Source: an uncultured Bacteroidales bacterium (GTDB taxonomy: Bacteria > Bacteroidota > Bacteroidia > Bacteroidales > B18-G4). Taken from it: 63,585 bases of DNA. Below, piece after piece: positions 1 to 63,585 of this stretch; positions within the stretch are counted from its first letter, which is position 1; each line of letters starts with the position of its first letter. The notes below the pieces were generated by a model. That model searched no databases, had not been told where the DNA came from, and was given only the letters and a program-made list of their open reading frames with translations. The translations under genes were made by a program, and so were the position numbers. Location: positions 388 to 63,972 of the forward strand of contig CAZASJ010000009.1 in NCBI GenBank assembly GCA_964487735.1, read 5' to 3'.

Positions 1-1390
1 TCTGCTTCTCTTCCAGGTAGGCGACAATCTTATCATGCAAATTTTCACGTTCGAAAGGATCGATATTTTTTATAACACCGGCCACATCCATAAGCAATTG
101 TCCGGTATTTTCCTTCCATCTTTTCTTGACGGTTTTTTCGTCGTATTCTATCGGTGCTTCAAAAAAGAAAGAAGACTGTTCCCAAATCTCACTTACAAAA
201 TTCACCCTTTCTTTTACAAGCCCGACTATCCTTTCCATGAACCCTGCACCCTGCACCTGGTAGCCTTTTCCCTCCACAATAGCAGCAAATTCAGCTGCCA
301 GTTCAGCATCGCTTCTCATGATGAGATACTGATGATTGAACCACTTTGCTTTTTCCGGATCAAAGCGTGCCCCGGACTTGCCTACACGATCTATGCTGAA
401 GTTTACGGCCAATTCTGCCATATCAAAGATTTCCTGTTCTGTGCCCGGATTCCATCCCAATAAGGCCAGCATATTTATAAAGGCATCGGGAAAATAACCA
501 TCTTCCCTGTATCCTCTTGAAACATCACCATTTTTAGGGTCTGTCCATTCCAGTGGAAACACCGGAAAACCCATCTTGTCACCATCGCGTTTGCTAAGCT
601 TCCCCTTTCCGTCAGGCTTTAATAATAATGGCAAATGTGCAAATCTGGGCATATCCTCTTCCCAGCCCAGGTAGCGATAAAGCAAGGTATGGAGCGGCAA
701 TGAGGGTAGCCATTCTTCACCACGAATAACATGGCTGATTTTCATTAAATAATCATCAACCACATTGGCAAGGTGGTATGTTGGCATTCCATCCGATTTG
801 TATAATACTTTATCATCCAGGGTAGACGATTCGACGGAAACATCTTTCCTGATCTCATCGTGAACCCTGATGGTTTCCCCTTCGGGGATCTTTATCCTGA
901 TCACATACGGATCACCTACCGATAACCTTCTCATGACCTCTTCATTAGACAAAGTCAGGGAATTCGTCATTTTCATTCTTGATGCCGGATTATAGCTGGT
1001 ATAAATTGCCCCGGCCGCCTCCAGCTCTTTACGCATTTTTTCAAGTTCTTCCGGTGTATCAAAAGCATAATATGCATGCCCGCTCTTCACAAGATTCCGG
1101 GCATAATCCAGGTAAATTCCTTTACGCTCTGATTGCTTATACGGGCCGTAATCTCCGCCAATGCCAACCCCTTCATCAAATTCAACTCCACACCACTTAA
1201 AGGATTCCACAATATAGGCCTCAGCACCTTCCACAAACCTGTTCTGGTCGGTATCTTCTATCCGTAAAATCATCTTACCGCCATTGTGCTTTGCAAAAAG
1301 ATAGTTATACAGAGCTGTTCGCACTCCGCCAATATGCAATGGGCCGGTAGGACTTGGTGCGAAACGCACGCGAATTGGTTTACTTGTCAT
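1..1390 (-). CDS. gltX: Glutamate--tRNA ligase (3' end runs off the window)
   Basis: Not in the ORF track because it has no stop in the window. Translated by hand from ATG at 1390: MTSKPIRVRFAPSPTGPLHIGG (HIGH motif), RIEDTD, RGEEW, KLSKR (KMSKS motif). Confidence 0.97.
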   Translation of the reverse strand, partial: MTSKPIRVRFAPSPTGPLHIGGVRTALYNYLFAKHNGGKMILRIEDTDQNRFVEGAEAYIVESFKWCGVEFDEGVGIGGDYGPYKQSERKGIYLDYARNLVKSGHAYYAFDTPEELEKMRKELEAAGAIYTSYNPASRMKMTNSLTLSNEEVMRRLSVGDPYVIRIKIPEGETIRVHDEIRKDVSVESSTLDDKVLYKSDGMPTYHLANVVDDYLMKISHVIRGEEWLPSLPLHTLLYRYLGWEEDMPRFAHLPLLLKPDGKGKLSKRDGDKMGFPVFPLEWTDPKNGDVSRGYREDGYFPDAFINMLALLGWNPGTEQEIFDMAELAVNFSIDRVGKSGARFDPEKAKWFNHQYLIMRSDAELAAEFAAIVEGKGYQVQGAGFMERIVGLVKERVNFVSEIWEQSSFFFEAPIEYDEKTVKKRWKENTGQLLMDVAGVIKNIDPFERENLHDKIVAYLEEKQ

Positions 1391-1408
1391 TTAAGTTCTA
1401 TTTTGCGC

Positions 1409-1416
1409 CAAAGATA
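1409..1416 (-). promoter_or_regulatory. Bacteroidetes housekeeping promoter -7 box for gltX
   Basis: TATCTTTG on the minus strand (TAnnTTTG consensus), about 20 nt upstream of the gltX ATG. Confidence 0.65.
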
Positions 1417-1421
1417 GCAAG

Positions 1422-1457
1422 AAAAAAGGATGACATCCCTGGCGGGATACCATCCTT
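1422..1457 (-). terminator. Intrinsic terminator of the M1 aminopeptidase gene
   Basis: Stem AAGGATG...CATCCTT with an inner ATCCC/GGGAT stem, followed by a T-run on the minus strand, about 20 nt after the stop. Confidence 0.7.
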
Positions 1458-1478
1458 AGAATTATACTTTTTGAAATT

Positions 1479-3446
1479 TTACATCTTCACAAAACGCTTT
1501 GTAATGCTTTGATCGCCATCCTGTACTTTGATGAGATAAGAGCCTTTTGGTAATGCGGAAGCATCAAGCCTGATGCTTTCACCCGACTTTTCTGTTTCCA
1601 GCATAGTGCGTCCAGTCATATCGTGTACACTGATCTTAACATTACTGCCGCTTGTATTCGCCATATAAATGTTCATGTAATCAGTCACAGGGTTGGGTCC
1701 GAAAGTAAAATAAGCAGGGCTTTCTGTTTCTTCAATTCCTACGGATATCGAACCGGTTTTATTCAGAACCCAATTGTTCGGATCTATCATAATACCTCCA
1801 ACATCACCCGGCAAAGGAATCGTAAACTGGGTAAAGTTCGCATCATGTTCAAGCGTAATCACAGTATCCACTTCTGTGGTCACAACCCTGTATTCCATTT
1901 TCATTTTAAAAAGAGGAGTAACAGAAGGCATTGAGGTGGTTTGGGTAACATTCATGTTCAGCCCTTCCGGAGTCTGGTTCCAAACAACACTATAGATTGG
2001 ATAACCCTCACCAAAATACCATTGGTTGAAAAAGTCAGTAAAGTCTTCACCGCTTAGTTCTTCGGTAACAGCTTTAAAATCCATCCCGGTAGCTGTGCTG
2101 TCGGTAAACCTGGTCTGGAATTCATCCATAATTGCAAAGAACAGATCATCGTCCTGGAGTTCGAAACGAATCATATGAATGATGGAAGCTCCTTTATCAT
2201 ACGACAACCTTCCGCTGAAGATCCTGAAGATATCATCTATCTGGCTGGGGGGTACATAAACGCTTCCGCCGGCCTGGCTAAGCACACTGTTATGTGTGGA
2301 GTTCATCCAGCTGTTGGCTGAAGACTGGCCCTCCAGGTATTGCCTGGCAAGATATTCGCCATATGAGGCAAATCCTTCATTGATCCAGATATCCGACCAG
2401 GTAGCACAGGTAACATTATCACCAAACCACATATGGCCTAATTCATGGGATACAAGATCGTAGTTAAAGCCTCCGATGGTGGTCATGGTCTGATGTTCCA
2501 TCCCTCCGCCAAGTTGGGTTAAACAATGCCCATATTTTTCTTCATGGAAAGGATAAAGGATATACAGGTCTGAAAACAATTCAATGAAATCAACCGTTTG
2601 GTCGATGTCATCTTTATATGCATTCACAATATTAGGGTCATTGTAAAGGAAATTCTGTACCAGGATGGAGTCGCCACCCATCTCATCAGGTTTAGCATAA
2701 ATATTATATTCCAGATAGTCAGAAACGGCAAATGAAATCAGGTAATAGGCAATAGGATAGTTGGATTTCCACTCATATCTGAGCTTATTGTCGGGCATGG
2801 GGGTTACTGCTGTCAGCAATCCTTGCGATCCTGCCATGTACATTTCTGCAGTCGTAAGAAATACCCAGACTGAATCTGCTTTATCAGGCAATACCTGTTT
2901 TACCGGAAACCAGTCGCGTGCAGCATACGGTTCTGAAAGTGTCCAGGTAACATCTTTATTCCATGTGCCTGAATAGCTGTTGCTGATGCCTGAGAAAAAC
3001 CCACCTGTTGGAGGTGTTCCCTGATAATATACCTGAACGATGAAGTTGTCACCCTGGTTGAGTGTAGCAGGTGTCAACATAAATATATGGTCATTGGTAT
3101 GCGTTACGCTCACCATAACTCCATTAATATAGGCAGAATCAACGGTCATTTCGTCGAGAAATTCCAATGCCAGAGTGTCGAGTGTTGCGGAAACAACCTC
3201 AGCATGTATGCTTACATTTCCGCTTACAAATACGTTTTCGGGACTTACTTCGATGTCGAGGTGGTAAAATTTTACGTCATAATCCCAGAGAAAATCGCTC
3301 TGAAAGTAAAAGATTGCTTCTGCTCCCTTATGTTGATGACCCTTTGCGTGTTTACATCCAATATGATTATCGGTGGGTTCGTTCCATTGCCCGAAAGCTG
3401 TTACGGCAACAAAAAAGATGGCAGATAAAAGAATTAATTTTTTCAT
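1479..3446 (-). CDS. M1 family aminopeptidase with T9SS type A C-terminal sorting domain
   Basis: Signal peptide; GGMEH exopeptidase motif; HELGH followed by NEG zinc motif; C-terminus has GPNP...GSYLIKV...KRFVK CTD pattern. Confidence 0.92.
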   Translation of the reverse strand: MKKLILLSAIFFVAVTAFGQWNEPTDNHIGCKHAKGHQHKGAEAIFYFQSDFLWDYDVKFYHLDIEVSPENVFVSGNVSIHAEVVSATLDTLALEFLDEMTVDSAYINGVMVSVTHTNDHIFMLTPATLNQGDNFIVQVYYQGTPPTGGFFSGISNSYSGTWNKDVTWTLSEPYAARDWFPVKQVLPDKADSVWVFLTTAEMYMAGSQGLLTAVTPMPDNKLRYEWKSNYPIAYYLISFAVSDYLEYNIYAKPDEMGGDSILVQNFLYNDPNIVNAYKDDIDQTVDFIELFSDLYILYPFHEEKYGHCLTQLGGGMEHQTMTTIGGFNYDLVSHELGHMWFGDNVTCATWSDIWINEGFASYGEYLARQYLEGQSSANSWMNSTHNSVLSQAGGSVYVPPSQIDDIFRIFSGRLSYDKGASIIHMIRFELQDDDLFFAIMDEFQTRFTDSTATGMDFKAVTEELSGEDFTDFFNQWYFGEGYPIYSVVWNQTPEGLNMNVTQTTSMPSVTPLFKMKMEYRVVTTEVDTVITLEHDANFTQFTIPLPGDVGGIMIDPNNWVLNKTGSISVGIEETESPAYFTFGPNPVTDYMNIYMANTSGSNVKISVHDMTGRTMLETEKSGESIRLDASALPKGSYLIKVQDGDQSITKRFVKM

Positions 3447-3597
3447 TTTTATATTGCATTTTAGTATTAAGTGCTCAATATTAGCTAATAAGTTAACATA
3501 TTGGGATGATTTTTGTTTATTTCTCAGTGATTTGTTTCCAAAGGATACAGTATCACGGCAAAAACTCAGTTAAAAATGGAGTACAAGGCTGATTGAT

Positions 3598-3605
3598 TAC
3601 CTTTG
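3598..3605 (+). promoter_or_regulatory. Promoter -7 box of the DUF4175-ybeY-mnmG block
   Basis: TACCTTTG, 55 nt upstream of the ATG at 3661. Confidence 0.6.
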
Positions 3606-3660
3606 TATTCCGATTTGAAATAATTGCTTTGAAATATCCGTTCAGGATATTAGAAAATAA

Positions 3661-6600
3661 ATGCAGGATAACTACAACATATTGATCCATAAACTGCGGC
3701 AATTTATCCGCAGATACTACATGAGCCGCATGCTACGTGGGGCCATTTGGTTTGTTGCGGTATTCGCATTTTTCTTCCTGCTCATCAATGCATTTGAATA
3801 CTATTCATGGAGCAGCGTTGCAATCCGAACGAGCCTTTTTTACCTCTACCTTTCCTTAAATGCCATCATTCTGGTGAAACTTGTTATCATCCCCCTCCTT
3901 AAGCTTTTTAGGATCGGAGGTGTGATCAGTGATGATGAGGCTGCAAAAATTATTGGCAGACACTTTCCCGAGGTTCAGGATAAGCTGATCAACACCTTGC
4001 AGCTTAAGCGCCTCAGTAAAGAAAACGGAACCCTTGTGTTGCTTGAGGCAAGCATTGAGCAAAAAACAAAAAGCCTTCACCCTGTACCCTTTGCAAAGGC
4101 TGTAGACCTGAAGAAGAACCGCAAATACCTCAGGTATGCCGTACCTCCTATTCTTTTGATCCTTATATTGCTTTTTACAGCCCCCTCTACCATCACAGAG
4201 CCTTCTAAACGATTGGTCCACCACAGGGAACATTTCGATCGTCCCTTGCCTTTCAGTATTATCGTGACAAATGAAAAACTGGAGGCCATACAACAAGAGG
4301 ATTTTATCCTTAACATCAGGGTTGATGGTGAAGAAATGCCGGCGAACATTTACCTTTCTGCAGGAAAAAGCCTCCTTCCATTTCAACGAAACAATCAGGG
4401 AGGCTTTCAATATACCCTGAACAACCTGCAGCAAGACCTTCAGTTCAGTATTATCGCTGAAGGTTTTACATTCGGACCATATACTATTCGTGTATTCCCA
4501 AAGCCCATTATTATCAATTATGAAGTCTCGCTCGACTTTCCTGCCTACACAGGAAAAAAAGACAAGCTATTCGAAAATACAGGTGATTTTGTAGTACCGG
4601 AAGGGACCTATGTCAGCTGGAAAATCCTTACAAGGGATACACGGCTTATTACTTTTCGCTTTCCTGATAAAACGGTTCCGATTGAATCGGGAAACTCCAA
4701 TGCTTTTGTTCACAAAATGCGTTTGTTCGAAAGCATCCCTTATTCCATTGCTGCGGCAAATGATTACCTGACAAATCCGGATACCCTTATCTATGCCATC
4801 ACTGTTATTCCCGATATATATCCCACGGCCATTTTTGAAGAATTTCGCGATTCTGTTTACGACAAACGATTGTATTTCAGGGGCCAGATCAGCGATGATT
4901 ATGGTTTCTCTAATCTGGTATTCAATTATGAGTTCCTGAATAATTTTGATTCCACCCGTATTGAAGGAAGGACCTATTCCAATCCTGTATTGTATTCACC
5001 GGGCATGTCAAAACAAATGGTTTACCATCACTTTGACCTGACACAATTAAATGTGGGCCCGGGCGATGAGGTGGCCTACTATTTTGAAGTTTGGGACAAT
5101 GATGAGGTCAACGGTTACAAAAGCAGCCGTTCACACAAAATGATCTTCAGGGCGCCCAGCCTGGAAGAGATCAATGAGCTGACAGATTCCGATAACAGTG
5201 AAATAAAGGATGAAATGGAAGACATCATCCGCGAGGCCAAAATGCTGCAACAACAGATTGAAAAGCTGAACAAACAACTGATCGAAAAAGAAAATCTTGA
5301 GTGGCAGGAAAAGGAACAATTGCGCCAATTGCTGAATCAGCAGCAACAACTTCAGGAAAGGATTGATCTTCTGGACCAGAAAAACCTGGAAAAGAACAAT
5401 CGCGAACAGGAATATAAGAACATAGATGAAGACATCCTTCAGAAACAGGAACAACTCCAGGAACTTTTTAATGAGGTGATGTCAGATGAAATGAAGAAAC
5501 TGTTCGAGGAATTGCAAAAGATGCTTGAAGAGATCAGTAAGGACGAGCTTAGTGAAATGCTTGAAAAGATGGAAATGAGCGCCGAGGAAATAGAAGAAAA
5601 TCTTGATAAGAACCTCGAATTGTTCAAGCAGCTTGAATTTGACAAAAAACTTACTGAAACCATTGAAGAACTGAGTAAACTGGCCGAAAAGCAGGAAGAG
5701 CTTTCCGAAGAAACCGAAGACCGGAAAGCGGACGAGGAAGAGCTGGCTGCAAAGCAGGAGGAATTAAACAAGGAGTTTGAGGAGCTGCGTGAAAACATTG
5801 AGGAGCTGAATAAGCTGAATGAGGAACTCGAAGATCCCAATAATATGGACGATACCGAAGAGCAGGAAAAAAGCATTCAGGAGGACATGGAAAAAAGCCT
5901 GGATGAATTAAAGGAGGGAAGCAAAAAGAAAGCCGCTCCATCCCAAAAAAGTGCAGCTAAAAAAATGCAGGAAATGTCAGAATCCCTTTTTGAGATGCAG
6001 TCGCAAATGGCACAGGAGTCAGCCTCAGAAGACATACGTGTTTTAAGAGAGATTCTTGAAAACCTGTTGGTCATTTCTTTTGATCAGGAGGACCTCATCG
6101 CTGAACTTGAAAACACCAGCACAAGCGATCCCCGTTATCCGGATATCATTGAGCGCCAGCATGAGCTGCAGGATAATATGAAGATCATTGAAGACTCTCT
6201 TTTTGCCCTTAGCAAGCGTCAGATGATGATCGAGCCATTTGTGATTAAGGAGGTCGACAAGATCCGTAAGAATATGGAGGATGCCAATGAGAGGCTTGAA
6301 GAGCGGAAAACAGGAAATGCAGCAGCATCGCAACAATATGCCATGACTTCCGTAAACAACCTTGCCCTGCTGCTTTCGGAAGCACTGAATAAAATGCAGC
6401 AGCAACAAAATATGGACATGCCCGGCAATTCAAGTTGCGACAATCCGGGTGGAAGCAAGCCAGGCAAAATGCCCCAGAATATGAGTGAAATGCAAAAGCA
6501 GCTCAACCAGCAGATGCAGAAAATGAAGGACGGGCAGCAAAAAGGCGGAGAAAAGGGAAAGGGCGGACAGCCATCGGAGGGAGAACAATTCGCACGAATG

Positions 6601-7002
6601 GCTGCTGAGCAGGAAGCAATTCGCCGGCAAATGCAAAAATATTTGGATGAATTAAAATCCATGGGAAAAACAGGCGAAGGAGGACTCAATAAGCTTATGG
6701 AAGATATGGAAAAAACCGAGCTTGACCTTGTAAATAAGCGACTTACAGAAGAAACGATGCAGAGGCAGGAGGAGATTGTTACCCGTCTTCTCAAACATGA
6801 AAAAGCCTTTCGCGAAAGAGAAAAAGAAGAGCGGCGTGAATCGAATGAGGCAATAAATCAAGATTACAGTAACCCTAATGATTTTTTAGAGTATAAGAGA
6901 ATATTATCTAAAGAAGTTGAACTACTAAAAACAGTTCCACCCGATTTAAAACCATATTATAAACGCAAAGTGAATGAATATTTTTATAACTTTGGTAATT
7001 AA
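3661..7002 (+). CDS. DUF4175-like membrane-anchored long coiled-coil protein
   Basis: Three N-terminal TM segments, a beta-rich middle, a long E/Q/K coiled coil and a Q/G/M-rich tail ending YYKRKVNEYF; matches the Bacteroidetes protein usually found next to ybeY-mnmG. Confidence 0.75.
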   Translation: MQDNYNILIHKLRQFIRRYYMSRMLRGAIWFVAVFAFFFLLINAFEYYSWSSVAIRTSLFYLYLSLNAIILVKLVIIPLLKLFRIGGVISDDEAAKIIGRHFPEVQDKLINTLQLKRLSKENGTLVLLEASIEQKTKSLHPVPFAKAVDLKKNRKYLRYAVPPILLILILLFTAPSTITEPSKRLVHHREHFDRPLPFSIIVTNEKLEAIQQEDFILNIRVDGEEMPANIYLSAGKSLLPFQRNNQGGFQYTLNNLQQDLQFSIIAEGFTFGPYTIRVFPKPIIINYEVSLDFPAYTGKKDKLFENTGDFVVPEGTYVSWKILTRDTRLITFRFPDKTVPIESGNSNAFVHKMRLFESIPYSIAAANDYLTNPDTLIYAITVIPDIYPTAIFEEFRDSVYDKRLYFRGQISDDYGFSNLVFNYEFLNNFDSTRIEGRTYSNPVLYSPGMSKQMVYHHFDLTQLNVGPGDEVAYYFEVWDNDEVNGYKSSRSHKMIFRAPSLEEINELTDSDNSEIKDEMEDIIREAKMLQQQIEKLNKQLIEKENLEWQEKEQLRQLLNQQQQLQERIDLLDQKNLEKNNREQEYKNIDEDILQKQEQLQELFNEVMSDEMKKLFEELQKMLEEISKDELSEMLEKMEMSAEEIEENLDKNLELFKQLEFDKKLTETIEELSKLAEKQEELSEETEDRKADEEELAAKQEELNKEFEELRENIEELNKLNEELEDPNNMDDTEEQEKSIQEDMEKSLDELKEGSKKKAAPSQKSAAKKMQEMSESLFEMQSQMAQESASEDIRVLREILENLLVISFDQEDLIAELENTSTSDPRYPDIIERQHELQDNMKIIEDSLFALSKRQMMIEPFVIKEVDKIRKNMEDANERLEERKTGNAAASQQYAMTSVNNLALLLSEALNKMQQQQNMDMPGNSSCDNPGGSKPGKMPQNMSEMQKQLNQQMQKMKDGQQKGGEKGKGGQPSEGEQFARMAAEQEAIRRQMQKYLDELKSMGKTGEGGLNKLMEDMEKTELDLVNKRLTEETMQRQEEIVTRLLKHEKAFREREKEERRESNEAINQDYSNPNDFLEYKRILSKEVELLKTVPPDLKPYYKRKVNEYFYNFGN

Positions 7003-7013
7003 ATTAATAGACC

Positions 7014-7496
7014 ATGGGTAGGAAGGAAACACTAACTCTAGACTCCAGGCCTGAAAACATCAGTTCCATCGAACGTTTCGTAGAAGAAATCTGCGATTAC
7101 TATAATATTAACGATACCTATTTCGGAAATATTCTGATTGCTCTTACTGAAGCTTACAGGAATGCCCTTGATCATGGCAACCAAAATGATCCTGAAAAAA
7201 AGATCCGGCTTGTATTTGAATCTAAACCAAAAGGCTTGTCTTTTACGATTTGTGATGAAGGCAAGGGATTTGATCCTGATCGGGTCCCCGATCCGCTTGA
7301 CCTTGAGATCAGTGCCGACACAGAAAGTGGACGCGGGCTGTTTTTGATGCGCACCTTAAGCGATAAAATGATTATCAGCGATGAGGGTAGAAGTATTGAA
7401 ATGTTCTTCCGCATTTCTGGCATCGGCCACGAAGCCATGAAAAAACGGATGACTCATTTTAACGAATACTACCAGACCAAAAAGCAAAAAGTTTGA
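7014..7496 (+). CDS. ATP-binding protein, RsbW/SpoIIAB-like HATPase_c (anti-sigma-type kinase)
   Basis: N box EAYRNALDHG, G1 DEGKGF, G2 GRGLFL; no His-phosphoacceptor domain. Confidence 0.85.
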   Translation: MGRKETLTLDSRPENISSIERFVEEICDYYNINDTYFGNILIALTEAYRNALDHGNQNDPEKKIRLVFESKPKGLSFTICDEGKGFDPDRVPDPLDLEISADTESGRGLFLMRTLSDKMIISDEGRSIEMFFRISGIGHEAMKKRMTHFNEYYQTKKQKV

Positions 7497-7521
7497 TCCG
7501 TTTCATCCATCCTCTTTTAAC

Positions 7522-7950
7522 ATGAATGCCCTGATACAATTCTTCCCCGAAGAAGTTGATTTCAATTTTGGGAATGATTCTGTTATTCGCCAATGGATCA
7601 TTGATACCATTAAAGCTGAAGGTAAAAATGCCGGTGTAATCAATCTTATTTTTTGCAATGATGAATACCTTCTTGACCTGAATCAACGCTTTCTTGAGCG
7701 GGACACACTTACGGATGTGATTGCTTTTGATTATCACGAAGACGAATCAGATGTTTCTGGAGATATTTTCATTAGCATTGAACGCATTGAAGATAATGCA
7801 GATCAATTTAATCAGTCATTTCTGGAAGAAGTACACAGGGTTGTGATCCATGGTGTTCTCCACTTATGCGGTTACTCAGACAAGGCGGCAGAGGAAAAAT
7901 CAGCAATGACCCTTAAAGAAGATTATTATCTATCTTTACTGCCTCACTAA
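7522..7950 (+). CDS. ybeY: rRNA maturation RNase YbeY
   Basis: TDVIAF, GDIFIS and HGVLHLCGYSD (HxxxHxxGxxD) motifs. Confidence 0.96.
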   Translation: MNALIQFFPEEVDFNFGNDSVIRQWIIDTIKAEGKNAGVINLIFCNDEYLLDLNQRFLERDTLTDVIAFDYHEDESDVSGDIFISIERIEDNADQFNQSFLEEVHRVVIHGVLHLCGYSDKAAEEKSAMTLKEDYYLSLLPH

Positions 7951-7972
7951 AACAGCTTTTTGATTCCTTTCT

Positions 7973-9850
7973 ATGAACATTTTCGGCCAATATGATGTGA
8001 TCGTTGTAGGCGCCGGCCATTCCGGCTGCGAAGCTGCTGCTGCTGCTGCCCGACTGGGGTCTTCAGTGCTGCTGATCACGATGAACATGGAAAACATGGC
8101 CCAAATGTCATGCAATCCTGCCATGGGGGGTATTGCTAAAGGGCAGATTATCAGGGAGATAGATGCTTTGGGCGGATTGTCTGCCATCGTTACCGATAAA
8201 ACCATGATACAGTTCAGGATGCTCAATAAATCCAAGGGTCCGGCCATGTGGAGTCCCAGGGCTCAGAGCGACCGTATGTTGTTTTCCAGAGAATGGAGAA
8301 ATCAACTGGAGCAAATCCGTAAGCTGGATTTTCTGCAGGACATGGTCATATCACTTCGTATCAAGGATAAGCGGGTTTCCGGAGTTAAAACAGCTATGGG
8401 GCATGAGATAGACGCTAAGGCAGTTATACTCACCAATGGAACATTTCTTAATGGGATTATTCATATAGGTGAGAAAAAGATCTCGGGGGGCCGGATGGGT
8501 GAGATTGCTTCCAGGGGCATCACCGAAAGCCTGGTTGAGCTTGGCTTTGAAGCATCCAGAATGAAAACAGGAACGCCAGTGCGTATTGACGGCAGAACCA
8601 TTGATTTTTCAAAGCTTGAAGAACAGCCCGGAGATGAAGTACCCATGAAATTCTCTTTTACCGATACACCTCCCTTAAAGAAACAACGCAGCTGCTATCT
8701 TGCTTACACCAATATCAGGGTGCACGACAAACTGCGTACAGGTTTTGAGTTCTCGCCTATGTTCGCCGGACGTATTGAAGGTATCGGCCCCAGGTACTGC
8801 CCATCCATAGAAGACAAGATCGACCGTTTTTCAGGAAAAGATCAGCACCAGCTTTTTGTAGAGCCTGAGGGTTGGACTACCATAGAATATTACCTGAACG
8901 GATTTTCTTCTTCCCTGCCGGAGGAAGTGCAATTCAAAGCACTCCAATTGATCCCGGGATTTGAAAATGCCAAAATCTTCCGGCCGGGCTATGCCATAGA
9001 ATATGATTATTTCCCCCCTGTGCAGTTAAAATATTCGCTGGAAACAAAATTAGTTGAGAATTTATATTTTGCCGGCCAGATTAATGGAACTACAGGATAT
9101 GAAGAGGCCGCTTCACAGGGCTTGATGGCAGGAATCAATGCCCACAGGAAAATTAATGAACTTGATATGTTTGTCCTGGCCCGATCTGATGCCTATATTG
9201 GCGTATTAATTGATGACCTGATCACAAAGGGCGTGGACGAGCCCTACCGTATGTTCACTTCACGGGCAGAATACCGCATTCTGCTCAGACAAGACAATGC
9301 AGACCTCCGCCTCACTCCCATAGGACATGAGATCGGCCTTGCCGATCAGGCCCGGATGGACAGGGTGCTGAAGAAAGAGCATCACCTGAAGGATATCATT
9401 AAATACTGTAAAAAACAAAGCGTATCGCCTGATGAAGTAAATCATTTGCTGACTGAAATGGATACGGACCCCCTCAGGCAAAAAGTTAAGATTGACACCC
9501 TCTTACTCCGGCCACAAGTTCATTTCAAGGACCTGATTTCGGTAGTCCCCCACCTTTCTGCTTTCCTCCAGGGAATAGAGAATATCAATGAGGAGATCAT
9601 TGAACAAGCTGAAATAAGGATTAAATACCAGGGGTATATTGACAAAGAGCGTGACCTTGCAAATAAGTTGGGACGGCTTGAAAACCTCATTATCAAAAAT
9701 GACATTGACTACTCCCAGCTTACATCCCTTTCTTTTGAAGCACGTGAAAAGCTATCCAAAATTCAGCCCAGAACCATTGGGCAGGCTGCCAGGATAAGCG
9801 GTGTTTCTCCGGCAGACATATCTGTTCTTGCAATTTATCTGGGGAGTTGA
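7973..9850 (+). CDS. mnmG: tRNA uridine-5-carboxymethylaminomethyl(34) synthesis enzyme MnmG (GidA)
   Basis: VVGAGHSG FAD motif, MSCNPAMGG, GPRYCPSIEDK, GQINGTTGYEEAA, RMFTSRAEYR. Confidence 0.99.
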   Translation: MNIFGQYDVIVVGAGHSGCEAAAAAARLGSSVLLITMNMENMAQMSCNPAMGGIAKGQIIREIDALGGLSAIVTDKTMIQFRMLNKSKGPAMWSPRAQSDRMLFSREWRNQLEQIRKLDFLQDMVISLRIKDKRVSGVKTAMGHEIDAKAVILTNGTFLNGIIHIGEKKISGGRMGEIASRGITESLVELGFEASRMKTGTPVRIDGRTIDFSKLEEQPGDEVPMKFSFTDTPPLKKQRSCYLAYTNIRVHDKLRTGFEFSPMFAGRIEGIGPRYCPSIEDKIDRFSGKDQHQLFVEPEGWTTIEYYLNGFSSSLPEEVQFKALQLIPGFENAKIFRPGYAIEYDYFPPVQLKYSLETKLVENLYFAGQINGTTGYEEAASQGLMAGINAHRKINELDMFVLARSDAYIGVLIDDLITKGVDEPYRMFTSRAEYRILLRQDNADLRLTPIGHEIGLADQARMDRVLKKEHHLKDIIKYCKKQSVSPDEVNHLLTEMDTDPLRQKVKIDTLLLRPQVHFKDLISVVPHLSAFLQGIENINEEIIEQAEIRIKYQGYIDKERDLANKLGRLENLIIKNDIDYSQLTSLSFEAREKLSKIQPRTIGQAARISGVSPADISVLAIYLGS

Positions 9851-9858
9851 GCCCTTAT

Positions 9859-9874
9859 GGTTCCACGTGAAACG
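9859..9874. promoter_or_regulatory. parS-like centromere site 1
   Basis: gGTTCCACGTGAAACg matches the 14-bp core of the bacterial parS consensus TGTTNCACGTGAAACA. Confidence 0.75.
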
Positions 9875-9922
9875 AAACCTCAGAAATCGCCTTAAAGAGT
9901 CATCATCTTTCTAATTATAAAT

Positions 9923-9930
9923 TATCTTTG
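9923..9930 (+). promoter_or_regulatory. Promoter -7 box of the methyltransferase gene
   Basis: TATCTTTG, 23 nt upstream of the ATG at 9954. Confidence 0.65.
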
Positions 9931-9937
9931 CACATTA

Positions 9938-9953
9938 AGTTCCACGTGAAACC
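9938..9953. promoter_or_regulatory. parS-like centromere site 2
   Basis: aGTTCCACGTGAAACc; the 14-bp core is identical to site 1 and lies 79 bp downstream, abutting the ATG at 9954. Confidence 0.75.
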
Positions 9954-10847
9954 ATGAGCACAGAAACACTCGAACATTGTATTATCTGCAAATCAAACTC
10001 TCATTCAGAGCATCTCCGCTGTAAAGATTATTTTGTATCAGGAGAATCTTTTACCATCTCTGTCTGCAATGTATGTGGCTTTTGTTTTACCAATCCCAGG
10101 CCTGGGATTAATGATATTGGTAAATATTATGAGTCTACAGATTATGTCTCACACTCAAAAACATCGCAAGGTTTAACAAACCGGCTTTTTCATCTTGCGC
10201 GAAGCTATACCTTGCGCTCAAAAAAAAATACGCTTAACAAACATGCAAGCGGCCACAGCATATTGGACTATGGCTGTGGAACTGGTGAGTTTCTGAATAA
10301 AATGAATAAATCCGGCTGGGCATGTGTAGGAATTGAGCCAAATGAAAACGCCCGCAATCATGCCATTAAAGCCTATGGACTAAATATTGTAGGTGAGGAC
10401 GCTCTAGAAGGTATTGACGCGGAGTCATTGGACACTATCAGCCTCTGGCATGTTCTGGAACATATATACCCGCTTGAAGAAAGGATCCGCAGTTTTCATA
10501 AAATACTGAAAAAAGATGGTACATTAATTGTAGCTGTACCTAACATGAATTCATTCGACGCAAAAAAATACAAGGAGTATTGGGCAGCCTATGATCTGCC
10601 AAGACACATTTATCACTTTTCACCGGATAGCATTTCGGCACTTATGAAAATTTACGGCTTTAAATTGCAAGCTACAAAATCAATGCCCCTGGATTCTTTT
10701 TATATATCCATGCTTAGTGAAAAATACAAACACGGCTCAACAAAAATATTTAATGCGATCATAAATGGCCTTCGCTCGAATATATCTGCATTTTTTAAGG
10801 ATGGGAATTATTCAAGTTTAATATATATCTTTAAAAAGTCAGAATAA
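9954..10847 (+). CDS. Class I SAM-dependent methyltransferase with N-terminal Cys pairs
   Basis: LDYGCGTG motif I, WHVLEH, N-terminal CxxC...CxxC. Confidence 0.9.
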   Translation: MSTETLEHCIICKSNSHSEHLRCKDYFVSGESFTISVCNVCGFCFTNPRPGINDIGKYYESTDYVSHSKTSQGLTNRLFHLARSYTLRSKKNTLNKHASGHSILDYGCGTGEFLNKMNKSGWACVGIEPNENARNHAIKAYGLNIVGEDALEGIDAESLDTISLWHVLEHIYPLEERIRSFHKILKKDGTLIVAVPNMNSFDAKKYKEYWAAYDLPRHIYHFSPDSISALMKIYGFKLQATKSMPLDSFYISMLSEKYKHGSTKIFNAIINGLRSNISAFFKDGNYSSLIYIFKKSE

Positions 10848-10973
10848 GGCATTTTGAGCGCCTCTGGCGCCGAATTATGCCTTTCTGGTGCAGATACCCT
10901 ATAAATGGAAAATAATTCGTCAGACGGCCTTATTTTTAATAGCCACCTAATTGCTTGATTATTAACTATTTAA

Positions 10974-13900
10974 ATGCATAATCTCTCAAATATTTCCATC
11001 TATACCAGAAAATTTGTTTTCTATCTAATTCTGGCATTTATTTTTATAGTTACTTCTGTTATATATGAAGCAAGGGTCATAAATAGAAATACTCCATATA
11101 AAATTCATCAGAATTTTCAACTGGAATTTTCGGAGGCAGAAAAATTACTTAATAATTTTATTGACTCTCTGTTTCAGGAAAAATATTTGGAATCCACCCT
11201 CAAGACAGATACGTTCGTCCGTGAAAACATAAATACACCCTTTTCTTTCTATTTTTTCAAATATCACAAAGACTCTCTTACGTACTGGTCGGACAATTCT
11301 GTTCCCTTCATTCCAAATGAGCATACAAACGCTCATGAAGGCATGATCATTTCTCTGGCCAACGGATTTTATTACTATAAAGACAGCCTTTCCGGAAATG
11401 ACCGTCTTTCAGGACTTTTTCTGATTAAAAGAAATTATGCGTATCAAAATATCTACCTGGAAAACAGATTCCAATCGGGATTTAGTGTTCCTCCGGAAAC
11501 GATCATTTCACTAGAAAAAGGAAAATACAACATAAATAACGACAACGGATTTGTATTTTCTATTCAACCCCACGATAAGCCTTTCCCGGCTAAAATCCCT
11601 ACACTTATTCTTCTGGCTCTTTATGCCATTTTCTTTATCTCCCTCTGTGCAGCCATTTTCCAGTTATACATGCGGTTCAGCCAACACTTTAAGTCGAGGT
11701 TATTGCTTGTTGTTGCATTTTTTATCGATGTTATCATTTTACGCACATTGATGTTCATATTCAGTTTTCCGGCCTCACTTCACAATACGTACATATTTAA
11801 GCCGGGTGCATTTGCCGCTTCTGACATGATCCCTTCCATGGGCGATTTTCTATTTAACGCCCTGGCCCTTTTGATTATAAGCTATACCCTTTTTATTACC
11901 TATAAGAATTTAAACTTTAGAAAGCGAAAATCTGCTTTTCGAAGAGTGACGCTTATCCTTTCACTGTTTTTGCACATCTATATTTTCTACAGGCTTTTCC
12001 TTTGGGCAGCCGATAGTCTGATCATGGATGCAAGTTATTCCATGAATCTGAACCAGATCTTTTTTCTAACCAGCGATTCGTATCTGGCCCTGATCGTTTT
12101 TACGATATTGTTATTTAGTTTCTTTCTGGTATCATACAGAATCCTGGGACTGGCATTTCATTATTCAGGAAGATCCATACTCCATTATTTCGGCTTACTC
12201 CTGCTTACAAGTATGGTATATTTTGTGATTTGCTTTTACAGGCATAACTGTGAATTCACACTCTTTCTACCCCTGATTGCTTATGCTACAGCATTTTATT
12301 TACTATCAGCAAACAGGTCAGACCTTAGCGGAGTCGGATTCTCTGCGGCTGTGCTTTATCTTTTTCTTTTTGCAATCATCAGCACCGCTGTGTTATTCTC
12401 TTTTAACAGTAAAAAGGAGGTTGAACAACGCAAGCTTCTTGCCATTGAACTGGCCAGTGGAGAAGACCCCCTGACTGAATACATTTTTGTTTCCGCCACC
12501 GAAGAAATGAGTACAGACTCCCTCCTTCGGGAGCTTCTTTCTCAGGCGCCCTACGATATCGAAAAGGAAGACCTTGCCATTGATTATATAGAAGAACATT
12601 ACCTTACCGACCGCCTCAGAAAATACGAGTGGATGCTAACCATATGCACACCTGGCAGATCGCTTATTATCCAGCCCGAAGATTATATCGTAAACTGCTA
12701 TGATTATTTTGGCAAAATAATTACGACCCTTTCAACACCTACGATGGGCCAGAATCTGTTCAGATATGACAATGAAGCAGGCATGTGCAATTACATTTCT
12801 GCTCAGGACTTTGTTTTCAATGAGGGCACGGACACGGTAACGGTATACATAGAACTGTTTTCCTTATTTATACCCGAGGAGGGATTGGGATATCCCGAGT
12901 TGTTGATCGACGAAAAGATCAAAACATTTTCCGGTCTTGAAAGTTATTCTTATGCCAGATATAAAGAGAACAGACTGGTATTCAAATATGGAACCTATCC
13001 GTACCGGACCTCCTTTAAAAAATATGAGCAGGATGTTTCGGAATCATTTATCAATCACAATTATGCCGATCATTTTATTTCTAAAATAGAAGATGATGAA
13101 TTTTTGATTATCAGTAAAGAAGAGGTGGGGTTCCTTGAGGTTCTGGCACCGTTTTCCTACCTGTTAATCTTTTTCACAATATTCATTTTGTTGTTTTTAA
13201 GCGGTGTGAATATTCCTTTTACCAGGGCACGTTTTGAGCTTAATTTCAGAAACCGCCTGCAGCTATATATCATTTCCCTTATCATTGTTTCTTTTGTAAT
13301 CGTAGGGATCATTACGGTGAGGTATGTCATAAACCTTAACACAGATAAAAATAAAGAGATCCTGCAGGAGAAAACCCATTCGGTACTTATTGAACTCGAA
13401 CACAAATTATCCGGCGAAGGTCAACTCACAATTGACATGCAGGAATATCTTACAAACTTGCTTATCAAGTTTTCAAAGGTTTTCTTCTCCGATATCAACC
13501 TATACGATTTGCAGGGAGACCTTCTTGCCTCATCCAGGCCTCAGATCTTCCAGAAGCAACTTATTTCAACCAAAATGAATGCCGAGGCATTCCGGATACT
13601 TACCATAGACAAAAAACTATTATTTATACATACCGAAACAATAGGAGACCAGGATTATTTTTCAGCTTATGTTCCCTTCATGAATGAGGATAACGACGTT
13701 GTCGCCTATTTAAACCTCCCTTATTTTGCACGCCAGACTGAGCTTCAAAATGAAATTTCCCTCTTCCTGAATGCTTTTCTGAATGTGTATGTACTGATGA
13801 TCGCAGTTGCTATTTTTATAGCTTTGCTGATCTCCCGTTATACCACCCAGCCTCTTCAACTCATTCGCGGCAAGATGGCCTCCTTATCCCTCAGTGGAAC

Positions 13901-14687
13901 CAATGAAAAGATCAAGTGGTCGAGAAATGATGAAATCGGCACCCTTGTGGCAGAATACAACCGAATGATCGATGAGCTCATGCGTAGTGCCGAACTCCTG
14001 GCTCAATCAGAAAGAGAAAGTGCCTGGCGGGAAATGGCCAAACAGGTAGCTCATGAGATCAAAAACCCCTTAACGCCCATGAAGCTGAGTGTGCAGTATC
14101 TGCAAAAGGCATGGGATGAAAAACAGCCCGACTGGGATGCACGATTAAGAAGGTTTACCCAAACGATCGTAGAACATATTGATACCCTTTCGGACATAGC
14201 ATCCGAGTTTTCCGACTTTGCTAAAATGCCAACAAAGAAAGAGGAACAGCTTGACCTTTCTGAAAGCATTAAAAAGTCACTCGACCTGTTTTCAGATATC
14301 GAAAACATCCAGTTCATCTATACCCCCTTAAACGATGGGCCTTTTTATGTGCTGGCCGACAAAAACCAATTGATCAGGGTTTTTAACAATCTTATTAAAA
14401 ACTCCATACAGGCCATCGGAAAAACCCCCAATGGCAGGATCGAAATAAGCCTTGACCAAAAAGATAATTATTATCATATAATTGTAACTGACAATGGGCC
14501 GGGAATAGCACCTGATATGGTGGATAAGATCTTTTCGCCCAGCTTTACCACTAAAACCAGTGGCATGGGACTCGGGCTGGCCCTTGTAAAAAGCATCATA
14601 CACGAAGCCGGGGGAGAAATCAGCTTTGAGTCGGCCTCAAAAAAAGGGACAATTTTTATGATCCGCTTACCCATATATCACACCTAG
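10974..14687 (+). CDS. Large multi-TM sensor histidine kinase (NtrY-like HAMP-HisKA-HATPase)
   Basis: Many TM helices; HAMP (DEIGTLVAEYNRM); H box AHEIKNPLTP; N box NLIKNS; DNGPG; GMGLGL. Confidence 0.92.
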   Translation: MHNLSNISIYTRKFVFYLILAFIFIVTSVIYEARVINRNTPYKIHQNFQLEFSEAEKLLNNFIDSLFQEKYLESTLKTDTFVRENINTPFSFYFFKYHKDSLTYWSDNSVPFIPNEHTNAHEGMIISLANGFYYYKDSLSGNDRLSGLFLIKRNYAYQNIYLENRFQSGFSVPPETIISLEKGKYNINNDNGFVFSIQPHDKPFPAKIPTLILLALYAIFFISLCAAIFQLYMRFSQHFKSRLLLVVAFFIDVIILRTLMFIFSFPASLHNTYIFKPGAFAASDMIPSMGDFLFNALALLIISYTLFITYKNLNFRKRKSAFRRVTLILSLFLHIYIFYRLFLWAADSLIMDASYSMNLNQIFFLTSDSYLALIVFTILLFSFFLVSYRILGLAFHYSGRSILHYFGLLLLTSMVYFVICFYRHNCEFTLFLPLIAYATAFYLLSANRSDLSGVGFSAAVLYLFLFAIISTAVLFSFNSKKEVEQRKLLAIELASGEDPLTEYIFVSATEEMSTDSLLRELLSQAPYDIEKEDLAIDYIEEHYLTDRLRKYEWMLTICTPGRSLIIQPEDYIVNCYDYFGKIITTLSTPTMGQNLFRYDNEAGMCNYISAQDFVFNEGTDTVTVYIELFSLFIPEEGLGYPELLIDEKIKTFSGLESYSYARYKENRLVFKYGTYPYRTSFKKYEQDVSESFINHNYADHFISKIEDDEFLIISKEEVGFLEVLAPFSYLLIFFTIFILLFLSGVNIPFTRARFELNFRNRLQLYIISLIIVSFVIVGIITVRYVINLNTDKNKEILQEKTHSVLIELEHKLSGEGQLTIDMQEYLTNLLIKFSKVFFSDINLYDLQGDLLASSRPQIFQKQLISTKMNAEAFRILTIDKKLLFIHTETIGDQDYFSAYVPFMNEDNDVVAYLNLPYFARQTELQNEISLFLNAFLNVYVLMIAVAIFIALLISRYTTQPLQLIRGKMASLSLSGTNEKIKWSRNDEIGTLVAEYNRMIDELMRSAELLAQSERESAWREMAKQVAHEIKNPLTPMKLSVQYLQKAWDEKQPDWDARLRRFTQTIVEHIDTLSDIASEFSDFAKMPTKKEEQLDLSESIKKSLDLFSDIENIQFIYTPLNDGPFYVLADKNQLIRVFNNLIKNSIQAIGKTPNGRIEISLDQKDNYYHIIVTDNGPGIAPDMVDKIFSPSFTTKTSGMGLGLALVKSIIHEAGGEISFESASKKGTIFMIRLPIYHT

Positions 14688-14771
14688 TTGTTTGTTGCGT
14701 TAGTACCTTAATGATATCTACCCTGTTATTAACTTATCGCAATTATGACAGCAATAAATGCATTTCATTTT

Positions 14772-14779
14772 TACATTTG
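14772..14779 (+). promoter_or_regulatory. Promoter -7 box of flippase-dut
   Basis: TACATTTG, 22 nt before the TTG start. Confidence 0.6.
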
Positions 14780-14801
14780 TAGTCTAAGCTAAGCACGGGA
14801 A

Positions 14802-16295
14802 TTGAAAGCAATACAAAAACTCGCCGGACAAACTGCCGTATATGGCATGGGAACCATCGTTCCGCGCCTGCTCAATTATCTTTTGCTTACTCCGTTTTAC
14901 ACACGCATTTTTCTTGAAGGCCAATACGGTGTTGTCACAGAGCTCTACGCTTATGTTGCATTCCTGCTTGTGCTTTTAACCTATGGGATGGAAACATCCT
15001 ATTTCCGATTTGCTGAATCGGAAAAGGATAAAAAGAGTGTTTTTACAACGGCAATGGGCTCGCTTTTTTTAACATCTACAGTATTTATTTTCTTTGCCAT
15101 CCTTTTTGCGCAGGATATCGCAAATCTGATCAGGTACCAGGCCAACCCTGAATATATTATATATTTTTCGATCATTGTTGGTGTAGATGCTTTCACTTCC
15201 ATTCCCTTTGCCCGCCTCCGTCAGGAAAACAGGGCCTTTCGCTTTGCCTGGATAAAGATCGTAAACGTTGCGGTAAACATCTTGCTTAATTTCTTTTTCC
15301 TGTTATTCTGCCCATGGTTTCTTAAAACAAATCCCGACTCCTGGATCGCCATGGTGTATGACGCCGATATTGGGGTAGGCTATGCATTTATATCAAACCT
15401 GATTGCCAGCCTTGTTACACTGATTCTACTTATCCCTGATATCTTCAAAGTTCGCTTTACATTCAGTCCTTCTCTTTTAAGAAAAATGCTTTCTTATGGC
15501 CTGCCTTTGCTTCTTGTAGGCCTTTTCGGGATGATCAATGAAGTTTCGGATAAGCTGCTGTTTAAGTTCCTTATCAACGTTCCTGAAAATGTTTCTGACA
15601 GGGAAATGTATGTTCTGGGACAATTGGGTGTATATGGAGCCAATTACCGCCTGGCGGTGCTCATGACCCTCTTCATACAAATGTTCCGCTACGCTGCTGA
15701 GCCCTTTTTCTTTTCACATTCACTAGAAGAGAATGCGAAGCAATTGTATGCATCTGTAATGAAATATTTCATCATTTTTTGCTTATTGATCTTTCTTTCG
15801 GTAACGCTCTTTCTGGACATCTTCAAATATTTCATCGGACCTGATTTCCGGGCCGGCCTGCATATCGTACCCATCATACTTATGGCAAATCTCCTGCTGG
15901 GCATTTTTTATAATTTGTCGGTCTGGTATAAACTTACAGACAAGACCCGTTTTGGGGCCATTATTGCTTTCACCGGGGCCCTTATTACAGTTGTTCTTAA
16001 TATTGTGCTGGTACCCAAATATGGTTATTCTGGCGCTGCCTGGGCCCATTTTGCCTGCTATTTATCTATGGTCATATTTTCCTTTATTCTTGGCAGGAAA
16101 TACTATAAAGTAAATTATGATCTGCCCAATATATTTCTGTATTTTGTCATGGCAATGGGCATCTATTTTCTGGCTGTCTACTTTCCCTTATTCGATGGAG
16201 CGGCAAAAATTGTATTGCACATTTTATATATTTGCGTCTTTATATTATTTGCCTACCTGCTTGAACGAAAAAAATACAGTCGTGAATTTCGTTAA
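14802..16295 (+). CDS. Oligosaccharide flippase / polysaccharide biosynthesis protein (MOP superfamily)
   Basis: About 14 hydrophobic segments; N-terminus KLAGQTAVYG...RLLNYLL typical of the Bacteroidetes flippase next to dut; TTG start. Confidence 0.85.
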   Translation: MKAIQKLAGQTAVYGMGTIVPRLLNYLLLTPFYTRIFLEGQYGVVTELYAYVAFLLVLLTYGMETSYFRFAESEKDKKSVFTTAMGSLFLTSTVFIFFAILFAQDIANLIRYQANPEYIIYFSIIVGVDAFTSIPFARLRQENRAFRFAWIKIVNVAVNILLNFFFLLFCPWFLKTNPDSWIAMVYDADIGVGYAFISNLIASLVTLILLIPDIFKVRFTFSPSLLRKMLSYGLPLLLVGLFGMINEVSDKLLFKFLINVPENVSDREMYVLGQLGVYGANYRLAVLMTLFIQMFRYAAEPFFFSHSLEENAKQLYASVMKYFIIFCLLIFLSVTLFLDIFKYFIGPDFRAGLHIVPIILMANLLLGIFYNLSVWYKLTDKTRFGAIIAFTGALITVVLNIVLVPKYGYSGAAWAHFACYLSMVIFSFILGRKYYKVNYDLPNIFLYFVMAMGIYFLAVYFPLFDGAAKIVLHILYICVFILFAYLLERKKYSREFR

Positions 16296-16320
16296 AGTCA
16301 AAACCAACCTATAGCATTGT

Positions 16321-16755
16321 ATGAAAATTAAGATCGTAAACCAATCAAAACACCCCCTCCCTGAATATGAAACGGAGCTATCGGCCGGTATGGATCTTCG
16401 CGCAAACCTGGAAGAGCCTGTACTTCTCCAAAGCCTCGAGCGCGCCCTGATTCCCACAGGCCTGTTTATTGAGCTGCCTGCCGGATATGAAGCACAGATA
16501 AGGCCGCGCAGCGGACTGGCTATCAAAAAAGGGATCAGCCTTGTGAATACCCCCGGAACCATTGATGCTGATTATCGTGGAGAGATCAAGATCATCCTTA
16601 TTAACCTTTCTAAAGAAGACTTTCTTGTAAATGATGGTGAACGAATCGCACAAATGGTGATCTCGCGTCATGAAAAGGCTGAATTTGTCCTCGTAGAGGA
16701 ACTGAATGAAACGGATCGTGGAGCCGGTGGTTTCGGCCATAGCGGTACAAAATAA
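16321..16755 (+). CDS. dut: dUTP diphosphatase
   Basis: [30 protein letters not shown] motifs. Confidence 0.98.
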
Positions 16756-16795
16756 CTCCCTGTATTTTTGATGGCGAGGTCTCGCGAATTTCGCC

Positions 16796-16819
16796 TAATT
16801 TTGTAACAGACTTGTTACA
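16796..16819 (+). promoter_or_regulatory. mrdA promoter -7 box overlapped by a perfect palindrome
   Basis: TAATTTTG at 16796-16803 overlaps TGTAACA-gact-TGTTACA at 16802-16819. Confidence 0.55.
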
Positions 16820-16825
16820 TTCCTC

Positions 16826-18646
16826 ATGATATCTACTGATTACCAGAATCGAAAATATGTGATCATAGCAATTTTTTTGCTGGTAGCTATCCTCTATACC
16901 ATACGCCTTTTCATGCTACAGGTTTTAAGCAATGAATATAAGCTTTCTGCTGAGAACAATGTACTAAGGTATATTACGGAATATCCCGCCAGGGGCCTCA
17001 TCTACGACAGGAACGGCATTCTTCTGGTGTATAATGAAGCGGCCTACGACCTCATGGTCATTCCACAGCAACTGAAAGCTTTTGACACTACAGAGCTTTG
17101 CAATTTGCTGAACATGGAAAGGGCTGCATTTATGGAGGAATTGATCAAAGCAAAAAAATACTCCTACCGCAAACCATCCATCTTTCTGGAGCAGATTTCC
17201 AGGGAAGATTATGGCTATCTGGCAGAAAAACTATATAAATATCCCGGTTTTTATGTTCAATCGCGCACCCTCAGGAAATATCCTGAGCCCATGGCAGCTC
17301 ACCTCCTCGGCTATATAGGCGAGGTAAACAACAGGGAACTTGAATCAGATGCTTTTTATACCCAGGGTGATTACATTGGCAAAAGTGGCCTGGAAAGGTC
17401 GTATGAGAATGTATTGCGTGGCGAAAAAGGCCTTCAGGTTGTGATGGTGGATGTACACAATCGTGAAAAGGGTTCTTTTGCTGCAGGGAAATACGATACT
17501 GCCGCGATAGCCGGGAAGAATCTGCAAATCTCTATTGATTCTGAATTGCAGGCTTATGGTGAGCTGCTGATGCAAAATAAGATCGGAAGCATTGTAGCAC
17601 TGGAGCCATCATCCGGTGAAGTGCTGGCTCTTGTTACAGCACCTTCATATGATCCCAACCTTCTGGTGGGAAGGGTGCGTAGTAAAAACTACATCCGGCT
17701 TCAGGACGATTCGCTTAAACCTCTTATGAACAGGGCCATAGGGGGCACCTACCCCCCCGGTTCAACATTTAAAATGGTGAACGCCCTGATAGGCATGGAT
17801 GAAGAGGTCCTTAATCAAAACACAAGGTATCAATGCGATGGCCCTGAAAGCAGGCCTATAAGGTGCACACACTATCATGAAACTCCGCTGGCTCTGAATT
17901 CAGCGATTCAAAACAGTTGCAATCCCTATTTCTGGAACGTATTCAGGTCCATTTTAACCAATCCTGTTTATGGGAATGATAGCGTTGGCTTCAATCATTG
18001 GAGGAAGCATGTAATGAGTTTTGGATTTGGGCTTAAATTCAATACAGACATCCCTTTTGAACTTAAAGGAAATATTCCTACGGCTGATTATTATGACAGA
18101 ATTTATGGTAAAGGCCATTGGAAGGCCCTCACAGTTCGTTCATTAGCCATCGGGCAGGGTGAGATCCTGGTAACCCCCCTCCAACTTGCCAACATGGCTG
18201 TGATCGTGGCAAATAAAGGCTATTATTACCGTCCCCATATACTGAAGGGAATTGACGAAATAGAGAATCCCATAGCAGAATTCACAGAAAAACAACTCAC
18301 GAGCATAGACCCCAGACACTATGATTTTATCCGCCAATCGATGCTTGATGTGTTTGAGGGTGAACATGGGACAGCAAGATGGTATAAGATTGACAGCGTT
18401 TTGATTTGCGGTAAAACCGGAACCGTGGAAAATCCGCATGGGAAGGATCACTCCATGTTCATAGCCTTTGCACCTTATGACGACCCCCAAATAGCCCTAA
18501 CCGTTATTGTTGAAAATTCCGGTTTCGGGTCATCATGGGCTGTACCTATGGCCACTTTGCTAATCGAAAAATATCTTCTGGGAAAAGTGAAGCGAAAAGC
18601 CCTGGAAGAACGAATGATCAATGAAAATCTAATCAACAGAGAATGA
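16826..18646 (+). CDS. mrdA: Penicillin-binding protein 2
   Basis: N-terminal TM, RGLIYDRNG dimerization-domain motif, SxxK (STFK), SxN (SCN), KTG. Confidence 0.95.
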   Translation: MISTDYQNRKYVIIAIFLLVAILYTIRLFMLQVLSNEYKLSAENNVLRYITEYPARGLIYDRNGILLVYNEAAYDLMVIPQQLKAFDTTELCNLLNMERAAFMEELIKAKKYSYRKPSIFLEQISREDYGYLAEKLYKYPGFYVQSRTLRKYPEPMAAHLLGYIGEVNNRELESDAFYTQGDYIGKSGLERSYENVLRGEKGLQVVMVDVHNREKGSFAAGKYDTAAIAGKNLQISIDSELQAYGELLMQNKIGSIVALEPSSGEVLALVTAPSYDPNLLVGRVRSKNYIRLQDDSLKPLMNRAIGGTYPPGSTFKMVNALIGMDEEVLNQNTRYQCDGPESRPIRCTHYHETPLALNSAIQNSCNPYFWNVFRSILTNPVYGNDSVGFNHWRKHVMSFGFGLKFNTDIPFELKGNIPTADYYDRIYGKGHWKALTVRSLAIGQGEILVTPLQLANMAVIVANKGYYYRPHILKGIDEIENPIAEFTEKQLTSIDPRHYDFIRQSMLDVFEGEHGTARWYKIDSVLICGKTGTVENPHGKDHSMFIAFAPYDDPQIALTVIVENSGFGSSWAVPMATLLIEKYLLGKVKRKALEERMINENLINRE

Positions 18647-19902
18647 GAGAACGGCAGGGCATATTGCAAAATATTGACTGGGTAACCGTATTGTTATTCC
18701 TGCTGCTTGCGATGATCGGCTGGATAAATATTTATGCTGCTGTTTACAATGATGAGCATGCCAGTATTTTCGATTTTTCGCAGCGTTATGGTAAGCAGCT
18801 CATGTGGATTTTTGCCGCACTGTTTATTGGCCTTGTCATTATCATTATCGATGCCTCTTTCTTCATAACTTTTTCATATGTCATATATGGCATAAGCATA
18901 TTGTCCCTGCTGGCGGTCTTGGTAGTTGGAACCGAAATTGCAGGCTCAAAATCATGGTTTCAGTTCGGGGGCATTGCCCTTCAGCCCGCTGAATTTGCCA
19001 AATTTGCCACCTGCCTTGCCCTTGCCAAATACCTCAGCACTTTTAATGTATCCCTGAAGCGGTTAAAAACAAAAATAGTGGCATCTGCTATTATTTTGCT
19101 TCCGGCTGCCTTGGTTTTACTGCAAAATGATACAGGATCAGCACTCGTATATTTCATTTTTATCCTGGTTCTTTTCCGCGAAGGATTGACAGGCAACATT
19201 CTGCTTATTGGCCTGATGGTTGCCTTTTTGTTTGTGATCACCCTCCTGATGGATAAGCTGTATGTAATGGCAATCCTGATCTCGATGGCCCTTGTGATGT
19301 TTTACTTTATGAGGCGCAATAAGAGAAATATAATGATTCTTGTTGGCCTTTTGCTCATATCAACAGCCTTTGTATATTCAGTTGATTATGCCTTTGAAAA
19401 CATCCTCGAGCCTCATCAAAAGAAACGGATCAATGTATTGCTGGGAAAAGAACTCGACCTCAGGGGGGCGGGTTACAATGTTCATCAGTCGAAGATCGCA
19501 ATCGGCTCGGGAGGCCTCAGTGGTAAAGGCTTCCTGCAAGGAACACAAACAAAGTATGATTTTGTTCCAGAGCAGGATACCGATTTTATTTTTTGCACCA
19601 TCGGTGAAGAGTGGGGATTTATTGGGTCTCTGGTTGTTGTAGTGCTCTTCATGGCATTGCTCATAAGGCTTATAAGGTTGGCCGAACGACAGCGATCCGA
19701 TTTCAGCAGGATATATGGATATGGGGTAGCCTCCATAATTTTCTTCCATTTTACTGTAAATATCGGCATGACCATCGGCCTCTTACCGGTAATTGGCATT
19801 CCACTGCCTTTTATCAGCTATGGAGGGTCTTCCCTCTGGGCATTTACCATACTGCTGTACATTTTCATCAGACAGGATGCCAGCAGGCTTGAATTATTGT
19901 AA
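18643..19902 (+). CDS. rodA: Rod shape-determining protein RodA (SEDS family)
   Basis: QPAEFAK, SKIAIGSGG, PEQDTDFIF, GIPLPFISYGGSS; ATGA overlap with mrdA. Confidence 0.96.
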   Translation: MRERQGILQNIDWVTVLLFLLLAMIGWINIYAAVYNDEHASIFDFSQRYGKQLMWIFAALFIGLVIIIIDASFFITFSYVIYGISILSLLAVLVVGTEIAGSKSWFQFGGIALQPAEFAKFATCLALAKYLSTFNVSLKRLKTKIVASAIILLPAALVLLQNDTGSALVYFIFILVLFREGLTGNILLIGLMVAFLFVITLLMDKLYVMAILISMALVMFYFMRRNKRNIMILVGLLLISTAFVYSVDYAFENILEPHQKKRINVLLGKELDLRGAGYNVHQSKIAIGSGGLSGKGFLQGTQTKYDFVPEQDTDFIFCTIGEEWGFIGSLVVVVLFMALLIRLIRLAERQRSDFSRIYGYGVASIIFFHFTVNIGMTIGLLPVIGIPLPFISYGGSSLWAFTILLYIFIRQDASRLELL

Positions 19903-19968
19903 GCTTTCTTAAAACCATTTGTCCCATGCATTGTTTAAAAGTCATTGAATAAATAAAATGATGCCATT

Positions 19969-21993
19969 ATGCCAAATAAGCTTATCCATGAAACGAGCCC
20001 GTATTTGTTGCAACATGCAAACAATCCTGTAGACTGGCATCCCTGGAATGAGGAAGCCCTATCCCTCGCGAAAAAAATAAATCGCATGCTGATTGTCAGT
20101 ATAGGATATTCAGCATGTCATTGGTGTCATGTAATGGAACATGAGTGTTTTGAAGATCCTGAGGTAGCATCACTGATGAATGATCATTATGTATCGGTTA
20201 AAATCGACCGGGAAGAACGCCCTGACCTTGATCATGTGTACATGGAATCAGCTTATCTTATAAATGGCAGTGGTGGCTGGCCATTAAATGTTATTTGCCT
20301 TCCCGACGGAAGGCCGGTATACGCAGGAACATACTTCCCAAAGGGTAAATGGATGCAAGTGCTGGGCTATTTATCAGATCTGCAAAATTCCCAGCCGGAG
20401 CTTCTGGAAAATCAGGCCGAAAACCTGCTCAAAGAAATGAAAAAGCCCCTGAACATTCCTGACATAGAGGATCCGGGTATGCCTGCACAATCAGATATTA
20501 AATTAATTCATTCCGGCATTACGCATAAGATCGATTTTGAAAAAGGAGGGATGTATGGAGCTCCCAAGTTTCCAATGCCCATCGTTTTTGAATACCTTTT
20601 GAATAATTATTCAATATATGGACGAGAGGAGAGCCTTCAGGGGGTCATTTCCAGTCTTGATGCCATGGCTGCCGGAGGGATCTACGACCAACTTGGTGGA
20701 GGTTTTTCCAGATACTCAACAGACGCCGACTGGAAAGTGCCTCACTTTGAAAAAATGCTTTATGACAATGCCCAGTTGCTCAGTCTTTATTCAAACACTT
20801 ATAAAGTCACAAACAATGAAGATTACAAGATCGTAATCAGGGAAACCATTGATTTTGTAAAAAGGGAATTGCGATCCCCGGAGGGTGGTTTTTTTTCAGC
20901 CCTGGATGCTGACAGTGAAGGAGAAGAGGGACGGTATTATGTATGGACAAAAAATGAAATTTTAGCGTATGGCGGAGATCATGCAGAAGCCTTTTGTAAT
21001 TTCTACAGAATAGAAAAAGATGGCAATTGGGAGGATGGAAAAAACATTCTCTACAGGACAAAAGAAAACATATTGCCCGATTTACAGAACGGCGATTTAG
21101 CTTCTTTCCTTGATATTAAAAATAAACTGCTTACTGTCCGCGACAGGCGAGAACGTCCGGGCCTGGATGATAAGATTTTAACCTCCTGGAATGCCATGAT
21201 GCTGATAGGGCTTGTGGATGCTTATCGTGCGCTTGGTGACGAACAACACCTTGAGCTGGCATTGCAAAATGCCCATTTCTTAAAAACATACGTCATTAGG
21301 GAAGATTATAGCCTGACAAGAAGTTTCAAGGATGGAGTAGCCAGCATTCAAGGGTTCCTGGATGACTATGCATACCTGGCAGATGCTTTCATTCATCTTT
21401 ATCAGATAAGCTTTGATGAAAGCTGGCTGATCCTTGCAGACAAGCTATCGGCCTATGCTGTGGAACACTTTTATGATGCATCTGCCAATCGGTTTTACTA
21501 TACCTCTTCAAAGGACCCGGAACTTATCATGAGGCCGTCTGAAATGAGCGATAACGTGATTCCTTCCTCATCATCCAGGATGGTAGAGGTTTTGGGACTT
21601 CTTGGCCGATATTTTGACAATAATCAATACCGGGCTCTCTATGAAAAATTATTGAAGAGCATGATCCCGGCCATCATCAAAAATCCTTCTTTTCATGCAG
21701 CCTGGGCAATTCAGCTCGACCGCTACATGAATCCATCACACGAGCTCATTATTTTAGGCCCTGAAGCCATGGCATTCAAAAAACAAATTGAAAGAAATTA
21801 TTTTCCGGGATTATTGATCTCCGGCGGAGAAAAAAGGGGGACATTATCGCATTTTGGGTATAAATACATAGAAGGCAAGACCATGGTATATATTTGCCGG
21901 GATGGAAGTTGCAGGCAACCAACTGAATCCATAGATAAAGCAATTCAACAGATTTCTCGGGAATTGGAAGATCTAAGAAATCAAAAACAATAG
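19969..21993 (+). CDS. Thioredoxin domain-containing protein (YyaL/SSP411, DUF255 plus alpha/alpha toroid)
   Basis: [44 protein letters not shown]. Confidence 0.92.
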
Positions 21994-22031
21994 GAAATTA
22001 AATCCGTATATTTACAAACGAAAGGAATTCA

Positions 22032-23777
22032 ATGGAAAAACGCTGGGTGTTTAAAAATCAGGGTGAAGAGGAAATTGTCCGGAATCTTGCCGAAGAGTTA
22101 AGTATTGACCTTAACCTTTCTAACCTTCTTGTTCAGCGTGGAATTCATTCTTTTGACCAGGCCAGGTCTTATTTCCGCCCCCAACTTGACGACCTCCACG
22201 ACCCCTTTCTGATGAAGGACATGGATAAAGCCATTGAGCGTATTTATTCTGCTGTGAATACTGGTGAAAAGATCATGGTTTACGGAGATTATGATGTGGA
22301 CGGAACCACTGCTGTTGCGCTGATTTATTCATTTCTTCACCGCTTTTATCAAAACATTGATTTCTATATCCCCGACAGGGATACCGAAGGTTATGGGATT
22401 TCCTATCAGGGAATTGACTATGCATGTGAAAATGGTTTTACCTTGATGATTATTTTGGATTGCGGAATCAAAGCCATTGAAAAGACCATTTATGCCAAAG
22501 AGAAGGGCCTGGATTTTATTATCTGCGATCATCACCGGCCCGGTGATGAAATTCCGCCCGCATATGCTGTACTGGATCCCAAAAGAAATGATTGCCCTTA
22601 TCCTTTTAAGGAACTTTCAGGCTGTGGGGTTGGCTTTAAACTTGCCCAGGCCTATGCACAAAAAAACAACATCCCTATAACTGAATTGATGCCACTTTTA
22701 GACCTTGTAGTGGTAAGTATCGCATCGGATATTGTTCCTATAAATGGAGAAAACAGGATTCTTGCCCACTATGGGCTCGACCTCCTCAATAAGAATCCCC
22801 GCACAGGTATTGAAGCCATTCTTCTGGTTGGAAATGTGAAACGCACAAACAATCCGCTTGAAGAGTACATTTTTAACAAAGAATTAACCATCAGCGATCT
22901 TGTTTTCATGGTTGGCCCTCGCATCAATGCGGCCGGGCGTATTGAAAGCGCAAAAAACTCCGTTCGCTTATTGATAGAACCACAGTTCAAGCAGGCCATG
23001 GAAATAGCAAGAAAAATAAACCTGTTGAACGATGAGCGTAAAAGCCTTGACCTTAATGCCACCACGGATGCACTTCGCATTATCAGAGAAAACGATGAAA
23101 TGCGCAATGCCAATTACACCGTAGTTTACGACGAGGAGTGGCACAAAGGCGTTGTCGGGATTGTTGCCTCCAGGCTCACAGAAACCTATTACCGCCCTAC
23201 AATTGTACTTACATATTCCAACGGCCTGATAACCGGCTCTGCCAGGTCGGTTAAGGACTTTGATATATATGATGCCGTAGATGCTTGTAATGAATACCTG
23301 GAACATTTCGGAGGACATAAATATGCTGCAGGGCTCTCCCTGAAAAAGGAAAATCTCGAAAATTTTAAACGCTGTTTCGGAGAATATGTTAATAAGCACA
23401 TAACCAAAGAGCAGCTGGTACCTGAGGTTGAAATTGACGCTGAGATCATATTACGAGACATCGGTTCACGCTTTTACAGGATACTGAAGCAATTCGCACC
23501 ATTCGGGCCGGGCAACCTTTCGCCCTTGTTTAAAACCCCGGGGCTTGTGGATACAGGTAAGGCCAGGATTGTAGGAAAAAACCACCTTAAGCTTGAAGTT
23601 GTGCACCCTGATATTTCGGGATTTCCATTCGCAGCCATAGCCTTCCAGCAAGGGCATCAATACAATGATATCAAGGAAGGTAAGCTTTTCAGTGCCTGCT
23701 ACCATATTGAAGAAAATGAATGGAATGGCGTTAAATCCATTCAACTCAATATCAAAGACCTTAAATTTGAAGAATAG
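22032..23777 (+). CDS. recJ: Single-stranded-DNA-specific exonuclease RecJ
   Basis: YGDYDVDG, DHH, PRINAAGR, GSARS, FGGH motifs. Confidence 0.97.
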   Translation: MEKRWVFKNQGEEEIVRNLAEELSIDLNLSNLLVQRGIHSFDQARSYFRPQLDDLHDPFLMKDMDKAIERIYSAVNTGEKIMVYGDYDVDGTTAVALIYSFLHRFYQNIDFYIPDRDTEGYGISYQGIDYACENGFTLMIILDCGIKAIEKTIYAKEKGLDFIICDHHRPGDEIPPAYAVLDPKRNDCPYPFKELSGCGVGFKLAQAYAQKNNIPITELMPLLDLVVVSIASDIVPINGENRILAHYGLDLLNKNPRTGIEAILLVGNVKRTNNPLEEYIFNKELTISDLVFMVGPRINAAGRIESAKNSVRLLIEPQFKQAMEIARKINLLNDERKSLDLNATTDALRIIRENDEMRNANYTVVYDEEWHKGVVGIVASRLTETYYRPTIVLTYSNGLITGSARSVKDFDIYDAVDACNEYLEHFGGHKYAAGLSLKKENLENFKRCFGEYVNKHITKEQLVPEVEIDAEIILRDIGSRFYRILKQFAPFGPGNLSPLFKTPGLVDTGKARIVGKNHLKLEVVHPDISGFPFAAIAFQQGHQYNDIKEGKLFSACYHIEENEWNGVKSIQLNIKDLKFEE

Positions 23778-23809
23778 TTTTCTATAGCCTTAAAACAAGC
23801 ACTCTTATC

Positions 23810-24346
23810 TCAGCCCTCCTTTAAACCAAAAGAATATAGCGTAATAAAGGCTCCGAAAATGATGGCAAAGACCCCTATCATTTTCAGGGTCTCTATAGCT
23901 GTTTCAATAGGATTGAAAAACAAAACAAATCCGGCAGCAATCACAATAATCGCATTCAATAAGAGCAGCCACCTTGTACGCACACCCTTGTTGGCACTCA
24001 TGGCAGCAAAGAGCTGTGTAAAGCCCACAGAAACCGCCCAAATGGCCACAAAGATGATAAATAGCTCTACATCCGCCCTGGAGTGGTGATAAACAATAAT
24101 AAGTACGCCAAGTACAAGGTCCAGAAGGCCTTCAAAAAGCCATAAAACTCTTTTTTTATTTTGTTTTATGTTATTCAGGGCTCCGCCCATAAGAAACACC
24201 CCACTCATAATAATAAAACCTCCAAAAAGCTGAACAAGCCAATCAAGGGTTGCATGTGGAACCAGTAATGCTACAAGGCCAAATGCTATGGCGAACACAC
24301 CCTTAACAGTATAGGTCCACCAATTCTTAAATAATTTTGTTTCCAT
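23810..24346 (-). CDS. HdeD/DUF308 family membrane protein
   Basis: Six short TM helices with repeated GxxxIxxG pattern. Confidence 0.8.
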   Translation of the reverse strand: METKLFKNWWTYTVKGVFAIAFGLVALLVPHATLDWLVQLFGGFIIMSGVFLMGGALNNIKQNKKRVLWLFEGLLDLVLGVLIIVYHHSRADVELFIIFVAIWAVSVGFTQLFAAMSANKGVRTRWLLLLNAIIVIAAGFVLFFNPIETAIETLKMIGVFAIIFGAFITLYSFGLKEG

Positions 24347-24395
24347 AGGAAATGTTTGTTTTTGGGTAAATTTGGAATGACTATACTGTTGTATG

Positions 24396-24926
24396 CTAAT
24401 CGCTTTTCATGGAAAATGAAAAATAGACAAGTATCATTCCCATGATAATGAAAATTGCACCGACTATCTTTAAGATCGCTCCGGCCACAAAAGCAGGATC
24501 AAGTAAAAACAGCAGGCCTATACCAAACATTAGTATTCCGCCAATCAGAAACATGCTGCGGTATTCTTTCGCCTTGACGAGGGCGATGGCAATATATATC
24601 TTAAACAATCCAAGCATCAGAGCCCATATTCCTATAAAAACAAAGAATATTTTCAAGCTGGCCCCCGGATACAACATGATCAGTGCCCCTAAAATAACTG
24701 TAATCAATCCTTCGGCAAGCATCAGTGCATAATCCGCCTGCTTGCGACGACGGTCATATGCACCTACTAAAAGCAATACACCCCCTATTAATACAAGTAA
24801 ACCAAAATATACCGAGATGCTTAACAATAGTTCCCCGGTAGCAAAGAGTGCAAAACCCCCAAACAATATCGCCAGCAAACCATTAACAATCAATACCCAT
24901 TTGTTCTTTTGAAGATTCGTTTTCAT
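24396..24926 (-). CDS. HdeD/DUF308 family membrane protein (tandem paralog)
   Basis: Same length and TM pattern as the neighbour; both start MxTxLxKNxW. Confidence 0.8.
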   Translation of the reverse strand: MKTNLQKNKWVLIVNGLLAILFGGFALFATGELLLSISVYFGLLVLIGGVLLLVGAYDRRRKQADYALMLAEGLITVILGALIMLYPGASLKIFFVFIGIWALMLGLFKIYIAIALVKAKEYRSMFLIGGILMFGIGLLFLLDPAFVAGAILKIVGAIFIIMGMILVYFSFSMKSD

Positions 24927-24950
24927 ATCAAATGTTTTTTATTTATAATC

Positions 24951-25589
24951 CTAATAAAATTCAATAAATGCCCTGATCAGAAGGAAAATCCCAAAAACAC
25001 TGAGTCCTGCTCCCGCCACCCAGTTTATCCACTGAATAAAACGGGGCGTTATTAAGCCCTTGATCTTATATGCACCAAAACATTTCAGCATGTCGGTGGA
25101 AAGAATAACCAGCAAAGTGGTAGCAAACAGTACAATTACAGAGTCCGTTTCTCCCTTATAATTTGTTGTTACGGTTGTGACCCATAATATCCAAAACAGC
25201 CATACAAAGGGGTTGGTAAAGTTCAGGAAAAAGCCTTTTAAGATAAAGGTAATGGGGTTGGGTGATTTGCTGTCTTCACCATCTTCATCTTCCGATATCT
25301 TTACCTTTCGGGTAAAGGTAAATACACCAAAAACAATCAGAATAATGCCTGTAATAAGTCCGAAAGCTAATTGATTTTCCGGTGTTTCATTAATAATTTG
25401 AAGTGCCCCCAGGAGGCAAAGGGTAACAAGGGTTACGTCGCTGAGAAAAATTCCGAATGCAAGCTGAAATCCTGCAAATAACCCCCTGTGGATGCTGGTT
25501 TGGATAAGGGCAAATAATGCGGGACCAAAGCCAAACAAAAAAGCCAGGGTTAATCCAAGTATTATTCCTTCCCAAATTGGGGTTATCAT
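24951..25589 (-). CDS. LysE family translocator
   Basis: GP...G...GIFLSD N-terminal motif, GFFLNFTNP, six TMs. Confidence 0.85.
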   Translation of the reverse strand: MITPIWEGIILGLTLAFLFGFGPALFALIQTSIHRGLFAGFQLAFGIFLSDVTLVTLCLLGALQIINETPENQLAFGLITGIILIVFGVFTFTRKVKISEDEDGEDSKSPNPITFILKGFFLNFTNPFVWLFWILWVTTVTTNYKGETDSVIVLFATTLLVILSTDMLKCFGAYKIKGLITPRFIQWINWVAGAGLSVFGIFLLIRAFIEFY

Positions 25590-27130
25590 TTATTGTTCGT
25601 TTTATACTCGTTGAGATACGTTTCCCATTGAGTGTATTTTTCTCCCTTCAACACCCTTGGAAATTTATTGGCGCCTCCTTCTTTTCCATGAACCTTCATC
25701 CAATATGAAAATGCAGACGGGGGCAATATTTCAAGGAAAACATCTGTTACTGCAGCAATTCGCTCAACACGGTAATCATCATTCAATACTTTGATATACC
25801 CGTCAATCTTTTCCTTTGCCAGTTCCGGATCAATATCATCATCGGTGCCCAGATACCATTTATGTGCAAACATGCTTCCGTGCCTGAAGCCTGCTACTGT
25901 AAATTCCCTAATCTCGATATTAAATTCATCTTGCAGCATTTTAACTGCCATGTTCATGTTCTCTTGCGAAAGGTGTTCCCCACATAAGCTAAGAAAATGC
26001 TTTGTCCGCCCTGTAATCACGATTTCACAACTCTCTTTTGAGATAAATTTGATGGTATCTCCGATCAGGTAGCGCCAGGCTCCGGCACAATTCGAAAGCA
26101 AAAGAGCATATTCAACCCCCTCTTGCACCTCTTTTAAGGTGATGGCGGAAGGATTTTTCTTCATATTTCCCTCACTATCGAAGTTTTCATCGGTGAAGGG
26201 GATAAATTCATAAAAAAGGCCATTATCCACAACCAATTGCATAACCTTTTTATCAAGCCTGCTCTGATAAGCAATATACCCCTCTGAGGCCAGATAGGAC
26301 TCGTTAAAGATAACCGGTTTACCAAACAGTTTGTCAAAACTCTTTACATAGGGCTCAAAAGATACACCACTATGTACATAAACAGCCAGGTCAGGCCATA
26401 TATCGTGAATATTATTAAGCTTATGATGTTCAATGATGCGCTCAAGAATGATCTGTATCCAGGCAGGAACCCCCACAATGACGCCGATGTCCCAGTTGGG
26501 TGCCGATTTTACAATTTCATCCAGCTTAGTTTCCCAGTTTCTCTCCCTGGATATACGTTTGCCGGGTTTGTAAAAATGTTGAAACCAGAAAGGAATATTT
26601 CCAGCGGAAATACCTGACAGGTCGCCCTCATAGTATGTCCCATTGTAATTCAGATGTGTGCTTCCTCCGATCATAAGGATGCCCTTCTCGTAAAATTCGA
26701 TCGGAAACTTATACCTGGCTGTTGAAACCAGTTGGCGGATACTGATTCGTCTGATTGCCCTGATCATATCGCCTGTAACAGGTATTTGCTTACTTGACGA
26801 CTCCGAAGTTCCTGAGGTAAGGGCAAAATACTTAACCCTTCCGGGCCAGCTAACAAAGCCTTCTCCATTAATGGTCCTGTACCACCACTTCCTAAACATT
26901 GTGTTGTAATCGAATGTGGGAACAGATGCCTGAAAGGCCTTTACAATATCCTTTTCATTAAGAATTTTTGTAAAATTATAGTGCTCCCCAAAAGCAGTAT
27001 TCTGAGCTTTGGTTAGTAATTTGCGAAGTACCTTAATCTGTGCCTTGTTAAAATCTTTACTCCGGCGAATCTCAAAAGGAATGCTTCTGAGCTCGTATGC
27101 TCTCTTTATAATCGTACCAAGAATGGCCAT
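25586..27130 (-). CDS. GH3 auxin-responsive-promoter family protein (adenylating enzyme fold)
   Basis: LTSGTS, YLASEG, WRYLIGD, GRTK, KFPRV; start moved to MAILG at 27130 because the longer track start overlaps the divergent gene. Confidence 0.9.
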   Translation of the reverse strand: MAILGTIIKRAYELRSIPFEIRRSKDFNKAQIKVLRKLLTKAQNTAFGEHYNFTKILNEKDIVKAFQASVPTFDYNTMFRKWWYRTINGEGFVSWPGRVKYFALTSGTSESSSKQIPVTGDMIRAIRRISIRQLVSTARYKFPIEFYEKGILMIGGSTHLNYNGTYYEGDLSGISAGNIPFWFQHFYKPGKRISRERNWETKLDEIVKSAPNWDIGVIVGVPAWIQIILERIIEHHKLNNIHDIWPDLAVYVHSGVSFEPYVKSFDKLFGKPVIFNESYLASEGYIAYQSRLDKKVMQLVVDNGLFYEFIPFTDENFDSEGNMKKNPSAITLKEVQEGVEYALLLSNCAGAWRYLIGDTIKFISKESCEIVITGRTKHFLSLCGEHLSQENMNMAVKMLQDEFNIEIREFTVAGFRHGSMFAHKWYLGTDDDIDPELAKEKIDGYIKVLNDDYRVERIAAVTDVFLEILPPSAFSYWMKVHGKEGGANKFPRVLKGEKYTQWETYLNEYKTNNK

Positions 27131-27203
27131 GTAGGGGCAGGTTTGTTTAAACGGGATAAAATTAAGAAATAATTGGCTATTTTTATAAAATCTAAATTTA
27201 AAT

Positions 27204-28271
27204 ATGAAAAAGCATCTATTCAACCTCATACGCCTCCTCCTGTTACTGGCAATCGGAATCTTCGTCTATATAGCTGGGATACTGATTATTAATTCCGTAC
27301 AAAATTACAGTCCGGAAGACACAATAATCCCAGTTTCAATGAGTAACAGCCTTCAGCCTGTTGAAGAAAAAGGCATCCTGAGCATCCTGAGCTGGAACAT
27401 CGGATATGCCGGCCTGGGAGAAAATGCTGACTTTTTCTATGATGGCGGTAAAATGGTACGCCCCCCGAGAGAAGATTATGACCGCTATCATCAGGGAATT
27501 CTGAAGCAAATTAGCGAACTTGACAGCATTGATTTTATCATCCTTCAGGAAGTAGATACCTTCTCCCGCCGATCGTATGGCATAAATCAATTCAAAGAAT
27601 TTCAAAACACCTTAACTTCACATTCAGGAATATTTGTAAAGAATTACGACGTACTATATGTTCCCTTGCCTTTCCTCAATCCTATGGGAAGAGTGGTCTC
27701 GGGTTTATCATTATTCTCAGCATACCGTATTCAAGAATCATCACAGATCGTATTTCCTGAAAGCTTTGCATGGCCCAATGGGCTTTTCATGCCAGATCGT
27801 TGTTTTATCCATGCAATTTTTGCTCTCAGCTCCGGCAAATCGTTACACATCATCAACACCCACAACTCTGCTTTCGATGATGGTTCACTCAGAAACAGCC
27901 AGCTTGAAATTCTTTATGACATAATGCTAGGCGCCTATGAAAATGGTGATTATGTAATTGCCGGAGGCGATTGGAATATGAACCCTGCAGGATATTCAAA
28001 TACAACATTCATAAGTGGAGATCCGGCCTTTGGCTTATCTGATATCGCGGCCGTTGAAGGTCCGGAGAAAAACTGGCAACTGGCTTTTAATACGCTCTAT
28101 CCTACAAATCGGGATGTGTCCACAAAATACATCCCCGGAACAAGCATAGCCACAATCATTGACTATTTTGTTTGTTCCCCAAACATTCAGGTACACGAAG
28201 TCAAATGCCTTTATGACGGTTTCAAATACAGCGACCATCACCCGGTTATTCTTCGCTTTGAGCTAAAATAA
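27204..28271 (+). CDS. Endonuclease/exonuclease/phosphatase family protein, membrane-anchored
   Basis: SWNIGY, LQEVD, NTH, GGDWN, IDY, SDHHPV; N-terminal TM. Confidence 0.9.
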   Translation: MKKHLFNLIRLLLLLAIGIFVYIAGILIINSVQNYSPEDTIIPVSMSNSLQPVEEKGILSILSWNIGYAGLGENADFFYDGGKMVRPPREDYDRYHQGILKQISELDSIDFIILQEVDTFSRRSYGINQFKEFQNTLTSHSGIFVKNYDVLYVPLPFLNPMGRVVSGLSLFSAYRIQESSQIVFPESFAWPNGLFMPDRCFIHAIFALSSGKSLHIINTHNSAFDDGSLRNSQLEILYDIMLGAYENGDYVIAGGDWNMNPAGYSNTTFISGDPAFGLSDIAAVEGPEKNWQLAFNTLYPTNRDVSTKYIPGTSIATIIDYFVCSPNIQVHEVKCLYDGFKYSDHHPVILRFELK

Positions 28272-28341
28272 ACAGCTTTCATTTCTTTCTCGTTGAACCC
28301 TTTGCTTTAACTTTTGTTTATTGTATAAAAAGAAAAACACT

Positions 28342-28551
28342 ATGAAAACAAATATGGGAACTTTTGACAGGATACTAAGAGTTATACTGGCTATTGTGGT
28401 GGCAGTATTGATTTATATGGGTACCCTTAGCGGAACTGCAGCCATTGTCCTTGGAATTATTGCAGGCGTCTTTTTGATTACCGGCCTGGTCGGCACCTGC
28501 GGATTGTATACCCTTGTTGGGATAAACACCTGCCCTGTAAAGAAAAAGTGA
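28342..28551 (+). CDS. DUF2892 (YgaP-like) small membrane protein
   Basis: MKTNMGTFDRILR...TGLVGTCGLY...GINTC pattern; ATG at 28342 preferred over the TTG at 28321. Confidence 0.88.
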   Translation: MKTNMGTFDRILRVILAIVVAVLIYMGTLSGTAAIVLGIIAGVFLITGLVGTCGLYTLVGINTCPVKKK

Positions 28552-29676
28552 TCAGGCGAAAAGTTCAGCAGAAATACCATCTGCAAATAATTTCCCCTTT
28601 GGTGTAAGAAACAAGCTGTTTCCATTAAGGATCATGCTATTATCATTGATAAATTTTTGTGCTCCCATTAAAAGCATGGATGCATATTCATCACCAAATT
28701 CCTGCTTAACGATGTCGAGATCGCAGCCCCAGATGGTGCGAAGGGATGTCATCACATATTCGTTGTACCGCTGATCGCCGGTCAGCACTTCCTCTTCAAA
28801 TGATTCATTGTAATATGCCTCCAGGTCGAGCCAGGCTTTCATTGAGGGCTTGTTCCACCTTCTGGAGAAACCATTATATGAGTGTGCGGATGGTCCAAGC
28901 CCCAGGTAGTGCCCCCCAGTCCAGTAAATACTGTTGTGTCGTGAGTAATGCCCCTCTTTTGCAAAATTGGATATCTCATAATGTATATATTCCTTGTCTT
29001 CGGTAAGCGAAAGGAGGGTTTTAAATTGATCAACCATAGCGGATTCGTCAGGAGAAACGGCCTTTTTGTTCTTGATCTTGACATAAAGGGCTGTTTTCTC
29101 TTCAACAGTCAATGCATATGCAGACAAATGAGGAATATCAAATGCAAAAAATGTATCCAGATTTTGTTCCCATTTCGCCTGACTCAAGCCTGGAATGCCA
29201 TAAATAAGATCAATGGTAATATTGCTCAGTCCGGCATCCTGTAAGATGTCGATCGCCGACTTTGCATCTTCAGCAGAATGGACCCTGTTAAGATAGGCCA
29301 GGTCATCATCAAAAAACGATTGAACACCCAGGCTTAGCCTGTTGATATCTGTATTTTTTATCTCTTTTACCCATTGCTTGTTTACATCATCCGGATTTGC
29401 CTCCAGCGTAATCTCCACTTCATTAGAAACAGTAAAACGGCTTTGCACGGCATTCAGGATTAATCCTATTTCTGATGTATCCAACAAGGAGGGGGTTCCT
29501 CCTCCAAGATATATCGTATTTACAAGATCTTTTCCAAGGTAATTTTTTTGCATATTTATTTCCCTTACCAGATTTGAAATAAAAGCCGGTTTATGCTTTA
29601 CTGATGTCATTGAAAAAAAATTGCAATAATGACATTTCGTTTTACAAAAGGGAATATGAATATAAATACCTGCCAT
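28552..29676 (-). CDS. hemW: Radical SAM heme chaperone HemW (HemN-like)
   Basis: YIHIPFCKTKCHYC (CxxxCxxC), GGGTPS, EANP, YEISNF, HNxxYW. Confidence 0.95.
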   Translation of the reverse strand: MAGIYIHIPFCKTKCHYCNFFSMTSVKHKPAFISNLVREINMQKNYLGKDLVNTIYLGGGTPSLLDTSEIGLILNAVQSRFTVSNEVEITLEANPDDVNKQWVKEIKNTDINRLSLGVQSFFDDDLAYLNRVHSAEDAKSAIDILQDAGLSNITIDLIYGIPGLSQAKWEQNLDTFFAFDIPHLSAYALTVEEKTALYVKIKNKKAVSPDESAMVDQFKTLLSLTEDKEYIHYEISNFAKEGHYSRHNSIYWTGGHYLGLGPSAHSYNGFSRRWNKPSMKAWLDLEAYYNESFEEEVLTGDQRYNEYVMTSLRTIWGCDLDIVKQEFGDEYASMLLMGAQKFINDNSMILNGNSLFLTPKGKLFADGISAELFA

Positions 29677-29783
29677 AATATTTTAGAACCGTAAAATTAA
29701 TCCTATTTCGTCAATGCACTTCCACAGCTTGTCAATTAATGAATTTTGCTGTACTTTTATCCGGATTTCTAAATACGAAAACA

Positions 29784-30707
29784 ATGAAAAGGAGAGACTT
29801 TATTTTTAAAGGGCTCGGAGCAGGCATTCTTGCAGGCTCAGGGGTTTCCCTGAACGGGTTTTCACGTCTGATGGGCAATCCGGCAGCAGCTCCTGATGCT
29901 GCTTTTGACCTCGTGGCAGTAAAGGGAACCGATCCTGCAGCAATGTTTGATAAAGGCATCGATTCCATTGGGGGAATGGCAGAATTTGTTAAACCCGGGC
30001 AAACGGTTGTTATTAAGCCAAATATTGGCTGGGATGCTGTTCCGGAGCGTGCTGCAAACACAAATCCCGAACTGATCGGAAGAATTATAAAACGCTGTTA
30101 TGAGGCGGGAGCCAAATCAGTAAGCGTTTTCGATAATACCTGCGACGAGTGGAAGAAATGTTATACAAACAGTGGGATAGAAGAAGAAGTTAAAAAGGCC
30201 GGTGGTGCAATTGTTCCGGGAAATAGTGAAAGCTATTACAAAGATGTAACAGTGCCTGAAGGGAAAACCCTGACTGAAGCCAAGGTTCATGAGCTCATTC
30301 TGAATTCCGACGTTTTTATCAATGTTCCGGTATTGAAAAGTCATAGCTCTGCAAAGCTTACCATTGCCATGAAAAACCTCATGGGAGTCGTCTGGGACAG
30401 GCGTTGGTGGCATCAGAATGACCTTCACCAATGTATTGCCGACTACACCACATTCAGAAAGCCTGACCTGAACGTTATCGATGCTTACAGGGTGATGAAA
30501 CGAAACGGGCCAAGGGGTGTATCGGTAGAGGATGTGGTTACCCTGGATTCATTGATCATATCTAAAGACATTGTCGCTGCAGATGCTGCTGCTGCTAAAA
30601 TCTTTGGTTTTGAGCCTGAAGACATCCCATATATAGCCATTGCCAGCGAAATGGGCATCGGAAATATGGACCTGGCCACCCTCAATATAAACAGGATCAA
30701 AATGTAA
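29784..30707 (+). CDS. DUF362 domain Fe-S protein with Tat signal
   Basis: KRRDFI twin-arginine motif; KPNIGW, TNP, NVPVLKSH, KNLMG, DAVA-like motif. Confidence 0.88.
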   Translation: MKRRDFIFKGLGAGILAGSGVSLNGFSRLMGNPAAAPDAAFDLVAVKGTDPAAMFDKGIDSIGGMAEFVKPGQTVVIKPNIGWDAVPERAANTNPELIGRIIKRCYEAGAKSVSVFDNTCDEWKKCYTNSGIEEEVKKAGGAIVPGNSESYYKDVTVPEGKTLTEAKVHELILNSDVFINVPVLKSHSSAKLTIAMKNLMGVVWDRRWWHQNDLHQCIADYTTFRKPDLNVIDAYRVMKRNGPRGVSVEDVVTLDSLIISKDIVAADAAAAKIFGFEPEDIPYIAIASEMGIGNMDLATLNINRIKM

Positions 30708-30710
30708 GCG

Positions 30711-32276
30711 ATGGGGCTCGGAGTACTTAAAAAAATCAGGGTATTCGTTTCCCTTTTCTTTTTTCTTCTGATCACATTTATTTTCATTGACTTTACAAAT
30801 ACGCTTTCCGGAAAAGTCATTCAGGGTCTGCTATACCTGCAATTTATACCAAGTCTGATCGCTTTTCTTAAGCTTGGTGGTTTAGCACTATTTAGCCTGG
30901 CCATTGTCCTTTTGCTAAGTATGTTGTTTGGCAGGGTATATTGTTCCACAATCTGTCCGCTGGGTACATTGCAGGATATAATCATCTGGTTTAATCGACG
31001 ATTTACCCATAAGAAGAAGTATCGAAAGCAAAAAAAACATGCATATCTGCGATACGGTATACTGGTAATTGCCACCGCCTTTTTGTCGCTGGGAATGATA
31101 AGCCCCTTGCTCTTGCTCGACCCTTACAGTAATTATGGCCGAATTGTTGCAAATCTGCTCAGGCCGGTCTATTTATTGCTTAATAATCTCGGTGCACTTA
31201 TATTGGAATCAGCGGATATTTATACTCTTTACAGGGTTGAACCCGGGCTAACACACTGGTTCTCCCTGGCATTCTCTTTCGGTGTTTTTGCCTTGATATT
31301 CTGGCTTTCTGTTAAGTATGCCCGGCTTTTTTGCAATACGCTTTGTCCGCTAGGCACCGCTCTAGGATTGCTGTCGCGATATGCTTTATTTCAAATCCGT
31401 CTTGAAAAATCACTTTGTACTTCCTGTGGAAAATGTTCAGCAGTTTGCAAGGCAGGCTGCATAGACATTAATGCGAAAAAAGTTGATTTCAGCCGCTGTG
31501 TGGGATGCTTTAACTGTCTGACATCCTGTCCTTCCGGAGGAGTAAAATACACCACTAAAAGAAGGGATACTGAAATCATTATAAAACCCTTTGATCCTTC
31601 GAGACGTAATTTTATTGCCGGCACAGTGGTAGCTGCTACGGCACTATCTCCTCTGAGTATGTTGGCGCAAGGCCGGAACCGTGGGGGAAAACGATGCAAC
31701 TCTCCCCAGGAAGTGATTAAAAATTACCCCATATCCCCACCCGGATCAACAAGCCTGGAACATTTCAACAATGCATGTACTGCATGCCATTTATGTGTGA
31801 GCGCCTGCCCTACGCATGTCATCAAACCTTCTTTTTTAGAATACGGTTTAGGTGGCATTATGCAACCCAGACTGGATTATCATGCGAACTATTGCAACTT
31901 TGATTGTGTAGTCTGTAGTGAGGTTTGCCCAACCGGAGCCCTGCAGCCCCTGGATATTGAAGAAAAGCATCTTCTTCAGCTTGGAAAGGTTAAGTTCATC
32001 AAGCACAATTGCATCGTTTTTACGGAAGGAACAGATTGCGGGGCCTGTTCGGAGCATTGCCCCACCAAAGCCGTGGATATGCGTCCATACAGGAATAACC
32101 TCTTCCTGCCCATCGTAAATCCAGACATTTGTGTTGGTTGCGGAGCCTGTGAGTACGCCTGCCCAACCGACCCAAAATCAATCTTCGTAGAAGGCAATCC
32201 CGTTCATCTTATAGCAGATAAGCCAGTAGCGGTTGAACTGGATCAACCCGATCCCACTGAAGATTTTCCTTTTTAA
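30711..32276 (+). CDS. Polyferredoxin membrane protein (NapH/MauN-like fused to NapG/MauM-like)
   Basis: CSTICPLG, CNTLCPLG, several CxxCxxCxxxC clusters, internal SRRNFI segment. Confidence 0.88.
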   Translation: MGLGVLKKIRVFVSLFFFLLITFIFIDFTNTLSGKVIQGLLYLQFIPSLIAFLKLGGLALFSLAIVLLLSMLFGRVYCSTICPLGTLQDIIIWFNRRFTHKKKYRKQKKHAYLRYGILVIATAFLSLGMISPLLLLDPYSNYGRIVANLLRPVYLLLNNLGALILESADIYTLYRVEPGLTHWFSLAFSFGVFALIFWLSVKYARLFCNTLCPLGTALGLLSRYALFQIRLEKSLCTSCGKCSAVCKAGCIDINAKKVDFSRCVGCFNCLTSCPSGGVKYTTKRRDTEIIIKPFDPSRRNFIAGTVVAATALSPLSMLAQGRNRGGKRCNSPQEVIKNYPISPPGSTSLEHFNNACTACHLCVSACPTHVIKPSFLEYGLGGIMQPRLDYHANYCNFDCVVCSEVCPTGALQPLDIEEKHLLQLGKVKFIKHNCIVFTEGTDCGACSEHCPTKAVDMRPYRNNLFLPIVNPDICVGCGACEYACPTDPKSIFVEGNPVHLIADKPVAVELDQPDPTEDFPF

Positions 32277-33784
32277 GCATGCTTTTTTAATACGATCCGA
32301 AAGGTTGTTTCACGATTGGGATAAGAATGCTTCACAAATATCTTTCCCTTATGGTAGTCCCTGATAATTCTTCTTGAAAGTGACAGACCCAAACCCCAAC
32401 CACGCTTTTTACTTGTATATCCGGGGTTAAAAATAGCTTTGAAATGCGATTTGGGAATTCCTTTTCCTGTATCGCTGATATCAATAATTACATTGCCTTT
32501 TTCTTCGCTCAGCGATATGTTAATCGCTCCTTTGCCCGACATAGCATCTATTGCATTCTTTATAAGGTTTTCTATTACCCAGCTAAACAGGTGCGCATTC
32601 GCTGGAACAATGATGGGCTTGTCACCGGGAATATGGATTTTATACTCAACCTTCTTGGATGTGCGCGACTTAATATATTCTGTAGAGTTGTAAACAACAT
32701 CCACAATATTAATCGGGTCAAGGCTGGGAGGGGAGCCGATCTTAGAAAATCGATCTGTAATGTTCTCCAGTCTGTCAATGTCTTTTTTGATCTCTACCAG
32801 GCCTTCATCTTCAATTCCTTTCAGTTTCAGCAATTCCAGCCATGCGATCATTGACGAGAGCGGTGTGCCTAGCTGATGTGCTGTCTCCTTCGACATACCT
32901 ACCCAAACCCTGTCCTGCTCAGACCTCCGCGAAGTATTAAAGAGGAAGTAAGTGATCAGCAAAAAAAGTCCAATCACACCAAATTGTACATATGGATATA
33001 TTCTCAATTGTGTTTGTATAACCGAGCTTTTATAAAATATATACCTCTTTTCCGGACCGGCAAGAGTGATTTCAATCGGGTCATTTTCGGAAGCCATCTC
33101 ATCGATGGTCCTGGCAAGGAACAATGAGTCATTAACATCTTTTCCTGCCAGATTTCCACTTACAATAATGTTCAGCTTACTGCTATCCGTAATGATGACC
33201 GGAACCGATAAGGCATTTTCAACCACCTCCTCCAGAAAGGATTCGTTCAGGTCGTTGAGCACCGTTCTTAATTCAGTATAAATGGTTGATTCCTTGAAAT
33301 ACAGAATTTGAAACTCCCCCGGCAAATATTCAATTCGAATGGGATTGTATACCGTAAACTCCTTTTTCAAATCTCCTTCCAGCACATCATATTGGCTCAC
33401 ACTGTCGGCTACATTTCTTGCATGAATGATACTATCACTTTCTTTTGTCATGATAACGGGAATGGTAGTATTTCCTGTTATGATCTTGTAATATATATCA
33501 AGGACCTCAGAGTTTACCTCACTCATCATGTTCTTTGAGGCATCCGCCAGAATCTCCGCCCGTTTCTTTTCTTCTTCTTTTATTTGGGCAAAAAATCTGT
33601 CGGTATAAGCAACAAGATTTGCTTTGCGTTGAAGAGCATCTGCCCAAATTCTAACATTGTCTCTTTCTGAACTTGCAATTTTATTTACGATAATATTGGT
33701 ATACCATAGTGAGGCTGTTACAATGATTACAGCTACGGCAAAGAGTATCCATTTCCATCTTTTTTTCCGGGAGTATGTGTTCAT
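32273..33784 (-). CDS. Sensor histidine kinase with duplicated periplasmic domain
   Basis: Two TMs; H box ETAHQLGTP; ENLIKNA; DTGKG; GWGLGL. Confidence 0.92.
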   Translation of the reverse strand: MNTYSRKKRWKWILFAVAVIIVTASLWYTNIIVNKIASSERDNVRIWADALQRKANLVAYTDRFFAQIKEEEKKRAEILADASKNMMSEVNSEVLDIYYKIITGNTTIPVIMTKESDSIIHARNVADSVSQYDVLEGDLKKEFTVYNPIRIEYLPGEFQILYFKESTIYTELRTVLNDLNESFLEEVVENALSVPVIITDSSKLNIIVSGNLAGKDVNDSLFLARTIDEMASENDPIEITLAGPEKRYIFYKSSVIQTQLRIYPYVQFGVIGLFLLITYFLFNTSRRSEQDRVWVGMSKETAHQLGTPLSSMIAWLELLKLKGIEDEGLVEIKKDIDRLENITDRFSKIGSPPSLDPINIVDVVYNSTEYIKSRTSKKVEYKIHIPGDKPIIVPANAHLFSWVIENLIKNAIDAMSGKGAINISLSEEKGNVIIDISDTGKGIPKSHFKAIFNPGYTSKKRGWGLGLSLSRRIIRDYHKGKIFVKHSYPNRETTFRIVLKKHA

Positions 33785-34007
33785 TTTTAAAATGTTCTGC
33801 TATAAAATACTACTAACGCAATTAAGTGCTTTCCTATTTTATGATCGGTCAGTGTAAATGTACTAAAATTATCCTCTTTACAAATTTCTTCCATATTTCA
33901 TAAGAGCCCTTTTTTGCTCTAAGTACCGAAAACAGGCATTTTTAGCCAGTGTGCAAAACGAAACCAACGATTTAAAACAAGAAATAAAAGATCTAAATTA
34001 TGCATTA

Positions 34008-34130
34008 AACTGCACTTTTAGTTGTATAACTAGTTTTTTAGTTGTATATTTGGCATGATATATGGATAATTTATAAATAGTTCAGCAATTTTTTTTGCCC
34101 ATATTAACTAACATTTTAGTTTACAAACTA
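34008..34130 (+). promoter_or_regulatory. blaI promoter with putative BlaI operator array
   Basis: AACT(G/A)-N6-TAGTT at 34008, 34028 and 34106; TAGTT-N4-AACTA at 34019 and 34117; TATATTTG -7 box at 34045-34052. Confidence 0.6.
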
Positions 34131-34146
34131 ACAACAACAATACGAC

Positions 34147-34533
34147 ATGAAAGAATTAACCAAGGCAGAAGAAGAGATCATGCAGGTGCTCTGGAAACTG
34201 GGTAAGGGATTTGTAAACGATGTCCTTGATGAATTACCGGATCCTAAACCTGCATACAATACCGTTTCTACCATAATAAGAATACTGGAAAGAAAAGGTT
34301 TTGCTGATCACAAGGCATTTGGGAAATCATATGAATATTTTCCCCTTTTAACAAAAAGAGAATACACCAAAAAGTATTTCGGGCACTTTATGAAAAATTA
34401 TTTCGGTAACTCTTATAAAGAAATGGTTTCCTTTTTTACAAGTGATAATAACCTGGACCTTCAGGAGCTTGAAGAATTAAAAAAAGCAATGGCCGAAGAG
34501 ATCATCCGAAAAAAAATTGAGAAAAATGAATAA
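34147..34533 (+). CDS. BlaI/MecI/CopY family transcriptional repressor
   Basis: LTKAEEEIMQVLW, AYNTVSTIIRILERKG, YFGNSY. Confidence 0.95.
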   Translation: MKELTKAEEEIMQVLWKLGKGFVNDVLDELPDPKPAYNTVSTIIRILERKGFADHKAFGKSYEYFPLLTKREYTKKYFGHFMKNYFGNSYKEMVSFFTSDNNLDLQELEELKKAMAEEIIRKKIEKNE

Positions 34534-35878
34534 CCTCATTCCTGTTCTGCTGCAATCATCTGTCAGTATTGCAATCTTATTTGCGATATATTACTTTTTT
34601 ATGAAGAGGGATACCTTTTTCATGACAAACCGATGGTACCTGGTATCCTCCCTGATCATTTCAATCCTCATTCCTTTTATAGATTTCAGCATTCTTCTGC
34701 CTGCCCGAGAACAGATCTATATGGTCTTGCTGGAACCTGTGATTATTAGCCCGGAAGGTCTCCAGGCTTCTGTGGAAGAAAATCTAACCATTTTTCAAAT
34801 TTTCATGTCTATATACCTCACAGGTGTCTGCATTTTTACGCTCCGGTTTCTCTATCAGCTAATTCAGCTATTTATGCTGGTCCGTAAATATGGAATATCC
34901 CATAAAGCCGGAATGCGCCTTGTGTTCACAGATAAGAACTATGCTCCTTTTTCATTTTTCAAGCTGGTTTTCCTAAACTCAACAGACATAGAGTCCATTG
35001 ACTCTCAAAAGATACTCGCCCACGAAAAAATTCACATCAAACAATGGCACAGTTTGGATCTGATGCTATTGGAGATCATTACTATAGTATTATGGTTTAA
35101 TCCCTTTATATGGTTATACCGCCATGCGATAAAAACATTGCATGAGTACCTTGCCGATGAGGGGGTTTTACACAGCGGGGTAGACGCAAATGTCTACAGT
35201 GCACTGCTTTTTAGGCAGAGTACGGGAATCCAGATCAATGATCTGACAAATAATTTTAGTAAATCACTTTTAAAAAAACGTTTCATTATGATGACAAGAA
35301 AAAGATCAACCCGTCTTGCAAGGATCAAACTACTGCTGGTGCTACCCCTTGCATTTACAATGATGCTGCTGATATCCCTTAGTCCGGATGCCATTGGGCA
35401 GCAAAACGAAAAAGTACCACCTCCTCAAGGAGAAAAATTAGTAACCGAAAGTTCACCTGATGTGCCGCCTCCACCTGAAAAAGCCCCAAAAGTCATTAAA
35501 ATTACTGAAGTTCCTCAGGATCAGGATGAACCAAAAGCACCCATCTTCACTGTAGTTGAAGAAATGCCCGCTTTTCCCGGAGGGAAAGAGGCTATGTTTA
35601 AATACCTCGTTGAAAACATTACATATCCCGAAAAAGCCAAAAAAGCAGGTGTTGTCGGAACGGTTTTCGTCACCTATGTTGTGGAAAAAGATGGCCTGGT
35701 AACAAATGTAAAGCTCCTGAGGGGTGTTGAAGAAACCCTTGATGCTGAGGCTATCAGGGTAGTGAAGGCCATGCCAAAATGGACACCCGGAAAACAACGG
35801 GGTGAAACTGTAAGAGTGCAATACAGCCTGCCTATCAAGTTTACCTTAGATAATGCAGAAAAAGAAGATAAAAAATAA
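34526..35878 (+). CDS. M56 (BlaR1-like) metallopeptidase fused to TonB C-terminal domain
   Basis: TMs, HEKIH, WFNP, HEYLAD, LKKRFIMM; Pro-rich linker; VEEMPAFPGG and LDAEAIRVV TonB_C. Confidence 0.92.
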   Translation: MNNLIPVLLQSSVSIAILFAIYYFFMKRDTFFMTNRWYLVSSLIISILIPFIDFSILLPAREQIYMVLLEPVIISPEGLQASVEENLTIFQIFMSIYLTGVCIFTLRFLYQLIQLFMLVRKYGISHKAGMRLVFTDKNYAPFSFFKLVFLNSTDIESIDSQKILAHEKIHIKQWHSLDLMLLEIITIVLWFNPFIWLYRHAIKTLHEYLADEGVLHSGVDANVYSALLFRQSTGIQINDLTNNFSKSLLKKRFIMMTRKRSTRLARIKLLLVLPLAFTMMLLISLSPDAIGQQNEKVPPPQGEKLVTESSPDVPPPPEKAPKVIKITEVPQDQDEPKAPIFTVVEEMPAFPGGKEAMFKYLVENITYPEKAKKAGVVGTVFVTYVVEKDGLVTNVKLLRGVEETLDAEAIRVVKAMPKWTPGKQRGETVRVQYSLPIKFTLDNAEKEDKK

Positions 35879-35889
35879 TACTTAAGCAC

Positions 35890-35921
35890 ATGGCTGCCTT
35901 TGTTTCGGGCAGCCATTTTTT
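35890..35921 (+). terminator. Intrinsic terminator after M56-TonB
   Basis: ATGGCTGCC-loop-GGCAGCCAT followed by a T-run. Confidence 0.85.
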
Positions 35922-35936
35922 ATTTTCAAATACTCT

Positions 35937-36395
35937 ATGAAAAAAATTATTCTGCTAAGCCTCATCATTCTTTTTTCTGTCCTTACAGCTAAAGCCCAGC
36001 TTTTTCGAAAGCATCAATCAGATACCCTTCAGACCTCTAAAACAAAAAAATACTATGAATTCTGGGATAAAGACAGCACCTCTCTGAGTGCAAAAGGAAA
36101 ATTTTGCCAGGGAGCACCTTGCAAAACCTGGAGGTATTACTATAAAGATGGAACCAGAAGAAAAAAAGTAAAATATGGTGAGCGACTGAAAATTAAAAAC
36201 TATTTCCAAAACGGCCGTCTTGAAACAAAGGGATATGCTATCCTTGTCCTTGATGCGGAAAGAATTCACTTTTACTGGACCGGACCCTGGAAATATTATG
36301 ACAAAAAAAGAAAATTATACCGCATCGCTTTATATGAAAACGGTCAGGAAGTAAAAGTAATCATGGGTCCGGAAGATCCTGTTTACTTTGAATAG
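35937..36395 (+). CDS. Exported hypothetical protein with MORN/YwqK-like repeats
   Basis: Signal peptide; repeated G.W.YY..DG motifs. Confidence 0.65.
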   Translation: MKKIILLSLIILFSVLTAKAQLFRKHQSDTLQTSKTKKYYEFWDKDSTSLSAKGKFCQGAPCKTWRYYYKDGTRRKKVKYGERLKIKNYFQNGRLETKGYAILVLDAERIHFYWTGPWKYYDKKRKLYRIALYENGQEVKVIMGPEDPVYFE

Positions 36396-36546
36396 CCACC
36401 ATCCCCTCCCACTCCAAATAACAACTTACAAATAAATGGATGTTCGTAAATGAACAGCTTATGCCTATATCGGACACAATTTTTCCGTTTAGAACATTCT
36501 ATCCTAGTTCTTAATTACTGATTTCGTGCTATTTGTGAAGGTGGCA

Positions 36547-36566
36547 CACTTTTAGTTGATTAACTA
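36547..36566 (+). promoter_or_regulatory. Operator-like site upstream of the ABC operon, matching the blaI upstream motif
   Basis: CACTTTTAGTTG identical to 34013-34024, completed as TAGTT-gatt-AACTA. Confidence 0.5.
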
Positions 36567-36586
36567 TTAAACCATTATTCCTGAGC

Positions 36587-37333
36587 ATGATAATACTTAA
36601 AAACCTACATAAGTCATACGAGATCGGGCAAAACAAGCTACATGTGCTTAAAGGCATCGATCTTACCATTGAAAGCGGTGAACTGGTTTCGGTTATGGGC
36701 TCCTCCGGTTCCGGAAAATCAACCTTATTAAACATATTAGGGCTGTTGGATACCTATGATGAAGGCGAGCTTTACCTGAACGGAGACCTGATCATGAATT
36801 CCAGCATTACAAAACTCAGGGAGCTTAATGAAAGGCGCGCTGCCCACCTGCGTAACGAAACCATTGGATTCGTTTTCCAGTCGTTCAACCTAATCTCATT
36901 CAAAAATGCGAAGGAAAACGTAGCCCTTCCACTATACTATAAAGGCATTGGGCGTAAAAAAAGAAACCGCATGGCCATGGAATTCCTGGAAAAAATGGGC
37001 CTGGAAGAATGGGCAGAACACCTTCCAAATGAGTTATCCGGCGGTCAGAAACAGCGCATTGCTATCGCTAGAGCACTGATCTCACAGCCTAAAATGATTC
37101 TGGCAGATGAACCAACCGGAGCACTTGACTCATCCACATCAATGGAAGTGATGGAGCTTTTTCAGGAAATTAATTCTGCAGGTATAACTGTTATTATCGT
37201 AACACATGAGAATGATATTGCGGCCAAAACCGAACGTATTATCCGGCTTAAAGACGGACTTATAGAAAAAAACATAAAAAACGGCTTTCATAAAAGGTCG
37301 GATAAAAAACCCAAGATCCTGCAAACAGCATAA
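36587..37333 (+). CDS. ABC transporter ATP-binding protein (LolD/MacB-like)
   Basis: GSSGSGKS Walker A, LSGGQ, ILADEPTG, VTHE. Confidence 0.95.
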   Translation: MIILKNLHKSYEIGQNKLHVLKGIDLTIESGELVSVMGSSGSGKSTLLNILGLLDTYDEGELYLNGDLIMNSSITKLRELNERRAAHLRNETIGFVFQSFNLISFKNAKENVALPLYYKGIGRKKRNRMAMEFLEKMGLEEWAEHLPNELSGGQKQRIAIARALISQPKMILADEPTGALDSSTSMEVMELFQEINSAGITVIIVTHENDIAAKTERIIRLKDGLIEKNIKNGFHKRSDKKPKILQTA

Positions 37334-37344
37334 TCCCTAAACCT

Positions 37345-38574
37345 ATGTTTGATATCGACAAATGGCAGGAGATCTTTAGTACGATCAGAAAAAACAAGCT
37401 TAGAACGTTGTTGACAGGCTTCAGTGTAGCCTGGGGAATATTTATGCTTATTATATTACTGGGTTCCGGTTACGGCCTCGAAAATGGGGTGAAACGGGAA
37501 TTTACAGGAGATGCGGTAAATTATCTTTCCATTAATGCCGGCATAACCAGTATGCCATACAAAGGAATGAAACCCGGGCGCAGGCTTCGCTTTACCAATG
37601 AAGAGAAAAATCAGCTTGGCAATATGCAGGGCGTTGATAAAAGTTCCGGTCGTTCAGCAGTATGGGCAAACAACACCCTCTCGTATCAAAATGAATATGG
37701 TAATTTCGATATATATGCCGTAAGTCCGGATTACAAATATGTTGAATCCCTTATTATTCTTGAAGGCAGGTATTTGAACGAAATTGATGAGGATGATTAT
37801 CGCAAGGTGGTGGTGCTTGGCCGCCTTGTAAACGATGCGCTGTTCAAAGGAAAGGAGTCCCTAGGAGAATACATAAAGGTAAGCGGGATTCCCTTTAAGG
37901 TAATCGGCACATTTGATGATCCCGGTGGCGACCGTGATCTCAGCAGGATCTATATTCCGCTATCAACCGCCCAGAGAGTATTTAATATGGGAAACTATGT
38001 TGGCAGCATATTGCTTAATCTGGGCGATGCCGATGTAGATGAAAGCCTGTTAATGGTAGAGGCTCTGAAACAGGACCTGTCAGAAAAAATGAAGTTCGAC
38101 CCTACCGACCCCAGGGCCATCTTTGTATACAATAGCATCGAAAACTACCGCACCTTCATGAATCTTTTTGCTAACATTCGACTGTTTATCTGGATCATTG
38201 GTATCGGCACGATCATCGCCGGCATTGTAGGTGTAAGCAACATCATGATGATCGTTGTAAAAGAGCGTACCAAGGAGATCGGAATACGCAAATCAATGGG
38301 GGCAACACCCTGGTCGATCGTAAGCCTGATATTACAGGAATCAATCCTTATAACTTCTTTTGCCGGTTACATAGGCCTTGTGCTGGGTGTTGGATTGCTT
38401 GAGATTATATCGAATGTATTGCCGGCAACAGATTATTTTGCAAATCCTGAAGTAAACATCCATATAGCTTTATATGCAACCCTTTTACTTGTCTTTTGCG
38501 GTGCGCTGGCCGGTTTTGTGCCTGCAAGAAAAGCCGCTGCAGTAAAACCTGTTGTGGCCCTGAGGGATGAATAA
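37345..38574 (+). CDS. ABC transporter permease (MacB-PCD/FtsX)
   Basis: NKLRTLLT, VSNIM...ERTKEIGIRKSMGA, PARKAA. Confidence 0.93.
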   Translation: MFDIDKWQEIFSTIRKNKLRTLLTGFSVAWGIFMLIILLGSGYGLENGVKREFTGDAVNYLSINAGITSMPYKGMKPGRRLRFTNEEKNQLGNMQGVDKSSGRSAVWANNTLSYQNEYGNFDIYAVSPDYKYVESLIILEGRYLNEIDEDDYRKVVVLGRLVNDALFKGKESLGEYIKVSGIPFKVIGTFDDPGGDRDLSRIYIPLSTAQRVFNMGNYVGSILLNLGDADVDESLLMVEALKQDLSEKMKFDPTDPRAIFVYNSIENYRTFMNLFANIRLFIWIIGIGTIIAGIVGVSNIMMIVVKERTKEIGIRKSMGATPWSIVSLILQESILITSFAGYIGLVLGVGLLEIISNVLPATDYFANPEVNIHIALYATLLLVFCGALAGFVPARKAAAVKPVVALRDE

Positions 38575-38601
38575 ATTATTAAACTGTTAAATTGTTATAA
38601 A

Positions 38602-39864
38602 TTGAGAGTATTTGATTCAGACAGATGGCAAGAGATCTTCAGTACGCTGAAAAAGAACAAGTTAAGAACTTTCTTTACAGCCTTTGGGGTGTTTTGGGGC
38701 ATTTTCATGCTCGTAATTATGATGGGTTCAGGATCAGGACTTGAAAATGCAGTGGGCAGAGACATGGGAAACATGGCCACAAACAGCGTATTTATGTGGT
38801 CCATGCGTACAAGCATGCCATATAAAGGATTCGACAGGGGACGGTATTATAATTTCAGAAATAGCGATACGGAAGCCCTTCTGGAGAATATTCCGGAAAT
38901 AAAATATATCGGGCCCAGGATCCGTGGATGGGGTGGAGATGGAAACAATGTTGTAAGAGGAGAAAGAACCGGTGCTTTTATTATGCAGGGTGATTATCCT
39001 GATTACAACCTGATCGACCCTGTGGGCATGAAAAGGGGACGCTTTGTCAATGATATCGATATTAAAAACAATAGAAAAGTATGTGTAATCGGACAGCGTA
39101 TTGTAAACGAAATGTTTGCCCCGGGAGAAAACCCTATCGGCGAATACCTGCGAATACAAGGCGTATACTTTAAGGTTGTGGGTGTTTTTGAATCCATAAA
39201 ACCCGGAAGGGCGGAACACGAAAACCAAATCATTTACCTCCCTTTCACCACACTTCAAAAGACATATAATTTTGGCGACATGGTTGGCTGGTATTCCATC
39301 ACATCCATCGACAATGTTCCTGTATCTGTTGTTGAAGAAAAAGCCAAGGCCCTTTTGCGCCAGAGGCATAGCATTCATCCTGATGACAAAAGAGCTGTTG
39401 GTTCCTTTAACCTTGAAAATGAGTTTAATAAAATGACAACCCTTTTTGCAGGCATCCGGGGTTTAATCTGGATTGTTGGCATTGGGACTTTACTTGCCGG
39501 TGTAATCGGAGTAAGCAACATCATGCTAATTATCATTAAGGAGCGGACGAAGGAGATTGGGATTCAGCGAGCCATCGGGGCCACCCCTTTGAATATCATC
39601 ACACAAGTAATCCTGGAGTCAGTATTCCTGACTACAATTGCAGGTTACGTAGGATTGGTGCTTGGCGTTGGAATTGTTGAGGGGGTAAATTACCTGCTGA
39701 TTACAACGGGAGCTGAAAGTGAAATGTTCAGTAATCCGGAGGTAAACTTCAATGTAGCCATTCAGGCACTTGAGGTATTGGTAATATCAGGAATTTTTGC
39801 AGGGCTGATTCCTGCATACAGGGCTGTCAGCATGAAGCCCATTGATGCACTCAGAAGTGAATAA
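38602..39864 (+). CDS. ABC transporter permease (MacB-PCD/FtsX), paralog
   Basis: NKLRTFFT, VSNIM...ERTKEIGIQRAIGA, PAYRA...PIDALR; TTG start. Confidence 0.93.
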   Translation: MRVFDSDRWQEIFSTLKKNKLRTFFTAFGVFWGIFMLVIMMGSGSGLENAVGRDMGNMATNSVFMWSMRTSMPYKGFDRGRYYNFRNSDTEALLENIPEIKYIGPRIRGWGGDGNNVVRGERTGAFIMQGDYPDYNLIDPVGMKRGRFVNDIDIKNNRKVCVIGQRIVNEMFAPGENPIGEYLRIQGVYFKVVGVFESIKPGRAEHENQIIYLPFTTLQKTYNFGDMVGWYSITSIDNVPVSVVEEKAKALLRQRHSIHPDDKRAVGSFNLENEFNKMTTLFAGIRGLIWIVGIGTLLAGVIGVSNIMLIIIKERTKEIGIQRAIGATPLNIITQVILESVFLTTIAGYVGLVLGVGIVEGVNYLLITTGAESEMFSNPEVNFNVAIQALEVLVISGIFAGLIPAYRAVSMKPIDALRSE

Positions 39865-39882
39865 TTGTAAACTTTATATAAC

Positions 39883-40968
39883 ATGAAAAGCTTTTTCAGA
39901 ATCTTTGTTATCGTGATCGTAGTAGGAATCTTTGGTTTCACGATTTATTACCTGTATGGAAAATCACAGAATACCCCGGTTATTTATGAGACCACAACGG
40001 CCTTTGTAACGCCAAATATCATTAAGAAAACGGTTGCAACAGGTTCGGTGAATCCCCGAAAAGAGATTGACATCACACCCAAAGTGTCTGGTATTATTGA
40101 AGATCTCTACGTTGAGCCTGGGCAAATGGTCAGCCAGGGAGATGTGATTGCCAAGATCAAAATCATCCCAAACATGCTAAGCCTGAACAATGCTGAATCT
40201 AGATTAAATCGGGCAGAAATATCCCTTGAAAATGCCAAAAGAAAGTTCGATAGAAGAAAAGAGCTTTTTACCGATAACGTGATTCCGGCTGCTGAATTCG
40301 AACAGTATGAACTTGAATACGATAACGCCCTTGAGGAGCTCTCATCAGCCCGGAATAACCTTGAACTGATCCAGGAAGGCCAGACCAAGCAAACAGGTAC
40401 GAGCACAAATACGCTGGTCCGTTCTACAATAGCCGGAATGGTGCTTGATGTTCCGGTAGAACAGGGCAATTCTGTTATTGAGAGCAATACCTTTAATGCA
40501 GGCACCACCATCGCTACCATCGCTGATATGAAGGAAATGATCTTTGAGGGGAAAATTGATGAAACCGAGGTTGGAAAAATCAATGAAGGCATGCCGCTCA
40601 TACTCCAGATCGGGGCCATTGAAGACATGAGGTTTGAAGCCATTCTTGAGCACATTTCCCCAAAAGGAGTGGAAGAAAATGGAGCCATACAGTTTGAGAT
40701 AAAGGCAGATGTAAAGTTGAAGAATGATCAGTTCATCAGGGCCGGATACAGCGCCAATGCAGATATTGTCCTGGCACGGGTCGACAGTGTTCTGGCACTT
40801 CCCGAAAGTGTGATTCAATTTGAAGATGATACTTCATTTGTGGAGGTAGAAACCGATCCTCAGGTCTTTATCAGAAAAAATATTGAACTCGGATTATCCG
40901 ATGGTATTCATATAGAGGTCATTTCCGGAATCACTGAAGATGATAAGATCAAGGTTCCGCTCAGGTAG
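39883..40968 (+). CDS. Efflux periplasmic adaptor subunit (MacA/HlyD family)
   Basis: N-terminal anchor, VATGSV, lipoyl-like KVSGII...GDVIA, alpha-hairpin, GLSDG. Confidence 0.92.
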   Translation: MKSFFRIFVIVIVVGIFGFTIYYLYGKSQNTPVIYETTTAFVTPNIIKKTVATGSVNPRKEIDITPKVSGIIEDLYVEPGQMVSQGDVIAKIKIIPNMLSLNNAESRLNRAEISLENAKRKFDRRKELFTDNVIPAAEFEQYELEYDNALEELSSARNNLELIQEGQTKQTGTSTNTLVRSTIAGMVLDVPVEQGNSVIESNTFNAGTTIATIADMKEMIFEGKIDETEVGKINEGMPLILQIGAIEDMRFEAILEHISPKGVEENGAIQFEIKADVKLKNDQFIRAGYSANADIVLARVDSVLALPESVIQFEDDTSFVEVETDPQVFIRKNIELGLSDGIHIEVISGITEDDKIKVPLR

Positions 40969-41081
40969 GTATTCTGAATGCATAACGAAAACGGCTCTCG
41001 TCTTTTATTGGTGGATTCATTAAATGTTGTTAATAAATATTCTTAATTTCGCAATATTAAGAATCCTTCTAAACCTCTAGC

Positions 41082-42776
41082 ATGAAAACCAAAATTTTCT
41101 TCTTATCACTCATTATTGCACTGGGTGCAATTGCTTTTTCCTGTCAGCAAAAAACAGAGAAAAAGAAATACAACGACACACAAAGCATTATCCCTGCCGA
41201 GATAGCTATCAATGCCTCTTCACAGGATTATGTTAACGAACGGCTGGCAATTTATGCCCCCTTCGAACTATCTGCTGATCTATCCCAATTATCTGAAAAC
41301 GAAGTTAAGATCATTGGTATTTGTTATGAAGTAGCCAGAATTATGGATGGCCTCTTCTGGAGACAAACCATCGGAGGTAAAGCAGAATTTATTTCCGGTA
41401 TTACCAACGATAACACCAGGAAGTTTGCAAAGATCAATTATGGCCCCTGGGACCGACTTAACAATAACAAGCCATTTATCGAAGGTGTTGGAGAGAAGCC
41501 AAAAGGAGCGAACTTTTATCCTGTTGATATGACAAAGGATGAATTTGATGCCTTTGACGATCCCAACAAAACCAGCCTGTATACCCTCATCCGTAGAGAT
41601 GAAAACGGATCTCTGATCTCAGTATGGTACCACCAGGCTTATGCCAAAGAGCTCCAGCAAGCATCTGAACTTCTCAAAGAAGCAGCCACTCTTGCAGAAG
41701 ATCCCGGCCTTAAAAAATATCTTGAACTGCGTGCCGAAGCCCTGATCACCGACGACTACCAGGCGAGTGATTTTGCTTGGATGGAAATGCAAAATACAAA
41801 TATCGACTTCGTTGTAGGTGCCATAGAAAACTATGAAGATGCCCTTTATGGATACAAGGCAGCTTACGAATCATTTATCCTCCTGAAGGACATTGCATGG
41901 AGTCAGAAACTTGAAAAGTTCGCATCCATGCTTCCCGGCCTTCAAAAAGGCCTTCCCGTAGCTGATGAATACAAACAAGATGTCCCCGGAAGCAAAGCAG
42001 ATATGAATGCATATGATGTTATCTTTTATGCCGGCGACTGTAATGCAGGAAGCAAAACCATTGCCATCAATCTTCCAAATGATGAAGAAGTACATATGAA
42101 ATATGGCTCAAGGAAGCTACAACTTAAAAATTCCATGAAAGCCAAATTTGACAAGATCCTTGTCCCTATATCAGATCTGCTTATCGATCCCGAACAACGC
42201 AAGTATATAACCTTCACTGCCTTTTTCGAGAACACCATGTTCCATGAAGTAGGACATGCCATGGGCATTAAGGAAACTATAAATGGAAAAGGAACGGTAA
42301 GGGAAGCCCTGAAAGAGCAATATTCAGCAATTGAAGAAGGTAAAGCCGATATTATGGGACTCTATCTTGTAACCAGGCTTTATGAAATGGGAGAACTTAC
42401 CGAAGGAGAAGTGATGGATAACTATGTTACTTTCTTCGCCGGTATTTTCCGTTCCAGCCGTTTCGGTGCTGCCAGCTCACATGGCAAAGCCAACATGATG
42501 CGATTCAATTATTTTGAAGAACAAGAAGCTTTTACACGCAATGATGATGGAACCTATACTGTTCATTTTGATAAGATGCAGGCAGCCATGAACAGCATTA
42601 TGGAAAAGATCCTTATAATACAGGGCAATGGCGACTATGATGCGGCCAGCGCATGGGTGGAAGAAGCAGCCATCATTCCCACCCAGCTACAGGAAGACCT
42701 TGATCGTCTAAACAGCTCAAACATCCCTGTTGACATCATTTTCAAGCAGGGTCCCGCTATGGTAGGATTAAAATAA
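41082..42776 (+). CDS. Lipoprotein zinc peptidase, M49 (dipeptidyl-peptidase III-like, HEXXH type)
   Basis: Lipobox-like AFSC; GPWDRL; IAINLPND; HEVGH; EEGKAD. Confidence 0.85.
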   Translation: MKTKIFFLSLIIALGAIAFSCQQKTEKKKYNDTQSIIPAEIAINASSQDYVNERLAIYAPFELSADLSQLSENEVKIIGICYEVARIMDGLFWRQTIGGKAEFISGITNDNTRKFAKINYGPWDRLNNNKPFIEGVGEKPKGANFYPVDMTKDEFDAFDDPNKTSLYTLIRRDENGSLISVWYHQAYAKELQQASELLKEAATLAEDPGLKKYLELRAEALITDDYQASDFAWMEMQNTNIDFVVGAIENYEDALYGYKAAYESFILLKDIAWSQKLEKFASMLPGLQKGLPVADEYKQDVPGSKADMNAYDVIFYAGDCNAGSKTIAINLPNDEEVHMKYGSRKLQLKNSMKAKFDKILVPISDLLIDPEQRKYITFTAFFENTMFHEVGHAMGIKETINGKGTVREALKEQYSAIEEGKADIMGLYLVTRLYEMGELTEGEVMDNYVTFFAGIFRSSRFGAASSHGKANMMRFNYFEEQEAFTRNDDGTYTVHFDKMQAAMNSIMEKILIIQGNGDYDAASAWVEEAAIIPTQLQEDLDRLNSSNIPVDIIFKQGPAMVGLK

Positions 42777-42804
42777 CCAAGTATAAATTTAACTAGAATT
42801 AAAC

Positions 42805-45060
42805 ATGAAAAAACTATTGCTATCCCTGTTTGCAGCCCTTTTATTTGGAGGCGCTGCTACAGCATATGAACCGCCTGATGAAGGAATGTGGCTTCCAATG
42901 TTCGTTGAGAGGCTGAATTTTGTTGATATGCAGAAAATGGGCCTTCAGCTTACTGCCGAGGAGATCTACAGTATAAACAATTCAAGTCTGAAAGATGCCA
43001 TTGTTGGGCTTTCAGGAGGTGGAGTAGGGGGTTTCTTTTGTACCGGAGAGATCGTTTCCGATAAAGGCCTCTTATTCACAAATCATCACTGTGGTTTTGA
43101 CAAAATACAGTCGCACAGTACCATTGAACATGATTATCTAAAGGATGGCTTCTGGGCAATGAGCCTTGAGGAGGAACTTCCCAACGAAGGCCTGGCAGCA
43201 TCATTTCTTGTAAGGATGGAAGATGTTACCGACAGCATCATTCCATTTCTTTCAGATACCATGAATGAGGCAAGTCGTTCTGGTGAAATAAGAAAAATCA
43301 GAAACAGGCTGGCAAAGAATGCTGAAGAAGATGGCAAATATGCTGCCCGGGTTTCTTCATTCTTTGGTGGTAATGAATATTACCTTTTCGTTTATACCGT
43401 ATACAAAGATGTACGCCTTGTTGGAGCTCCTCCTTCATCCATTGGAAAATATGGTGGCGACACCGATAACTGGATGTGGCCACGCCATACAGGAGACTTC
43501 TCAATTTTTCGTGTTTATACAGGCCCCGAAGGGGAATCTGCTGAATATTCAAAAGAAAATATTCCTCTGAAGCCTGCACACCATCTTCCTGTATCCGTGG
43601 ATGGCTATGAAGAAGGCGATTTTGCTATGGTCTGGGGATATCCCGGTGGTACAGAACGCTTCCTTACATCCTACGGAATTCAGTTTAAACTTGATGCATA
43701 TCTTCCTGACCTGGTAGAGATCCTGGGAGCCCAACTGGATGCTTGGAGAGCCCATATGGATGCAAATCAAGCTGTACGAATTCAATATGCCTCAAAATAT
43801 GCACAAACAGCAAATGGCTGGAAACTTTTCCAGGGCCAGATCCGCGGTTTGAAAAGATTAAAAGTAGCTGAGAAAAAACAAAAGATTGAAACAGATTTTC
43901 AAGCCTGGGTGAACCAAAATCCTGAAAGAAAAGAAAAGTATGGGGAGGTATTGACAAATATTGAAGCCGGATATAAAACCCTCACGGCCGACTTCCCGCT
44001 TTTGATCTATACTGCTCTGGCCGGAAACGGACCGGAAATTTTTGGTTATGCCAGCCAGTACGGGCAATTGCTTGAAATGCTGGAATCAAAGTCAGATCAA
44101 GTTGTGATCGATGAAACCATTACCGGATTACAGGCAGGTATGGAAAGTCATTTCAAAGACTATTACGCTCCTGCCGATATGGATGCCCTTGCGGGACTGA
44201 TGGAAGTTTACAACAAAAACGTAGCTGCCGAAAATCAACCGGAATACTTCCGCGAACTGGTGGAAGATTTTGATGGTAATTTTACTGCTTTGGCAGAATA
44301 TGTTTTCAATACCTCCATATTCGAAAGCCAGGATCAGATCAATGATTTTCTTGAAAAACCAAAAGCCAAGACTATTGCAAAGGATCCTGCCTACAAACTT
44401 GCTACCGGATTTATGGGTATGATGGGTCAGGTAATGGGTCAATATCGCGAAGCGAATGCAACGATTGCAAAATACGATCGACTGTTTATTGCCGGCCTGC
44501 GAGAGATGCACCCGGATAAGGTTTATTACCCTGATGCAAACTCAACAATGCGTATGAGTTATGGGTCGGTTCAGGATTATATGGCAGCCGATGCTATTTA
44601 CTATGATTATTATACAACCCTTGCGGGGGTAATGGAAAAAGAAGATCCATCCAATGATGAGTTTATTGTTGAGGAAGACCTGAAAAAGCTTTTTGAAAAT
44701 AAAGACTTTGGTCGTTATGGACAGATCATCGACGGTCAAAAGAAAATGGTAGTTTGTTTCCTTACTACCAACGACATCACAGGCGGAAACTCAGGAAGCC
44801 CCGTAATCAATGGCAATGGTGAACTTATTGGTATTGCATTTGATGGCAACTGGGAAGCCATGAGCGGTGATATCGCTTTTGAACCGGAATTGCAACGTAC
44901 CATCAATGTAGATATCAGGTATGTCCTTTTTATCATTGATAAAATGGCAGGTGCTCAAAACCTGATCGATGAGCTTACAATCGTTGACAAGCCCAATCCT
45001 AAAATGGTGAAAACAATAAATGTTGAAACCAAAACGGTCACAGAAAAAGCGATTAACTAA
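42805..45060 (+). CDS. S46 family dipeptidyl-peptidase, DPP7-like
   Basis: DEGMW, TNHHC, NWMWPRHTGDF, TGGNSGSPV, FDGNWEAMSGD. Confidence 0.93.
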   Translation: MKKLLLSLFAALLFGGAATAYEPPDEGMWLPMFVERLNFVDMQKMGLQLTAEEIYSINNSSLKDAIVGLSGGGVGGFFCTGEIVSDKGLLFTNHHCGFDKIQSHSTIEHDYLKDGFWAMSLEEELPNEGLAASFLVRMEDVTDSIIPFLSDTMNEASRSGEIRKIRNRLAKNAEEDGKYAARVSSFFGGNEYYLFVYTVYKDVRLVGAPPSSIGKYGGDTDNWMWPRHTGDFSIFRVYTGPEGESAEYSKENIPLKPAHHLPVSVDGYEEGDFAMVWGYPGGTERFLTSYGIQFKLDAYLPDLVEILGAQLDAWRAHMDANQAVRIQYASKYAQTANGWKLFQGQIRGLKRLKVAEKKQKIETDFQAWVNQNPERKEKYGEVLTNIEAGYKTLTADFPLLIYTALAGNGPEIFGYASQYGQLLEMLESKSDQVVIDETITGLQAGMESHFKDYYAPADMDALAGLMEVYNKNVAAENQPEYFRELVEDFDGNFTALAEYVFNTSIFESQDQINDFLEKPKAKTIAKDPAYKLATGFMGMMGQVMGQYREANATIAKYDRLFIAGLREMHPDKVYYPDANSTMRMSYGSVQDYMAADAIYYDYYTTLAGVMEKEDPSNDEFIVEEDLKKLFENKDFGRYGQIIDGQKKMVVCFLTTNDITGGNSGSPVINGNGELIGIAFDGNWEAMSGDIAFEPELQRTINVDIRYVLFIIDKMAGAQNLIDELTIVDKPNPKMVKTINVETKTVTEKAIN

Positions 45061-45080
45061 GCTGAAAATGTTACAAGAAG

Positions 45081-45113
45081 GGGCTTTTGCAATATTGCAA
45101 AAGCCCTTTTTTT
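45081..45113. terminator. Bidirectional terminator between convergent genes
   Basis: Perfect 26-bp palindrome GGGCTTTTGCAATATTGCAAAAGCCC followed by a T-run. Confidence 0.88.
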
Positions 45114-47832
45114 ATTGGTGTATTATCTTCTGTGTGTAGGATTTCTTTCCATCTGTTAATGTTAGCAGATAGGTTCCTGCGGAAAGATGAGCGGTACCAA
45201 TTACATGATTTTGATCACTTCCTTTGAGTGATTCCCGGATCAATACCTTGCCGTTAATATCTGATATCGTAAGATCAATATTTTGTAGATCTTGCTCACC
45301 TAACATGATATTGAGCCTGTCGCTTACAGGGTTTGGCCATATATTCTGAACAGCCAGTTCATCCAATTCTCCAATGGAAACCCATGGATCGGATATCCAA
45401 CTTGTGGTATATAACCCACGTCCGTGTGTGGCTGCCAGAACGGTGTTATCAGAAGTTCTCAGCTGCAACATATCAACTCTCACATTGGCCATACCACTTA
45501 CATCCGGGAACCACTGCGGATCTGCCAGGTGCAGGTGATTACAGGTCCATACTCCCAGTTCAGTTGCCAGCATGGCTTGTTTGGCATCCTCCGGATGATA
45601 AATGGCCCAGCGAACAGGCATGTCAGGAAGATTTCCTTCAATGCTTGTCCAGTTGTCGCCACCATCATAGGTCTGCCAAACCGAGTTAACTCCATAATTA
45701 TAAAATGTGACCATAAGGGTGTCTTCCGAGCCACCAATAGCAACACAGGAAACAGAGGCAACCGGGAAATCAGGACCGGTTATATCTGTAACAACAGGGA
45801 AAGTCTCAGCATTTTCAACCTTATAAACATTTCCGGTCTGGCCCCCCACAAAGAGGGTAGTGGTACCCTCCGCTGAATAGGACGAATACTTTAGATGTGT
45901 GAATGCATTTGTTTCACCAGTTCCCAGGTTAACAAACATCTCCCAGGGATTATTTGGTATGGTGGATATCCTCAGCAACTGATCGGCCCTGTAACCCCAA
46001 AAGTTACATGCATTGGCGTATAATTTATTTAATTTGTAATCATAATCAGCCGGACAAATAAATGTTCCACTGTTTTCTCCGGCACCCTGGTATGGATTGC
46101 CATTTACAAATACAGTATAGCGGTTATAATAGTACGAAGTAATAAATATTTCAGGCTCATCGGCATCCCAGAAGCATCCGGCTCCGTCACCACCGTCAAC
46201 CATGTCATTTATATCAAGCGGATCTCCCTGGAAATAAAGGGTTCCATTGTCTTGAAGTCCACCAATATATTCATCTGACCCGGCAAGAGGGTTAATGGCA
46301 CATGTATAAAATTGCAGCGTGCTGAAATTATTGTTTTTTTCTTCAAAAACAGGATTGCTGGAACTTGCATTGGCTGTATAAAAAATACCTCCGTCACTCC
46401 CAAAAAGCATCTCATCAACGGAGCCTGGTTTATATAACTGCACATGTTGGTCAGCATGAACATAATCATCGCCACCACCCCAATACATTAAGCCCCAATC
46501 TGATTGATGTAACCATGAATTTCCGCCATTCATTGTTGACCAAACATCCAGTCCACCGGCATAAATATGATCCGGATCGGAAGGATCCACGGCACAGGTA
46601 AGCGCATGCCATGCAAGTGTTGCATAATCATTGTCAGGAATATTGATTGGCTGCCAATTTTGGCCCCTGTCAGTCGTTTTATAAATATAGCGGCTCTTGT
46701 AATAAACAAAGCCATCCTCATAACCCACAGCAAAGTGTGCATATACGATGTTTTCGTCGGAAGGAGCTATGGCCAGTATCACACGTCCCGGGATATTAAA
46801 AGTAGTCTGATTTTCAATCAACGTTTTTACATTCTCGTAGAGCGTCCATGATCCGCTTGTCCCAAGATCAGAATATAAAATGCTTGCTCCACCTTCCAAA
46901 TCAGGGGTTTCCATACTTCCAACATAAATACGGCCATCGGATTGTATCTTAATATCAGATACGGCATATGGTTCTGACAGTCCGGGGATATCAGGAAGCA
47001 CCTGTTCCCAGTTCACACCTCCATCGGTCGATCTGAAAAGCCCGTTCGAAGGGCCACTCTGTTGGCTTGCCCCATGATAAAAACCAGATGCAACTCCGGC
47101 ATATATAACACTGTTGCCTCCTTCATTCCTCACCTGTATATCAGTAACATACTTAAATGTTTCGGTTGCCGGCAAAAAGTCCCAGCTGGCACCTCCGTCA
47201 GTTGATTTCAAAATTCCCATACCTATACCTGACGACTCCCGGTAAATAACCCGGGCCGTTTCAGCCTCTCCTGTTCCGGCATAAAAGATCATGGTGTTGT
47301 TTGGGTCGTGAACAAGACAGCTGATGGACAGGTTTGGCATAAAATCATCTACTGCAACCCAGCTGCTGGCATCATCCACAATATTATCGTTATACCACAA
47401 ACCTCCTGTAACAGATCCTGCCCATACCTTGTTTCCTGATGCAACATTCGGATCATACATAATGGCCCTGGTCCTTCCACCCATGTTCGAACCTGCTGTT
47501 GACCAGAACAATGCATTGCTTTCGCGCAAGCCATTATACTGTATTTGCCTGCTTTGATCCCAGGCAGTTTTCAATCGCTCCGAGGGTACGGCTTTAAGGG
47601 CCGGATCCATGATATTAAAATAATTCTGGATGGCTGCCAGGTCTGGCCTGTCGGGCCGATTATCGCCTTCTTGCTCGCCAACATTGCTTTCAGGTATTTC
47701 CGAAAATGCATCCAAAAGATATTCCCCATATTCAGCACGGGGATCTGAATTATAATTTTCCCCAAGAATGACAATCAGGGTAAATGCAAATACCAGGGAA
47801 AGAGCGGATAATAAGTAGTCTATTTTTTTCAT
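45112..47832 (-). CDS. T9SS-secreted BNR/Asp-box beta-propeller protein
   Basis: Repeated STDGGxxW Asp-boxes, GGRTRAI, GGLQDNG, ATHGRG, CTD WPNP...GTYLL...KIIH; start set at MKKID. Confidence 0.85.
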   Translation of the reverse strand: MKKIDYLLSALSLVFAFTLIVILGENYNSDPRAEYGEYLLDAFSEIPESNVGEQEGDNRPDRPDLAAIQNYFNIMDPALKAVPSERLKTAWDQSRQIQYNGLRESNALFWSTAGSNMGGRTRAIMYDPNVASGNKVWAGSVTGGLWYNDNIVDDASSWVAVDDFMPNLSISCLVHDPNNTMIFYAGTGEAETARVIYRESSGIGMGILKSTDGGASWDFLPATETFKYVTDIQVRNEGGNSVIYAGVASGFYHGASQQSGPSNGLFRSTDGGVNWEQVLPDIPGLSEPYAVSDIKIQSDGRIYVGSMETPDLEGGASILYSDLGTSGSWTLYENVKTLIENQTTFNIPGRVILAIAPSDENIVYAHFAVGYEDGFVYYKSRYIYKTTDRGQNWQPINIPDNDYATLAWHALTCAVDPSDPDHIYAGGLDVWSTMNGGNSWLHQSDWGLMYWGGGDDYVHADQHVQLYKPGSVDEMLFGSDGGIFYTANASSSNPVFEEKNNNFSTLQFYTCAINPLAGSDEYIGGLQDNGTLYFQGDPLDINDMVDGGDGAGCFWDADEPEIFITSYYYNRYTVFVNGNPYQGAGENSGTFICPADYDYKLNKLYANACNFWGYRADQLLRISTIPNNPWEMFVNLGTGETNAFTHLKYSSYSAEGTTTLFVGGQTGNVYKVENAETFPVVTDITGPDFPVASVSCVAIGGSEDTLMVTFYNYGVNSVWQTYDGGDNWTSIEGNLPDMPVRWAIYHPEDAKQAMLATELGVWTCNHLHLADPQWFPDVSGMANVRVDMLQLRTSDNTVLAATHGRGLYTTSWISDPWVSIGELDELAVQNIWPNPVSDRLNIMLGEQDLQNIDLTISDINGKVLIRESLKGSDQNHVIGTAHLSAGTYLLTLTDGKKSYTQKIIHQ

Positions 47833-47921
47833 GGTTTTGGTTTTTGAAAAAACAAATGTATTGATGTCTGACTTGCCAGCCAAGTTAAGCAGTAAATATT
47901 ATTTATGCACACAACCATCAA

Positions 47922-47953
47922 CAAAATAGCCGGCTGGGTAAACAACCGGCTAT
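47922..47953 (-). terminator. Putative terminator downstream of 48068-48280
   Basis: ATAGCCGG...CCGGCTAT stem, then TTTT on the minus strand. Confidence 0.55.
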
Positions 47954-48067
47954 ACCAATCCAACAGTTTATGAATAATTCTTCAAATGAGTTATCCGCCA
48001 TATACCCTAATAGATGCATATCGGGTTAGCGGACCTTTGATTTAATTATAAACGATTCCGTTTTCTG

Positions 48068-48280
48068 TTATTCCTTTCCTGCAATCACAAAAAGAGTGCA
48101 AAAAATGGCAAGCAAATTAAAAGGTACGGAGGCATAAAAGTAATTCCAGAAATTGGCAACATTCAGAAAGCTTGAACCATTGAACATCCACACAAAGTAT
48201 CCTATAACACCCAGAAATACCAATATCATGGCAATGGCGCCAAAGATCATTCCGAAATACTTAGCAAGTTTTGTACACAT
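48068..48280 (-). CDS. Small two-TM hypothetical protein
   Basis: 70 aa, two hydrophobic helices, starts 10 nt after the upstream stop. Confidence 0.65.
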   Translation of the reverse strand: MCTKLAKYFGMIFGAIAMILVFLGVIGYFVWMFNGSSFLNVANFWNYFYASVPFNLLAIFCTLFVIAGKE

Positions 48281-48290
48281 TGGCTATAAA

Positions 48291-49343
48291 TTATAGTTTT
48301 AATATTTTGTTGGTTACAACATTGTTGCCCGTCCTGGCTTTTAGAATATACAATCCGGCAGGAAGGTCTCCCAAATTCAGTTTAATATTTGAACTATTTG
48401 TGTTTTCATGGCGGACCATTTGCCCCTGGTTGTTATAAATCATAATTTCATCCATGATCTGGATCATGCCTATTTCAACAAAATCAGAAACAGGGTTTGG
48501 TTTAATCAGCATGTTTACATCACTGGGAGTCATTTCGCTTAAACCTGTGGCACCATACATCAGCCAGTCCACGATCTTGTTCATAAAAATACCACGAACC
48601 ATGGTATCTTTTACAGAAGCGATGTCTATTGTTGAAAATACTGACCTGAAATAAGGTGTTTCATATTGAACAGCGGCCGGACCTGCGGATACATAAGGCA
48701 TTTGAATAGACAATAGGGGGTCGCCTAAGTACTGAGCAATGCTGTCACCATATAAACCATCATCTGTTGGGGAAGTAAAGATGTCATAAACAGAAAATTC
48801 CATCCCCTCAGCAAGAGAGCCCGGGGCTCCAATAAACTGTGCAGAATCAGCAATCGCGCTAGGGTCTTCGGGCTCTATGTGATATACATCCTGAATAACC
48901 TCCACAACGCCAAGTTGGTCGTAGGGAAATTCTCCTTCACTGAATGTTCCATAACTTGTATACCAGTCATAAAGATAATCCTGTGCATTCAGGAACAGTT
49001 TTCCTCCTCCAACGCTCATAAAAAGCAACAGGTTGAATTCATCATCAGGACCCATGGTTTCACCTCCGGTCCATGCTTCGCCGGTAAACCAGATTACCAC
49101 ATCATATTCACCCATGACCGTAGCGTCAGGGCCATTATCAGCAGGATCCATCACTTCGTAATAATCGTAGGTATATCCTGCAATATTCAAGGCAGAGGAT
49201 ATCATTGGCCAGGTATCTGAGTATGTACCGCTTGTATCTCCGAAATCGCGGTCAACGCACAAAATAGTTTGTGCATTAAGTTGGCTGATCATAAATAAAA
49301 GCAATACAGCCAAAACTGAATAAATGCGTAAAAATGTTTTCAT
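48291..49343 (-). CDS. T9SS-secreted hypothetical protein with flavodoxin/GATase-like domain
   Basis: Signal peptide ending AQ; ILCVDRD...YDVVIWFTG...GGKLFLNAQD; CTD KPNP...GLYILK...KILK. Confidence 0.8.
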   Translation of the reverse strand: MKTFLRIYSVLAVLLLFMISQLNAQTILCVDRDFGDTSGTYSDTWPMISSALNIAGYTYDYYEVMDPADNGPDATVMGEYDVVIWFTGEAWTGGETMGPDDEFNLLLFMSVGGGKLFLNAQDYLYDWYTSYGTFSEGEFPYDQLGVVEVIQDVYHIEPEDPSAIADSAQFIGAPGSLAEGMEFSVYDIFTSPTDDGLYGDSIAQYLGDPLLSIQMPYVSAGPAAVQYETPYFRSVFSTIDIASVKDTMVRGIFMNKIVDWLMYGATGLSEMTPSDVNMLIKPNPVSDFVEIGMIQIMDEIMIYNNQGQMVRHENTNSSNIKLNLGDLPAGLYILKARTGNNVVTNKILKL

Positions 49344-49498
49344 AATTAATTGGGTTAGTTTAGATTCTTTTGCCCTAAAAATATTAAATTTTATTCAAAA
49401 ATGCAATCTTTATTGTACTTCAAAATACCTGAAGGCCTGCTTTTACTTTGTTTTAGCCACCATCTTTTATAAATTTACCAACTGTTAAACCTATTTTT

Positions 49499-50779
49499 AT
49501 GAAACATTGCAAAGGGTATTTTCCCTTCCGTTTGATCGGGCTTCTGCTTATAGTGCCTGTATTTTTTACTTTCTGCACCAATCCGCAACAAAAACAACAA
49601 TCCAATACCGCAAATCCCACGGGGGATTGGATCTATCTTTTCAATGGAAACAATGCCGATGCCTGGAAAGGTTTCAAGAGTGATGCATTGCCTGCAGCCT
49701 GGTATGTGGAGGACGGTTTGCTTATCACTTCCGGTGAAGGTGGCGACCTTGGTGGGGATATCATCAGCCGGATGCAATTTGAAGATTTCAGGCTTTCCCT
49801 TGATTGGAAAATATCCCAAGGAGGAAACAGCGGAATTTTCTTTGCTGTAATCGAAGGTAACAACCCTACGGTTTATGCCAGCGGACCGGAATACCAACTC
49901 ATTGATGATATTGGCTTTGAATACCCCCTGGAAGAATGGCAAAAAACGGGCGCTAATTATGCCATGCACAATGCCGATACTTCAACCAAAAAAATCAAGC
50001 CTGCCGGAGAGTGGAATAATTCTCAAATTGAAGTTAAGGATGGCCATGTCACACATTGGCTGAATGGCGACATCCTTGTGCAATACAGGCTTTGGGACGA
50101 TGACTGGAAACAAAGGCTTGCAGCATCCAAATGGAAGGACTACCCTAACTACGGACTGGCCATTAAAGGCCATATAGGCCTACAGGATCATGGCAACGCC
50201 ATTGCATTTAAAAACATAAAAGTGCTTGACCTGACCGATAAAGGAGAATCTCTTTTCAATGGTAAAGACTTAACAGGATGGACCGTTTATGGTACCGAAA
50301 AATGGTATGTTGAAAATGGTGAACTGGTATGCGAAAGCGGTGAAGAAATGAAATACGGCTATTTCGGTACCGACAAAACATATAAAGACTTTATACTGCG
50401 ACTGAAGTTTCTTCAGGAGGCTGACGGCAATTCGGGTGTTTTTTTCAGATCATCCATCGAAGGCACCCTTATCAGTGGTTGGCAGGTAGAGGTTGCTCCT
50501 CCGGGAAATAATACTGGTGGCATCTACGAATCATACGGACGTGGCTGGTTGGTGGAAATTCCTGAAGAGAAGGAAAACATCCTTATTCCCGCTTCCTGGA
50601 ATGAGCTCATCATCCGGGTGGAGGGCGACAGGGTGATGACATGGCTAAACGGACAATTGATGGCAGATATCAGTGACGAAAAGATCGGTGAGGCCGTTGG
50701 ATCCGTGGCCCTGCAAATACACGACGGAGGTGGAATTAAAGTTAGGTGGAAAGACATTTATTTACGGGAAATAAACTAA
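49499..50779 (+). CDS. Tandem DUF1080 (3-keto-disaccharide hydrolase/lyase) protein
   Basis: Two repeats of LFNG...W...NSGIF/VF...GEW/SWN...LQDHG/LQIH; N-terminal signal. Confidence 0.92.
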   Translation: MKHCKGYFPFRLIGLLLIVPVFFTFCTNPQQKQQSNTANPTGDWIYLFNGNNADAWKGFKSDALPAAWYVEDGLLITSGEGGDLGGDIISRMQFEDFRLSLDWKISQGGNSGIFFAVIEGNNPTVYASGPEYQLIDDIGFEYPLEEWQKTGANYAMHNADTSTKKIKPAGEWNNSQIEVKDGHVTHWLNGDILVQYRLWDDDWKQRLAASKWKDYPNYGLAIKGHIGLQDHGNAIAFKNIKVLDLTDKGESLFNGKDLTGWTVYGTEKWYVENGELVCESGEEMKYGYFGTDKTYKDFILRLKFLQEADGNSGVFFRSSIEGTLISGWQVEVAPPGNNTGGIYESYGRGWLVEIPEEKENILIPASWNELIIRVEGDRVMTWLNGQLMADISDEKIGEAVGSVALQIHDGGGIKVRWKDIYLREIN

Positions 50780-50783
50780 ACAC

Positions 50784-51251
50784 ATGATTTACACTAAAGC
50801 ACAAATAAGCTGGTTGGTCGTCCTCAGGGTAGCCATTGGATGGCATTTCCTGTACGAGGGGCTGGTCAAGCTGATGAACCCAAACTGGAGCAGCGTAGGT
50901 TTCCTGCTGGATTCCGGCGGATTTATGGGCTCATTTTTCCGGTCATTGGCTTCCAATCCTGCAGTTGTTAACATTGTTGACCTTATCAACATCTGGGGAC
51001 TTATTCTTATTGGCCTCGGACTGATACTTGGCCTCCTTTCAAGACCGGCCTGCATATTCGGCATAATCCTTTTGGCGACCTATTATCTGTCACACCCTCC
51101 TTTTCCGGGCCTCCGCTTTGCAGCACCCAATGAAGGAAGCTACCTGATTGTGAACAAGAACTTAATCGAACTCATTGCACTTGCGGTTCTGCTTGTTTTT
51201 CCGAGCAGCAGATACATCGGTATCGACCGCTTTATTTTTAAAAGAAAATGA
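50784..51251 (+). CDS. DoxX family membrane protein
   Basis: LRVAIGWHFLYEGLVK, GLILGLL, VNKNLIE. Confidence 0.9.
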   Translation: MIYTKAQISWLVVLRVAIGWHFLYEGLVKLMNPNWSSVGFLLDSGGFMGSFFRSLASNPAVVNIVDLINIWGLILIGLGLILGLLSRPACIFGIILLATYYLSHPPFPGLRFAAPNEGSYLIVNKNLIELIALAVLLVFPSSRYIGIDRFIFKRK

Positions 51252-52777
51252 ACAGAAGAGACCTGATAAAAGGACTGGCCACCGTTCCTGTTTTAGGAGC
51301 ATTTGCTGTTGCCTGGTATAAAAAGCGTTCGTACGACCGCTACCTGAAAAACAATATTCTTGAAGAAATAAAATTAAAAGCCACCCCGCCTGAGATTCCA
51401 CTCAGCGGGCCCATGGACAAAACCATCCGCCTGGGGATCATAGGGTATGGCATCCGCGGCAAACACCTTGCACGTGCAGCAGGCTTTGCCCATCCGGAGC
51501 TTATTGACAATTGGGTGGAAGGCGCCTCGAACAATCCTTCGGATAACCGCTATCGCCAATACCTCGAACAGGAAGACCTTAACGTTGAATTAAACGGTGT
51601 TTGCGACATCTTCGACACTTATGGCCGTATGGCACAGGAAGCCGGAGCCAATATTAACAGAGAGGGAAGCAATGGCAAGATGGGAAGTGCACCCAAAAGG
51701 TATGATAACCATCTCGACCTTATCAATGCCAGTGACATTGATGCTGTGATCATTGCCACTCCCGACCACTGGCATGGCCCCATGGCCATTGCTGCTGCAA
51801 AGGCCGGAAAACATGTTTATGTGGAAAAACCCATGACATGGACGGTGGAAGAAACATACGAGCTTAGAAGTGCCGTAAAGGATAACAACATTGTTTTCCA
51901 GTTGGGCCACCAGGGGCGGCAAACCGAAAGCTATTTTAAAGCCAAAGAAGCGATCGAACAAGGCCTGTTGGGAAAAGTGACCTTAATTGAGGTTACCACC
52001 AACAGAAACGACCCGAATGGGGCCTGGGTATACCCAATTCATGAGGATGCCAATGAAAATACCATCGATTGGCAACAATTTATCGGGCCTGCCCCCGATC
52101 ATCCCTTCAGCCTGGAACGATTTTTCCGCTGGAGATGCTGGTGGGATTACAGTACCGGACTGTCGGGCGACCTGCTCACCCATGAGTATGATGCCATAAA
52201 CCAGATCCTTGACCTGGGGATCCCAAAATCGGCAGTCTCCAGTGGCGGAATATACTATTTTAAGGATGGACGTACCGTACCGGATGTGTTACACACTGTA
52301 TACGAATATCCCGACAGGGACTTAAGCATGGTTTATAGCGCAACACTGGCCAGCAATCGCAAGCGTGGCCGGGTAATTATGGGACATGATGCCTCCATGG
52401 AGCTGGGAAACGATCTTGTGATTAAAGCGGATAAGCGCTCAACACGTTACAAGCAAAAGATCAAAGACGGTATCATTGATCCCGACCTGCCCCTTTTTGT
52501 GTACTCTCCGGGAATGAAAAACGTTGATGCTGTTACATCCCCAACCGAGCAGTATTTCGCCGGCAGGGGGCTTCTATACACTTACCGGGGTGGAAAATGG
52601 CTTGACCCGACACACCTCCACATAAAAGAATGGCTGAATTGCATCCGTAACGGCGGGAATACCAGTTGCAACATTGATCAGGGCTTTGAGGAAGCCATGA
52701 CTGCACATATGGGCACCATTGCCTATAAAGAAAACCGACGGGTTTTCTGGGATGCCGAGAATGAAAGAATCGTATAA
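51248..52777 (+). CDS. Gfo/Idh/MocA oxidoreductase with Tat-like signal
   Basis: NRRDLIK; GIIGYGIRG; IATPDHWH; EKP; HEYD. Confidence 0.92.
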   Translation: MNRRDLIKGLATVPVLGAFAVAWYKKRSYDRYLKNNILEEIKLKATPPEIPLSGPMDKTIRLGIIGYGIRGKHLARAAGFAHPELIDNWVEGASNNPSDNRYRQYLEQEDLNVELNGVCDIFDTYGRMAQEAGANINREGSNGKMGSAPKRYDNHLDLINASDIDAVIIATPDHWHGPMAIAAAKAGKHVYVEKPMTWTVEETYELRSAVKDNNIVFQLGHQGRQTESYFKAKEAIEQGLLGKVTLIEVTTNRNDPNGAWVYPIHEDANENTIDWQQFIGPAPDHPFSLERFFRWRCWWDYSTGLSGDLLTHEYDAINQILDLGIPKSAVSSGGIYYFKDGRTVPDVLHTVYEYPDRDLSMVYSATLASNRKRGRVIMGHDASMELGNDLVIKADKRSTRYKQKIKDGIIDPDLPLFVYSPGMKNVDAVTSPTEQYFAGRGLLYTYRGGKWLDPTHLHIKEWLNCIRNGGNTSCNIDQGFEEAMTAHMGTIAYKENRRVFWDAENERIV

Positions 52778-52792
52778 TATCATCGAATACCC

Positions 52793-53647
52793 ATGCCTAT
52801 GAAACGCCGTACTTTTATCAAAACAACATCGGCAGGCTTGCTTGCCGGAGCATTATTGCCGGGCAATGTATTTGCCTCTCCTCCCATTTCCAGCCAGATA
52901 GGGCTGCAATTATACAGTCTCAGGGATCAGCTCAAGCAAGACCTGGCGGGAAGCCTGAAGAAAATTGCTGATATAGGCTATAAAAACCTTGAAGCTGCCG
53001 GCTACAGCAAAGGTACTTTTTATGGATTGAAACCCCTTGAGTTTAAAAGAATGGTTGAAGACCTGGGCATGAAACTTATCAGCTCACACACCACCTTTAA
53101 GAAAGATGATGTTGGTCAGGTTTTATCCGCACATAAGGAAGCCGGCATAAAATATCTTGTATGGCCATGGTTGGCCCGGGAAAAAAGGGAAAGCGCAGAT
53201 ACTTATAAGATCGTTGCCGAACAATTTAATGAGATCGGCGCAATGTGCAATCAAAATGCGCTTCGTTTTGGATATCATAATCATGATTTTGAATTCAATA
53301 CTGTTGACAATATCATTCCATATGACCTCCTGCTTAATTCAACGGATCCCGAATTGGTATTTATGCAACTCGATCTTTATTGGATCACCTATGCCGGTAG
53401 AGACCCAATCGAATATTTTCAAAAATATCCAGGCAGGTTTAAATTATGGCATGTCAAGGACATGACCGCAGGAACAGAAAAAGAAATGACAGAAGTAGGA
53501 AGCGGCGTGATCGACTATAAAAATCTATTCAAATACGCTTCAAAAGCAGGAATGAAAGAGTTTTTTGTGGAGCAGGATGTGATCCAGGGAGATGGCTTTG
53601 AAAGTGTGAAAAAGAGCTTCAATCATCTTAAGACAATTGTTAAATGA
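52793..53647 (+). CDS. Sugar-phosphate isomerase/epimerase family TIM barrel, Tat-exported
   Basis: KRRTFIK; GLQLYSLR; YHNHDFEF; QLDLYW; HVKD; VEQD. Confidence 0.92.
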   Translation: MPMKRRTFIKTTSAGLLAGALLPGNVFASPPISSQIGLQLYSLRDQLKQDLAGSLKKIADIGYKNLEAAGYSKGTFYGLKPLEFKRMVEDLGMKLISSHTTFKKDDVGQVLSAHKEAGIKYLVWPWLAREKRESADTYKIVAEQFNEIGAMCNQNALRFGYHNHDFEFNTVDNIIPYDLLLNSTDPELVFMQLDLYWITYAGRDPIEYFQKYPGRFKLWHVKDMTAGTEKEMTEVGSGVIDYKNLFKYASKAGMKEFFVEQDVIQGDGFESVKKSFNHLKTIVK

Positions 53648-54681
53648 ATATGCTGATCAATACCGGAATCATTGGTTTTGGCTTATCGGGAAAAGTATTT
53701 CATACACCCTTTATTCATACCCATCCCGCTTTTCATTTATCAGCAATCGTTGAGCGAAACAGAAAAGATTCTCAAAAGACCTATCCCGATATTCGTGTTT
53801 ATCAGGACCATCATGAATTGCTTGCCGACAAAAGCATTGACCTTATTGTAGTAGCCACTCCCAATATCCATCACTACTCCATGGTGAAAGAAAGCCTGCT
53901 TACCGGTAAACATGTGATTGTTGAAAAACCTTTTGTACCCAGCAGCAGCGAGGCTGATGAACTGATCATTCTTTCAGAAAAAACCGCTAAGAAAATATTT
54001 GTTTATCAAAACCGTCGCTGGGACGGAGACTTCCTGACCATTCAAAAGCTTATTTCAGAAAATCGTTTAGGGGCCATTTCGCATTATGAAGCGCACTTTG
54101 ATCGCTTCAGTCCTGCATTAAAACCAAATGCCTGGCGGGATAAAGACATCCCGGGCGGGGGGATCCTTTTCGACCTGGGGGCACACCTTATTGACCAGGT
54201 CCTGGTATTGTTTGGCTTACCACAAAAAATAAAGGCTGTCATTCAATCCGAAAGGCCGGGAAGCATTGTCGACGATTGCTTTGCCCTCAGCATGTACTAT
54301 CCGGAAAAAACGGTACTTCTTAAAGCAGGTATGCTGGTTGAAAAGGAAGGCCCTCGCTTCATTATCAAGGGTCAAAAAGGAACATTTACCAAATATGGGA
54401 TCGACCCACAGGAAGCGGCACTAAAGAAGGGGGAACTACCTCATGGTGACAACTGGGGCTCAGACGATGCCGCTCATTTCGGTACAATTAAAACCGAAAA
54501 GACCAGCAGTCCTGTTCCAACAGAAAAGGGGAACTACATGGGCTTCTACGACAATGTTTATGATGTTTTGTTCAAAAATAAACCGCAGGCTGTATCCCCT
54601 GAAGAAGGCAGAGATGTTATCTTTATCATTGAAAAGGCATTTGAAAGCAATCGGCAAGGCAAAATCATTGAAATCAAATAA
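53644..54681 (+). CDS. Gfo/Idh/MocA oxidoreductase, cytoplasmic (YdgJ/IolW-like)
   Basis: GIIGFGLSG...FH, VEKP, QNRRWD, DLGAHLID; no signal peptide. Confidence 0.9.
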   Translation: MNMLINTGIIGFGLSGKVFHTPFIHTHPAFHLSAIVERNRKDSQKTYPDIRVYQDHHELLADKSIDLIVVATPNIHHYSMVKESLLTGKHVIVEKPFVPSSSEADELIILSEKTAKKIFVYQNRRWDGDFLTIQKLISENRLGAISHYEAHFDRFSPALKPNAWRDKDIPGGGILFDLGAHLIDQVLVLFGLPQKIKAVIQSERPGSIVDDCFALSMYYPEKTVLLKAGMLVEKEGPRFIIKGQKGTFTKYGIDPQEAALKKGELPHGDNWGSDDAAHFGTIKTEKTSSPVPTEKGNYMGFYDNVYDVLFKNKPQAVSPEEGRDVIFIIEKAFESNRQGKIIEIK

Positions 54682-54703
54682 AACCAACATAAAAGCTGAA
54701 CCT

Positions 54704-56191
54704 ATGGAAAAAGACAAGAAAAGCGGCATCAGTCGCAGGAAGTTCATCGGGAATGTTTCCCTTGCAACAGCAGGCGTAACCATTCTTCCAAGCCATGTAA
54801 TCGGAGGCCTTGGCCATCTCGCGCCAAGCGATAAACTTAACATTGCCGGTATTGGTATCGGAGGTGTTGGAGGCACCAATATCAATAATTGCAGCAGCCA
54901 GAATATTGTTGCTCTTTGCGATGTAGATTGGGACTATTCATCTGATTTAATGGGCAAATACCCCGATGCTAAAAAATACAAGGACTATCGCAAGATGTTT
55001 GACGAAATGGGTGATGATATCGATGCAGTGGTGATTGCTACACCGGATCACACACATGCCATCACAGCAGCCCATGCCATGAAAATGGGTAAGCATGTAT
55101 ATCTTCAAAAACCGCTTACGCATTCCGTTTACGAATCACGGATGATGACAAAACTCGCCAATGAATATGGTGTTGCCACACAGATGGGCAACCAGGGAAA
55201 TTCAGGTGAGGGCATCCGGCAGATCTGTGAGTGGCTATGGAATGATGCCATAGGAGAGATCTCTGAAGCATACGCCTGGACCAACAGGCCGATCTGGCCA
55301 CAAGGCTTAGAGCGCCCCACGGAAACACCTTCACTGCCCCCGACCCTTGACTGGGACTTGTTTATCGGCCCCGCCCCATGGCGCCCGTACAATCCGGTCT
55401 ATCATCCATGGAACTGGCGTGCCTGGTGGGACTATGGCACCGGTGCATTGGGCGATATGGGTTGTCATATCTTCGACCCTGTTTATAAAGCACTCAAGCT
55501 TGGCAATCCTGAATATTTATATGGGAGCTCTACACAGGTAAATACTGAAAGTGCGCCCATCGGCTCCGCCGTACACTACGAATTTCCCGACAGGGGAAAA
55601 CATGACAAGCTAAAGCTTGTACCCGTAAAAGTCAGCTGGTTTGATGGCGGGCTCATGCCACCAAGACCGGCCGAACTTCCTGACGGTGAGATCATGGGCG
55701 ACTGGAGCGGAGGTTGTCTCTTTATTGGAAGCAAAGGAAAGCTTATTTGTGGCGCATATGGCAGAAATCCTAAACTGCTTCCCGAAGAACTGGATAAAGG
55801 CTATAAACGCCCCGAACCAAGCCTGAGAAGGATTGAAGGTGCGATGGAAGGCGGACACGAGGCTGACTGGATCAGGGCCTGTAAAGAAGATCCCGCCACA
55901 CGGGTGGAATGCAGCTCCAATTTTAATTATGCCGGCCCCATGAACGAAGTGGTGGTTATGGGGAACCTGGCCATTCGTCTTCAGGACCTGAAACGCAAGC
56001 TGAAATGGGATGGAGACAATATGAAGATCACAAATATTGGCGATGAAGACGAGATCAGGGTAGTGACATCCGATAAATTTACGGTGATCAATGGGCATCC
56101 GCATTTCGACACTCAATATGCAACCATTAAAGCCAGGCCGGCAGCTGAGGAGTATATCAGGCATACCTATCGCGAAGGCTGGGAACTATAA
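54704..56191 (+). CDS. Gfo/Idh/MocA oxidoreductase with Tat signal
   Basis: SRRKFIG; NIAGIGIGG; ATPDHTH; QKP; GALGDMGCH; start moved to MEKDK at 54704. Confidence 0.93.
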   Translation: MEKDKKSGISRRKFIGNVSLATAGVTILPSHVIGGLGHLAPSDKLNIAGIGIGGVGGTNINNCSSQNIVALCDVDWDYSSDLMGKYPDAKKYKDYRKMFDEMGDDIDAVVIATPDHTHAITAAHAMKMGKHVYLQKPLTHSVYESRMMTKLANEYGVATQMGNQGNSGEGIRQICEWLWNDAIGEISEAYAWTNRPIWPQGLERPTETPSLPPTLDWDLFIGPAPWRPYNPVYHPWNWRAWWDYGTGALGDMGCHIFDPVYKALKLGNPEYLYGSSTQVNTESAPIGSAVHYEFPDRGKHDKLKLVPVKVSWFDGGLMPPRPAELPDGEIMGDWSGGCLFIGSKGKLICGAYGRNPKLLPEELDKGYKRPEPSLRRIEGAMEGGHEADWIRACKEDPATRVECSSNFNYAGPMNEVVVMGNLAIRLQDLKRKLKWDGDNMKITNIGDEDEIRVVTSDKFTVINGHPHFDTQYATIKARPAAEEYIRHTYREGWEL

Positions 56192-56226
56192 GAATATTGA
56201 ATAACGAATAAAGAATAAAGAATAAA
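56192..56226 (+). repeat. Intergenic heptamer tandem repeat (GAATAAA-type, 5 units)
   Basis: GAATATT GAATAAC GAATAAA GAATAAA GAATAAA directly after the stop codon. Confidence 0.8.
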
Positions 56227-56257
56227 GAAATTATTATTAATTATAAAATATTTTGTC

Positions 56258-57043
56258 ATGAAGAAGTATTTCATTTTACTGAGTATGACTTTTATTGCTT
56301 TTCTGGTTTCCTGCAATATGCAGGTGGAGCAAAAGAAAGAAGCACAAGAAGAGGTGGTTGTTAGCCAAACGGTTCAAAAGCCCAACACCCTTAACCAGGA
56401 AGAGTTAGACGATGGTTGGATCCTGATGTTTAACGGGCTCACCACTGATATGTGGCGTTCACATAATGGCGAAATCTTTCCCGGCACAGGCTGGGAGGTT
56501 GTTGATGGTACCCTGCACGTAATCGGTTCCGGCAGGGGAGAGGCCGGGGGCGGAGGCGATATTCTCTTCGACAGGAAATTCAGCAATTTTGAATTATCCC
56601 TTGAATGGAAAGTAGCAGAAGCCGGCAATAGCGGGATCTTTTACCTGGCACAGGAAATTCCGGGCGATCCGGTTTGGAAAAGTGCTCCGGAAATGCAGAT
56701 CCTCGACAATGAAAGGCATCCCGATGCGAAGCTTGGTGTGGATGGCAACAGGGCTGCCGGTTCACTCTATGACCTCATTCCCGGAAGTTTTGATGCCGTG
56801 AAGCCTGCCGGTGAATGGAACCATGCTATGGTGATGGTCTTTAAGGGAACTGTTATTCATACCATGAATGGAGAAACCGTTGTGGAATACCATCTTTGGA
56901 CCGACGATTGGAAAAAAATGGTTGCCAATAGTAAATTCAAGGATTACGAACATTTTGTGAACCCTGCATCCGAAGGCTACATCGTACTTCAGGATCATGG
57001 CGACGATGTTTGGTTCAGGAATATTAAAATACGGGAACTGTAA
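56258..57043 (+). CDS. DUF1080 (3-keto-disaccharide hydrolase/lyase) lipoprotein
   Basis: Lipobox LVSC; NSGIFY; EMQILD; AGSLYD; GEWN; LQDHG. Confidence 0.92.
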   Translation: MKKYFILLSMTFIAFLVSCNMQVEQKKEAQEEVVVSQTVQKPNTLNQEELDDGWILMFNGLTTDMWRSHNGEIFPGTGWEVVDGTLHVIGSGRGEAGGGGDILFDRKFSNFELSLEWKVAEAGNSGIFYLAQEIPGDPVWKSAPEMQILDNERHPDAKLGVDGNRAAGSLYDLIPGSFDAVKPAGEWNHAMVMVFKGTVIHTMNGETVVEYHLWTDDWKKMVANSKFKDYEHFVNPASEGYIVLQDHGDDVWFRNIKIREL

Positions 57044-57236
57044 AAGAAACCATGGGAATAATTATTATGAATCCTTATTAATACTGATGTCCCATAAGTT
57101 ATTCTTAAACTAATCAGCACATATAACCGTATAGGTACCTCCCGTGCTTAAAACACCACCTGTACCGGATGTGCCACCTGTACCGGCTGTGCCGCCTGTA
57201 CTTGCTGTGCCACCTGTGCTTGCTGTGCCCCCACTG
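56800..57236 (+). repeat. 437-bp direct repeat, copy 1
   Basis: Aligns without gaps to 62633-63069 (offset 5833), with substitutions at 56827, 57149, 57169 and 57212. Confidence 0.97.
57110..57236 (-). pseudogene. Orphan duplicated 3' end of the Gly/Thr-tailed propeller gene
   Basis: Encodes GGTASTGGTASTGGTAGTGGTSGTGGVLSTGGTYTVICAD, nearly identical to the end of the 62943-63585 ORF, but lacks its 5' part. Confidence 0.85.
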
Positions 57237-57461
57237 AATAGTGATGAAAACAATTGGAAAAGGCTCATATCACAACATGAGTTAAAAACAATTAATTTGT
57301 TTGCCAAGGAAAATTGGAATTCTATCTTAAAAGAGAAATACGATATAAGTGGATTTCCTCATTATGTTCTTATTGACAAAGACGGGAGTATTATTCAAAA
57401 TAAATGTGTGCATCCAAGCAATGGTGCTGAACAATTAATTAGAACCCATCTGAGCAAGTAA
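57237..57461 (+). pseudogene. C-terminal fragment of a TlpA/thioredoxin-like protein
   Basis: NSDENNWK...KYDISGFPHYVLIDKDGSI is a typical TlpA/redoxin tail; no CxxC region, the 5' part is replaced by repeat copy 1. Confidence 0.7.
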
Positions 57462-57584
57462 TAGCTGGTGAATAGTAGATCTCAGCTAGGTTTAACTTTT
57501 GGAATTTGTGAAACCCTAAGATGACGTATATCGTAATTTAGCATCTTTAGAGCCTTTTTAACTCTGAAGGATATATTTGGAGGG

Positions 57585-59474
57585 TTATTTCCTCCCAAAA
57601 CTAATTCTATCGATGGCTTGACCATTCTGAGTTAAAACTGTATGATAAATACCTGGTGACAAATGAGAGCAGTTTATAATTTGAGGATTATTGCTTATCC
57701 TGTCTGAATGTACCATACTTCCAAATGAGTTATAGATGGAAAGTTTAGTATTGAGAAATTGTTCAATAGTTACTTCAATTTGTGGATGGCTGGTAGAGCC
57801 ATTTAAGATTTTTAGATGAGTCTTTTTTTCACTTGGAATTGAATTAGTTCCAAGCGTGGATTTATTTCCACTATACTCAATATTGGGATCATTTTCCCTG
57901 CAAACTGGTAGTGTAATTAAATTAGAGTCTAATTCAATTGTCGTTGGATCATAAGTCCAATTACCATAGGTTTGATTTGGGTTATAATGTATGGTAGTTT
58001 TATTGACCTGGTTTGTTCCCCTGAAATGTGCATCCATAATAATTATTGGGGGTTGAAAAGTTAATGTTTTACCTCCTTTTATGATATAATCAGATTTACA
58101 AATAGAATTTGTACTACAATTAGCCGGAACAGGATAATCTCTTTCATAATCAAAATCAAAATATGTGATCGCTTCCCAATATTCAGCCGAATAGTCTCCA
58201 GTGAATACTTCATGAAGGCTATCTGCATATTTTCCGCGAAGAGTTAAGAACTGATAATTGCATGGAAAAGTAAGGTCGCATGAAATTGTAACTTCAGATG
58301 GATTATAGATTATTTTTTCTGATGGATTTATTATCTTGAGGTCAAATGCTTCTTTTATTTCAAAAGAAAGCTCTTTGCCTTTAATTGTATCTCCACCTGT
58401 ATAATATCCAGCGTAAGACTTTAATTGGTGATTTAAAAGCGGAGCATCTAATAAAGTAAATGGTGGGGGGTGAACAAGTGCCGAATTATATCTGCCTAGC
58501 AAATGGTCTGATTCAAAAGTATAATCACCAGCCTGTCCGGGTTCGTAATACAAGAGAGGCAAGTCATTTGGGTGGGATTGTGGCTCATCTGCACATACAT
58601 CCCATTTTTCTACCTCTGCAGATGGAAAGTAATTTACAGATCCTGTATAATTGGGGCCTATACCACTGTTATATATAAACTTGTTACTTGTAAGTGTGTA
58701 TTCGATTATTGTATTGTCAGGGTTGCTAATAAAAGTCGGTCTAAATGCAACATCAATTAAAGTATTTATAGTAGCCTCTTCTTTTGAACCTTCGGTTTCA
58801 ATCCAAGGATAAAACTTCATTCTACCGCGAGTATTGTCATATATCCAGGAAATAGAATCAATTACCGAATCCGTTATTTTGTCTCCACAATGACAATATA
58901 ACGTTTGCTTAAGAATCGTATGTGGTAAGTGACATTGTTCATCCGTTGTTGTACCAATATAATTACCCTGTGCATATATTTGTGTTAAGAGGCCATAATC
59001 ACCATAACAATGACTGTTTTGAGAGCCTCCACAAAGATTGATATTATCCAATTTGCTAAATATTTTATATAGTCCATAATCCCACCCTAAACCTTCATAA
59101 TGGTCGGCTCCATTTGTTCCATTTTGGGTTAATATTTCTCCATAATATCCATCAACTACTTTAGTGGTTAAAACTCGATCGCTATTAGTTAGGCTCCCAA
59201 TTTTTGTCAGAGTTTCATCAAAATCCTCAGGAATGAAAGGAAAGGAAACTATTTCTATACTAAAACTAATTGCATTATTATATAATTCTTCAGACTTGCT
59301 CCAAAACAATTTATCAATATAAATTTGATATTCTCCAGTATAAGCATTTATGTGTGGAGCATTGGGCCAAAGGTTTTCGTTGAAATGATAATCGTATGCA
59401 TCTTCTAAATTTTGAGTATTCCCCAAAACGGCTATTAGAAGAAGCATAATAGTCAATCCCTTTTTCATATGCAT
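57585..59474 (-). CDS. T9SS-secreted hypothetical protein, unrecognised N-terminal region
   Basis: Signal peptide MKKGLTIMLLLIAVLG; degenerate CTD (IYNSFG...LSPGIYH); AT-rich coding sequence. Confidence 0.75.
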   Translation of the reverse strand: MHMKKGLTIMLLLIAVLGNTQNLEDAYDYHFNENLWPNAPHINAYTGEYQIYIDKLFWSKSEELYNNAISFSIEIVSFPFIPEDFDETLTKIGSLTNSDRVLTTKVVDGYYGEILTQNGTNGADHYEGLGWDYGLYKIFSKLDNINLCGGSQNSHCYGDYGLLTQIYAQGNYIGTTTDEQCHLPHTILKQTLYCHCGDKITDSVIDSISWIYDNTRGRMKFYPWIETEGSKEEATINTLIDVAFRPTFISNPDNTIIEYTLTSNKFIYNSGIGPNYTGSVNYFPSAEVEKWDVCADEPQSHPNDLPLLYYEPGQAGDYTFESDHLLGRYNSALVHPPPFTLLDAPLLNHQLKSYAGYYTGGDTIKGKELSFEIKEAFDLKIINPSEKIIYNPSEVTISCDLTFPCNYQFLTLRGKYADSLHEVFTGDYSAEYWEAITYFDFDYERDYPVPANCSTNSICKSDYIIKGGKTLTFQPPIIIMDAHFRGTNQVNKTTIHYNPNQTYGNWTYDPTTIELDSNLITLPVCRENDPNIEYSGNKSTLGTNSIPSEKKTHLKILNGSTSHPQIEVTIEQFLNTKLSIYNSFGSMVHSDRISNNPQIINCSHLSPGIYHTVLTQNGQAIDRISFGRK

Positions 59475-59485
59475 TAATTTATTCG

Positions 59486-61594
59486 TTATTGTATAATAAG
59501 CTTTTGAATTTCAGTAACGTGTCTAGTCTTAATGATTAGATAATATATACCAGGTGGATAATTTGAAACGTCAACCTTAACCCACAATGTGCTTGAATTG
59601 GTCTCTTTGTAACTAAATGAATTTAAATATCTACCAATATTGTTGAATATACCTATTTTAACAGGATTCGAATTAGTCAATCCTACTACTACATTGACAT
59701 AGGATGAGCTTGGATTAGGAAATATTTTTGTATTTATTAAATAATCATTATTCATTACAGGTTCAAATAGATTAACAGCACCTCCATTATCTGTATACAA
59801 AATTGTACCATTGTCTCCACATGTCCATCCGGTCTCATCTGAAATAAAATCAATACTATAAAGGCTATTTGTTGATAGGATAGGTAGCACTGTCCACGAA
59901 TCTCCACTATTTTGGGTATTAATTAGGATTCCATTTTCCCCACACACCCATGCAATATTTTGATCAATTACAGAAATATCGTATAGGTTTTTATCCGTAT
60001 TTGAAACCTGTGTATTCCAATTTGTCCCACCATCATCTGTATAGAGTATTTCTCCTCCGTTACCAACTGCCCACCCATTAAGGAAGTTGCTCATAAAAAT
60101 TCCATTCAAAGGGTAGAAAGATTCAGCATTTTGTTTTATCCAGCTATTTCCACTATCTTGAGTTTTCCATATATTACCATTTAGCGAAGTAATCCACCCA
60201 GTTGTTTCGTTTATAAAAAAGATGCTAGAAAAGTTTTCATTAAAAAATGACCCTTGTTCAGTCCAATTCCACCCACCATTCGTGGTCTTAAATAGACAGC
60301 CGTCCCAACCTGCCACCCATCCAATATTATTATCAATAAAATATACTGACATTATTAGTGGGTCATCCAAAAGCGATATATTCGTCCAATTATCACCACC
60401 ATTAGATGTACGATAAATAGCCCCCCATTCACCAACTACCCATCCATTTTGATTATCTTTAAACGTTAAATCTGTTAGCGTGAATTCGAAAATATTCGTT
60501 AACAATGACCATTCTCCCCCCCCGTTAATAGTTTTTAATATTGCCCCATTATTACCTACGGCCCAACCATTATTATTATCAACAAAATCAATAGACCCTA
60601 GAGAGTAAAAGAGACCACTAGACGTTGTTACCCAATTAATCCCACTATCATCTGTTTTACATACAGTCCCATGAAAGCCAGTACAAATACCGTTACTAAT
60701 ATCATGAAAGAAGATATCGTATAATATCTCAGCCACTCCACTTTGTTGTGGATTCCAATCAAGTCCACAATTTGTAGTGTAAAGAACTAATCCACTATCC
60801 CCTACAATCCATCCATTTTCTATATCAATAAAATATATACCCTGCAAGGTATTTGTGTAAGGAATGGTCACTGTTTCCCAATTAAATCCTCCATCATTCG
60901 TGTGTACTATTGTTCCAGATACTCCAACAGACCAACCATACATTGAGTCTACGAAAAATATATCTATTAAGTTTTTGCTTGTTCCAGAAGATTGTGAAAT
61001 CCATGTATTTCCTGCATCTGTAGTCGCTAGTATATTCCCAGCCGGGCCACACACCCAGCCATGATTATAGTCACTGAAAGATGCTGATTTCATAATATGA
61101 GGAGCTGAATGTTTAAAAGACCAATTAGCTCCACCATCAGCCGTATAAACTATATCCTTTCCTATAGCCCAACCAGTATCTTTATTGATAAATATAATAT
61201 CGTTTAGTGGTAAAAAGGTGTTGCTTTCTTGCTCTGTCCAGTTTTGGCCTCCATCGATAGTTTTTAATATCAGGCCAGATCCTTTAGAATATGAGTATCC
61301 ACATGCCCAACCTATTGATGGATCTTCAAGATGAGTGCTATTCAAAAGGAATGACGAATTATAGTATAGTATATCCCAAGATTCTCCTCCATCATTAGTT
61401 TTTAGAATAGAACCGTCATAACCTACTACCAATCCATTGTTTTCATCGATAAATGACATCTTAACAAGTGGAGAGTTTGAAGGGATAGGATTCTGCCAAT
61501 ACCATTGACCTGAAGAACTTATACTGGAGCTCAAAAATAATACTACGATTAATAATCTGTAAATAGCTTTTCTTAGATTATCGCTTTTAATCAT
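59486..61594 (-). CDS. T9SS-secreted YCF48/BNR-repeat beta-propeller protein
   Basis: About 14 repeats of F.D...GW.VG..G.IL.T.DGG..W; CTD FPNP...PGIYYL...KLII. Confidence 0.9.
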   Translation of the reverse strand: MIKSDNLRKAIYRLLIVVLFLSSSISSSGQWYWQNPIPSNSPLVKMSFIDENNGLVVGYDGSILKTNDGGESWDILYYNSSFLLNSTHLEDPSIGWACGYSYSKGSGLILKTIDGGQNWTEQESNTFLPLNDIIFINKDTGWAIGKDIVYTADGGANWSFKHSAPHIMKSASFSDYNHGWVCGPAGNILATTDAGNTWISQSSGTSKNLIDIFFVDSMYGWSVGVSGTIVHTNDGGFNWETVTIPYTNTLQGIYFIDIENGWIVGDSGLVLYTTNCGLDWNPQQSGVAEILYDIFFHDISNGICTGFHGTVCKTDDSGINWVTTSSGLFYSLGSIDFVDNNNGWAVGNNGAILKTINGGGEWSLLTNIFEFTLTDLTFKDNQNGWVVGEWGAIYRTSNGGDNWTNISLLDDPLIMSVYFIDNNIGWVAGWDGCLFKTTNGGWNWTEQGSFFNENFSSIFFINETTGWITSLNGNIWKTQDSGNSWIKQNAESFYPLNGIFMSNFLNGWAVGNGGEILYTDDGGTNWNTQVSNTDKNLYDISVIDQNIAWVCGENGILINTQNSGDSWTVLPILSTNSLYSIDFISDETGWTCGDNGTILYTDNGGAVNLFEPVMNNDYLINTKIFPNPSSSYVNVVVGLTNSNPVKIGIFNNIGRYLNSFSYKETNSSTLWVKVDVSNYPPGIYYLIIKTRHVTEIQKLIIQ

Positions 61595-61986
61595 CTTATT
61601 AGAGGTTTAATAATTACAGGATATTGGTTTTATTCTTGCACTAATATACTTCAGAATTTATGTATAATCAAGTTTTTGAGTTTTAAATTATATTCTGGAA
61701 TTTATGACACACATATTTTAGATAAAGTTGATAGCCTGAATCCAAATTAACAAGGGGGAATTATAGTAGTTTTATACCTACCATGTGGGGTAGGAAACAC
61801 TAATCCTCGCAGTTACCCTGATTTACTATTTATTAATATCACACCCTGAGAATCCTTACTCCTGGTAATTGAAGAATTGCTAAATTTTCGGAAAATATAG
61901 GAATTTGGTTTTGGATATAATACCTGTTTTTCATCTCGTATGAAACTATTTGGAAGCAATATTATAATTGATAATATGTCTCAAGG

Positions 61987-62104
61987 TGGAGATTCCAGTC
62001 AAAGTGAACATCTGATATCGGAGTAAACTGTACAGTCAAATCGGAGCAAACTGTACACCTGATTCCGGACCAAAGTGTACAGTCATTCCGGAGTAAACTG
62101 TACA
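61987..62104 (+). repeat. IS21 left-end transposase-binding repeats (5 units)
   Basis: Units at 61987, 62011, 62035, 62058 and 62082 with core TC(C)GGAG(T/C)AAA(C/G)TGTACA; no spacers. Confidence 0.85.
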
Positions 62105-62632
62105 CCCCCTAAAACACAAAATTTACCATACTATTGAAAGCATAATTTAGCTGTTTTCTAATCTAAAAACAGTAGAGGTTATGTCAAATAAATCGATAGA
62201 TATGAGTAAAATAAGAAGACTAATACAACTTCACGAGCAAGGTAGGAGCAAGCTATTTATTAGTGAGTACCTGGAAATATCTCGCACTACCGTAATCAAA
62301 TACCTGAACCTCTATAAAATTATGGGATGGTCAGCTGATAAGCTGCTCAGCATGAGTGATATTGAGCTTGAGAAGTTATTTATGGAGCCATCGCCCAAGG
62401 TCATTTCTCAAAGGCTTGAGGATCTTTTTAAGTTCTTTCCGTACTTCGACAAGCAAATAAAGAAGCCAGGGGTAACCAAGACGATGTTATGGCAGGAATA
62501 CTACGATAAGCACCCAGGTGGCTTTAGGAGTACACAGTTTAACGAATATTACCACAGGTGGAGTAAGAAAGCCAATCCTCTCATGCATATTAATCATAAA
62601 GCCGGAGATAAGTTATATGTGGATTATGCCGG
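61987..62632 (+). mobile_element. IS21-family insertion sequence remnant (left end plus 5' istA)
   Basis: Starts with TG; five tandem 23-24 bp end repeats; istA 5' portion; no istB and no right end. Confidence 0.85.
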
Positions 62633-62876
62633 GAAGCCTGCCGGTGAATGGAACCATGCCATGGTGATGGTCTTTAAGGGAACTGTTATTCATACCATGA
62701 ATGGAGAAACCGTTGTGGAATACCATCTTTGGACCGACGATTGGAAAAAAATGGTTGCCAATAGTAAATTCAAGGATTACGAACATTTTGTGAACCCTGC
62801 ATCCGAAGGCTACATCGTACTTCAGGATCATGGCGACGATGTTTGGTTCAGGAATATTAAAATACGGGAACTGTAA
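62181..62876 (+). pseudogene. istA: Chimeric ORF: IS21 transposase IstA N-terminus fused in frame to the DUF1080 C-terminus
   Basis: MSNKSIDMSKIRRLIQL...HKAGDKLYVDYAGK is a Bacteroidetes-type IstA N-terminus; it continues as KPAGEWN...NIKIREL, identical to the end of 56258-57043. Confidence 0.9.
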
Positions 62877-63069
62877 AAGAAACCATGGGAATAATTATTA
62901 TGAATCCTTATTAATACTGATGTCCCATAAGTTATTCTTAAACTAATCAGCACATATAACCGTATAGGTACCTCCCGTGCTAAAAACACCACCTGTACCG
63001 GCTGTGCCACCTGTACCGGCTGTGCCGCCTGTACTTGCTGTGCCGCCTGTGCTTGCTGTGCCCCCACTG
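62633..63069 (+). repeat. 437-bp direct repeat, copy 2
   Basis: See copy 1; 433/437 identical. Confidence 0.97.
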
Positions 63070-63585
63070 CCACTGCTACAATTGGTTAGGCAGGTGGTTC
63101 CATCACTTAATAGTTTGACAAGATAAAAATCATTGCCACCGGATCCAAAACTTGCAGTATACCCCCCCATAACATAACTCCCATCCGTTGTTTGAATGAT
63201 TGCATTCCCTATTTCTGTTCCGCTTCCACCTGTTGTGCGTGTCCACTGCAAAGCACCTGTATTATCCAGTTTTACGATATATGCGTCATAATTCCCTGCC
63301 CCAAAAGAACCTGTATAACCGGCAATAGCAAATCCACCATCAGATGATTGAATGATGGAATTGGCCCAGTCCTGATTTGTACCACCAACGGTGCTTGTCC
63401 AGAGGAGTGTTCCTGTATTATCCAGTTTTACGATATAGGTATCATTACTCCCCGCACCAAAAGACCACGTTTCACCTGCAACGACAAGTCCACCATCCGA
63501 TGCCTCCACTATAGAATATCCGTATTCATTACTTGTGCCGCCCACAGTTCTGGTCCACTGCAATGCACCTGTATTATCCAGTTTT
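62943..63585 (-). CDS. Beta-propeller repeat protein with Gly/Thr-rich hexapeptide tail (5' end off the window)
   Basis: Frame is open to the window edge; about 50-aa repeats W...GG...D/E...I....DGG...AG.T.SFGAG..D.Y.VKLD; tail of six GGxxxT-type hexapeptides then ICAD. Confidence 0.85.
   Translation of the reverse strand, partial: KLDNTGALQWTRTVGGTSNEYGYSIVEASDGGLVVAGETWSFGAGSNDTYIVKLDNTGTLLWTSTVGGTNQDWANSIIQSSDGGFAIAGYTGSFGAGNYDAYIVKLDNTGALQWTRTTGGSGTEIGNAIIQTTDGSYVMGGYTASFGSGGNDFYLVKLLSDGTTCLTNCSSGSGGTASTGGTASTGGTAGTGGTAGTGGVFSTGGTYTVICAD

What the first reader, a model, noticed from the sequence alone, without database searches (positions are those of the whole stretch)
56800..63069. 5.4-kb AT-rich cargo bracketed by a 437-bp direct repeat that keeps both flanking convergent genes intact
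Seen: the layout is A-R-X-R'-B. R (437 bp, 4 substitutions between copies) contains the last 244 bp of the DUF1080 gene, the intergenic gap and the last 127 bp of the convergent propeller gene, so both flanking genes stay complete. X (57237-62632) is visibly AT-richer (one sample line is about 32% GC against about 50% in a line of the upstream cluster) and both its ends fall inside genes, not at IS termini. Known: IS21 target duplications are only a few bp; long variable duplications occur with IS1634/IS1549, but those are bounded by IS ends. Inference: a replication template-switch or Campbell-type insertion that created a 5833-bp unit which RecA could excise as a circle or amplify in tandem, toggling two T9SS cargo genes. 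A chimeric assembly is the main alternative.
Basis: partly seen in the sequence, partly recalled or inferred. Interest (0 to 1): 0.75.

Follow-up and report, generated by a model that had tools for sequence, protein, structure and literature searches.

The report
Foreign DNA insertion with 437-bp target duplication
A 5.4-kb piece of foreign, AT-rich DNA carrying two secreted-protein genes sits in the chromosome of an uncultured Bacteroidales bacterium between two copies of a 437-bp stretch of the host's own sequence; this layout ("insertion with long target duplication") is rare but already described, and it leaves the insert easy to lose or amplify.

Summary
R (56800-57236) and R' (62633-63069) are 437 nt with 4 differences, 5833 nt apart. 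They bracket X (57237-62632), which has 34.6% GC against 42.1±1.4% for the rest of the contig. X runs from the middle of a tlpA-like gene to codon ~152 of an IS21 istA gene. It carries a two-gene T9SS cargo operon whose GC3 (0.24-0.26) falls outside the range of every other ORF in the window.

A one-off chimera is unlikely. Both junctions recur base for base in assemblies of at least five other samples. Removing one 5833-nt unit restores the DUF1080/propeller arrangement seen in relatives. One public contig (L009) carries the predicted X-R-X circle or tandem junction.

Caveats remain. Only three contigs cross R's 321-nt identical core. All four differences lie where k=55 assembly can phase them, so the true R/R' divergence is unknown, and L009 could be a repeat mis-resolution.

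No intact donor copy of tlpA or istA exists in the databases searched. X contains no integrase, tRNA or IS end that would explain the event. The right joint lies in the microhomology ATGCCG[G/T]GAAG.

The best reading is a new, non-RM member of the known class "insertion with long target duplication". It is now a substrate for homologous recombination. Interest is moderate to low.

The parts
56258..57043 (+). Intact DUF1080 / 3-keto-disaccharide hydrolase gene (261 aa). Its last 244 nt form the left part of R.
   Evidence: Pfam PF06439 E=3e-48, profile 1-187/187. Relatives of 260-261 aa.
56800..57236 (.). R, the left copy of the 437-nt duplicated target: DUF1080 tail, 66-nt spacer and 127-nt tail of propeller gene B.
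   Evidence: Aligns without gaps to the single-copy site in L002.
57110..57236 (-). Orphan 3' remnant (127 nt) of the propeller gene B. It lies in the Gly/Thr/Ala-rich region with 9-nt periodicity.
57237..62632 (.). X, the 5396-nt insert, compositionally foreign.
   Evidence: GC 0.346 against 0.421±0.014. Tetranucleotide z = +10. Cargo GC3 0.24-0.26. No match in plasmid or phage collections.
57237..57461 (+). 3' fragment of a TlpA/thioredoxin-like gene (74 codons; the CxxC half is missing). It is read as part of a chimeric 105-aa ORF, 57144-57461.
   Evidence: Thioredoxin_8 profile 44-94/94, with homology starting exactly at the first codon of X. DsbH-like match. The same 105-aa ORF was called as a gene in L004, L009, L013 and L014.
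57585..59474 (-). 629-aa protein of unknown function with a T9SS C-terminal sorting domain.
   Evidence: Por_Secre_tail scores 25.7 bits, just under the 27-bit cut-off. In the AF2 model the C-terminal domain has pLDDT 85-91, and the best fold match is the NucA CTD in the T9SS translocon, 8glk_D, TMt 0.74. The identical protein occurs on 3 other contigs.
59486..61594 (-). 702-aa T9SS cargo protein: two tandem Ycf48/BNR-like beta-propellers plus a CTD. It forms an operon with the 629-aa gene.
   Evidence: PSII_BNR E=1e-58, 8 stretches. Por_Secre_tail 45 bits. PDB Ycf48 hits. A homologous 704+621-aa pair lies adjacent in L010.
61995..62105 (+). IS21-type left end: 4-5 subterminal repeats of about 23 nt (..AAACTGTACA..CGGAG). 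The exact outer terminus was not determined.
   Evidence: (family D5). Position about 80 nt upstream of the istA start.
62181..62636 (+). istA 5' fragment (HTH region, about 152 of about 515 codons). The DDE domain, istB and the right IS end are absent. It is fused in frame to the DUF1080 tail, giving the chimeric 231-aa ORF 62181-62876.
   Evidence: NF033546 positions 3-124/294. 49% identical to the annotated istA of Arenibacter pSMS7, whose istA is 515 codons and is followed by istB. Relatives read ..VDYAGK(K/T)L.., so native istA runs through GGGAAG.
62626..62636 (+). Right joint. The microhomology ATGCCG[G/T]GAAG is shared by istA and DUF1080 (compare 56793-56803), and the crossover lies within GAAG.
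62633..63069 (.). R', the right copy of the duplicated target.
62943..63585 (-). 3' part of propeller gene B (DUF5122/SBBP repeats). It runs off the window and is complete at 607 aa in L007.

Best explanation
This is a real chromosomal 'insertion with long target duplication'.

Origin (inferred). A random 5.4-kb fragment of DNA from a lower-GC Bacteroidota donor was captured in the variable slot downstream of the DUF1080 gene of an uncultured Bacteroidales bacterium. The fragment runs from mid-tlpA, through a two-gene T9SS cargo operon, to mid-istA of an IS21. Both joints were made by illegitimate recombination using microhomology at most. No transposase or integrase acted on element ends. The two joints landed 433-437 nt apart in the 'crossed' order. 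The stretch between them, which holds the tails of two convergent genes and their spacer, was therefore copied on both sides of the insert, and both host genes stayed intact.

The most economical route is a single event: a nascent strand or a broken end switches to the foreign template and re-primes about 437 nt behind its point of departure. An equivalent route is capture of the fragment in a widely staggered break followed by fill-in. Selection then favoured this outcome because it disrupts neither flanking gene.

Present behaviour (partly shown). The two R copies are a substrate for RecA-type homologous recombination. This should delete X precisely, release an X+R circle, or amplify the 5833-nt unit in tandem, changing the dosage of the two cargo genes. 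One public contig shows the junction expected from a circle or tandem array.
For: Structure: establish the repeat and its spacing. One search shows the foreign composition of X.

Reproducibility: L004, L013 and L014 carry the identical left joint. L007 and L008 carry the identical right joint. L009 carries both. These come from samples SAMN06140899, SAMN06140900 and SAMN06140901, from SRR5112542 and from JGI 3300029449. The microhomology at the joints (4-11 nt) is far below any assembler k, so reads must span them.

Same organism: contigs of the A region (L015-L017, 99.93-100% identical) and of X (99.92-99.96%) co-occur in the same samples. L007 continues from X through R' and B into CoaX, a 429-aa gene, a TPR gene, LptC and CorC. 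That order is syntenic with what follows DUF1080 in relatives.

Empty site: relatives L001-L003 have DUF1080, a 66-nt spacer and the 607-aa gene, and they align without gaps to the window once one unit is removed.

No dedicated machinery: X holds no integrase, rep or RM gene, no tRNA and no hidden ORF. The IS21 is truncated internally.

No resident donor: no intact istA above 76% identity and no second context for the 629-aa gene in 5.8 billion protein clusters. Contigs run through both X boundaries without branching.

Precedent: repeats of 46 to about 423 bp flanking low-GC inserts with no mobility genes have been described, together with an amplification and release cycle (PMC2853133; 'and other DNAs', PMC3457768). 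RecA-dependent copy-number switching between flanking repeats has been shown in Burkholderia thailandensis (PMC9946442).

Circle or tandem junction: L009 reads X_right, R, X_left. Its R carries the R' allele at SNP1 and the R alleles at SNPs 2-4.
Against: - No reads were available. Only three contigs traverse the 321-nt identical core of R: the window (twice), L007 and L009. The A-R-X link is seen only in the window.
- Other contigs stop exactly at the SNP branch points (56828, 62981, and 57094 = SNP2-55). The repeat is therefore collapsed in those assembly graphs.
- All four R/R' differences can be chained to unique flanks at k=55, and none lies in the core (P≈0.005 if differences were spread evenly). 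One core site (56932, T or C) differs between assemblies. The true R/R' divergence is therefore unknown.
- 0.9% or more divergence between copies is large for a recent in-situ duplication. It fits better if one copy came from another strain, as in the Campbell/HR rival.
- No empty site was found in the same strain. The donor is unknown, so microhomology at the left joint cannot be assessed.
- The one-step mechanism is an inference, not an observation.
Confidence: 0.55

Rival explanations
1. Campbell-type integration. A 5833-nt circle (X plus one R copy, R*) already existed, for example excised from another strain of the same species that carried the insert. It entered this chromosome by a single homologous crossover within R. 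The two illegitimate joints were made earlier, elsewhere. What is seen here is homology-driven spread of the unit between strains.
For: L009 is exactly such a circle junction. Its R* carries the alleles C;T,A,A, as predicted for a crossover in the core. Divergence of 0.9% or more between R and R' is easier to explain if one copy came from another strain. An 86-nt deletion variant of X coexists in the population. The slot is a recombination hot spot: the B module is 95-100% identical between lineages whose flanks are only 72-80% identical. A release and re-invasion cycle has been hypothesised for such units (PMC2853133).
Against: The allele pattern is forced by linkage to the flanks, so it cannot discriminate between models. 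This rival does not explain how the two joints first arose; it only postpones the question. X has no replication or transfer functions. No strain with an empty site of identical sequence was found.
Confidence: 0.2
2. Assembly artefact. The real molecules are the chromosome with an empty A-R-B site plus a separate X-R tandem array or circle, or another genome. The assemblers threaded them together through the collapsed 321-nt core. Alternatively, the contig is a chimera.
For: The insert lies about 900 nt from the end of a 63,972-nt MAG contig. Several contigs break exactly at the SNP branch points, which shows that the core is collapsed in the graphs. L009 threads X to R to X. The A-R-X link is seen only in the window.
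Against: Two different assemblies (the window and L007) thread X to R' to B, and L007 runs on into syntenic housekeeping genes. If B is single-copy and is joined to X, then A-R must be joined to X_left. The joints themselves are identical in six or more contigs from five or more samples, with only 4-11 nt of microhomology, so they are not de Bruijn false joins or random in-vitro chimeras. A 5.8-kb circle without rep functions would not persist on its own. A and X co-occur at the same strain-level identity in the same samples.
Confidence: 0.12
3. Intragenomic origin. X is a copy of a resident locus of the same genome, with intact tlpA and istA-istB elsewhere. It was placed here either by a microhomology-mediated template switch between two chromosomal sites or by a large tandem duplication later trimmed by deletion.
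For: Template switching with a return behind the point of departure gives exactly this topology. The right joint has 11-nt microhomology with one mismatch. Duplication followed by recombination is an accepted alternative for similar layouts (PMC3457768).
Against: No intact IstA above 76% identity and no other context of the 629-aa protein were found in the protein collection, which includes assemblies of the same samples. Contigs cross 57236/57237 and 62632/62633 without branching. The cargo GC3 of 0.24-0.26 lies outside the range of all 32 other ORFs tabulated on the contig.
Confidence: 0.08
4. Transposase-made long target-site duplication, in the manner of IS1634/IS1549 or IS21-mediated replicon fusion.
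For: An IS21 left end and an istA fragment lie inside X.
Against: Neither end of X is an IS terminus. The left end is mid-tlpA. The right end is about 640 nt inside the IS, at istA codon ~152. There is no DDE domain, no istB and no right IS end.
Confidence: 0.02

Closest known systems
Insertion with long target duplication (Nobusato et al. 2000, Gene 259:99; Furuta, Abe & Kobayashi 2010, NAR, PMC2853133)
   Same: An insert of under 20 kb, often of lower GC, with no functional mobility gene. It is flanked by long direct repeats (46 to about 423 bp reported) that correspond to a single-copy sequence in related genomes lacking the insert. The repeats often include gene 3' ends. The repeats were proposed, and in part shown, to support amplification and release.
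   Different: The described cases were found by screening for restriction-modification genes, and DNA breakage by the RM enzyme was proposed as the driver. Here the cargo is two T9SS-secreted proteins plus gene fragments, with no RM gene. The host is an uncultured Bacteroidales bacterium known only from metagenomes. The empty site is seen only in relatives about 80-95% identical, not in a sister strain.
RecA-dependent duplication/amplification units bounded by direct repeats (for example the IS2-flanked 208.6-kb region of Burkholderia thailandensis, PMC9946442; also amplifiable units of Streptomyces, from my own knowledge)
   Same: Two directly repeated homologous sequences flank a cargo. Unequal crossing-over gives tandem copies and resolves them again, so the population is heterogeneous in copy number. 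The X-R-X contig L009 is the diagnostic junction.
   Different: The repeats here are duplicated host sequence, not IS copies, and at 437 nt they are much shorter. No phenotype or selective condition is known. The tandem junction rests on one short-read contig.
Illegitimate integration of foreign DNA during natural transformation: homology-facilitated and double illegitimate recombination (Hülter & Wackernagel 2008, as cited in PMC12359135), and SPDIR (bioRxiv 10.1101/2023.11.22.568220)
   Same: Random fragments of heterologous DNA become joined to the chromosome at short microhomologies without element-encoded enzymes.
   Different: To my knowledge the experimentally described events usually delete or replace recipient DNA, or are very short. 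A 5.4-kb insert with a 437-nt duplication has not been tied to these pathways. Competence is unknown in this organism.
IS26-type translocatable units and Campbell integration of circles (from my own knowledge)
   Same: The topology matches: one repeat copy plus cargo can exist as a circle and re-enter at another copy of the repeat, which yields repeat-cargo-repeat.
   Different: R encodes no transposase. Movement would depend wholly on host homologous recombination and on a recipient that carries the same 437-nt sequence.

Membership tests
Insertion with long target duplication (criteria of Furuta 2010, PMC2853133) | The insert is flanked by direct repeats longer than 30 bp. | tested here: met
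   437 nt with 4 differences.
Insertion with long target duplication (criteria of Furuta 2010, PMC2853133) | Both repeat copies align to one single-copy sequence in a related genome that lacks the insert. | tested here: met
   L001-L003 carry DUF1080, a 66-nt spacer and the 607-aa gene. The window with one unit removed aligns to L002 without gaps across the joint. Caveat: these relatives are about 80% (DUF1080 part) to 97-100% (B part) identical, not the same strain.
Insertion with long target duplication (criteria of Furuta 2010, PMC2853133) | No other mobile-element function (integrase, tRNA att site, intact transposon ends) accounts for the repeats. Insert is under 20 kb. | tested here: met
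   X is 5396 nt. It has no integrase, rep or relaxase domains and no tRNA. The only IS is truncated at istA codon ~152, and its end is not at either joint.
Insertion with long target duplication (criteria of Furuta 2010, PMC2853133) | The insert carries restriction and modification genes. This was a screening criterion of the published survey, not a feature of the mechanism. | tested here: not met
   No RM domains were found in any X ORF. The class has also been reported for 'other DNAs' (PMC3457768).
IS21 family element | Complete istA (HTH plus DDE) and istB between two terminal inverted repeats. | tested here: not met
   Only the left-end repeats and IstA residues 1-152 are present (NF033546 positions 3-124/294, 56 bits against a 160-bit cut-off). 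A full relative has a 515-codon istA plus istB. This is a truncated remnant, not an active member.
Long-TSD transposition (IS1634/IS1549 type) | The duplicated target directly abuts the two termini of the IS. | tested here: not met
   The joints lie in mid-tlpA and in mid-istA.
Site-specific integrative element | An element-encoded tyrosine or serine recombinase and a short att core at both ends. | tested here: not met
   X contains no recombinase. The repeat is 437 nt of coding plus spacer sequence. A tyrosine integrase is present only in the relatives L001/L002, beyond gene B.
Repeat-bounded amplifiable or excisable unit | Direct repeats long enough for homologous recombination, plus an observed tandem or circle junction. 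| tested here: inconclusive
   The repeats are adequate, with a 321-nt perfect core. The X-R-X junction is present in L009 with a recombinant R. It comes from a short-read assembly that could have mis-threaded the repeat.
T9SS cargo (type A CTD) | A C-terminal Por_Secre_tail sorting domain. | tested here: met
   702-aa protein: 45 bits against a 27-bit cut-off. 629-aa protein: 25.7 bits, just below the cut-off, but its confident C-terminal model matches the NucA CTD in the T9SS translocon (8glk_D, TMt 0.74).

The most novel reading that the evidence does not exclude
The 5833-nt R-X unit may be a naturally operating, RecA-driven copy-number switch (absent, single or tandem) for a pair of T9SS-secreted proteins. 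Its X+R circles may also act as homology-targeted cassettes that spread between strains carrying the 437-nt anchor. That would be the 'invade, amplify, release' life cycle proposed for RM units, but without any selfish gene. The coexistence of an X-R-X junction, an 86-nt deletion variant and a hidden polymorphism in the R core would then reflect two or more diverged unit copies in single genomes.
Probability: 0.15. Interest if true: 0.55.

Novelty: new member of a known kind. Interest (0 to 1): 0.35.

Why it matters
This is a clean natural example of a gene being acquired with no mobile-element machinery. A random fragment of foreign DNA was fixed in a chromosome by two illegitimate joints, and a long duplication rescued both neighbouring genes.

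It extends the 'insertion with long target duplication' class beyond restriction-modification cargo and into Bacteroidales. That argues the mechanism is a general host DNA-repair or replication accident rather than something RM enzymes cause.

It also shows that such events can be recognised, and partly validated, from public metagenome assemblies alone. The same analysis shows how a collapsed repeat core limits what short-read assemblies can say about repeat divergence and about integrated versus excised forms.

It does not reveal a new system or enzyme.

Tried and rejected
- Exact-protein look-ups of the window's own DUF1080, GFO and 702-aa proteins returned nothing. The window's own contig appears not to be served by that index, and my start codon for the 702-aa gene is not the one on record.
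- Scans with the 629-aa protein found no relative in genome contigs or metagenome contigs.
- An exact 45-nt pattern from the R spacer found nothing in metagenome contigs, although JGI contigs L001-L003 and L009 contain it. That collection therefore does not hold those samples.
- The genome-contig scan with DUF1080 gave 80 relatives of at most 81% identity but not the source MAG. None of the 12 loci checked (L001, L002, L007, L018-L025, L063) has a comparable duplication next to DUF1080.
- The IstA N-terminal search found only 7 relatives, at 47-76% identity, and no intact copy.
- X has no blastn match in the plasmid or phage collections.
- Rfam gave no hit, and the promoter and terminator scans were at or below chance level.
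- A literature search on homology-facilitated illegitimate recombination with duplication was unproductive.
- The first 309 nt of L008 reminded me of a DNA-methyltransferase C-terminus, but Pfam gave no hit, so I make no claim about it.
- The AF2 model of the 629-aa protein is poor outside the CTD (mean pLDDT 62), and only the CTD gave a meaningful fold match.
- IS21 or long-TSD transposition and site-specific integration were considered and rejected because the joints are not at element ends and X contains no recombinase.

Full report
**1. The observation**

The window holds one long repeat. R (56800-57236) and R' (62633-63069) are 437 nt each and start 5833 nt apart. They differ at 56827 (T/C), 57149 (T/A), 57169 (A/C) and 57212 (A/G). 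Similarity continues 7 nt further left: ATGCCG, then a G/T mismatch at 56799/62632.

R holds three pieces:
- the last 244 nt of an intact DUF1080 / 3-keto-disaccharide-hydrolase gene (56258-57043; Pfam profile 1-187/187);
- a 66-nt spacer;
- the last 127 nt of a convergent DUF5122/SBBP propeller gene, called B here.

X (57237-62632) has 34.6% GC, against 42.1±1.4% for same-size windows of the rest of the contig (z = -5.3). Its tetranucleotide distance has z = +10. The GC3 of its two large genes is 0.24-0.26, against 0.35-0.53 for every other ORF.

**2. What X contains**

- 57237-57461 (+): the 3' 74 codons of a TlpA/thioredoxin-like gene. Homology to the Thioredoxin_8 profile (positions 44-94 of 94) starts at the first codon of X.
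- 57585-59474 (-): a 629-aa protein with no recognisable domain except a T9SS C-terminal domain. The Pfam score is borderline. The confident C-terminal part of the model matches the NucA CTD bound in the T9SS translocon.
- 59486-61594 (-): a 702-aa protein made of two Ycf48-like propellers plus a T9SS CTD.
- A 586-nt non-coding stretch with no hidden genes, ending in 4-5 subterminal repeats of about 23 nt, of IS21 type (about 61995-62105).
- 62181-62636 (+): the first 152 codons of an IS21 istA gene, 49% identical to an annotated 515-codon istA that is followed by istB. This fragment is fused in frame to the DUF1080 tail, giving a chimeric 231-aa ORF.

X has no integrase, replication, transfer or RM gene, no tRNA and no Rfam match. 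The istA fragment has a GC3 of 0.48, so X is itself a mosaic: a low-GC operon into which an IS had already inserted in the donor.

**3. Is it an assembly chimera?**

The window is nearly all of a 63,972-nt contig of an NCBI MAG, and R' lies about 900 nt from its end. Public assemblies of other samples contain the same joints base for base.

| Contig | Source | Window span | What it crosses |
|---|---|---|---|
| L004 | SAMN06140900 | 56828-60497 | left joint |
| L013 | SAMN06140899 | 57094-60175 | left joint |
| L014 | Logan SRR5112542 | 56828-57756 | left joint |
| L007 | SAMN06140901, 13.5 kb | 60955-63584 and beyond | right joint |
| L008 | SAMN06140899 | 60200-62981 | right joint |
| L009 | JGI 3300029449 | X_right, R, X_left | both R/X joints |

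The joints share only 4-11 nt of microhomology, so no de Bruijn assembler could create them without reads that span them. Recurrence across samples rules out a random in-vitro chimera.

Contigs of the A region (L015-L017) occur in the same samples at 99.93-100% identity. The X contigs are 99.92-99.96% identical.

L007 continues from X through R' and a complete 607-aa B gene into CoaX, a 429-aa gene, a TPR gene, LptC and CorC. The same genes follow DUF1080 in the relatives L011/L018, L019, L021, L023 and L024. A and the DNA beyond B therefore belong to one chromosome.

**4. Limits of that evidence**

Several contigs end exactly at the R/R' differences. L004 and L014 start at 56828 (SNP1+1). L008 ends at 62981 (SNP2-1). 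L013 starts at 57094 (SNP2-55, the signature of k=55). The 321-nt identical core is therefore collapsed in those graphs.

Only the window (twice), L007 (X to R' to B) and L009 (X to R to X) thread through the core. The A-R-X link is seen only in the window. It does follow from L007, if B is single-copy.

All four differences can be chained to unique flanks at k=55, and none lies in the core (P≈0.005 for an even spread). One core site (56932) is T in both window copies and in L007, but C in L004, L008 and L009. "Four substitutions" is thus a lower bound on the divergence between the copies.

**5. Empty site and genomic context**

No same-strain empty site was found. The DUF1080 protein is unique to this contig, and its nearest relatives are 84% identical.

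Relatives L001-L003 have DUF1080, a 66-nt spacer and a 607-aa convergent gene. The window with one 5833-nt unit removed aligns to L002 without a gap across the joint.

The slot is variable among relatives:
- DUF1080 is followed directly by CoaX (gaps of 358-394 nt) in L021, L023 and L024.
- A TonB-dependent receptor fills the slot in L011/L018.
- B plus a tyrosine integrase fills it in L001/L002.
- B alone fills it in this lineage.

The B module, which starts about 30 nt before the DUF1080 stop codon, is 94.7-100% identical between this lineage and L001/L002. The flanks are only 72-80% identical. This slot has therefore exchanged DNA recently.

None of the 12 loci checked (L001, L002, L007, L018-L025, L063) has a comparable duplication next to DUF1080.

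**6. Where X came from**

The exact 629-aa protein occurs only on contigs consistent with this locus. There is no intact IstA more than 76% identical, and no intact tlpA context, in the protein collection, which includes assemblies of the same samples. X has no match among plasmids or phages. Scans of genomes and metagenomes with the 629-aa protein found nothing.

A homologous adjacent gene pair (704 and 621 aa; 41% and 51% identity) lies on a 36%-GC contig of the same study (L010). The operon is therefore native to some other low-GC Bacteroidota.

Contigs run through both boundaries of X without branching. Together with the foreign composition, this argues against a second resident copy and for horizontal acquisition of a random fragment.

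**7. The joints**

IstA relatives read ...HKAGDKLYVDYAGK(K/T)L.... Native istA sequence therefore runs through GGGAAG (62631-62636), while DUF1080 reads GATGCCGTGAAGCC at the corresponding place. The crossover lies within GAAG, inside an 11-nt microhomology with one mismatch (ATGCCG[G/T]GAAG).

At the left joint, R ends in ...CCCCCACTG, and B continues with a second CCACTG. The donor sequence upstream of the joint is unknown, so microhomology there cannot be scored.

Neither joint is at an IS terminus or at an att-like site.

**8. Mechanism**

*Shown:* a foreign fragment flanked by a duplicated 437-nt target; two illegitimate joints; intact flanking genes; reproducible joints.

*Inferred:* the two joints were made in one event, with the second joint landing about 437 nt behind the first. 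This could be a nascent strand or a broken end copying the foreign fragment and re-priming upstream. It could equally be capture in a widely staggered break followed by fill-in. Selection then kept an outcome that damages neither gene.

*Main rival:* Campbell-type entry of a pre-existing X+R circle from another strain. It fits the divergence of 0.9% or more between the copies, and it fits L009. It still needs the same two illegitimate joints to have formed earlier.

*Present-day consequence:* homologous recombination between R and R' should delete X precisely, release a 5833-nt circle or build tandem arrays. L009 shows the diagnostic X_right-R-X_left junction. Its R carries the R' allele next to X_right and the R alleles next to X_left, and the contig also carries an 86-nt deletion in the 629-aa gene. 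L014 stops at the left edge of that deletion and L013 has a scaffold gap there. A real population variant is therefore likely. L009 may still be a mis-threaded repeat.

**9. Comparison with known systems**

The layout is the class that Kobayashi's group named "insertion with long target duplication". Its features are:
- inserts of under 20 kb, often of deviant GC;
- no mobility genes;
- flanking direct repeats of 46 to about 423 bp that match a single-copy site in a related genome.

The class was described for restriction-modification systems in Helicobacter, Haemophilus, Neisseria, Campylobacter, Burkholderia and others. A cycle of invasion, amplification and release was proposed (PMC2853133). 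The class was later noted for "other DNAs" (PMC3457768).

All structural criteria are met here. The RM cargo criterion is not. This matters because DNA breakage by the RM enzyme was suggested as the driver of such events.

Functionally, the unit also resembles RecA-dependent repeat-bounded duplication switches, such as the IS-flanked region of Burkholderia thailandensis (PMC9946442).

It is not an IS21 transposition product, not a long-TSD IS insertion and not a site-specific integrative element.

**10. Verdict**

The structure is almost certainly real in the community DNA and very probably integrated as drawn. Its potential to toggle is supported by one contig. The route of origin is unresolved.

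It is a new, non-RM, Bacteroidales member of a known class, so its interest is moderate to low. Read-pair or long-read mapping across R in the named public samples would settle what remains open.

Noticed in passing
window ~57010-57236 and 62843-63585; L007:1680-4016; L001:963-3299: The propeller-gene module runs from the last ~30 nt of DUF1080, through the 66-nt spacer and the 607-aa gene, to ~200 nt upstream of that gene. It is 94.7-100% identical between this lineage and the L001/L002 lineage, whose neighbouring core genes are only 72-80% identical. In L001/L002 a tyrosine integrase follows it. This suggests recent lateral exchange of the module at this slot.
   Followed up: partly
L021, L023, L024, L011/L018, L019, compared with window 57043 onward: The slot between DUF1080 and CoaX (type III pantothenate kinase) is a variable hot spot. 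It is empty (358-394 nt) in three relatives. It holds a TonB-dependent receptor in L011/L018, an unexamined insert of about 3.5 kb in L019, and the propeller gene here.
   Followed up: partly
L009:1960-2020, corresponding to window ~57758-57850: There is an 86-nt deletion between short ATTGA(G)AA(A)TT repeats in the CTD-coding end of the 629-aa gene. It occurs on the X-R-X contig. L014 stops at 57756, and L013 has an N gap at 57771-57807. A population polymorphism in X is therefore likely.
   Followed up: partly
L008:1-309, joined to window 60200: In sample SAMN06140899, X is joined inside the 702-aa gene to 309 nt of unrelated AT-rich DNA, which carries an ORF fragment with no Pfam match. L013, from the same sample, ends at 60175. 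This could be a second insertion into X in that population or a chimeric scaffold.
   Followed up: partly
window 56932 / 62765: This site in the R core is T in both window copies and in L007, but C in L004, L008 and L009, and also C in relative L002. It could be a hidden fifth R/R' difference that assemblers collapse, or a polymorphism between strains.
   Followed up: no
window 61749-61797 (minus strand); L010:1318-1365: A non-coding motif of about 48 nt lies upstream of the 702-aa gene. It is 79.6% conserved with the upstream region of the homologous 704-aa gene in L010 and contains a GGTAG...CTACC hairpin. It may be a promoter or a regulatory element of the cargo operon.
   Followed up: no
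window 57138-57237 and 62971-63088: The C-terminal coding end of the propeller gene is a 9/18-nt periodic tract rich in Gly, Thr, Ala and Ser codons. Three of the four R/R' differences fall in it, so they may arise by slippage or conversion within the tract rather than by point mutation.
   Followed up: no
window 62181-62876 and 57144-57461: Both joints create open chimeric ORFs. One is IstA-HTH fused to the DUF1080 tail (231 aa). The other is the antisense of the propeller-gene tail fused to the TlpA tail (105 aa). Gene callers annotated both in several public assemblies as 'proteins', an example of junction artefacts entering protein databases.
   Followed up: yes
window 54443-56191: The longest ORF (582 aa) over-extends the GFO/Idh/MocA oxidoreductase. 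The 495-aa form starting at 54704 matches relatives and begins with a twin-arginine-like SRRKFIG signal.
   Followed up: partly
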